DNA of 64,000 nt from Glycera tridactyla (lineage: Eukaryota): the NCBI GenBank assembly GCA_965644265.1, contig OZ286459.1, positions 131,316,001-131,380,000 of the forward strand. The letters run 5' to 3'. Positions within the stretch are counted from its first letter, which is position 1; every line of letters begins with the position of its first letter. Both the position numbers and the translations under genes were made by a program. This document shows, one piece after another, positions 1 through 64,000 of this stretch. A model generated the notes under the pieces. That model saw nothing but the letters and a program-made list of their open reading frames with translations, was not told the origin of the DNA and made no database searches.

Positions 1-2127
1 GACTCAGAGGTTTCCCAATATTTGTCCTCCAATCAAGTGAAATGGGTAGCCATGCCATATCTTCTCACAAAACAAAGATTTTCTAGACAATCTACCCTTC
101 AAGGTCACATAGTCTAGGCCTGAAGATGCGTTTCAGACCACTGGACCCACTAATTCACACGCATTCTGAAACGACTCCCCAACTACAGTCAGATAGGAAT
201 CAGAATGTTTTTCTCTGCGTCAGTGCCCTCAGATAATGAGACTTTTATCCATACAGATCATTATGATATCCAACAGAAACGGCTGTACACGCCTAGTTCA
301 ACATCCAAATCAATGATTAAAATACACAGAGTTAACTTAGTCTGTGGAATTCCCAGCGATGCTCCTCATCTCCGGCCAGCCGCCGCAGCGAGGTGGGAGG
401 TTGTGGAAGGTGTAATTTGAATGCGCCATTGCCTTGGCTCTTAGCGATTATATGTAATGAGAAAGAACGATGTCATCCGACAGGTCACGTGAGGCACCAG
501 TATCTATTAGTGTCAGCCACCTATTAGCCAGTCACGCTGCGAAAGCTAATCAGTCCAGTAGCACTTTCATGAGTATTCGCCTTCACCCATCCTTCAATTT
601 TCCCCGTCTCTCATGCTCATCAATTTCCGGACCACCCTTGTTTCTGTCAAATACTTCACACCCCATGCATGAATCCATTTATCATGAGCGCCTTGCTGCT
701 AGAGCCTTTATTCACGAATATTGGCCGCTGATACGAGATCAAGTCTCATGTAAGGCCCTGATAAACCAAAGTATTATATAGGCAGTGGTTGTTATCTGGA
801 GTCGCTGCTCATATAATCACCATTACTCACCATTCAAGAACTTGACTCATCAGGGTCTCATGTTAGATTCGACCATATGAGGGCAGGGTATACAGGTAGG
901 GTTTACTCCCCATGTATGATTCCGCCACATGCCCGTCGAAATCTGCAGTAGACGCGCGGACCAGCATTCGGTGGCTAGTCCACTTTGTCCACTTTAGATG
1001 AAGAAAAATGTCCTTGGCAACAGATAATGACCACATCTTCTCTCTATGCACAAGGCCACATCATCCAATCAATTTATCGATGAGAAGTGATGTGATAAAA
1101 CCAAATCCGATCGGCAACTATGAACTATGCGGAGAATATTGGTTTTTAGCCCAACAAATCTCCATTGCAGCCTTCTAGAGAACTTGATGAAAGCAGAAAG
1201 CTGCTATGATTAAATTGATTCCTTGATATCGGGAGAATTTTCTTGCATATGCAAATGCCATCAAAATTGTCTCCAATCTTTGTGGAGTTGCCACAATCAG
1301 ATTTCTGTCAGGAATATATTGAAATTGTGAAATGATCATTTGTCGTACTTGTATCTATTCTGATGAGTCGAACCAGTTATATCCATCATGGAAATTTGGA
1401 AAATTAGTGATCAAAGATATTCATCCACTGATCACCTCGGTCTTGGTCCTGATTACCGAACAACCCAGCTTTTTTTTTCGAATAGTGGAATTACCCCCTC
1501 AAAATGATCCCCTTATAATATTGCATGATTATATCCTTGAGAGATCACATGACAGGATCACTAAGTTGAAGGCGATTCATTTCACTCAATTATTATTCAC
1601 TCTTGCTGTTTTGCCACAGAAAGAAAATGAGTGGTCAAATTTCCTGGGCATACTTCGAATGACAGGAGACAGTGCTCTCCATGGCTGCATGGATACTTGA
1701 TTAGTGTTTTGCCCCAATTGTTCTGGAGGTGCAGTTATCAACCTGCTTATCAAATGAGAGAGTGTGCCAGTTTTGAGGCGGGTAAGCTATATTGAATATA
1801 ATCACATGTGCATGTGTGGGAATGCAGGTGTTTGCGATAGCTGATTGAGCAAAATATCCAATATGCACCTTGGCGCTCTTGTTAATGATTTAGATGATTC
1901 TGCGCCTGCAGCGGGGACCAGCGAGTCCACTCGATATTAGCCGTGTTGAGGTGGGGTGGTGGGGGGGGGGGGGCTGTTGTATACCTTCATAACATTGTGC
2001 AGACAATACCGCCGCTCTGATTCTACCCATATGAAGCTGCACGCCACTCCAGGGGCGTAACAATACAACAATAGCAGTGACTTCTATTAGATGCTCGGTG
2101 ATTCTTTGCCAGACATGGAATCACGTC

Positions 2128-2145
2128 TCTCTCTCTTCTCTCTCA

Positions 2146-2183
<38 letters not shown>
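2128..2183. repeat. (CT)n-(AT)n compound microsatellite
   Basis: Directly visible. Confidence 0.9.
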
Positions 2184-3770
2184 CTCGTCTCTGTCTTCAG
2201 GAGTCTAAACGCCATGGCATTTGCTCACATTTGCATCCTCGCGACAGAAATACATTGTATGATGTTCAAATCACAGTATTCTTGAGTCCATCGTTATTAT
2301 CAATCAGCTGCAATGGTTCAAACGTTTTTCTGAGACACGTTTCAGGGCGGAATTATGGAGGTATAGAGAGTGGTGATCTATTTATGACTTTCTGTAGCTA
2401 ACCCACCAAAGTGGATTCAGTTACATCTATTCTTCAGTTATGAAATATGTTTCAGCAATCCTACTCCACTAATTTTCTGACTAAAACTACATTGGTGATT
2501 TTGTTAGGAATAACTTTCCTACAAAGCCACACCTGCTGGCAATTCAGAATGAAACGGATTTATATTGCTGATGAGGCTATTTTATTATGGCTCAATCTAG
2601 AACATTTTTGGGAAGTATACGTAGTTCAATCATTATTGGCGTTTTAAGTGAGTCTAAGAACGTGAGTAGAGTTGGGTAAGTGATCATGATTGAATAACAC
2701 CTATTTTCAAATTGCCACTTTCACAGAACTTGCCTTCTCTTATTTGATGCTTCAAAACGAATATCGAGATGATGGACATTACGTGATGTCGGCGAGGACC
2801 TTACTCTCTTGATTGTAATCTATATCTATGGTGGATCAACTCAGTCCCTGCTGCAGTTTTCCTCGTCCCACATTGATGATGAATCATTCATATCATTGGC
2901 CATTATTCTCTCTGCCTTTTGGGGAACAAATGCCTTTCAGACTTGTATCACCTCACTCGACATTTTAATTGGACAACCATGAACTCATTTGAAATGANNN
3001 NNNNNNNNNNNNNNNNNNNNNNNNNNNNNNNNNNNNNNNNNNNNNNNNNNNNNNNNNNNNNNNNNNNNNNNNNNNNNNNNNNNNNNNNNNNNNNNNNNNN
3101 NNNNNNNNNNNNNNNNNNNNNNNNNNNNNNNNNNNNNNNNNNNNNNNNNNNNNNNNNNNNNNNNNNNNNNNNNNNNNNNNNNNNNNNNNNNNNNNNNNNN
3201 NTTTATTTATCTTCGTCAATCATACAAAGTACAATATACAATGCTCCTAATGGTGGGTCTCCATGACGACGAAGGTGAAAATAATAAACTCACAATACAA
3301 TAACTATATATGACATCCTGTTATGGGAATAATAAACAAAATCATCTAAGATGACTATGATCGTTTCTGATCTGACTAAGACAAGCTTAGCCAATTTTAT
3401 ATTAGATCTAGATGTAGTAACCTATGATAATAATACGATAGTAAGGAAGACACACATGACATATCCCACCCATACAAAATCTACGCCCTCCCAAATCCCA
3501 CACCCCCCCCTCACCCCACACCCTTAACACCTGATAGAGACCATAAAATAATCGTACACATCAAATACATATATCAAATAGAATAAAATTAATTTAATAG
3601 TTAGTCCATCCACTAAGTAATTTTTATGATATATGGTTGCAAATTTCAAAAATGATATTGTGAAAATGATATTGAGAGCCAAGGAAATGAAAAGAGATGA
3701 AATGAATAAAACATAAATCATAAATCCCTTAAATCCCTTAATAACGGATATTATATCTCCATTGACAACA

Positions 3771-6695
3771 TTATATTAACAGAAAGCCTTCCAGCTTTTC
3801 TTTAAAAGATTGATGGTCCGTGTTATTAAATTCTGAGTACTTTGCAGCATATTGATTCCATTTTTTTGCACTTCTAAACCTGAAAGACCCTTCACATTGC
3901 TTTGTTTTTGGGTATTCAATTTTGAGAAAAGGTCTCATTATAGATCTTGTAGCATAATCATGACTCGTGTTTGAAAACTCACATAATGGTGTATATTGCT
4001 GGTGGATTTTACCCTGCAAGATTTTGTTTGCATAGATAAGGGTATGACATTCCCTACGACAATCCAGATATGGCATTTTTAAAAGTCCATGATTTGTTCG
4101 TGTTCTTGTATATGGTTCACATTTAGTGATTATCCTAAATGCTTTATTTTGAATGCGTTGTAGTTTACAAGCATCAGCCATACCTAGATTGTCGTAGACA
4201 ATGTCACAATAATCAAATATGGGCAAGATGAGCGTCCTGTACAGCATCAAGGTTGTTTCCATATTGAGAACTCCCCTGAGTCTACCCAGAAACCCCACCC
4301 TGCCCACTGTTTTTTTGCGAATATGTTCAGCATGTATCTTAAAACTCAGTATCGAATCTAGATATACTCCGAGATACTTAAAGCTATCGACCTTTTCGAT
4401 TTGCTGATCGTTGAAAGATACTGATATCTCACATACTTGGTGCCGAGTTCCAAAGACCATAATTTGTGTCTTTTTCACATTTAGACTCAATCGGTTTCGC
4501 GACATCCAAATACTAATATCTTTCAAAGAATCGTCTAGTTTCTCTTGTAGAGCAACTGGAGATCTATCGGCTACCAAGATGGCAGTATCGTCCGCGTAGA
4601 GACTCATACTGGGTCCTCTCATAAAAGTAGGAATATCATTCACATATATAGTGAATAAAAGAGGACCCAGTATGGACCCCTGCGGGACTCCACAAGTAAT
4701 ACCTCGTTCTGATGAAAAAACACCATTTGCTTTGACATGACACGTACGATCACTCAGATAACTCTTGAACCATGAAATGCCACGGTCATCAACACCATAC
4801 ATAGTCAATTTTCTCAGGAGCAGCCCATGGTCCACCGTGTCGAGAGCCTTCTTAAGGTCCAGGAAGAGCACCCCACTGGTCAAACCCTGTTCCAAATTAA
4901 CATATAACTTGTCGAGGAACTCTAATAAACACGATCCAGTGGAGCACCCTCCTCTGAACCCAGACTGCTCCCGACACAGTAGACCATGGGATTCGAAATA
5001 AGCTGCAACTTGCTGATGGATAAGTTTCTCTAAGATCTTGCTCATGGTACTCAGGAGGCTAATAGGCCTGTAGTTGGCTTCCATATCACGTTTACCATCT
5101 TTAAAAAGAGGCACGATGGTGGCGGACTTCCAGAGTGAGGGGAATACACCTCCGGTGATGCTGTTATCAAAGATATGTCTTAGCATAGGGATGAGGACAT
5201 CGATGCAAGGTTTGAGTATTTTTGATGGTAAACCATCATCTTTCCCTGCTTTATTGAGAGAGAGTTCATTTACTACATTTGTTATTTCGTCTTCAGTGAC
5301 AGGTCTTAATGAAAAGGTATCTTTCCTGTTAAATGGAAAGTTTGACAGGGGGTCGACACCATCATCAATGATACCTTTGCTCAGGTTTTCCCCAATAGTA
5401 CTAAAAAATATATTTAGTTTGTCAGCAATTTCCTTTTTGTCAATACTATCTCCAATTTTCAAAATATCAGTAGAGCCCTTTCTACGTCCCCAGAAACTGT
5501 TCAGGGTCTCCCACATCTTCTTAGGATCGTCTTTCTGGTCATTTAGCCAATTTTGAATATAATCATGTTGTAGTCGGCGTTTGAGATTCAGGCATTTTTT
5601 TTCAATATTTGTTTTCAGAATTTTATTTCCTTCAGTATTATTTGACTTGAAATTTTTATTTGCCCTCTCTCTCTCTCTGACCAGGTCTAAATACGCCCCA
5701 TTCAACCATTTGGGCCAGTTTTCCGTTACTCTGTGTCTTTTCAGGGGGACATGTTTGTCATTGATGTTATTTAGAACTTTATGAAATATATTAGTTATGA
5801 CATCAGCATCAGTGGAGGCGTAGAACTCATCCCAGTTGTATCCCAAAATATCTTCTTTTAGCTTATCAAAATCTGTTTTTGAATAATCTTTAAAAGATAC
5901 AAATGTAGATTTGCGAGGTTGTGGCAGCTTCTTTCGGGATACCAGTATAAGACTATGATCGCTTAAACCAGTTTCTAAAACCCCATGTTGGTGATACATT
6001 TCTGGTCTGTTTACAAGTATATGGTCAATGAGTGTCTGGGACCCAGTAGTAACCCGAGTGAATCTATCAAGGAGTTGGGTTAGGTTATTATTTTTCATCA
6101 TATTAACATATCCTTGATCAGGTCTAGTTTTCATATAGTCTATATTAGTATCTCCAATCACTACAATATCAGGGGAAAGATCAGATCCAAGGTTTATTAT
6201 ACTCTCCTCCAACCAGTCAATAAATGCACTAGGGTTACCTTGTGGTGGACGGTAAAGCCCACAGATATAAATCGGACGCGTATCAGGTAGCACAAGTTTT
6301 AGCCAAAGAGCTTCGATATCACGATTGCATATGACAGTATCTTCCAACAATTCGATATACCTGTCCTTTCTGATATATATTACAATACCTCCTCCACTTT
6401 TCTTCCTACTTTCTAGTGTGCGATCACAACGGATTGTATAGTAGCCTGGGATTTCTATCACACTATTATCTTGAATTGACGTGAGAAAAGTTTCAGAAAC
6501 AATCAAAATGTCAAGTTTACTCTTAAGCAAAATGAGATGAATATCGGTTATTTTACGTGTTATTCCTCTGATATTCAAATAGGCAATTTTGACACCCTTA
6601 AATCTCTGCAAATCATCCGCTGAATTTAGTTGAACTGTACGATATACATTATGGTCTAAGGTGGTGTGATCCCCAAAGTCTGTCATGTGTTTCAA
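3771..6695 (-). CDS. LINE ORF2: apurinic-like endonuclease + reverse transcriptase (974 aa, uninterrupted)
   Basis: APE motifs YLNIRG, VSETFL, SGGGIVIYIR, GLYRPP, VIGDTNID, TLIDHIL, SDH. RT motifs NYRPISLL, QSGFR, FLDLKKALDTVDH, GVPQGSILGPLLF, LYADDT, KYLGVYLD. The C-terminal YATRS...SFRFRSAKKWN is typical of the CR1/L2 group. Confidence 0.97.
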   Translation of the reverse strand: MKHMTDFGDHTTLDHNVYRTVQLNSADDLQRFKGVKIAYLNIRGITRKITDIHLILLKSKLDILIVSETFLTSIQDNSVIEIPGYYTIRCDRTLESRKKSGGGIVIYIRKDRYIELLEDTVICNRDIEALWLKLVLPDTRPIYICGLYRPPQGNPSAFIDWLEESIINLGSDLSPDIVVIGDTNIDYMKTRPDQGYVNMMKNNNLTQLLDRFTRVTTGSQTLIDHILVNRPEMYHQHGVLETGLSDHSLILVSRKKLPQPRKSTFVSFKDYSKTDFDKLKEDILGYNWDEFYASTDADVITNIFHKVLNNINDKHVPLKRHRVTENWPKWLNGAYLDLVRERERANKNFKSNNTEGNKILKTNIEKKCLNLKRRLQHDYIQNWLNDQKDDPKKMWETLNSFWGRRKGSTDILKIGDSIDKKEIADKLNIFFSTIGENLSKGIIDDGVDPLSNFPFNRKDTFSLRPVTEDEITNVVNELSLNKAGKDDGLPSKILKPCIDVLIPMLRHIFDNSITGGVFPSLWKSATIVPLFKDGKRDMEANYRPISLLSTMSKILEKLIHQQVAAYFESHGLLCREQSGFRGGCSTGSCLLEFLDKLYVNLEQGLTSGVLFLDLKKALDTVDHGLLLRKLTMYGVDDRGISWFKSYLSDRTCHVKANGVFSSERGITCGVPQGSILGPLLFTIYVNDIPTFMRGPSMSLYADDTAILVADRSPVALQEKLDDSLKDISIWMSRNRLSLNVKKTQIMVFGTRHQVCEISVSFNDQQIEKVDSFKYLGVYLDSILSFKIHAEHIRKKTVGRVGFLGRLRGVLNMETTLMLYRTLILPIFDYCDIVYDNLGMADACKLQRIQNKAFRIITKCEPYTRTRTNHGLLKMPYLDCRRECHTLIYANKILQGKIHQQYTPLCEFSNTSHDYATRSIMRPFLKIEYPKTKQCEGSFRFRSAKKWNQYAAKYSEFNNTDHQSFKEKLEGFLLI

Positions 6696-7548
6696 GAATA
6701 TGTAAATTTATTGGTATATAGATAAAGATGAAAAGAACATGAATTAATTAGTCGCCAATAGAATATGGTGCCGTATATATATTAATGGTAGCTTGGCTAC
6801 CGTAAATTAACAAGATGGTGAGAAGGTATTTGTTTCAGCTCACTATGCACCAGTTCAAGATCTGGCTCCGCCAAGGGAATTATGGTTTTAAACAAATAAG
6901 AGATTAGATCACCTCCGAACACATATCAAAACTTGTGGAACTTGTTGAATAGTGTTGAAAAGAAATTACAGTACATCATTTACAAGATAAACTTAAAGAA
7001 CATTTGTTTAACTTGAATTGGCCATAAAGAAATTAAAGTTTTAGCAGAAGAAAGAAAGTCGATGAAGAAAGAAAACTGAACGTAATTCATCACGCACCTG
7101 TGATGGAAAGCAAGAAAAACCTAAAGTACGGCTCGAAAATCCTGTCACCGTTTTGAACACGGGTGTATTTTCTCAATCCCATGTTTAAGTGACAATGAAG
7201 AATAAAGTTGGACATACTAATACATCGACACAGATCCTACATTAATTTATATGAAATATCATCAGGTGACCAATATGTTTTTAACATTGTAGAAATAGTC
7301 ATGTCTCAATAATATCAAACCAGTCATAGGAGAAACAAATCAATTGATGTTTTGTCTCTGATCCCCATGTGACGTAATGGGATCAGAAAAGATTATGGTG
7401 ACCAATACACCAGTACATCAGGTAATTTTCATATATGATTCTATGGTACATAGCATTCAGCATTCAGAAAGTGGCATTATTGAATTGAAACTCCATATCA
7501 GTCTCGCTTGATATATTGCATTTTAAATTAGTTCTTATATGATGTCTT

Positions 7549-8179
7549 CTATGCTTACCCAAGGACCACACATATGGTGAGAGCATGAGAAGGCATAGGA
7601 ATAAATAGGTGATGTAATTATCGTTTTCAGCTTTAGTTACCACTTTGCCACATCTGTATACTTTATGTATGGTGTAATATAATGTAATATAATGAGGATC
7701 ATGATTCATTTACGAAAAGTACACATGAAATGCAAAATATGTGTAATACCCCAGCTTTTGTTACATGCCTCCTTGGTTTAGCGCCAAGCATTTTAATTTA
7801 TGACAATGAAAGTGAGAGAATGTCCTAATATATGCCTAAATCTATGCCACTCCAAAGGACCACTCATATGGTGAGAACCTGGAGAGTCACAGCTGTTGAT
7901 AATTTACAAGAGTTTCTCTCTTTTCATGTCATCAACCACCATGCTTTTTGCTTGTCAGATCATATTGCGAAATCAACTAGTCCCACGGTACACACCTGAA
8001 TAGAAAAATTACATATCATGTTATATTTATCAAAACAGATGATAATTCCATCCAATCAGTTGTTTAGCGCTTGTACTACAGTTTGTGACAACGGAAATAA
8101 GAGAAAATCCAGATCAATACCTAAAACTATGCACACCAAAGGACCACTCATATGGTGAGAACCTGGTGAGTCACAGCTG
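7549..8179 (-). repeat. Three dispersed copies of a ~45-60-nt hairpin-forming motif (7549-7583, 7835-7895, 8120-8179)
   Basis: CCAAAGGACCACTCATATGGTGAGAACCTGG (31 nt) is identical at 7852-7882 and 8136-8166. A third copy, AAGGACCACACATATGGTGAGA, starts at 7561. Spacing is ~284-294 nt. Confidence 0.9.
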
Positions 8180-8328
8180 ATTTTGTTGTTATAGGTTTCT
8201 CTCATCTCGTGTCTCACACCGCACTGCACTTCGCCCATCCTCTCCTTTTCCTTCAACAGCTCCAAGTAATTTCTAAGTTCATTTCTGTCCAGCAGACTAT
8301 ATAACATATTATCAAGAGTTTTTATCAA
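8056..8328 (-). CDS. Possible small ORF (90 aa) downstream of the SGNH ORF
   Basis: The N-terminal half looks helical and charged (LDRNELRNYLELLKEKER). The 3' half overlaps one copy of the repeated hairpin. No homology recognised. Confidence 0.2.
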   Translation of the reverse strand: MIKTLDNMLYSLLDRNELRNYLELLKEKERMGEVQCGVRHEMRETYNNKISCDSPGSHHMSGPLVCIVLGIDLDFLLFPLSQTVVQALNN

Positions 8329-8367
8329 ACGTTAGAAATATATCTCAATAGCTTTGGTCAAGTCAAA

Positions 8368-9249
8368 TCAGGTAGTATAGAACCAGTTGTCAAGAATGGA
8401 TCCAACAACCGTATAGCATACTGCCAAGTTTCCAGAGTCACTCAAATGTATTCTATCTGGTAGGATCATCCCATTCATGACATCGCCATGAGAACATGCC
8501 TTTTTTCTCACACGCCTTCTTCTCAACAGGCTGAAGGGTTGTGTTGTGCAGTTGTAAGGTTTCACAAATAGATAATGGGTGTTTAAACAAAGCATATCTA
8601 CAAACGCATGGTTCTTGAGGTAATTGTCAACCAACAATGCTAGAACACGTGCCTCATCTGACCACCCTGGTCTCCATACAATGGGAATGTTACAAAACTT
8701 TGCAAGTGGGAAGTGGTTGAAAAGCAGGGATAGAACATCCGTGATCTTCTTTGTCAATTTATTGAATTCCTCCGTTCTAAGCCTGGTCACTACTCTGTTA
8801 CGAATACGTGGATCTCTGATGAAAGTGGATGAAGTTTTCAATTTGTTGGCAAATCTGTCTATATCATTTGAGCCCAGTATCATGACGATATAGTCCGGAG
8901 ACCAATTTTCTTCGTTAAGTATCGACATTAGTGAACCACCATACATTTTTGATTTTTTCTTTCCAGCAGGTGTGTTAGCAAACTCACCCCGAATCTCTTT
9001 GGTAAAGTAATACCAACTGCCCCCACTAATGCCATAGTATTTCCAGGACTGCAGAAGGGCTTGTAGATCATCATGGTCCAGCATCCTGTTCACATAATCC
9101 CCGAGCCGCCATACATGGCTGCTGCCAATAACCAAGACGTTAGGAGAACCACGTTCTGCGAGTAAATGCCTCCTGCGATAAATAGGGCATTTTTCATATG
9201 TCCAGGTGACACGGTCTCTCGCAATGTCACCAGCCAGGGATGGGTTAGT
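8368..9249 (-). CDS. SGNH/GDSL-family hydrolase (esterase) ORF, candidate LINE ORF1; open frame extends upstream to a splice acceptor at 9250
   Basis: All four SGNH blocks are in order: VIGSSH (Ser), YGISGG (Gly), LGSND (Asn), LPDRIHL (DxxH). The frame stays open 38 codons upstream of the called TTG start, to TTTTATGTATGTTATAG|. Confidence 0.85.
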   Translation of the reverse strand, partial: TNPSLAGDIARDRVTWTYEKCPIYRRRHLLAERGSPNVLVIGSSHVWRLGDYVNRMLDHDDLQALLQSWKYYGISGGSWYYFTKEIRGEFANTPAGKKKSKMYGGSLMSILNEENWSPDYIVMILGSNDIDRFANKLKTSSTFIRDPRIRNRVVTRLRTEEFNKLTKKITDVLSLLFNHFPLAKFCNIPIVWRPGWSDEARVLALLVDNYLKNHAFVDMLCLNTHYLFVKPYNCTTQPFSLLRRRRVRKKACSHGDVMNGMILPDRIHLSDSGNLAVCYTVVGSILDNWFYTT

Positions 9250-9571
9250 CTATAACATACATAAAACATTTAATTTTGAGATTTGTGGCACCTAGACCAG
9301 AAATCCGGTTAATAAGCTTATTTGGATGTTGTTTGTAGTCAAGGACAAGACTTGTATCAAGAAGTCTGCAAAGTTTGACGGAGATTCACCTGACAGCCAT
9401 AGTAAATGCATTCCGGCTATGGTAGCGCATTCTCTGTATCTAGGTCATACTATTTATACCGCGTGTTAGCGAGGGCAGAAACACGCTAACTCTCACAAAA
9501 CAACACCGGCGCCGTGCCCGCAATTTCCATACAGTGATTCTCTACTTCAACATCGCACAAGGGATAGTTAC

Positions 9572-9640
9572 CTCATTTCGGTAGCCGGCTTTCCAGTCGT
9601 TGAATCGGCTATTTGTGATTAGATTCGCGTAGCTAGACAT
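9572..9640 (-). CDS. Putative first coding exon of the SGNH ORF (MSSYANLITNSRFNDWKAGYRNE)
   Basis: ATG at 9640, 23 open codons, then GAG|GTAACT donor in phase 0, matching the phase-0 acceptor at 9250/9249. Confidence 0.45.
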
Positions 9641-9697
9641 GTTGCCGTGTTGTTTCGATCTCAAAGGTTACGGCGGTACTAGTTCCGCTCTTGCGCA

Positions 9698-10097
9698 TCA
9701 ACTTTTTCTGCCGTTCGGGACTGTTCGAGAGACCGACTTACCTCCACCGCGGTTGTGCTTATACGATCCTCCTTTCTGACCACGCCCAGCAGAAGCAGCA
9801 GCCATGGCAGTTTTGAGGTCCGGAAACATTTCTGGATCAGGTGTATAGTTATTCCCAAAGGGAAGTCTAGACTGTTTCATAGGATTTGATTTTTTTATGT
9901 CATCTTTGGTTTTTACTTTATTCCTAATTTGAGATTTCTTACCTTTGACAAATTTCCAAAGTGACAGATCACTCTGATTTTGTGACGGTTTTTTCAAATC
10001 CGGTTTTGTCAGGGCATCATCTCTTTCATTTTGCAAGTTCGGAACAAAATCCGAAAACATTTTAGGTATGGCAGTGGTATTTTGGTCATCAGTGGTC

Positions 10098-10099
<2 letters not shown>
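9698..10099 (-). CDS. 133-aa Lys/Ser/Gly-rich basic, probably disordered ORF of unknown function
   Basis: Open ATG-started frame with low-complexity basic composition (GRGQKGGSYKHNRGGGK), co-oriented with the SGNH ORF and ORF2. No recognisable family. Confidence 0.45.
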
Positions 10100-10137
<38 letters not shown>

Positions 10138-10160
10138 CGATGACGAGGACGATGACTATG
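10097..10160. repeat. (GAT)n/(GAC) trinucleotide microsatellite
   Basis: Directly visible run of gatgatgat degrading to gacgatgac. Confidence 0.95.
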
Positions 10161-10859
10161 GCTCAGGTCTGGTAGACTGTCGATATTGTGGCTGACAGTT
10201 ATCGACGTGTAATGACAGCTCATTTACAATGGATCCATTTGTTGGCATTCTGCATGATAAGCTGATCCCTGTTGTCAAATGAGAATACATCTAGGTGGAC
10301 AGCACATGCGTGAGGCTTTCACACTGAATTATTCTCCCACACGCTATTATGATCACCACTTCTCACTTGCATCATATCAACACTGAAGGCATGCCTGCGG
10401 AAAATAACCCCTAATCCTGGTTCATATGTGATCATCCGTGGCAATCGCATGAGGATAAAGCTCGTTTATTAGATGCTTCAAACTCCCAACCGCCAGGTTC
10501 ACTGGTTCCACATCTACATGTTCAGTGTTCTCAGTGGTTCACATACATCCGTTGGATCATCTTCCCTATCCACTTCCTTGACCTGGATTCTCTGAAGTAT
10601 GACGACAGAACCGTTCGCGCCATTGATCATGCATATGAGAAACTAGTCAAACTGTATAGAGATCTGTGTAGGCTGGTTGGGGGTGCAAACGCCAGAATTG
10701 ACACATTCTGCGAGTGGTGTGAGCATGACATACAACCTGGTGTATCCTTAGCATGTGGCTGCGATGGGGGTGAAGAAAAAAAAACAGTGCATCGAGGAAA
10801 CCCAAAATAACCAAATTGACCACATTGTGGAGCCTCAAGTATTCGGGCTGTTCCCCCCT

Positions 10860-12117
10860 GGCATCTGTTGTTAATCAATGCAGGGTGTGTATGTATGCCG
10901 ACGACACTGCGCTTCTTACCACTGCTAAATCTAAGCATGTTATCTGTGATAAACTCCATTCTGATATGGAGTCAGTTGGTCAATGGTCAGCTCTTAACAA
11001 ACTGAGTCTCAACACTTCAAAATCAAAAACAATGTTTTTTGGAATCAGCCAAAGACTAGCGAGCTCAGTGAATATAGAAATCTCACTTGAATTTGAAACG
11101 GTTACATCTTTTAATTATCTAGGAGTCTGGCTGAACCCCTGGCTATCCTTCGAAACACATGTGGACAAACTGTGTAGCAAGGTCAAGTCCAGATCAGGCA
11201 TGCTCCGCCGCTTGCGACCCCGCATTGACAAGAATCTAGCAATTCATCTTTTTAAAACAATGATTCTATTTATTATAAGTTATGGTGATACCATACATGC
11301 AGGTTTGAACAAACAGCTATCTCGAAGACTTGCTGTTCTAGTTAACTCAGGAATTCACACCTGTCTGAGGTGTGATCCTCGTACCCCAACCGATATACGG
11401 TACGCTGACTCTGGGTTATACACTCTAACTCAAACAAGAAATGTCCACACTGTGTGCGATTTTTAAAAGATTGTGAATGGTGAATGTGCAACAAGCTCCG
11501 GAAAAACATTCGCAAATTTATTTATTCCTGGAACTCGAATGACTAGAGCTATGGAAAGAGGGTCCCTGTGCATCCCTGGAACACGCCTAAAATAATCTGA
11601 GGCTGTCTTCCATAAACGATGAGCCTATCTGTGGAATAGCTTGGAAGAGTGCTCCAGGGCAGCACCCTCTATCAGCAGTCTTAAACGCTGTCTGAGAAAT
11701 GACCCTTCTTTCTCAACCTACTTGATAGCGTGCAAATATTAAAGTCTATCTATATGAATTTATCGACTGCATATGCTCCCATTCGTGGGACTGTCTAATT
11801 CTAATTCATGTTAGTTTCACAGCACCTTTTAACATCTCACACTTGAATATTTTTTCTCAACCGCGTACTACCTGTATTTTATTTTATATTTATGGTATTA
11901 TTCTATTCTCATTCATATGTGTTACTTGATCATTCTCATGTAATGTATTGCCAGACCTGTACCCGCATCCTGTTTTGATCACATTGTTATTATTTTACCA
12001 TCTTTTTGTATGTATTGTATTGCCATGCTTGTAAATGTGTTTTTGTACTCGACAGGGGACGAAATGGTCTCGACCCTCCCTGAAGAGTATAAATAAAGTT
12101 TCTCAAAGTTTCAAAGT
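10860..12117 (+). mobile_element. 5'-truncated, decayed CR1/L2-group LINE
   Basis: MYADDTAL, KLSLNTSKSKTMFFG, FNYLGVWL, HVDKLCSKV. Coding continues past in-frame stops to AYLWNSL (~11730). A 3' UTR follows, with a CAGGG...CCCTG hairpin, AATAAA and a short AAAGTTT(C) repeat tail. Confidence 0.9.
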
Positions 12118-13011
12118 TCAATGAAATGGATAGTTAAGATTTAGATTCGAACATGATATGATATGTAAAAATGAAATTAGGTGTGGAAATATATATACCA
12201 ACTGATAGAACAGATCATCAGCCTGAATACTAGATGGTATACTGTCACCATGGATACCTTGACAACCATTGCTATTGCGCCAAATATCATTCAGACGATC
12301 AATTTTAGGACATTTTGGTCTGGTGCAATGCCAATCTACATCATAGAGGGTCATATTCGGTGTCAATTCTTCCATTCATTACGGCTCTCAATATTTGTAC
12401 ATGTTCATTCAAGGTATGTTACTCATCGGGTAGGAATTATTCATAAGAATATCCAAATTAGGTTTGCAATGATATTCAGCAGCTAGATTCCGAATAGAGC
12501 TTTAGTTTCTCTATGTTCATCCGTGTATCATGGCAACAGATTCACCGGTAACATACTTTCGCGTCTCCAATCATCCTGATAGTATCAGCTCACACTGAAA
12601 TTTTTCCAACAAGTTTTCTTTATGCAAAATGAATCACACAGGATGGGGTTACACGTAGGATGTCTGATTTTGAGTGGCACGAACTCAAGCAGATATAGAG
12701 AGTTACACGTGAAGACGGACAGGGACAAATATTCGTCTGTGATGGGTTATGTTATTGTTCCACTGTTGACTGACTATCAGTGACCTCCAAAGTAGCGACT
12801 GCGTCGAATTGCTAATTGTGATTGATGGTCATATCGAGTGACCCTCATACTGTCTCTCGGACATTTTGAAGACGGTGGGGGCATCGTTTCACTACATTGA
12901 ATATGGTGCTCACCATGGTCACAGTTGCACATGTTCAGTCCGGAGGCGTATCGTGATGCGTCCTTGCGAGTAAGTGGTCAGATTCAAAGATACACACGCA
13001 GATTCCAGACC

Positions 13012-13600
13012 TGCGTGGGCATGATGTCACTGATTCAGCAGGCACCGCGTGGGCATGATGTCACTGATTGCTGCAGCAGGTACCACGTGGGCATGATGTC
13101 ACTGATTCAGCAGGCACCGTGTGGGCATGATGTCACTGATTCAGCAGGCACCGCATGGGCATGATGTCACTGATTGCTTCAGCGTGTACCGCGTGGGCAT
13201 GATGTCACTGATTCAGCAGGCACTGTGTGGGCATGATGTCACTGATTCAGCAGGAACCGCGTGGGCATGATGACACTGATTGCTGCAGCAGGTACCATGT
13301 GGGCATGATGTCACTGATTCAGCAGGCACCGCGTGGGCATGATGTCACTGATTCAGCAGGCACCGCATGGGCATGATGTCACTGATTGCTTCAGCGTGTA
13401 CCGCGTGGGCATGATGTCACTGATTCAGCAGGCACTGTGTTGGCATGATGTCACTGATTCAGCAGGAACCGCGTGGGCACGATGTCACTGAATCAGCAGG
13501 CAACGCGTGGGCATGATGTCACTGAATGAGCAGGCACCATCTGGGCATGATGTCACTGATTCAGCAGGCACCACGTGGGCATGATGTCACTGATTGCTCC
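13012..13600. repeat. Minisatellite of 34/38-bp units (GTGGGCATGATGTCACTGATTCAGCAGGCACCGC), ~17 copies, with higher-order structure
   Basis: The ATGATG core recurs at 13021, 13055, 13093, 13127, 13161, 13199 ... 13581, giving periods 34,38,34,34,38,34,34,38,34,34,38,34... Confidence 0.97.
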
Positions 13601-14249
13601 AGCCATCCTGGCTACATGACCCTTAAAGAGGTCACGGAAGGGCTGCCTTCAGCCAATAGGTGCTTAGTAGACCAAGAGCTGTGTTGGGAAATCCCGATGA
13701 GAGCTCTATAACCCTGATGATTCTATATTGAATAGTACACATTCAGCTGATTCCAACAATGAGTAGAAATTTGAATTGAGAAAATGTATTTATACGCCTC
13801 TCCTGTGAGTAACCAGGTCCATAGGGATATCCTTCATGAGTAGGTGAGAGAGACTTCAAATCCAATTATCTCAAAAACAACCAGTTGTTGCTATGCTGAT
13901 TTTTTCATGTGGGGAGTGCGGAAACATAGTACCATCGCAAGGCAGTTGGATGCTGGTTTTGGGAGGGGGAATTTGACAAATTTAACATTGAAAAGATAGA
14001 AATTTCTTTTAGCATGAGCTTGTGACCCTGATATTCGACAAGAGCGTCAGTATGCATGTCCACAGATGAAACTGTATCCAATGTTCACAATCAAACTTCT
14101 CAAACTGACACATGTTCTCATTGGACAAGTATCCGGATAATTTCACCTCCAGGAAACATGGGCTGCCTTAGTTTACTTAGAGGCAGGGCATGACACGAGT
14201 GGGTAATGTATTCATACAACCATTGAGAGGCCCTGATACATTCAATGAA

Positions 14250-14475
14250 ACTATACGAGGAAAATTGCCCATGCATGATGATGGTTCCACTTTTATTCAT
14301 ACCATATATGAATGACATATGGGATGGGATAAACCATAGCCATGTCTATTTATATCCTCATGACACCGCTCTGTGTCAGAGGGGCCATAACATCACTGGC
14401 ATTAGGCACCATACGAGTCGCGACCTACTGGGATTGTCTAGCTAATTTCTACAGGCAGAACCCACACTGAATGAG
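14250..14475 (+). pseudogene. Highly decayed CR1-group RT fragment
   Basis: PLLFIPYMND...VYLYPHDTAL...DLLGLSS resembles GPLLF.IY.ND...LYADDT...DL..LS.W. Confidence 0.6.
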
Positions 14476-14739
14476 GCTATATCCTGTTCCATGCATGATG
14501 GAACTGACCAATGACTCGAGCTATCTCATGTACCCCCTAAAATGCCATTGCCCTTGTATTAAAGATATATCAATACAAACTGATTTTCCAGACACCCCTA
14601 CTTCTCAAATCATCAATATAAATTCATTTCCAAAGAAGAAACAACAAACTCATATCATCATATGAGAGGACGGCATATCTGCATGAATGTTTGACACGGC
14701 ATGTGCCCCTAGGCACGTGATCATCGATCCTGCTGCCAT

Positions 14740-14912
14740 GTCAATTTCGTATACCTATTCCAACCCCAAGTATCTAGCGGTACAACTGAATCTAACCGAC
14801 TGTTCCGTCGTTTCTTCAAGTAACTCCCCCAAGGCCAAATTTGAAGAGACACAATGTCCAGACCTGACGCCTTATTTGAACTCAGACTACATACATGGTC
14901 GAGTATTGACAA
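14740..14912 (-). pseudogene. Decayed LINE ORF2 fragment (region just N-terminal to the RT core)
   Basis: CSLSSNKASGLDIVS and NSRLDSVVPLDTW resemble L...KA.G.D.I and N.SL..G..P..WK. Confidence 0.45.
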
Positions 14913-16233
14913 AATGTAAAAGCCGTTTCATGAATCAAACATATATATGTATAAACTGATTGAAATTTTACCCATGCTTCTGCGGTAACTATTCTATGCC
15001 ATAAGGGATCCCCATATAATATCATATTTTCTAATTTCACCACCACTGAAACGTTTATGCCTTGGCATTCAGGTGCAATGGTTCTATTCTTGGACATGTT
15101 AGACCTGCAGCAACAATGAAATGAGACACCAAAGATCACTTGCGAGCAAACACGACCACTACCTGTCACCATTTCCTTTGTCGGAATATCTCCTATTTAA
15201 TTCGACTGATGTCAAAATGCAGCTTTGCTTTGTGACAATATTTGTATACTGTCTATCTTCACATCGCTTGATACATCCAGGTCCTGCTGGTCTTCAAGCC
15301 ATCATGGTTCACGATTGAAGCATCTAATCAGATGTTTCCATCATTGACTACGCCGGTCTCGAGTTTGACATGAAAGCATCTCCGCTACATCAAAACTGCA
15401 TTAGAGCTGAATTCAACTCTTTCAATGTCCTTCAAAGCCAGGACACAGATGTGACATATGTATCTTGAATATGAGTGAGGTCGAATAGACAGACGCAAAT
15501 GCTTGTCTAGACCGTACTGAAGGCATCTTCATCGACTCAATCAATTACCCGACGCATGCAGAACTGGCCAAGACGTCGATGCCGGAAATCACACGAATAA
15601 GGCTAGGCGGCTTTGAATAATGGAACCAATCACAATCCTGAAGCAATCAGTTGCCAAATGAATATGCCCTATTGCATTCGACCTGAACTATGACCAGACC
15701 CCCACCCCCCACCTCAAGCCCACATATCACTGCCATATGCCTAATGCCGGGATTTTACTCTCTACTGCTCTATGCATTGCAAGAATATCAATACATCATC
15801 GTATAATGACTTATTTCTTTGTAACTACGNNNNNNNNNNNNNNNNNNNNNNNNNNNNNNNNNNNNNNNNNNNNNNNNNNNNNNNNNNNNNNNNNNNNNNN
15901 NNNNNNNNNNNNNNNNNNNNNNNNNNNNNNNNNNNNNNNNNNNNNNNNNNNNNNNNNNNNNNNNNNNNNNNNNNNNNNNNNNNNNNNNNNNNNNNNNNNN
16001 NNNNNNNNNNNNNNNNNNNNNNNNNNNNNNNNNNNNNNNNNNNNNNNNNNNNNNNNNNNNNNNNNNNNNNNNNNNNNNNNNNNNNNNNNNNNNNNNNNNN
16101 NNNNNNNNNNNNNNNNNNNNNNNNNNNNNNNNNNNNNNNNNNNNNNNNNNNNNNNNNNNNNNNNTATTTTGTCCATAGTCAGTTCAGTCGCAGCAGCAGG
16201 AAGATCAGCTCATCAGCAGTCGAAGTGGGGGAA

Positions 16234-16854
16234 CTAAGCTGTGGTACTAGTACCAGTAGTTGTTGTAGCAGCTGTCGTAGCAGTGGTGGTAGTAGTAGTA
16301 GTTGTACTAGCACTAGTGATTCCGATAGTTTTAGTAACAGTAGATTTATGCATGGTAACAGTACGCGTAGTGAAGGTAGTAGTAGTAGTGGTAGTAGTAG
16401 TAGTAGTAGTAATGGTTAGGGTAGAAGTAGTAGCAGTATTAGTAGAAGTAGTAGCTGTTGTAGTGGTGGTATTTAGGATATAGTGAATCAATTTATAATA
16501 CTGATTGATGTTTTGAAAAGTAATTGTATGGAATTGGTTGATATCTCTGGCAGTAAGAGAAAATCTCGGACACATCATGGTTGCTTGCTGTTTTGTCACA
16601 TCCGGTCTAATCTGATTCGAAAGTTGCTCGTGAATTATGGATGACACGTTGATTCCACCGGGTGCCATTGCATTTGCTGCAAAGCGGAGAAGTACATTCT
16701 GCTTACCTCTGGTAAGCCCCTGGATACTGTAATTCGCTTCTTCATCCGTGTATACCACTGATTCGACAGCCCTTGTCACCTTGCAGGATAGATCAAGTAA
16801 ATACGAATCGCCATCTATCGGCTCAGGCAGAAAATACGTAATGATACAGCACAC
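16234..16854 (-). CDS. Orphan ORF: ~125 unique codons followed by a poly-Thr tract derived from (GTA)n repeats
   Basis: Long stop-free unique segment (LLDLSCKVTRAVESVVYTDEEANYSIQGLTRGKQNVLLRF...). No ATG start and an upstream in-frame stop, so probably a relic. Confidence 0.3.
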   Translation of the reverse strand: MCCIITYFLPEPIDGDSYLLDLSCKVTRAVESVVYTDEEANYSIQGLTRGKQNVLLRFAANAMAPGGINVSSIIHEQLSNQIRPDVTKQQATMMCPRFSLTARDINQFHTITFQNINQYYKLIHYILNTTTTTATTSTNTATTSTLTITTTTTTTTTTTTFTTRTVTMHKSTVTKTIGITSASTTTTTTTTATTAATTTTGTSTTA

Positions 16855-17796
16855 TCCATGAAACTGTCGATTACTTCAATAACATTGTTATATCAGATGC
16901 TGAAAGACAGCTTGTTTGTATTTAGTGATACTCGCTTTGAAAGGAAACAGGATCTAGGGAAGAATGTAGGAACGAAGGGCCACAAGATGGTAGCTTCTCG
17001 TTAATTTGGCACTAGTAAGATCTATGTAGGTGGGTTGGCACGCGCGCTAATCACGTCTAAATCCGGGCATTCATTGCCACGTGCAAGCTGGCTGGCGTGT
17101 TCCCGCCAATTCGTCACCGACGGACGTGAGTTGACACGTCAGCAACGGCACACAGAAAAAAAATATTAACGCTTTCGCGCTTGGATGGATCTCAAATCAC
17201 AAACATTACTCATGTCAGTATCAATTGAAGTAGCATCGGGAATATATCAGAAACGATAAATACTGTTGCGTGTCACAGCTGTTCTGTTCAACTTGAAGTA
17301 AATTTCCTACAATAACGTGTGATTAGTGCATCCGATTATCCATGTGAAAAACAGATCTTGTACACCAAAGATTAATCTTTGCAGAGAATATGAATGATAA
17401 CTCTGGTTCCTAAGTGTGCAATTTCGATTTTTCAATGCCCATCCAGAAATCAGCGACTTCAAAGCTATAGGTTCAAATTGAACGTCGGCCAAATTCCTTT
17501 TTTATGCCTCATTAGGATTTGTCAATGAAGCGTAAATTTCACAAATCAGAAGATGCATATCGAATGATTACCAACTGGTACAAGTGACATCAGATATGAT
17601 ACCTGACGAAGATATTCGCGTACGACGAAACTGCCGTATAAATTGTAGGGCCACCTGAGTTTGTATGGCGACACCAACTCTCGACATCCTCACCCCTGCA
17701 CCCTTTGGTTTGTGCATAAGCATATAATGTATCCGACATCAGCAATAGAGGGCAGATATAGACTTTGCAGGGGAGTGAGACGTCCGTGGACACGTA

Positions 17797-17990
17797 CCCC
17801 GATGCAAAATCTGACCATGTGTTGTTTACCCAGACGCAGAATCTGACAATGTAGTGTTTACCCAGACGCAAAATCTGACCATGTATTGTTTAACCAGACG
17901 CAGAATCTGACAATGTATTGTTCATCCAGACGTAGATTCTGACCATGTAGTGTTCATCCAGATGCGAAATCTGACCGTGAATTGTATTTC
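17797..17990. repeat. 32-bp minisatellite, ~6 copies (CCAGACGCAGAATCTGACAATGTAGTGTTTAC)
   Basis: CAGACGC at 17831 and 17863, with diverging copies on both sides. Confidence 0.9.
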
Positions 17991-18076
17991 AAGACTGTTC
18001 ATTCTGACGGCGATATTTGAATTAGATATTACCATTCAAACTGTGAGGATGGGTGAACCAACCATTTTGGGATATA

Positions 18077-19030
18077 CCTTTACATAGGGCGGGCGACTAC
18101 GCGCGACTTCGCGCGATCTCAAATCCGCCCGTCGTCGCAAAGAAATTCGCGCATGGTCGCGCGTAGTCGCCCGTCGTCGCACGAAGTCTCGAGCCGTCGC
18201 CTGTGTCTACGGGGCCGCCGCGGAAGTTTTGAAATGTTCAAAACTTTCGCGCACGATCGCGCGACTGGAATTAATTCGCCCGGAGTCGCGAGTTGGCGCG
18301 AGCAGTCGCGAGCAGTCACGGGCAGTCGCACGGATGCCGCACGGATGCCGCACGGATGCCGCGCGCGGTCGCAGGCGGTTTATGTCGGATTTCTAGCAAA
18401 CTGGGTATAAATACAGGTAGTTGGCTGGCTGACTGACTGACTGATGATTGGCTGGCTGACTGATGATTGGCTGGTTGGCTGACTGACTGATGACTGGCTG
18501 GTTGACTGACTGATGACTGACTGGTTGGCTGACTGATGATTGGCTGGCTGACTGACTGATGACTGGCTGGCTGACTGGCTGGCTGACTGACTGATGACTG
18601 GCTGGATGGTTGGCTGACTGACTGATGATTGGCTGGCTGACTGACTGACTGATGATTGGCTGGTTGGCTGACTGATGACTGACTGACTGATGATAGTCGT
18701 GTGAACGTCGCCCGTTGTCGCGGGCAGTCTCGGGAAGTCGCGCGAACGCCGCGGGACCGCCGCGCGCAGTCGCACGAAGTCGCGCGAAATCGCGCGAAGT
18801 CGCCAGCATAAATCCGCGCGTAGTCGCGCGTTGTCGCCTGTCGTCGCATACAGCCGCGCGCGGGCGCGGGAACGCCGTGTGTTTGCGCGGGAAAGCCGCC
18901 TCTTGGCGCCAAATCAGCCCGGACCACCCGGATCGCGTGAGAATCGCGCGGCATTCACACGGATTTGGTCGAAAAAAAGATCGCGCGAAGTCGCAGACTG
19001 GCGCCTGCCCTCGCCCGCCCTATGTAAAGG
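18077..19030. mobile_element. Non-autonomous TIR DNA transposon (MITE-like) with an internal compound microsatellite
   Basis: Perfect 20-bp TIR CCTTTACATAGGGCGGGCGA (18077-18096 / 19011-19030) and subterminal inverted GCGACTTCGCGCGATC motifs. The body is CpG-rich. Confidence 0.88.
18417..18693. repeat. Compound (CTGA/CTGG/TGAT) microsatellite inside the MITE
   Basis: Direct reading: ggctgactgactgatgattggctggctgact... Confidence 0.95.
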
Positions 19031-21276
19031 CGCCTTTATGAAATATGTCATACACCAAAAAGAAGTCAGTGGCAGATCAGGAATGATAATCCTGGCTGTC
19101 ACTAGTTGATAGTATTATGGCAGGTCGGGGCTATCTATACCAGACTTGAAAAAGATCAACACTAGCGTATCACTCCTTCTAGTAAATCATGCATCCATCA
19201 AATTATGAATTCCAACATCAATTCATATATCAATTCCTTCAAAACATGGATAATTTTCTTCTTTCTTCTGACCATGTGAATTGGCAGGCATGTTCTCAGG
19301 TATGTCATCGAACATAGGGTATGATGATATGTTTGGTTTCTGCATTGCAATATTCCGACAAAGGAAGGGGCGATGGTCGATTCCTTTTGTTTCTTTTTTT
19401 CGAAGAAGATAGGCACTAAAGTGCAATCTGTGCACACACACAACGCATGCGCTGAACATAGCTCTCTGATGCAAAAGGTTAAGCTGTGTGTGCACCGCAC
19501 TCGATTTGAAGCGCAGCCTCAAGATGAGCAGCCTTTCTTGCGCATGCGTGCGGTCTGGTGTGGCATTCAGGTGACGTGAGGAGACGTTAGTTTAGCTGAC
19601 GTCATCACTTGCCTTCATCTGGCATAATTGGAACAGAAGCCTGCAATTACTGACAATGGCCACTTATCCCTCCTGCAGCATACTGCCATCGGAAAAACAT
19701 TGAGCAGACAGGCTTGTGGGACACCTCCAACCTGTGAACAGAGATGGCAACTCATCCACCAACACGTACAAATCGCAACGAGAAAACACCTTGCATTACC
19801 ATCATCCATATACTTTTTGTCTGTCTCCATATCCTCATCTCCCAACGTGATATACATCTATAATCTTTTCTAACAGCAGCCCATCTGCTCGAAACAGGTA
19901 GATTGTTCTGTTGGGCAGGTGGAAGTTCAGTATGAATGCAAACATGAGCAGGATAGGTTGATTTTCCAGGTGGACAGGTAAATTTTCCTGTGCTTATGTC
20001 GTCGAGGCAAATCATGCTGAAGTCAGATTTGTATGATAACAATAAAACACAATACTTCATATATTTCACTAGTGCCATTATTTTGCGAAGAATCACATCG
20101 ATCATTTGCTCTTGCTTTCCCCGAATGACTGTACGAAAAGCATACAACACATGTAATTTTCGGATATCCTGCATTCACTTGATGATATTCCATATGATAT
20201 CCTAAAAAAAAATTGTTGTTTTTTTCGATTTTTTATGAATTAGAGATCCAACCAACAAATCGCAAAGTCACACTTCCAATGTTTCTCGAGGAATGTTCCC
20301 TTGATGAAAGGGAATCCTCATCTTGGATGCTGGTGCAACGGAGACATAGTGCCAGGTCAAAAAATGTGATTTTGATATGAAATATTGGGTACCCTGGTTA
20401 CCATGGCGTCAGATATAAGATCTGCATTACTTCAAAACCCTATGTTGTGGCAATGTGAACATATCTTTCATTCGTCTGAATGTATAGTCAATGTTATCAC
20501 ATACTTGATATTCCTGGAGTTGGATTTCCAACTTCGATATCCCCACAACTTGCATCAGAGACATAAGTGGTCTTCTCATTCAGTACTGAATGGAAAGGCA
20601 CTGACTCAACATTAAATACCACAATCAGCGCTGAGGTGTGGGATCTACTGTGTCTTGAAGGCATCTGGATCCGCCTATATTTCCGGTATATATGAATGGA
20701 AATGCTGACAGGGCAGTCAAAGTATGCAGTCTGGAGTGCCAGCATTGGCTTACCAGCACCCGGAAATTAAAGGAATACTCAATGGAAACGACTGGGATGA
20801 AGGAACTCCGGAATTGTCAGCTGAGTGACATTCGATTAATGATTCTGTTTGAGTAGAATGAATGTCTCATGGGAGAGGGGCGACTCCATTCCCGTCCATC
20901 AAAGAAGTAGTATATCATATGCATTATATCGTGTGAGTGCTCCTTTGGAGAGAGCTCTAGGCATACATGGTCTAGACGACAGCAAGGCAAACATGCCGCT
21001 AGCAAGAAAGCATGTACTCGTGATTAAATCACTAATCAGTTGCTACGGGGCTGCTAACGACACTCCCAAGCTGGTTCTACACTGTGCTGTCTTGCTCATA
21101 TATACTAATCCGAGATGAGTCGTCATCACAAACTAATTCATATTTACTCAGCTGGAAACACTGCTCGTTGAGTTCCCAGCTCAGTTAGGAAAACCCACAC
21201 AGTAAATCATGCAATAATTGGATGGCATCAACGGTATATCGTGTGAACTTACCTAGTTTTTTCCCTCCACGCGTCC

Positions 21277-22200
21277 ACAGTTCTGATCACCACATTTAAC
21301 CCTAAAAACAATCAGATGAAGGACATACTCAGATTGAACTGGGAGATCCTTGAACGCTCATCAGCAACGAAACTACTGGCTGACAAAAAAGTCATTTTTG
21401 GCAACAGACACCCCCAAAACTTGAGCAATATGCTTGTGAGAGCAAAATTGCCAAGCATAGAGCCACCGTCGAAGGAACGGAGAACATGCTCAGAGGGCAG
21501 AAATTACTGCAAGACCAAGAAATGCAATCACTGTCCAAAACTGAGTACCTCTGGCAAAATTGTGAGTAACTTTACAGGAGTCCAATACAGCACAAAGCAT
21601 AACATCACCTGTGAGAGCTCAAATTTGATTTGATGCATCACCTGTAAGCACTGCGGTAAACAGTATGTAGGCCAAACTAGCACGACAATAATGAAAAGAC
21701 CTCAAGCCATTTTGACAGAATCCAAAGATCAGTCCTGATTGATGACATTGGCAAACACTTTAATCTCCCTGACCACCATGGGAAAGAGGATGTTGAAGTA
21801 TTTGTTCTGGATTTCGTCTACTGCCATCCAGACGCTGAGTACGCCAAATCACTGAGACTACAAATAGAAAATAACTGGAATTTTAGGGTGTCCACTCCAG
21901 ACCCCACATTCCTACCTAAGGGTGGCATAGTCCTCCTAACCCAGTTCTTCAAGTGAAGACTGAGATGACCCAGTTAGGGCATTTTTTGTAGGATTCAATT
22001 CCCTATGGGCCTTCTGATCAATTCATGGGGCATGTCTGATTGCCTATGGTATATTAGGCATGTGTCGGGAGTTGGTCGCGGACCCAGGAGGGAGACCAGA
22101 GGTTACTTCTATAAGTGCCTGATGAGGAGTGTTGTCTCTGAAACCGAAGGGATGGTAACGCCAAATAAGCCATTTGGCAATTGAAATGTCAATAAATACA
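21277..22200 (+). mobile_element. Decayed 5'-truncated Penelope-like element: GIY-YIG endonuclease plus 3' region
   Basis: LITTFNP...ILRLNWEIL...NLSNMLVRAKL; C-x2-C (CNHC); SNLI*CITCKHCGKQYVGQT; after a frameshift IGKHFNLPDHH...LQIENNW. A hammerhead-like motif lies ~200 nt downstream. Confidence 0.88.
22114..22162 (+). ncRNA. Type I hammerhead ribozyme-like motif (partly decayed) in the PLE 3' region
   Basis: CUGAUGA (22119-25); stem II GGAG/CUCU; GAAA (22140-43); stem III ACCG/UGGU; GUA triplet; weak stem I (GUGC/ACGC with a C.A mismatch). Confidence 0.55.
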
Positions 22201-23474
22201 CTGATCTAGTGTTTTATTGCCCCAAACACTGAATATTCTCAATGTTTGCAAACCCCAATAAATGCCGTGCAAGTATTTTATTGAAGACATTTCTTGTTCT
22301 GGGAGATCACCAGCATTTCCATATAAGGAAGGCATATCCAGAAAGTGTCACGGTCACCAGGCAACCATGAGATAGCGTCATGACAGTATATAAAGATGTC
22401 GTTTGAACCACCCAGTTCAAACATCCTTCGGTCGCACAAGAAGAGTTAATCCTGCCACGTCAACACCATATATATATATATATATTGTAAGACGTGGCAA
22501 AAGCACCCGTCCCCAATGCCGGCAAGACCGAGACTGGTTGAAAACAACAACCGCTGTCAGTGACGTCACTGCGTGCGGTTGTTGTGAATGACAACATCCG
22601 TGCACAGTGAACAGTGGCAGAACCAATGATTGAATCAACTGCCATCAGGTGAGAGTTCAGCTAGAACCCCATTTTGACTGTCCACCTATCTCTGTGTGAT
22701 GGAGTGACACAGAGTGTCTCGGTTTCGGCCTCAAAAGGCTTCATCAGTTGCCTGGCCCTAAATATAGTTTAGGAAAGTGGGTAGGCCCCACATATGCTTG
22801 AAAAGTGTGATTGCATATGTACCTATTTTAGATCCCCATCATATTGAAATCGGCCTGATGTAAAATTACACCACAGGGTTCCCCATTCTGTTTAAGTGGG
22901 TTGGAAATGTGGGGTCTACATTGACTTAAGTTGTAGATCCCACATTCCCACGATGACCTCAATGTGGAATTTTCGGTCAAGTCGTCACTGGCATTTAGTT
23001 TTGAGTATTATTCCTCATAATTGCTTTGGTGGCCCTGCCATATGTCACGCCCTGGGTGGGTTATTAATAAAGAATGACGTGGCAAGTACCCAGTGCATGG
23101 CACATTTCAGGGCCACCCCTGCGATTTGACAAAGTTTCTTAGTCAACAGTGGGGTAACTCAAGCGACACTAGAGTTCCAAGTCATAAAAATTTGGTTCTC
23201 TCTTTGTGGTGTTTCCAATTCCTACTGTTGTCTGTTGTAGGTGTTCTGTCTTTTGTGTTCAGTCCCAATAGTAGCATTGTCCTGAGTCTCTGGATCCAAT
23301 TGAATTCCATTTTTTATTTATTTATATGTATATGCTAATTGTCATCATTGGTTTACACCATTGGTTGACATTATTGAATGTTCTCATTAATCACCATCAT
23401 GTATTGAAGTCCTCTGTGGTCATCATTGATTATAATTCCTATGAGACCAAAGATGGGGATAATGTTTTATATTT

Positions 23475-23477
<3 letters not shown>

Positions 23478-23532
<55 letters not shown>

Positions 23533-23538
23533 GTATAT
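23478..23538. repeat. (AT)n microsatellite
   Basis: Directly visible. Confidence 0.95.
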
Positions 23539-24899
23539 GGTTCAACAATTCACAGATAGAGAATGGATGTTGATATGGCAGAAGAATCACCATTTTTACA
23601 ACCGATGAGGACAGCAGATTTCAATAACAAAACGTGACAACCATTTATGACGACAGATGATGACATCCATTGGCAACTGATGCCGACTCTAATCATTGAT
23701 GACGACTGATCAGAACGCCATTGATGACAACAAATGTGATGACAACCAATAACGACCATACAATAGTATCTCCATCTAAGGTCTTTCAGGAATCATAATC
23801 AATGATGACGCAGATGACTTCAATACATGATTGTGATCAAGGAGAACATTCAATACCAATGAGGACAATTAGCATTGATGTGACAGGCCCAACACTAGTG
23901 TCGGGCTCGAAAATGAGGATGCTACTCCTCATTGTTATATAACTATCGATCCATCATGTGATCCAAGAGTAGCCTGTCAGTGGCTCCCGCTAAAAATACA
24001 CGATAAATAATGGCTAGCCAAATAATGTGTGGATATATCATGCAGTGTGTAGCCGTAGACTGCAACCACTGTCCATATATCTCTCCATACATCACTACTG
24101 GTGCGGCTTGACGACATGAACAAAGTGGATACATCACAATATCCTGATGCTACTATCGGAGAATTCTCTACTATAACTCCATGACAACCACTCAGTCGAG
24201 TAGCTGCACGTCTTCTACTAGTTCACGGGGTGAGGGAGGTGTTTTAGGGGATGGGGGTGGGGTGAATATCATGTCATCTCTTTGCATAGATATAACTGGG
24301 ATCATCCGTTTGAAAATTGAAGGACCTATTTATTACTTGGATTAAAAGAATGAGGAAACATAGCTCTGTCACTGGTTGCGTTCCGTACCAACTGATCAGA
24401 GGTCACAGGTCATTCCAACTGCTCCTGAGTTTAGGAAAATGATCATCATCTTTTTTCGATGCATACTGATGACTGAAGTAGTTGCTCTAGATTCTTCTCT
24501 GAGGTCAGAATGACTAAGATATATCTTCTCGTTTGAGTATTGAACGACATAGTCACTAGTGGCATAAAAAGGTTGATAAAAACAACGTTGACACTGATTC
24601 AGATTTATCTCGTCCTTCTTCCACTGCAGAATAACATATACCATGGATGTATTGCCTGAGGAAATTGTCCGACAACTCTACATACGGCTGCAGATTCCCT
24701 CATTTTGTCACCGTTTATTGGTCATTATCTGCATGTCTAACATGGTATCATTTCTCACTGATGGGTTGAAAGTGGTCCTAAGTTTCGCCATCGCAACACC
24801 TATACAAATTACGCCTAGTCTGAAACGTGAACTAGCCTGTTCTCTGCGACTCCAATAGCATCGGCAGGGGAATTAAATTATTTCTCACCGAATGGTCTA

Positions 24900-24952
24900 T
24901 GTTGGTATCTGATGAATGTCTTCATGAGTGATCACGAAGTACAATACCAACA
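24900..24952 (+). ncRNA. Decayed type I hammerhead-like motif
   Basis: Perfect 9-bp stem I (TGTTGGTAT/ATACCAACA) directly flanks CTGATGA...CGAA. The stem III/NUH region is degenerate. Confidence 0.4.
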
Positions 24953-25128
24953 GAATTAACGTGTAATCTGAACATAATGTCTAACATCTCTCCTATCAGT
25001 TTTGGTGTGTTTTTTTGTTAGGTTTATTGCTGTATTTGATATGAACGATTAATAATGGTGATATGCCGTCAATAGACGTTTCTGTACTCAAGCCGAAGTT
25101 GTGTGGGCATTTCTGATAGGGGATTCAG

Positions 25129-25230
25129 ATAGTTGGATGGTTTACGTCCGATGAGCATAGCCCGAGCTATATTGAGACGCCTTGTGAGGGCGATGGGTGT
25201 TATCATTCAGGGCTCATCTTTCCTGCCCTC
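25129..25230 (-). mobile_element. SINE-like 3' fragment, copy 1
   Basis: Clearly homologous to 26546-26645 (gatagttggatg.tttacgtccgat...gagctatattgagacgc...gagggcgatgggtg...attcagggctc). The minus-strand end CGGACGTAAA plus short repeat tail resembles Meta-domain SINE 3' ends (from memory, unverified). Confidence 0.45.
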
Positions 25231-25438
25231 AATTGATAGTGATCACTCACGAAATTTTCGCAAATTGCATATTTTCTCGAGAAAATTAGTCTTATGTCCA
25301 ACATGATGCCATCGCAATAGATGCATTATTAATTCACATAGGATTCAGCTCATCTGTTGACAACACACCATAAGGGATGAGGCAAAGCAATTACCTTTAC
25401 CTTATGTCGCATTTATTACTTTCTTTCCTTTATTGCAG

Positions 25439-25483
25439 GATCATTCTTTCTTCGATGCTGATATCGAATGGGGACTCTGAATC
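25439..25483 (+). pseudogene. Tandem duplicate of the SCYL2 exon at 25604-25648, with an in-frame TGA and no donor
   Basis: 33/45 nt identical to the functional exon (DHSFFDADIEWGL* vs DYSFLEAEIKYGILQ). Intact pyrimidine tract and TTGCAG acceptor. Confidence 0.75.
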
Positions 25484-25603
25484 GAGAAGGCATATGATTT
25501 TATTTCGTAGAGACAAATATTTCAGCCGACGTGACATGATTCATTCATTTCCCTCCTTTCGCATTCAACTGGAATCAATATAAATTTGCTCTCTCTGTTG
25601 CAG

Positions 25604-25648
25604 GATTATTCTTTCTTAGAAGCTGAAATCAAATATGGAATCTTACAG
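25604..25648 (+). CDS. SCYL2: SCYL2-like exon (DYSFLEAEIKYGILQ)
   Basis: TTGCAG| ... CAG|GTACGT, 45 nt, phase 0/0. Confidence 0.9.
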
Positions 25649-28600
25649 GTACGTATTTTTCCCAATTTACCTCTCGGAACAAGATGAACTCACCGTATGT
25701 GCTGTGACATAGTTGCCTGAAAACATTTCTATCGCTTAATGCATATAATCATAACAAGAGCGCCAATGTTCATATCGGAGAATTCGCTCAAACTCATGCA
25801 TTCTCACACATATTCACACAGATGCTGACCCACCTCAGAAATTGACACATTCTCCTATCGGACCAATTTGGCTTTACCAGTTCAAATCGGGGTTGGGCAT
25901 GAATTCAATAGGTTTGCGTTCATAGAATCACTGAGAGCACTATTTCCACTGAGTGAATGTATGTCCAGAAAAGTTGTGCACACGTGGTTTATCATGGAGA
26001 ATCCGAAGAATGGATCAAATCCCTCTTGATGATCCTGCCATATCATAACACTAGCCCCCAATCATGGAAATACGAGGGGACTATTTTGTTGAGCAATGAC
26101 TCTAAATTTACACCTGGTGGATACAATTTTTTCCATCCATCAGTCTAGATACATATACAACCAGAATACATCACAGGGGTAAATTTGTATGACCTGTCAT
26201 GGCGGTGTTGCAAAAAGTAGATTTGACGATGATGTCATAAATGAAGTTGCACAGGAATCGGGGACATACTCCAAGTAAGATATCATTTCGGAAAATATCT
26301 GGACCAGAACATTTGCATTGATGAATGAATTAACATAACGAACTCAGGGGATAGATCTGTCTGAAATATGTCGATATATGTGCTGCAGTAATGTGCGTTG
26401 GGTGCCATGGTTTGAAGCCAGGTGCGTATGTTCATGGAGCATACACCACATCAATAGCCGTACATACAACTCAAACATGTGGCCTTCGGCTTATCCAAGA
26501 TGCGCGCACACATAGCATCACCAGGGTCAGCTGATTGCGGAGTTGGATAGTTGGATGATTTACGTCCGATAATCATCACCTGAGCTATATTGAGACGCTC
26601 TCGTGAGGGTGATGGGTGGTATAATTCAGGGCTCCTGTTTTCGGGCCCTTGACTGAAGGTGAACATTCAGGAGATTCACACACATTCAAGCTGTCAATCC
26701 AGATGTGATAATAAGGAATGATACCGAACAAACTAATAGTCAGAGGAGCGGATGGATTGCTCCATGGGAGGGNNNNNNNNNNNNNNNNNNNNNNNNNNNN
26801 NNNNNNNNNNNNNNNNNNNNNNNNNNNNNNNNNNNNNNNNNNNNNNNNNNNNNNNNNNNNNNNNNNNNNNNNNNNNNNNNNNNNNNNNNNNNNNNNNNNN
26901 NNNNNNNNNNNNNNTGGAAGAACAGGTTAATGATTGCACATCTCGGAAACAAACGAGCGATACGGCAGTGTGATATATCATGGTGTTCTACCGAAGCACA
27001 GTCATTGCCACTGTGGATGCTCCCGAAGAGCCCAATGGCCACCAAACTACTGTTTATGGGTTTACTTACACAAAGTAACAACCTGATGTTCAGTAGTATA
27101 TACGCCTCGTGTTGTGTAATCATAGCTCCAACACACACACAGAACCAGCCTTTCCATCGGCATGTTGCCGATGCCTACTGGTATTGTAGTTTGTGATGCT
27201 CGATGACTGTATTTTCGAGGCTATCCCATTCTCACAAGCACAGAGGGGACTACCTACCCCCCATTCTCACCTTCTTTCGTCTCGTGTATTGGCAGAATAG
27301 AGAAATTGATTTTGTCACTCACGGAATGAACCAATTACAGACACCACTTCACGATGGTATAGATTGGAAATGAAGCAAATGAGAATAATTTCGCCAAAGA
27401 CGAAGGGAACCAATCGCATAAGGTAGTTCAGAAACCCTAATAATACACTGGTTTGATAAGGGTAAATAGCATGTGAACAAAGACTATTCAATATTGCTGG
27501 TTGATATTTCTTTTCTGTTTCAATGAAATCGCCAAGAGCGCGATACATGGTACTTGAGTAGGGGTTTGTGCTGGGGCCATGAAATGCCTGCGGCCTTGTA
27601 ACCATAGAGACGGCAAGGTTGATGGTGGATCGATGGGGGCGGAGGGGGAGGATGCCAGCCGCACAATATGGTGACATCTGCTCAATAGGTTGGACTTGAC
27701 TCGCTCACGGCAATGACTGTGACACTCTTACAGCTGACTGAGTTGCATATTGGGGAGAGCACAGTATCGCACGCAAAACACACCACAAGCTCGCATTATT
27801 CGACAGCACGAAGGCGTTTCTCCCACTAAATCTGCATAGATCTTTCTTCGAGACTGGACCAAATTTCATTTCAGATCACGATCCATCTAGCTTATTCGCT
27901 ACCCCATCATCTCATGATGGTATTCGCTCATTCTCGCTTCATTTCACAAAGACATTCGAATTATAATTCCAAAGTGCAGCAAATCTTTTTCGGTCATCCA
28001 AGTATGATTACACTTCTCAATTCTGTGATGCACTGCTGGAAGTAATCAATAGACTTTTCCAATATTGGAGATTTATTCGTGAAAATCATCAATTTACTTA
28101 TCTTTCTGATATCTCTATATATCAATTCAGTCTTCAGAGATCCCTGCAAGTGTGTCCTACCTGTGAAGCATGGGACGATGAATGTTGTTGTCCCTAGGAA
28201 TAGGAAGAGAATCTCGAAGACAATCTCAATTAATTCTTAAATTCGAGTTATCATCTAATCATGAATCATTTGAACCAAACCTAGGATCATCGCGTTGGAA
28301 TCAATTTATTCAATCGATGATACTCTTCCTGAGCATACTGACTCGATTTTTGATTGCAGCTCTTATTTTGAGATTATGACATTTTTGCATCAATTTTGAC
28401 GTGAACTCTCTTTTTTCCATACGAAATTCGGTCTTGTGAGACATATATCACCTAAGTTGAAATTGTGCCAATGCGAGATTACTAAGCCGTACAGGTGCAC
28501 ACATCTATCAAATATGACCCAAGTGATCCTGCGTAGGCCTGAATATACAAAACTCAGCGGATATTCACTTGTCATTGCCATGGCAACAAGTCCGTGATGA

Positions 28601-31600
28601 CAGGTGCAAACACAATACCAGCTTGAAAATTCTACTTGGAACTGTGACCCTTTTGGCGAAGTGTACTTTTTGGCACTTCATTCTACAACTCTGATTACAT
28701 CCTCTGATTAAATCAACTATATATCGACAGATTCGAGTGCCAACTTGTACTGCATTCATCATTTGTAAATTTGATGAAGGCTTGAAGATGCTGATGGATC
28801 GAGACTCCAAAATGTGCATTTGATATTACTCGGCCATAGTGACCTACATATGAAAAACTTCATAGGGAGTGATGAATTTTGCATGCAACCCATTTTTCGG
28901 CGATCAGGTGATGACGATCCTTCCTAGGGGTCAAGTACTCATCTACGTTAAATAACCTACATGCATGTGCGGTTGACGATAAATGTTTCCAACAACACTG
29001 TTTGATTTGATTTGAAAGAATTTCACCATACTCCAGTGGGGAGGTTCGAGAACCATATCGTCCCCAGTAGGAGTGCAGAAGATATATCTATACAACTGCA
29101 GATGGATTCAGATTAGTAACAGTAATACAAATAATATAGTACAATAATCAAGTTGGTTACATAGATTCTGTACAAAGCAAACAGTTTGAGATTGCAAGCA
29201 GCACAGATAATCTAGATACGTGTTCCGAAATTATGAAGTACATTGATATACTAGCAGCCATCTCAGAGGCGATGTCCTTAGTAAATGCTGACACCATTTC
29301 TTCGTAGTATGCCTTACTTTTGAAGCCGACCTTTGAAGCTGTCTCCAAAGTCATTGCCGGTAGTCATGATGGATTTCAGTGGAGAATAATGACCGAAAGT
29401 TACAACTTGATCTTGCTAACCTACACCTCCATGCATGCATGCCGACTCACCGTGCTTTAGAGGTAGTAAAGGAAGGCAAACAGTGTTAACGACAGATACT
29501 AAACAACGAACGTTCGATAGCCCATATGACCATGCATTCTTTCAGAAGTGTGCAGAAGGCAAACAGGCACTTTTTGTTTGCGGCTGAATAGAAGTCAGTG
29601 AGGTGTCGTTTTACGTGCCAATTAAAACACTCCTGCGCATGACATTTGATGAAAAACACTTTTTGACATTTGACTCTCGGCCGGCACGTTGCAGAATTGC
29701 TCAGTACAAAGCATGACCCTGTGCATGTATTGCAGCATTGTAATGTGTGCACAAGACATCGTTTGTCATACCACTCATCGCGAAGCAAGTACTGCTTTCT
29801 GATATCCATATTCGCCGGACATGATGGATATCCATCACTTGGAAGAGACACAATTGGTGTTTTCTGGTAGCGAACTCCCAGTATTGAGATGAATTTGCGT
29901 AACCAGTTCGTGATTTCCAAGCAAAAAATGGATTGATATGTGAGTGACGTACACACACATGTGCGTACATATACCATACATATCCATCCACTCTCGTTAC
30001 CGGCAGGACAAAAACTGGTACTTGTAAACCAATTCGCAAGAGAATACATTATCCATAGTAACGTTGCTGCGCTTTTCGTGGAACTGGTGGTCGCTACCTC
30101 CATAGTTGCTAAGATCAAGTCACCAGTGCAATGAATACAATTTCTACTTTATATGAAACGACCGATACAGATAGTTGTAAATTCATTTTGATGTTGTTAG
30201 CCAAGGGATTAGATAAAACTATGTACTTCGAGCAGGTAAATGCTTGGTACACTTCAATTATAGTTGAAAAACGCCATTGCGGGGAGAAGAGGAATTCATT
30301 GCTTGGGGGAAGTTCTCGCTTAGTACAAATCTTGCCTAGGACAAGTTCCATTGTACTTTTTGTACTGCTGATGAGACTTGAACTGGTCAAAATATTTACA
30401 TACGGCGCTTTCGACGTCATGGTGTCGTTAATGCACCTCCAGGTGTCACTTTGCTGATGGATTCCATCTGATGTTACCTCAGTGATTCACCTCACCAAAT
30501 GCATCACAATACTCATTGTCTCCTCTCAATGACAGTAGAGAATATAGACTCGATTTCCTTTTGATTGAAGAACTGTTTGTAGATCTGGGTTTTATTTCTG
30601 TATGCCTCTTCAATCCTCAATGTTGCATCTTCAACAAACAGTCAATTATCCAACTATATTCGGGAATGTTCATCAATGGATGAATTTAGCAATTAGGGTG
30701 ATAACATTCCCGATTCGCAAGTAACCCGTTTTGTATGATGTTTTTTTTTCATCTTGCAAGTTTAGATGGTTATTCAAAACGAGTTATTCATACGATTAAA
30801 ATGCTGGTATTCAAATGCATTTCAGAATATCCACCGAAAGAATCGCAGAGATTTTCAGGACTGACTCTTGGTTAGTCGAGTAATGGGCTCAATTTGAGCT
30901 CATCTGATCTCGACGACAAAGTGAAGATCGTGTAAGAGAGACAAACAGAGTCTCAATCAGTATCAATTGCTGTATTTCTATGTATGCTAATTACTTTGAA
31001 TAAAGCATCAATCCATGAATCAGACCAGTATGTTCTGTTAGACGGGTGAGTGAATGAAAGAGGAGAGAATGGAGAATATTCTACAATTACATCCACTCGA
31101 TATATTCACTTTATTTGGCAGACCCTTTTCCTATAGCTTGAAGTGTGGAGATATGCCAGAGCGCATTGGCCAAGGTGCAAGTGATATAGCGTGCAATACG
31201 AAATGTCAGGAGCGATAGTGCTGGCCGGCTAAGATGGATCATGATGTTGTAGGGCGGATGCAGGCCTTCTTAAGTGGCTTCTGTTGATGCAGCTGCTGGC
31301 CATCAACGTCACACTGTTTCATTGTCACATTTCACTGCTTCTCCAGCCTCCTGCATTCATAGTGCGAAGAAAGGGTGACCCACACAAGTGATCTTTGTCA
31401 CTTTGGTCCAATCCATCCAGTTGCAATAGGCTGTTTCATAATTTGGTCTTTCTTCCGTATCGAGTTGCACTTTGGACAAGTTCACCCCCCGCATGAGACA
31501 AGTCAGCAGAAATAATTAGCCAAACCGTTGACCATTCAGATCCCCCCCCCCCCCCGGCCAAATGAATGATACTGTTGGATATGTGAAAATTGGGTGGAAT

Positions 31601-34600
31601 TGGTGCCATACTAGGGGTTTCATCACATTTTCGCGCACTCTTATTCCTAGTACAGTCATGATTTAGGTGTCAGAATATGCGTTCAATCTCAGGTTGGTTC
31701 CAATGGTAATTGGAATTATTAGGTTTAAGAAGGGCAAAGATTTGACATCAGCCGCGTACGCCAGCCATGCAAGTAAATGCACATCAGCATGCACGGGGTG
31801 GGTTTGATGGACCTACCACCTGATACCCAAATAGAATCAGCCACACGGGAACAAGGCCAGATTAGCGATGGACTGANNNNNNNNNNNNNNNNNNNNNNNN
31901 NNNNNNNNNNNNNNNNNNNNNNNNNNNNNNNNNNNNNNNNNNNNNNNNNNNNNNNNNNNNNNNNNNNNNNNNNNNNNNNNNNNNNNNNNNNNNNNNNNNN
32001 NNNNNNNNNNNNNNNNNNNNNNNNNNNNNNNNNNNNNNNNNNNNNNNNNNNNNNNNNNNNNNNNNNNNNNNNNNNNNNNNNNNNNNNNNNNNNNNNNNNN
32101 NNNNNNNNNNNNNNNNNNNNNNNNNNNNNNNNNNNNNNNNNNNNNNNNNNNNNNNNNNNNNNNNNNNNNNNNNNNNNNNNNNNNNNNNNNNNNNNNNNNN
32201 NNCCCCATGACCATCAATAGTCGAGGTCGAAAAGTAGATCGATTCAACAATTTGAGGAAGTACTAAAAGTGGGAAATCCATGATACACTGCTCATCCTAG
32301 ACAAATTGACAATCACCTCGGAATTTCATGCGCTATGGGTTGGAGGCAGACATCATTTGTTTCACTGTATATGTTGGCAATACATTTAACGATGTGATTC
32401 GATGAGTTTATTTGTGGTTATAGAAAAGAAAGGATTGGAAGATATTTGTTTTTTGGCCAGTGTTTTGGTAGATATACGGGTGGCTATATGCTAATGCAAC
32501 CACTATCAGTGATTGAGGGATATCGCGATTCTGAGAGAAACGATCATGAATTGGGACTACCGGCCCAGTTGACAGGGACCGGTGGCAGTCAACATCTGCT
32601 AAGATCAGGGACTCCAGGTGCAGGAATGTGCACTGGACATATTCTTCTCTCGAAGAGGACGACTAATTTGTGTACTACGCCGAGATTGGACATGACCTTT
32701 CACATTGGATGTGTCCATCATCATGTTTTCTTTGCTACACCCTTTATCAACTCTGTCCTCTCTCTGCCTTGGATTGGACGTTCAACTTTGGCGAGTTTTC
32801 AGGGTCAAATATATGGAGATATACTAAGCTGCATAGTATTATATGATAACCCAGTGTATCCCATTCTTCACTTGGGGTTAACAGCCCACAAAACGCACTG
32901 GGGCAGGCCACCTTCACTGTTGGTACCACTAGTAGGATTGGAGATGGTTCCATCAAATCTCTTTGAGTTGCCAGTGGTTGGGTTGGCTCCCCTCAACCAG
33001 TGAGCCTATCACTTCTATGTATAATCATCAGAATCCAGACCGAAAGCCTCCATCACCAAAGTCAGAATTCAAGATCCTGTCTCTCATTTCCCCCTTTCAA
33101 GATTCTGTCTCCCATGAACCCCTTTTCCTATGTGGTCAAGACCCATCAGGATTTTGGTTTCTACTTCGTCCTCTGAGTGTGAGTCAACCTAACCTTCCAG
33201 TTCTACAAGTGTATTTGTTTGTCGGTATCAATAATCTCACCCTTTTGCCAGAAGAATATATGTATGGAATCCGATATGACGAATCATATTCACGAACTAA
33301 CCACTGGTACTAGCGACGATCACTCAGGTGGTCTGTTTGATCGATTTTTGGACTTGGCCAGACAGACAAATGGGCGGATAGACAGACAAACTGGTCGTTC
33401 GCAGGAATCATGATTGATCATTTTCAATGTACCCTGTCATAATGTCAGAGGATCCCGACGGGTGTCAGTTCAAGCCTTCATTGCAATTAGTCCTTCTGAA
33501 GTAGGAATTCGAATATGATCAAAACCATCCGACCAGTTTGGTATCATAAAAATGTACACTTGGAGGCATTTGGATCTCCCTTGAGCTTTTCTGGCCGGTA
33601 TGAGATTAGCAGTGGCCCCACGAGGTTGCCCAGATAAGGTAGACTCATTGATCATTTGGCTGTTTTCAATAGAGGCGTGGCGAGGGGATCAGTTTGGGAT
33701 TGGAGATGGTGACAGAGACTAATGTTCGTAATACGCTAGGTTGCTGATTAGAGGCTATGCCGCCCATACGGATCGAAGGGCTTCCGCATTCGACTCTCTC
33801 GACTCCAGTCACCATCAAACTAAGCCTCATAGTCGCCTATTTCCGCCCTTTTACCTTGGAATCCTTGACTTTCATGCGTACTTCACCATTCATCCAATGC
33901 ATCACGCCTGATTGCTTCTTCTAGGCAAACGTCTCATTTAAGTCCACAACATATTCTGTCATTTCCTTCGAGTGTACTCAGAAATTATTTCCTCCATAAT
34001 GCGCTACTTCAGTCTTGATTCATTTTCACAAAGATGATTACATTGAAAGTTGCCTCTCCATTTGTTTGTCAGAGCAATATATGTCATGATCAGTAGAAAG
34101 TTGGAATGGAGAAGTGTCGTTCATTTTTGTATGATTGTGACATGGTAAGGATTCATCATGGCTGTAGAATCCGAACATAGGGATTAGTAATTGTGCGTTT
34201 ATTGTTCATTAAGGTGGATGATGTGGTGAGCGTTCATTCGGTCTTTTTGATGCATGTCATGATACAATTCAAATGGACAGTCACTTGACACGTAACGCAT
34301 CAGGAAATGTCTCACCAAAGAGCGGATACGATAGGATGAATTTCTTCCCCCTCGTTGGAAAACAAATACTAATACACATATTCAGCTCGGCAGGATGTAC
34401 ACAGGGACAACAAAGTGGCGAAATATTTCGATTCCACGCACGTAAGATTATCTTTAACGAATATGAATGACGTGATCACAATATCACAGTACCTCGAGGT
34501 GTGGTAGCCCAAGTTGATTTGATGCACTTTTGGAAGTCGTATTCGTGAATGAGTGGTGTGTTCTGTTATGAATGTGTTCACGCGCTTGCATCGACCTTTT

Positions 34601-49600: not shown

Positions 49601-50901
49601 CACACTTGGACAGGTAGGTCACCAATCACGTCCCACCAAGGTCATGCCAAGTATCATGTCTCATACTACCATACCAGGACTCACATTCGGACAGGTAGGT
49701 CATCAATCACTTCCCACCAAGTTCAAGTCAACTCTCATGTCACATACTATCACGCCGTGACTCATACTTGGACAGGTAGGTAACCGATTACTTACCACCA
49801 AGGTCATGCCAACTCTCATGTCTCATACTACTGTACTGGAACTCACACTTGGACAGGTGGGCCACTAATCACTTCCCACTAAGGTCCTGGCAATTCTCAT
49901 ACCTCATACTATCATACTGGGACTCACAATTAGACAGGTAGGTCACTATTCACTTCCCACTAAGGTCATGGCAATTCTCATACTTCATACTATCATACTG
50001 GGACTCACAATCGGACAGGTAGGTCACCAGTCGCCCCCCCCCCCCCCTGCAAGGTCTTGTCAACTTTAATACCTCATACTATCGTAATGGGACACACGCT
50101 CGGGCAAGTAGGTCACCAGTCACTTCTCATCAAGGTCATGTCAACTCTCATGTAGGTCGCTAGTCACTTCCCACCAATGTCATGTCAACTTTAATACCTC
50201 ATACTATCATACTGGGACTCACGCTTGGACAGGTAGGTCACCAGCTACTTCACACCGAGGTCATGTCAACTCTCTTGTCTCATGCCACCATACCGGGACT
50301 TACTCCTGAACAGGTGGGTCACCAATCACTCACCACCAAGGTCATGTCAACTCATATGCCTTTTTCTACCATGCAGGGCTTCGCCTTTGTAGATCACGAA
50401 GCCCTTCCGTTCGAAGTCATGTTATTCTTCCTTATACTATCGAGCCGGGCTTCACTCTCGGGCAGGTAGGACCCAATCACCCCCCAACAAGTTCAAGTCA
50501 TATCATATACTACCATGACGGGACTCACATTTGGATAGATAGGTCACCAATAACTTCCCCAAGGTCCAGTCAACTCGCCGACCTTGAACATCCATACACA
50601 CCAAGCACACGCTTGAATAGGTTGAGCACCAATCACTCGTCAACTGTCTTAGATCATACTAAGCAGGTAGATTACTGGTCTTGAAACTCAAGTTGGCTGG
50701 CATTCACACTCATTTTTAGGGTTTAAGGTCATTATTTCCCCTATGACATCGATCCAATTAGATCACTGAATCATTGTGATTTTAGTTTTGCGCGATGATG
50801 GACGTTTTGCAAGAGATGCTGGAGCAGATCAATCGACAGCGCAGAAACAAGATGATGGACGAGGCGGTGGACACAACCAACTCAGGATACAACAGGTATT
50901 G

Positions 50902-50943
<42 letters not shown>

Positions 50944-53900
50944 TATTTATATATATATATATATACACACACACACATACTCAAACACATAAATATAAAA
51001 GTGCGCATGGGAAGCCACCAAAGGATAGACACTGGAACCACCCTGGTGTCACCTCCTGATGGAATTGATGTCCAACCCGACCACCAGATGACTCTTCTGG
51101 CCCATGTCACCGCAGCACTCATTCCCAGTCAAACTGGCCCACCACTGATACACCATATAAGACGAGAAGGTCAATTAAATGCAACCGTAGAACTCTATGA
51201 CGTCACACTATGACAACACATGTACGCAACGAACGGTTGTGTCGCTCAATTCTCGGTATACCGGTAGCAGACTGTTCTCTCGTCCACCTCATATACATTT
51301 ATATGATATCATTCAGAATGGTTGGTTTTGTTCACATCGGGCACTGATGATGTCACTCCATTTTCTTTCATGGGGGGGGGGCAACGCGCTCCGTATTTTT
51401 ATTTCCTTTCTGCGAACTTCCATTACGTTCATTCCATCGTTTCCGTATCTGATTGTATGAAAGAAGTGCGACCCATTTTTCATGAATATTAATTGTATGT
51501 CGAGTATTCTCCCGTCGCGGTTTCACACGTGCATAATGCAGGGCTCAAAAGCTTCGAGCCTACACTATTCAGGGTGTCTGGAAATGATACTGTTTTTTTT
51601 TAGTATTATTCCTGCTGGTAGGGTGTGTTTTTGAAGTAGTTGGACATTTTCAAGAGCAGTATCCGGACATCTCAGGAGAAAATATCATGAATCGAATAGA
51701 AAGAATCGCAAAGAAACATAACAAAACAGAATAAGATTAGTATGATGCCTCACCATTATGTTGTTCTTGTCATGCAGGCGAAAATCTATAGATATGCGCT
51801 ACAGTGTGTATGACCCACCAAGACAGGAATCAGCTGTAGGCAGCAAATATTGTTTAGCTGTTGATGAGGCGTACTGCAAATATCGGCGTAAGTATCATTT
51901 CTACATCTGCTGGCGTGTTTTGATTCCTTCCCAAACAAATTCGCTTACTGAAATGTTTCTCTTGTTCACCATGCAAAGGACACATTTGCTCATGATTATG
52001 TGCAGGTTTATAAACATTACGAATATTACCCAACTTTATTCGGGAAAACTTGAAGACGACTTGGTAAGCTTCCTCTTACATTCTGCATATTTCCTCTTAT
52101 CCGAACATGCATAGATTTGCAAATGGTGTCATATTATTTGAGTATTTGGTAGTGTAACCAGTCGTAGAATGTTAGAATATTCAATTACTATTCGTCCTCA
52201 AGTTATCCTGTCTAGTTGACAATGACAACATTTGAAGTTCACTAGTTGTGCAACGTAAGTACATCTCATACTGTTTGTCGTTGTGGCATTATATACACAA
52301 CATATATAAGCCTTAGCTTAAGTCATGTGCTGCATACCACTAGCTTAGTGATTTCTTTCCAAGCATAGGAGCAACACACTCATGATTTTTGTGTTTATTT
52401 TGATCACCTTCTGTGTCATCGGTTATAATGGATGAATGATACAATCACACTTGTATCGGGATATAACACTAAAAGAGCTACGAATGATCTATGTACAATG
52501 ATAATGTACATCGGATAAAGACATACATCAATACATATATACATACATACATCAACAAATACGAACATGAATACGTACATATGTACTTCCGTACATACAT
52601 GCCTACCTGCCCACGCGACCGACCGCCTGCCCACCTACCCGACGACCTGCTTGCCCGCTCGCCCACTCTCTTGCCCGCCACAGTCTGCCTGCCCGTCCAT
52701 ACATGAATGTATATGAATAAATATGATCATCACACATTCACGCATGGATATGGAAGGTCCATATTTCACATAGTTCGTAGCTCTTTTGTCCGAACAATAT
52801 CGCCTGGACATGGTTAAATTCTGGCCAGATGATATTGGACGGCTCATTGGTGTCATATTCCACATACGAGGTGCATGTATAGAAATCACGCACAAATAGT
52901 GTGTCGTCTTGCATGGCATATACAAAGAATGACACAAACATCAGATGCACAAACTTGTGTATCACTTTTTCTGCAGTCACTTGTCTCGTTCGGTGCATGC
53001 AACGTATAGATCTTAGTGCATCAGATGCTGGTGTGATTCTGATGTATATTGTATGATAGGAGTCATGGCCGCCACACTTCCAAACTTACAGGGTAGTGAG
53101 ACATGATGCCCTGCAAGTATCCCGCACTCATGTCTTGCCTCCTATCCTTTTAGTTATTCAATCGAAAATAAAGGTTCATTCATGCTTCAAATAGTTCTTT
53201 AAAGCTAAGAAATTCATTCCTTACTTTCAAATGCGAAGATATCTGTCAAATCCGCTCCAATGAGAATTCATTTGGAGTTGCAGGCAGCTGGTGATGTAGA
53301 GAGACATTGCTCGCTGCACATGAATAAATGCTTCCAAAATATCCATCTTCTATGGTATTTCTTGATCACTGCTTTGTTCTTCACCGATTTAATTCAAATA
53401 TCATTGTCGAATACTGATTATGACAAACATGGTGACAAACAAAATGATTCCAGGCACGCTTTGATATAAATACCAATAATCTGTCGTCACGCTATAGTTG
53501 AACTTGTCTAAAAATCAGAGAAGAGTCCTACCAGTGTCAGAATGTCATAAGCCTATTTTGGGCAGGTGACTTTCAAATAAGATGGTCTCCTGGCGGATTC
53601 GGGTGCATCATAAGGTACACGAACAGGACACATCTGTTTTCAATTCATAGGTATGCCCCGAAACTAAATTTGCATAATGACATTGATAGGTGGCTCATGC
53701 TGATTATGACTCAGTCGTAGCTGATTTCCTTGCATCATTGATATTTTGTTCGGACCTATTTTTAAGTTCTACCCGATGGAAATGTTTGCAAGCATCATCA
53801 TCTGTGCTGTTTTAGCTCTTCGATTTATTTTATCAACTGATTTCTTACCCTCCGCCATTGTATACTCAGATTATATTTTAATTCCTGATCATATATCGCT

Positions 53901-56900
53901 TGCTTTCCCCAAACCTGCCATTTTAACTGATCCACTGATCTTCAGAAATGAAAGGTACGTGAAATTTGCCTTCTGTTCGGGGAGGTAGGTATTAATCTTA
54001 GGGACTAATTTCGAAGTATCTGAGGGATATTTGAGCAGATCATCTTCAGTTAGTAAGTATCATATAATCACTACAATGTTCAGGTATTTTCGCATGGTAT
54101 ACAAAACGATATCATAGGCAGTGGAAACGTGAATTGTCTCAGATTCTGCATGATGTATTTACAAATGATGAAAATATCACAAATGAACAAATTTCTCTGA
54201 TATAAATCATATACAACGATAATTCAGTCTTCATGTTTTACTGGGATGGTTGCTCTCTATGTTTTGAAGATCCTATGAATCATAAGGACTGTTAATAAAG
54301 CAAAAAAACAAACAAAGATTTTGGTGGTAAATCAAGTGAAATAATACAATAATTACTATTTGTCAAATGACCTGATACTCAGGAAAAGAGAGTGTGTAGA
54401 TGAAGCTTATAATACCTAGTACCCACTTTTCCATGATGGAAGTCACTGTCTTGCTGTTGAGATTTAATGTGACCACATCTCTCTAATAATATATGTCCTC
54501 TCTGTAGCTTTTTTCTCGAAACTGCATAGACAACCTTTTTATGCTTTTTGCACGCTTCAATGATACAGCTTTCTAGTCTTTTGTAGTCAGAGAAATGTTC
54601 TTGTTTGATGATTTAGTATCTGTTTATTGTTTAATGGATTCATGTTTGGATGCATGTCACTTTTTGATCAGCAGGTTGAAGCCTATATCATGGTGCGGCG
54701 TCCATCGAACTAGCATGGGCGAAAAGCATTGAGTTAAAGTCTCAGGATAGTCATGATTGCCGTGTGCTTTCTGTGCCTATTCTCTCCTATGTTGCTGCTT
54801 ATGTGCTCATACACAAGTACCTGTGTAGATACCGAGGAACAGAGACAAATGGATATCTGACTGATGTTTATGAATGCATATTTGAATCGTTGACAGTTTC
54901 TTCATCCCAAATTTACGTCCAATCTACTGCTAATGAACCATAGGTCAAATACCAAATTTATCACCGGAAATATCGACTTTTAGCTCGTATAGGTCTGTGA
55001 TCGGATTTATTTTAAAAAAAGCGTGATGGATCTCATATTATGTGGATGAGTGTCTCAAAAATCTAGCGTATGTGCACACTGTTGATAAATCCCCCCGACT
55101 GAAAAATGAAATACCGACAGAACCTAGTATTATCAATCATTCACCAGCTCTCTTTGTAGAGATTCGAATGTATACAGTTTTCTATAGTTGGTTTCTGCGA
55201 TTTGGAGAAGGCTGTTCTGCTCGGCACGCTAGCATCGACAGTTTTAATGGATACACGGCGTCTCTGGTTTTGTAATACTGGTGTGATGTTGGTTGTGGTT
55301 GCCTCCAGGCGGAGCTGCATGTTGATGACATCACAAACTGTATGCGCCTCCATGTATGCAACTATTCTCGTTCTCGCATTCTGCTCTTTTGCCTTCTACT
55401 TCACCCTTCTGCCTTCTTTATCCGCCGAACTTCGCTATTCCCTCACCTTTCCCATGGTTGTCACATGTCTGTTCAAGAAAGATGGTACGAGAGTTGTATA
55501 CTGAGGTTTAGCTTGTATTTCACTCTTCTGTTGGTGGAGTTTGGGTGGTAACTGTTGTGAACTAACATTTTGGCAGGCCGCGGGTCTCAATCAAGTTTGC
55601 CCGGGTCTCTGCCTACTACCTACATTACACGTGGATCTCCCGTCAGAATAGGTAAGTGCCTCAAATACAATTTCCAGCACAATCCCATGGAATCCGATAT
55701 CTAGTGAGAGATAGCATACTGAAATTCCTAGTGGTGTCATAAGAAGATTCCAAATGAATATATGATGATTTACCAATAAAAGAATGAATGGACGAGTACA
55801 TACAACTATACACACCTACACATATACATTTCAACTGTCATGTTCAAGAACCAATACATAAGATAACTTCTTCGATTCTGAAGCAAAACGTCAGTGTAGT
55901 CTAACCTTCGATGCATTCAGCCAGAAAGTAGATGTTTATATCATACTCAACTAGATCCAATATCATTCATAGATTCCTGTTTCGTGTCGCAAGGAAAATA
56001 TAATTCATATAAGCTGCACGTGCTTCAAGTTCAGGTGACTTCTCAACTGATATAATCTCCATGCACATTATTAATGAAGACAGCTTTAGGATCTGTGGAT
56101 GTCGAGCCAGTATAAATGATCATGTTCTGGAATTGCAATTCAAGATGAAAGATAAACAGATGCATGGTGAATTACAATCAGACTCCGGAGTACAGAATGT
56201 CTTGCAGCTATGATAATTATGCCAAATTATATGGTTCTATGTATAACTATAATGTAAATATAGGCACCTGCATTTACCATATCCCAGGTTTTTCTGGCAT
56301 CTATTTCTCTATGTCCTATCGGATTGGCCATTTTTCACCTATTTGTGACTGATATAGTAACATCAAACTCGTGGAGTATGGATTGCCAAGTAATGGCTGC
56401 ACATATGTCAAGGATGAATGTATATTGCTTGGTATATTTCGACATTATCTCCTATCGGGTAATTGGGTTTTCGCATTATTATGCGGGATACCGCACAAGT
56501 GGGTCCTCATCAGCTTTGATTGACAACAACACCTGCATAATTAATCATTCAACTCCGTGAAAACTACATGCTAAAGCTTTACCTTCAGTTCTTTAAAATG
56601 AGCCCATTTCTTTCTAGCAAAATAACCACATTCATGATAACCTACACCAAAATGGATGCATATACTTTTGCTGTAACTCCTATTTGTTTTTATATTTCAT
56701 GAAGGCGTTCCTCAAAATAGGTATTACTGGTACCGCCAAGGTAAGAAATGTGCCATCATGCGGCATTGCTATCAGTTGTTTGGTGAAGGAACGATGCTAT
56801 TGTAATCTGGACAAGCCTATTTCCTCTGTACCATATCCACTAGGTCTCCTTTTCCGGTGTTTCTTGTCGTAGTGTGATCGTGATGTTATGGACCATGTGA

Positions 56901-59900
56901 TCGTTATGTATCATACGATTTTTTGACTTCCATTTAAGAGTTATTTCGTCTCATTATCTCTCGCATTCTACCCCTTATTTATTCGATCCACCTATCTCAA
57001 GCAGGATGACAGATTACATATTGAAAGCGAGTATATGATATCATATAACTATCATTTGTTGCAGACACTGCTCGATCATAGATCGATGCTATGACACCAT
57101 CGGTCGGGAAAACTAGCATGGAATCTCGCCCTATAATTACAATCCAATAATGTCAGAAGTCACGTAAATTTGATTGCAATTTAGGCGATTATATGGTACA
57201 ACCATTGCCGTCGGTCGTATCAGGCAGGTTCAGTGGTCTACAATATTTCAATATTCCGATGATCATTGGCATATCAAATATGAAAGCAATAATGTCCAAT
57301 GAATGTTGTGTAGATTCTTTGACCTCCCAGGTGCATTTGATTTTAGTGATATTTGGGTAGCATCTTCATATTAGGCAAGGAGAGGCAGAAAACATGGGAC
57401 CAGAGACGAGTCATTCGCAGGTTCTTCGCATGATCGGAAGTCTTTGTCATGTTGTATGGTTGTTTGGAGAACTATCAGCCTATGGCCTCTGCAGTGTGCT
57501 GTAAATGGCTTGTTGAGATCATCATGTCGAGCTGTATCCCTTCTGTGGCTATACCACCTACTCCTCTGTTTGATATCATATGTGTTGTGTTTTTGGTCTG
57601 GTGGTGGTCTTGTCGATGATTGTTGCAACTGCATACTATTGCTTTGTTCATATTTTGGAACAAGAATAGGTATCTGATAATAGAGGAAACGGCGTGTATT
57701 CGGAAAATGTGCGTCGGAATATAGTTGCTTGAATTTTCCCAATTGTACTCCATACTTGCCCCAATCTTCAATCATAGACTTAAAGATCAGTGTGTTTCTA
57801 CGACCACTTATTGTATATCATGACAAACCATCAGAGATTCTTTGAGCAGTATTTTTTTTTTCATTTTGCATTATTAGGTATTTTCTGACGAAGACTTCTC
57901 CAGACTCATTCCAATGTGAACTGACTGGCAATTCATTTATTTATTCCTTTCTTAAAGTAGTGGGCAGTGCTTTTTTTAATCCATGCTTCAATTTCAGAGT
58001 ACTCTTTGTCCTATCAGCAATTTTATCTTTTATGTATTCTGGTGATGTTGCTTCGGATAGACAAAGGCATGAAGTCTATGTCACTCATCCCATAACAATA
58101 TATTTCCCTTACGAGAGAATTAATTCGAAATTATCATTACCGACATGTGATGTGACCTCCCGGAGTCTTACGTCTTTTGCACAAGAACAGTTTTGAAATC
58201 AAATGATGTGAGAACAGAGAACCACCGGCATTGTTGGTGAACAGTAGGATGGAATATTCATCCTATAAAATCTAAGTATAGAATTGTCCTTCGTTGCATA
58301 TTGGCCAAGTAATATACATTCTATCTATCCATGAGGGTTTTCATATCTGGATTTGGACCATCTCATAGAGTATCCTCCCTGCGAATTCATTTGCAGCATA
58401 CCTTCTACTAACTCATCACAAGTTTTCTTGAATGCTACAAATGGGGGTGCCCAGCATTTGTGGATACAAATGTATTCCTCCGTGATGCGATTAGTCATTC
58501 TTTCCCTCACTGCTTCCAACTGCTTCATAACACAAACTCCTAGCCAATGCACTCCATAGGCCTGCATATTTCACAGCCCAATTCTGTATTCAATTCACCA
58601 CCCGTCAGTCCTAGATTCATCCCGATGGCGAGTGAAATCCACTGATCCTAGCATTGGTGTCATATGTGATAGGTTCCCAATAATTGGAAAGCAGAGATCA
58701 GATAAACAATACCAATTGGCTTGTTTGTCAAATTACCCAAAATGATGAAGCTAGGTCCAATTTCGATTTGGTTTACCAGAATAACTGTTTGTGAAGCACA
58801 TCGTGCATTCTCTATTTCAATTGTTTGCTGCATTGTGGTGTATATTTCACTCACTGTACCCTCATGTTTGCTTGCATCTATCAAATAATCAATTCTCATT
58901 AGTCTATTTTGTGACAGAGGAAACACTTGAACAGACACTTGTGTACAATCTCTCCAGTGGATATCCATTTCAGTTGTTGACACGGACGATTGTACAATGA
59001 ATATATATTGCCTCTTCCTTTCGGAATGGAGGCAGAAGAACAATAATCATGCTTACTCATTTTTAATGGCATACACTGTCGTCAGGCACAGCTGTGTCTC
59101 AAACCACCGACCTCAACTATGCATATTTATCCGTCAGTAATTGTAATGAAATTGTGGATCTGCCAGCTATCGGGTGATACTAATAGTCCAATTTACGATT
59201 AAATCGTGTCATTCTTCGGCAATTTCTTGGCACTTATAGGCGAATTTTTCTCTTCTATTACACATGGGTATTTGTCTGGGCATTTTTCAAGCTTCTTAAT
59301 TCAATTGCAAAATCCTTCTGAGTAAAACAGGTCAGCATATCACTAAGAAAGACCCCATCTCAGAAATGGATGATTGGGAATCCGTTCGTGATTATTTCTT
59401 CCGAAAAATTTATGCCTGGACTCCCCAACATTTGGGTAATATAACAGCACCGCTACAAAACATGGAATAGCTGCTCTGCAGCGTGAACATATATGACACC
59501 GGGGGCACTAGGATTTGCCTGGACTCAGAGATATGCAGTTAACCACTCGTGTGTTACAGCACCAAGCACACCTGAACTGCAAACACAGCGAGCATCCCAA
59601 GAATCACTTCTTGCACGATCCTATCGACGTCACTCAAGCTTCCAAGGTTTGGGTTTGGTGAGTAGTCATATACACTTATGTGCGTATATATTGTGATGAG
59701 GTTGTCATTGCCATGAGGTTGTCCATCTATATGATATGTCAAAGAAAAGAGTAGGGTGCATTTGATATAGGGATATTCACATTTGAACAACACTACCCCG
59801 CAACGATGTATATGTGAATTTCTCCAAATATCCGAGTTTGTGTTGCCTGCAGTACGCCATCAGAACTCGGAATCTCTTCTAGGGGTTCTTGTCGGTTCAA

Positions 59901-62900
59901 CGTTTAGATATTAGCCGTATACCAAAGTTAAAAAAGTGGGAGAAATTTGCTCTCAACTCCTCTGCTCAAAAAGCTGCCTACGAATGAGCTAATTCTGGTA
60001 GAGCCATGTCCTCTCTGTGGGGAGGCGGCATTTTGCCTGCTAAATCCGGCGATCATTGCGCAGTCTGGGGTGTAATAATCTCTCATAGAATGTCTCAGAC
60101 ATGAGGTGAATCAAGTTGGTCAGCTTGGCTCATCTGTAAAGGCTTCATTTACTTCTGAGTCTAATGAATTGTGATTCCTCGACATACAGCTCCTGCAGCT
60201 CATGATAATTTATTCTGGTTTGATAAGAGATGATTGCTCGCGGAGACAGATAAAAAACACCGATTTCAAGATGTTACCGGATCTTGAATCATGAATCTGG
60301 ATCTGATGAAATATTGTTCGATCCACGTAGTGCCATGTAATGCTTCAGTAATCAACTTCGAATTCAAGTCATTCGCTGGCGATGGCAATATATTTGCCAC
60401 AATTCGAATCATTCGAGTCAAACGAATGAGTGTAGAAGTCCTATCTCGAATGGGCATAGCTTCGAAATGCAGGATTGAGCCAGTTTTATGGGAGGAGGGT
60501 GCGGTCTGATGATCAATGTGTTTCCTCAAAGCATAAACCAATTTTTAGAATTAATGTAGCAGCCTCTGGTTTTGACAAATTTTCTCAGGGTACATGTCAG
60601 GGTAAACTGTATGGGCGTAGGTTCGGATTCTGAGGGCTTCAAGGATCATATTGGCTTGGTTCCTTTGGTCAATTGAGCTAGAAATCGTTGAATGATCAAG
60701 TCTTCATGACTTCCAAGAATATCCCCATTTTGCAATGCTGATGAATCATGCGCATCGCTTTCAAGATCGGATTTACTTTCATCCACTGATTTAGACCCCT
60801 AACTGTCACTGGAATGACTTACAAACCAATAGAGTCATAACATCACTGACTGCCAGTGGGTGTCTATGGAATGCTTCAACATGTTTCCATTGTCTTCACT
60901 GATATTGTGTTGGCACTCTTGCCTGAATCTTGAGATTCAGTGGCATAAGTGTAGTCTTCAAGAACTATGAAAATTGATTTTTTTTCTGTCCGATGCAAGT
61001 ATTACTCTTAATCACGAAGGCAAGATGATGGGCACCCAGAAAGGTGGCATCCTGGAGGTTATCCACAGCTCAGACCTTCCTCTGTCTAGCTTTTTTTAAA
61101 TGCTTTATTCGACACAAGCATGGCCAAAATACAGAGTAAAAATTCACATTACATGCTCACGTGGACAAATCAGAACAAAATATGACATAGAACATGAATA
61201 CGTTTGAAGAGGAATATAGTTAAACAGGTTGAAAACATGACTTAAAGTGTCAAAAATGTAATACTGGGAGCTATTATTGGTAAAAGGAAATATCGAATTA
61301 TATGATATAACATAACAAAACATTGAAGAACCTGTGTTTGGTGCCTTTCAAAATTGAAATATCCAGAAATGGTCAGTTTGACCAACATCCATCGATTTGC
61401 GAGATATGTAGTGAGAAATCATCACGTATTGGCATCCCTGCATCCTGAACCCTCACTTTCAAAATCAAAGACTTCAATAGATCTGAGTTGCTCACAATAT
61501 ACAATGCCTCAAATTCCATTGAATCTTGAGAGTCTGAAACATTATTTTGGGCCACTGTATGGGAGAGCGCCTGCAGTCCCAATCCATTCATTTCCCATCT
61601 CCCCCATCCTCTATTCATCCATCCTGACAATTCATATCTTGACTTGTTCAGTGCGATAGTCATTTAGATAGCTCACCCTGGATCTCGAGCATCGTCACTC
61701 TAAGTGTAAGCTGTGCGTATTCTTGCTTCAGGAGGAGCAAGCAGTGCTTGAGAAGATCGTTCGTGAGACGCAGCGTCGGGTCAGCTTGGTTCCACCACAA
61801 CCTGGTAATCCAAGCATCCTCGTCAGTGAGCCGTCCGTCTCCGATTTTGAGGAACCATTCTTCTTTGGTACTCCACGACGTGCCAGTACACAAAGCATGG
61901 GTCCCGTTGTTGTACCGGTAAGATGAGTATTCTTTTAGTCCTGTTCCGTCGATCCAGTTCTGTGTGGTTCTCAGTGCTGAATTTATGAGAAATGCAAATC
62001 GTTCAACATTGATATAATTCACTGATGGAGCCATGATATAGCCCAATCATCGCAAAAAAACCTTTCTTTCCTGAGTGGCATCAATCATTTGTATTGTGAT
62101 TCGGGTTTTTGAACAAAACATGAATGTGTGGAATTAGGGAGAATATGTGCGTATGATGGTTATGCATATTGGATGGCTACGGTCTGCATTTGTTCGGTGG
62201 GCATTATGAAAAAATGATCCAATCAAATCATATTTTAGAGTCCGTATTTTATATGGTAAACTGTCATCTTATGATTGAAAGTCATCTGTCAATGGAAATG
62301 AAGATGATTTGTATCTGGAATTCATAAACATGAACTTAGATGCACACTATCCATCAGGAAATAGCTGTCTCTATACACGCTAAAAGTATGACGAAGGGTT
62401 TGTGCGTAAATCCTCGATCGATCGAGAATATATGCAGTGATCAGAAGGACAAATGTCCGAAATTATCTCAACTCAAATAATGACTGAATGACTTATGTTC
62501 TACCCCTGCTGTTATGACTGAATGGATCTAGTCGTCTCGTAATATTTTGAGATTTCTTCTTCCACTGGTCCATATATGGGTTTTGTGATCGTATATTGCG
62601 ATCAAAGTGGTGTGTTTTATTCATGAATGATGTGATTGCATCATTGATTCCTCGATATCTTCGATCAACTTAATGAGCTGAATTTCTGGACTGGTAGGAT
62701 TTTGAGAGTGATGTACCGATTTGCTTAGGAACTGTATAATGCAATATTGCTGACTGCTGAATTCTGCATTGGTACAATATTTGAAGGGGGTATGAGCTCA
62801 GGCGAAACGATGGAAACGAGCTCAACCAACCATTTTTTTCAATAAATATGATGCATGTGCAATTTCCGGGTAGCTCTGTCCATGGCATATGGTCTGATCT

Positions 62901-63468
62901 ACTAATATGAGGAGTCAATTTCTTTATAGCAAGACCGTCTCTTGGACTTGGGAAATCCATTGGTTCAAACTTGTGAGCAGATTTGCACTTAATGGTTGTT
63001 GCATTAATAAACATTCCTTGTCTCTTGTCTCAATCGCACGAGATAGGCAATACTTAAATACATGTATGATACGTATATGTTGGGACGTTTGAAACTTTCC
63101 ATCTTCCATCATAGAAATTGAAAATTCATGATAGAGATGAATGTAACTGTATGATTTTATACGGGGGGAGGAGGGGGGGGGGGGGCAAAGGCGAATAACA
63201 ATTCACAACTTCCAGCTTAGCCAATGAGAACAGCTGGAACCTCTGCACTTCGAATTGTGATACAAATCAGTGATGTGCAGATCATCTTTGAGATTTCGAA
63301 CATCCATCCTGATCATAACTTCATTTGTTGCGTACCCTTTTCTCCAAGACGTGGACTGAGGACCCCACAGTGAAGAAGCTGGCTAATGCTCAATTTGACC
63401 ATGAAACTGACGGGAATGTAATTTTTGAGGAAAGATGTAGGGAGAATCTCGTAGTGTCTGTGGATTGA
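25604..63468 (+). CDS. SCYL2: SCY1-like pseudokinase/HEAT-repeat gene (SCYL2-type), multi-exon and partial; 5' exons not found in the window
   Basis: Phase-consistent GT-AG exons encode EIKYGILQ-IAEALSFLH...HGNVCP...WKLAG...QPDLDYMAPE...DMFALG...RPTAQ...YFDDP...HEAT region...LATKVMPTLIP, which I recognise as the SCY1-like family. Confidence 0.9.
26540..26710 (-). mobile_element. SINE-like 3' fragment, copy 2
   Basis: Second, longer copy of the 25129-25230 repeat, ending on the minus strand in CGGACGTAAATCATCCAACTATCCAAC. Confidence 0.45.
39262..39416. mobile_element. Palindromic foldback/MITE-like element
   Basis: ~70-bp near-perfect inverted arms (AGCAAGAAA.CATGGGGTGTTGTCCTGA...TGTCAGTATAATTCAC) around the spacer TCGGCCTTCGGCCTT. 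Confidence 0.85.
39580..39720 (+). CDS. SCYL2: SCYL2-like exon (IAEALSFLH...WKLAGLGFAEKPKEGK)
   Basis: TTGTAG| ... AAG|GT, 141 nt; pseudokinase subdomains VI-VII. The donor could instead be 3 nt downstream. Confidence 0.92.
40212..40433 (+). CDS. SCYL2: SCYL2-like exon (DTYRAYPW...QPDLDYMAPE...YVKRIDQ)
   Basis: TACAG| ... CAG|GTGAG, 222 nt, phase 0/0. Confidence 0.95.
41040..41520. repeat. Minisatellite, ~90-97-bp unit, ~5 copies
   Basis: GCATTCT(G/A)AA at 41095, 41191, 41281, 41371 and 41468, each followed by AAA(C/A)CGATGCCATGA-like sequence. Confidence 0.93.
44820..45070 (+). mobile_element. Decayed SINE-like relic
   Basis: CACCCAGGTGTGAATGGGTACTTGGC (44893-44918) and GTATACTCCTCAGGGAG resemble the conserved core of Deu/Nin-domain SINEs as I recall it. 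No intact tRNA head. Confidence 0.4.
46331..46447 (+). CDS. SCYL2: SCYL2-like exon (MTELFGD...RYRPTAQLFMM)
   Basis: AATAG| ... ATG|GTAAG, 117 nt; kinase subdomain XI Arg. Confidence 0.9.
47121..47246 (+). CDS. SCYL2: SCYL2-like exon (LKYFDDP...IPCFPR)
   Basis: TTCCAG| ... CGG|GTAAG, 126 nt. Confidence 0.92.
47514..47690 (+). CDS. SCYL2: SCYL2-like exon (KVLYNSVFP...GRPVQ)
   Basis: TTTCAG| ... CAG|GTAAG, 177 nt. Confidence 0.92.
47955..48077 (+). CDS. SCYL2: SCYL2-like exon (ATVYLLEKL...SIQGQ)
   Basis: TCGTAG| ... CAG|GTGAG, 123 nt; HEAT region. Confidence 0.92.
48240..48353 (+). CDS. SCYL2: SCYL2-like exon (EAAITVF...STNVR)
   Basis: TTCTAG| ... CGG|GTAAG, 114 nt. Confidence 0.92.
48741..48873 (+). 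CDS. SCYL2: SCYL2-like exon (IRLNALACIDKL...MAVI)
   Basis: TTTCAG| ... TAG|GTGAG, 133 nt, ends in phase 1. Confidence 0.92.
49345..49463 (+). CDS. SCYL2: SCYL2-like exon (GIYKHML...LATKVMPTLIPHTITPGLTLGQ)
   Basis: TTTCAG| ... CAG|GTAGG, 119 nt, phase 1/0. Confidence 0.9.
49400..50670 (+). repeat. ~81-bp tandem array (~14-15 copies) derived from the exon 3' end plus splice donor
   Basis: Units such as ACCAAGGTCATGCCAACTCTCAT...GGACTCACACTTGGACAG|GTAGGTCAC end at 49463, 49544, 49613, 49694, 49775, 49856, 49937, 50018 ... 50232, 50313, 50465. Confidence 0.95.
50786..50895 (+). CDS. SCYL2: SCYL2-like exon (FCAMMDVLQEMLEQINRQRR...GYN)
   Basis: TTTTAG| ... CAG|GTATT, 110 nt, phase 0/2. Confidence 0.88.
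50903..50978. repeat. (AT)n-(AC)n microsatellite
   Basis: Directly visible just downstream of the 50786-50895 exon. Confidence 0.95.
51778..51887 (+). CDS. Probable C-terminal exon (RKSIDMRYSVYDPPRQES...YCKYR)
   Basis: TGCAG| ... |GTAAGT, phase 2/1, open and compatible with the preceding exon. No homology support. Confidence 0.55.
58325..58567 (-). pseudogene. Decayed LINE ORF2 C-terminal fragment
   Basis: YGVHW...KQLEAVRERMTNRI resembles Y...W...LE.VQRRA.R.I. Confidence 0.35.
59560..59657 (+). CDS. Probable C-terminal exon (PSTPELQTQRASQESLLARSYRRHSSFQGLGL)
   Basis: TTACAG| ... TTG|GTGAGT, phase 1/0; phospho-site-like RRxS and STP motifs. Confidence 0.7.
61732..61917 (+). CDS. Probable C-terminal exon (EEQAVLEKIVRETQRRVSL...GPVVVP); in-frame alternative acceptor at 61672
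   Basis: CTTCAG| ... CCG|GTAAGA, 186 nt, phase 0/0. Confidence 0.75.
63349..63468 (+). CDS. Candidate terminal coding exon (TWTEDPTVKKLANAQFDHE...SVD*)
   Basis: Long pyrimidine tract and CCAAG| acceptor, phase 0, open to TGA. Confidence 0.55.
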   Translation, partial: TWTEDPTVKKLANAQFDHETDGNVIFEERCRENLVVSVD

Positions 63469-64000
63469 AGGCACTGTATCAGATTGACTGAGGCATACGT
63501 ACATCATGGCCATCCATGAAAGTGACATTGTTAGCATGGTGATGCCATTGTTTCATTGTGATTAGAATTGAATTTGATTTGACGCCATTGAGATTTTGGG
63601 ATTAGCAACCCCCCAACTGCAAATATTCAGCTGAAATCTTGATTCATTTAGATATGATAGCCTGGACATGTGATAAATCAACAATGTATGGGAAGGCACT
63701 GTTTTTATTTATCCTTTGTGATTGTCCATACATTATGAATGTACGTCCTTATTAAGGGGATTCATTTGGCCTCAGACCTGGCAATAACTCGCCTATATCA
63801 TGATCACATTTTGAGGAGTGACTCTGTGGATACGCATTATGGGCATTATCTGCATTTTATCATGAAATCGAACCACCCTGGTATCGACTCAGTGTTTTGC
63901 ATTTTCCTACCTTACATACTTGCTCCTGGATTACTCTACTCGTGGTAATATATTTACATGCATATTCGACCAATAGTTTGTGCCTTCTATAGATAGAAAC

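Follow-up and report, generated by a model that had tools for sequence, protein, structure and literature searches.

An APE-type LINE with three genes

The window, by which we mean the whole 64,000-nt stretch of Glycera tridactyla contig OZ286459.1 (positions 131,316,001 to 131,380,000), carries a LINE on its minus strand, with ORF1, an SGNH esterase gene and an endonuclease-reverse transcriptase gene (ORF2) in that order. Between the esterase gene and ORF2 lies a spacer, 1.2-2.9 kb long among copies of the element, and in the window this spacer holds three RNA hairpins (Table 1).

Table 1. Features of the element in the window (window coordinates)
Feature	Positions	Strand	Remarks
ORF1, 3' remnant	9698..10093	-	window copy 5'-truncated near 10093
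Esterase exon 1	9572..9640	-	23 codons from ATG; conserved peptide
Predicted spliceosomal intron	9250..9571	-	GT-AG, phase 0, 322 nt
SGNH esterase exon 2	8368..9249	-	293 codons; motifs GSSH, GSND and DxxH present
Hairpin 1 (first in sense order)	8124..8178	-	core 8141-8162; ~205 nt behind esterase stop; covariance-model match
Hairpin 2	7840..7894	-	core 7857-7878; recent duplicate of hairpin 1; covariance-model match
Hairpin 3	7546..7600	-	core 7563-7584; second, older stem type; covariance-model match
Second conserved spacer motif	6787..6818	-	CATCTTG and short palindrome, ahead of ORF2
ORF2, apurinic endonuclease and reverse transcriptase	3771..6686	-	RVT_1 E 1.4e-35, Exo_endo_phos E 3.4e-11; own conserved ATG
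3' UTR	3202..3770	-	terminal ~110 nt conserved

In other copies, the full ORF1 is about 510-580 aa long and matches Baculo_FP_2nd just below the cut-off. In all lineages its C-terminus (window ~9700-9800) is a basic tail rich in Arg and Gly, which is conserved and is a candidate for RNA binding. The truncated 5' end of the window copy is adjoined by the 3' piece of an unrelated LINE reverse transcriptase (RT) on the plus strand (10774-11700). We also noted minisatellites in the window at 13013-13603, 41079-41525 and 49398-50353, with units of 34, 90 and 81 nt.

For comparison with other copies, we used 80 ten-kb stretches of the genome, 20 of them taken by hairpin DNA and 60 by protein; in the genome search with the esterase protein, 134 of 3516 candidates were scored. 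The gene order is the same in nearly all 80 stretches, and RT identity is mostly 56-95%. Copies of the element are dispersed, and they have a common 3' end with a short tail and variable 5' truncation. With its endonuclease, its RT and the dispersal of its copies, the element is an APE-type LINE (non-LTR retrotransposon). We found no convincing target-site duplications in these stretches, most of which stop short of the true 5' end. Judging by RT motifs, the element may belong to L2/Crack/Daphne within the CR1 group. The nearest Atlas cluster is 93% eukaryotic and mostly molluscan, which is a lead only.

Two full-length elements (L177, ~2842-2856; L178, ~2628-2642) start with an AAGA(C)ATGGCGGC motif, which is presumably YY1-like. 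Another stretch, L179 (G000:C29:54944000-54953900), consists of tandem 4.84-kb units of ORF1, the esterase gene and two hairpins, with five esterase matches in a row and no RT between the units.

The available sections of PMC3905857 and PMC13343379 show that the esterase LINEs of the CR1 group (ZfL2-1, CR1, L2 and RTEX) likewise have an APE-RT ORF2, intact SGNH esterase motifs, 5'-truncated copies and a conserved 3' end, and LINE esterases are described there as part of ORF1. In contrast, the esterase of the present element is a separate gene. A full ORF1 of the coiled-coil/RRM type precedes it, a predicted intron interrupts it, and the long spacer parts it from ORF2. An esterase encoded as a separate ORF3 is described for rotifer LTR elements in the available part of PMC5408684.

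A separate esterase gene with a predicted intron

The gene upstream of the hairpins is a third, intron-bearing esterase gene and not ORF1, a gene that the earlier note on this DNA had missed. Its product is an SGNH hydrolase, based on its motifs, weak Pfam matches and fold: the S, G, N and H blocks are conserved in the 37 copies that we aligned, 29/37 match Lipase_GDSL at E<=1 (best 2.4e-5), and the top Foldseek matches are SGNH esterases and PAF-AH, which have a flavodoxin-like fold. The protein also carries invariant basic inserts.

Among the 75 copies that hold the start of the main esterase exon, AG precedes this exon in 74, and the short first exon with its own ATG was located in 67; the remaining eight were not settled individually. 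The predicted intron is 237-603 nt long in these 67 copies, and in every one (67/67) it runs from GT to AG in phase 0 and has an in-frame stop inside. Its pyrimidine tract, GT..AG ends, restored frame and free interior lead us to predict a U2-type spliceosomal intron. The unspliced acceptor pattern has 135 matches in the genome (0 for the control), and the spliced junction, given as the exon-2 pattern joined to the end of exon 1, has 0 matches in the genome.

We considered whether a large intron could join ORF1 to ORF2 and remove the hairpins. This is ruled out, as ORF2 has its own conserved ATG and no splice site in the spacer recurs at a fixed place in the 35 lineages. We also looked in the spacer and after the hairpins for a conserved poly(A) signal and found none, so that any mRNA of the esterase gene would run on into a very long 3' UTR.

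Located 45-67 nt before the esterase ATG (window ~9690-9705), there is a GCGCATGCG-like motif in 16/30 lineages when one mismatch is allowed, compared to 1/315 control windows; the copy in the window itself fails this test. The motif resembles an NRF1 site and suggests a possible internal promoter.

LINEs are expected to lose introns on copying. In the available sections of PMC8557442 and PMC3846280, genomic copies that keep a spliceosomal intron are described as unusual and as a peculiarity typical of Penelope-like elements, with a mechanism that is stated there to be unknown. The present LINE has intron retention in common with them. It differs in being of the APE type and not GIY-YIG or telomerase-like, and in that its intron lies in a coding gene and no hammerhead was found.

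Three hairpins in the window

The three hairpin copies stand at the positions given in the earlier note, and the two near-identical ones at 7852-7895 and 8136-8179 are indeed alike at 43/44 nt. The sole mismatch (7883 A, 8167 T) is offset by a change at its pairing partner (7851 T, 8135 A), as the note had pointed out, and at the same stem position the third copy has an apparent C-G pair by eye, which makes three pair types there. The third copy has 20/22 core bases in common with the other two. The cores of hairpins 1 and 2 are identical (22/22), in contrast to flanks that are 51-61% alike (random 42 +/- 10%). The window triplet thus combines two old hairpin types, the first of which was recently duplicated. 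About 100 nt between the esterase stop and hairpin 1 (window ~8229-8332) are missing from the two closest relatives.

The start-to-start spacing of the three hairpins is 294 and 284 nt, but the fixed period of ~290 nt that this seemed to indicate does not extend to other lineages, where the spacing ranges from ~110 to ~870 nt. When folded alone, the window hairpins have little advantage over shuffled sequences (z -0.3 to -1.6 in one run and -0.9 to -2.1 in another), so the case for the motif rests on the hairpin family and not on the window.

A hairpin family across the genome

Genome-wide, a degenerate pattern of the hairpin core has 283 exact matches, compared to 2 for the reversed control. 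Counts given for the genome are pattern matches, and a covariance model was applied to the collected sources. This model was built from 71 non-redundant hairpins, which match it by construction. It gave 177 matches in 81 sources, and all of them (177/177) are on the sense strand; 167 are located in the spacer and the other 10 are in copies that lack one of the boundaries. Two to four model matches were found in 75 of the 81 sources. Where loci had been taken by protein alone (60), the hairpin is present at least twice in 54, always on the sense strand, and the remaining 6/60 have a diverged form that is found by the pattern and weakly by the model.

For measurements on the motif itself, we used a set of 72 hairpins, obtained from 87 non-redundant pattern matches after taking away 15 false ones (14 with two mismatches and one off-model). 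In this set, identity is 84% and 90% in the two halves of the core, compared to 35% and 39% in the stem arms and 28% outside. Although the arms are variable in sequence, they pair: a hairpin's own arms pair at -17.3 kcal/mol, compared to -8.8 for 4762 swapped pairs, and the sense strand pairs better in 60/72 (p 3e-10). When all 87 are kept, the values are -15.5 for own arms and -8.4 kcal/mol for swapped arms, and the sense strand is better in 69/87. Stem covariation is 0.378, compared to 0.192 +/- 0.012 when shuffled and at most 0.139 when slid, and 88.6% of cells pair. The number of pairs with a double change is 7, compared to 5.8 in shuffles (65/500), and is thus not above shuffles, which ignore relatedness.

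Of the fold proposed earlier, the inner stem ACCA/UGGU is present in the three window copies, but as a register for the family it has one pair broken in 24/71 hairpins and no double change. A shifted register fits better. Reading inward, the consensus consists of a long variable stem, a G-C pair, a 2x2 pyrimidine loop, a C-G pair (71/71), a U-R pair (U-G or U-A in 70/71), a bulged pyrimidine, an A-U pair (70/71), a C-G pair that has turned to U-A in 6, and a cross-loop C-G that closes four free bases, with one or two bases extruded.

The conserved core is kept even in lineages where the RT is only 56-60% identical and the spacers do not align, and conservation of the hairpin extends over dozens of the family's distant lineages. 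With such conservation and with a stem that covaries across copies, the proposal of a selected RNA element stands: the motif is real and under selection, it is missing from Rfam, and the LINE that carries it has an unusual architecture.

Placement of the hairpins within the element

In 31 of 35 lineage representatives with model matches, the first hairpin lies 150-451 nt after the esterase stop (sd 81). The last hairpin, in contrast, lies 592-2220 nt before the ORF2 AUG with 11-67 AUGs between them, and this distance tracks the length of the spacer (rho 0.79). The position of the hairpins is therefore tied to the esterase stop and not to ORF2. Later hairpins are found up to 1.4 kb from the esterase stop, and copy number and spacing vary freely among lineages, as for additive sites.

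We also built a quick RT tree from 64 copies. A clade with 33 of them (SH-aLRT 92) has short loops in every hairpin found, and copies outside this clade have longer loops. A change of loop size in all hairpins together at one node of the tree is expected if their partner is encoded by the element. This concerted change fits co-evolution with an element protein, and it could also stem from re-duplication of the hairpins.

In most lineages, the ORF2 ATG is preceded at 60-150 nt by a different conserved motif, CATCTTG followed by the palindrome GTAGC-NNN-GCTAC. The palindrome shows symmetric changes such as GTTGC/GCAAC and GTAGT/ACTAC, and the motif is either an RNA triloop hairpin or a group of DNA sites of an internal ORF2 promoter. 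If they are DNA sites, we would take them to be YY1- and RFX-like.

Comparison with known RNA classes

Rfam gave only chance matches for the window region and for seven diverged loci. The view of the earlier note that the motif is not a hammerhead or HDV ribozyme agrees with this, as the hairpin is unbranched and CUGANGA is found near only 1/72. We rejected the following classes as well: iron-responsive elements, as a CAGUGN loop is found in 0/72; SECIS, as RUGA is in the 5' arm of only 13/72; kissing-loop dimer signals, as the loop has a 6-nt palindrome in 21/72; and H/ACA snoRNAs or scaRNAs, as no H or ACA box is found at a fixed distance from the pocket in the 72 hairpins. In the twister-sister-like loop, G-C-U-C-A-A lies opposite G-C-U-A-G, and the hairpins have U for the first G in 68/72 and C for the last A in 61/72. 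The available part of PMC11620745 describes twister-sister-like (lantern) ribozymes in human LINE-1 and OR4K15, which have two stems around a small conserved loop and a C-A step like that of our hairpins; our hairpins lack their key guanine and two more bases of the loop.

We found no sequence match in Rfam to an element described as being of the CTE, RRE or RSE type. By description, however, there are likenesses, which we draw from the available sections of PMC4338338 and PMC4764554. The MPMV CTE, which acts with NXF1, also forms a hairpin whose internal loop is invariant, has been duplicated in its mobile element and is linked to an RNA with a retained intron (PMC4338338), but the present hairpins are outside the intron and show no sequence match to it. 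The RSV RSE likewise has structured, pyrimidine-rich motifs shortly behind an internal stop with kilobases downstream (PMC4764554); it is one 400-nt element, whereas here there are dispersed hairpins of 55-80 nt.

Possible functions of the hairpins

The element has two RNA problems, in that its template must keep the intron and its upstream genes are trailed by kilobases of RNA. Retroviruses solve such problems with CTE/RRE and RSE elements, according to the available sections of the same two papers (PMC4338338, PMC4764554). Based on the position of the hairpins, we tentatively favor the reading, though with somewhat less than even confidence, that they are protein docking sites that likely stabilize or export the intron-keeping RNA in the manner of a CTE or RSE. 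The intron would be spliced in a separate esterase mRNA, probably transcribed from an internal promoter, and only the unspliced RNA would be the template for new copies. With its intron and several kilobases behind early stops, this RNA would be held in the nucleus or would decay unless it carried a signal, and the hairpins may be that signal, comparable in action to the CTE/RRE of retroviruses or the stability element of RSV. The partner may be encoded by the element, in the basic C-terminal tail of the ORF1 protein or in the esterase, which carries basic inserts, or it may come from the host. The invariant unpaired bases (the 2x2 pyrimidine loop and the bulge) on an otherwise free stem, together with additive copies, suggest a protein site. 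The weakness of docking sites as an explanation lies in the position of the hairpins outside the intron: a spliced esterase mRNA would have them too, and alone they cannot tell the unspliced form apart. Intron retention could also come from cis-preference or nuclear capture, without any role for the hairpins. In addition, the RSE and PTBP1 work within about 200-400 nt of the stop, according to the available part of PMC4764554, whereas later hairpins are up to 1.4 kb from it.

The main rival, which we hold to be rather unlikely, sees the hairpins as signals for cleavage or 3'-end formation. They would cut themselves or be cut by a nuclease of the host, and the spliced esterase mRNA would end ahead of ORF2. 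Such a cut short of the LINE end would directly explain the missing spliced copies, since a spliced RNA without the LINE 3' end is never copied, and it would fit the finding that no poly(A) signal is conserved. The core, which is compact and does not vary, contains a bulged Y-A step, and it has C-U-Y-A opposite U-R-G in common with the twister-sister-like loop (available part of PMC11620745), but the guanine before CUCA in the ribozyme loop is mostly U in the hairpins, and they differ from it at two more loop bases. In each of two lineages, one truncated copy has an apparent start near core base 2 (L035, ~3466; L293, ~1503 in minus-strand count), yet these are the only copies that begin inside the core compared to 283 intact cores, the boundary in L035 is ambiguous, and a pile-up of truncated-copy 5' ends at the hairpin core was looked for and not found. 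The full-length RNA would also have to survive two to four such sites, yet long copies are common. We think it unlikely that the hairpins are instead localization or packaging signals that, along with the esterase, direct the RNP into the nucleus of germ cells or onto membranes, in the way that the RNA of the Drosophila I-factor has transport stem-loops. This reading would suit hairpins that are long, bulged, repeated and placed as in a 3' UTR, and also the membrane binding of LINE esterases (available part of PMC3905857), but Egl-type signals are often without overt sequence patterns (available part of PMC13186709) and the core here is sequence-invariant. Localization also leaves intron retention unexplained.

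That the hairpins drive translation of ORF2, by internal entry or by the re-initiation that the earlier note had suggested, is very improbable. They do lie between two ORFs on the sense strand, but the long distance and the many AUGs before ORF2 argue against re-initiation, and it is a different conserved motif that is found 60-130 nt before the ORF2 AUG. We give scarcely any chance to the motif being a DNA element, such as a factor site, or the precursor of a small RNA such as a miRNA or H/ACA RNA; the core is invariant in sequence and some stems are as long as those of pre-miRNAs, but G-U pairs favor the sense RNA, conservation peaks beside the loop and not along a 22-nt arm, and an ACA or H box is found in at most 7/72 at any offset. 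Practically no weight is left for a neutral tandem duplication. Hairpins 1 and 2 of the window do derive from a recent duplication, and the spacer has other repeats, but their cores have stayed identical while the flanks diverged, the core outlasts divergence of the RT and of the spacers, and the excess of core matches over the control, the covarying stem and the contrast in identity between core and arms refute it.

Significance and occurrence elsewhere

Taken more broadly, this may be an animal LINE family with retrovirus-style RNA control, with three separately controlled genes, a spliced accessory esterase gene that never loses its intron and a new class of hairpin that chooses the RNA to be copied, either by docking a Rev-like protein encoded by the element or as a new small ribozyme that cuts itself; we consider this possible, though the doubts are larger than our confidence. 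In this LINE family, a predicted coding intron is present in well over a hundred copies, and the spliced junction has no match. The family also offers a short, defined RNA motif that has 283 genomic examples and can be mutated in a reporter. This makes a retroelement's choice of unspliced RNA directly testable, and it adds an RNA motif that is missing from Rfam.

We found no paper on a three-ORF, intron-bearing APE LINE or on such a hairpin in a search that covered the openly accessible literature; a database entry, for instance in Repbase, may exist. A paper on bivalve transposable elements (PMC10294476) does not contain the words esterase or SGNH, and the available part of a Chlamydomonas preprint has nothing on such a LINE layout or hairpin. 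Beyond this genome, a metagenome scan gave 111 single matches to the hairpin, and none of the 80 loci that we examined (0/80) encode a relative of the element's proteins. No relative was found on viral contigs or by a word-seeded protein search, and a profile search matched 110 distant proteins.

We also observed a far more distant family (L143, 3951-8840 on the minus strand), with 34% identity in the esterase and 43% in the RT. There is no covariance-model match there, but the AG acceptor is at the same place, and a degenerate core can be seen by eye behind the stop.
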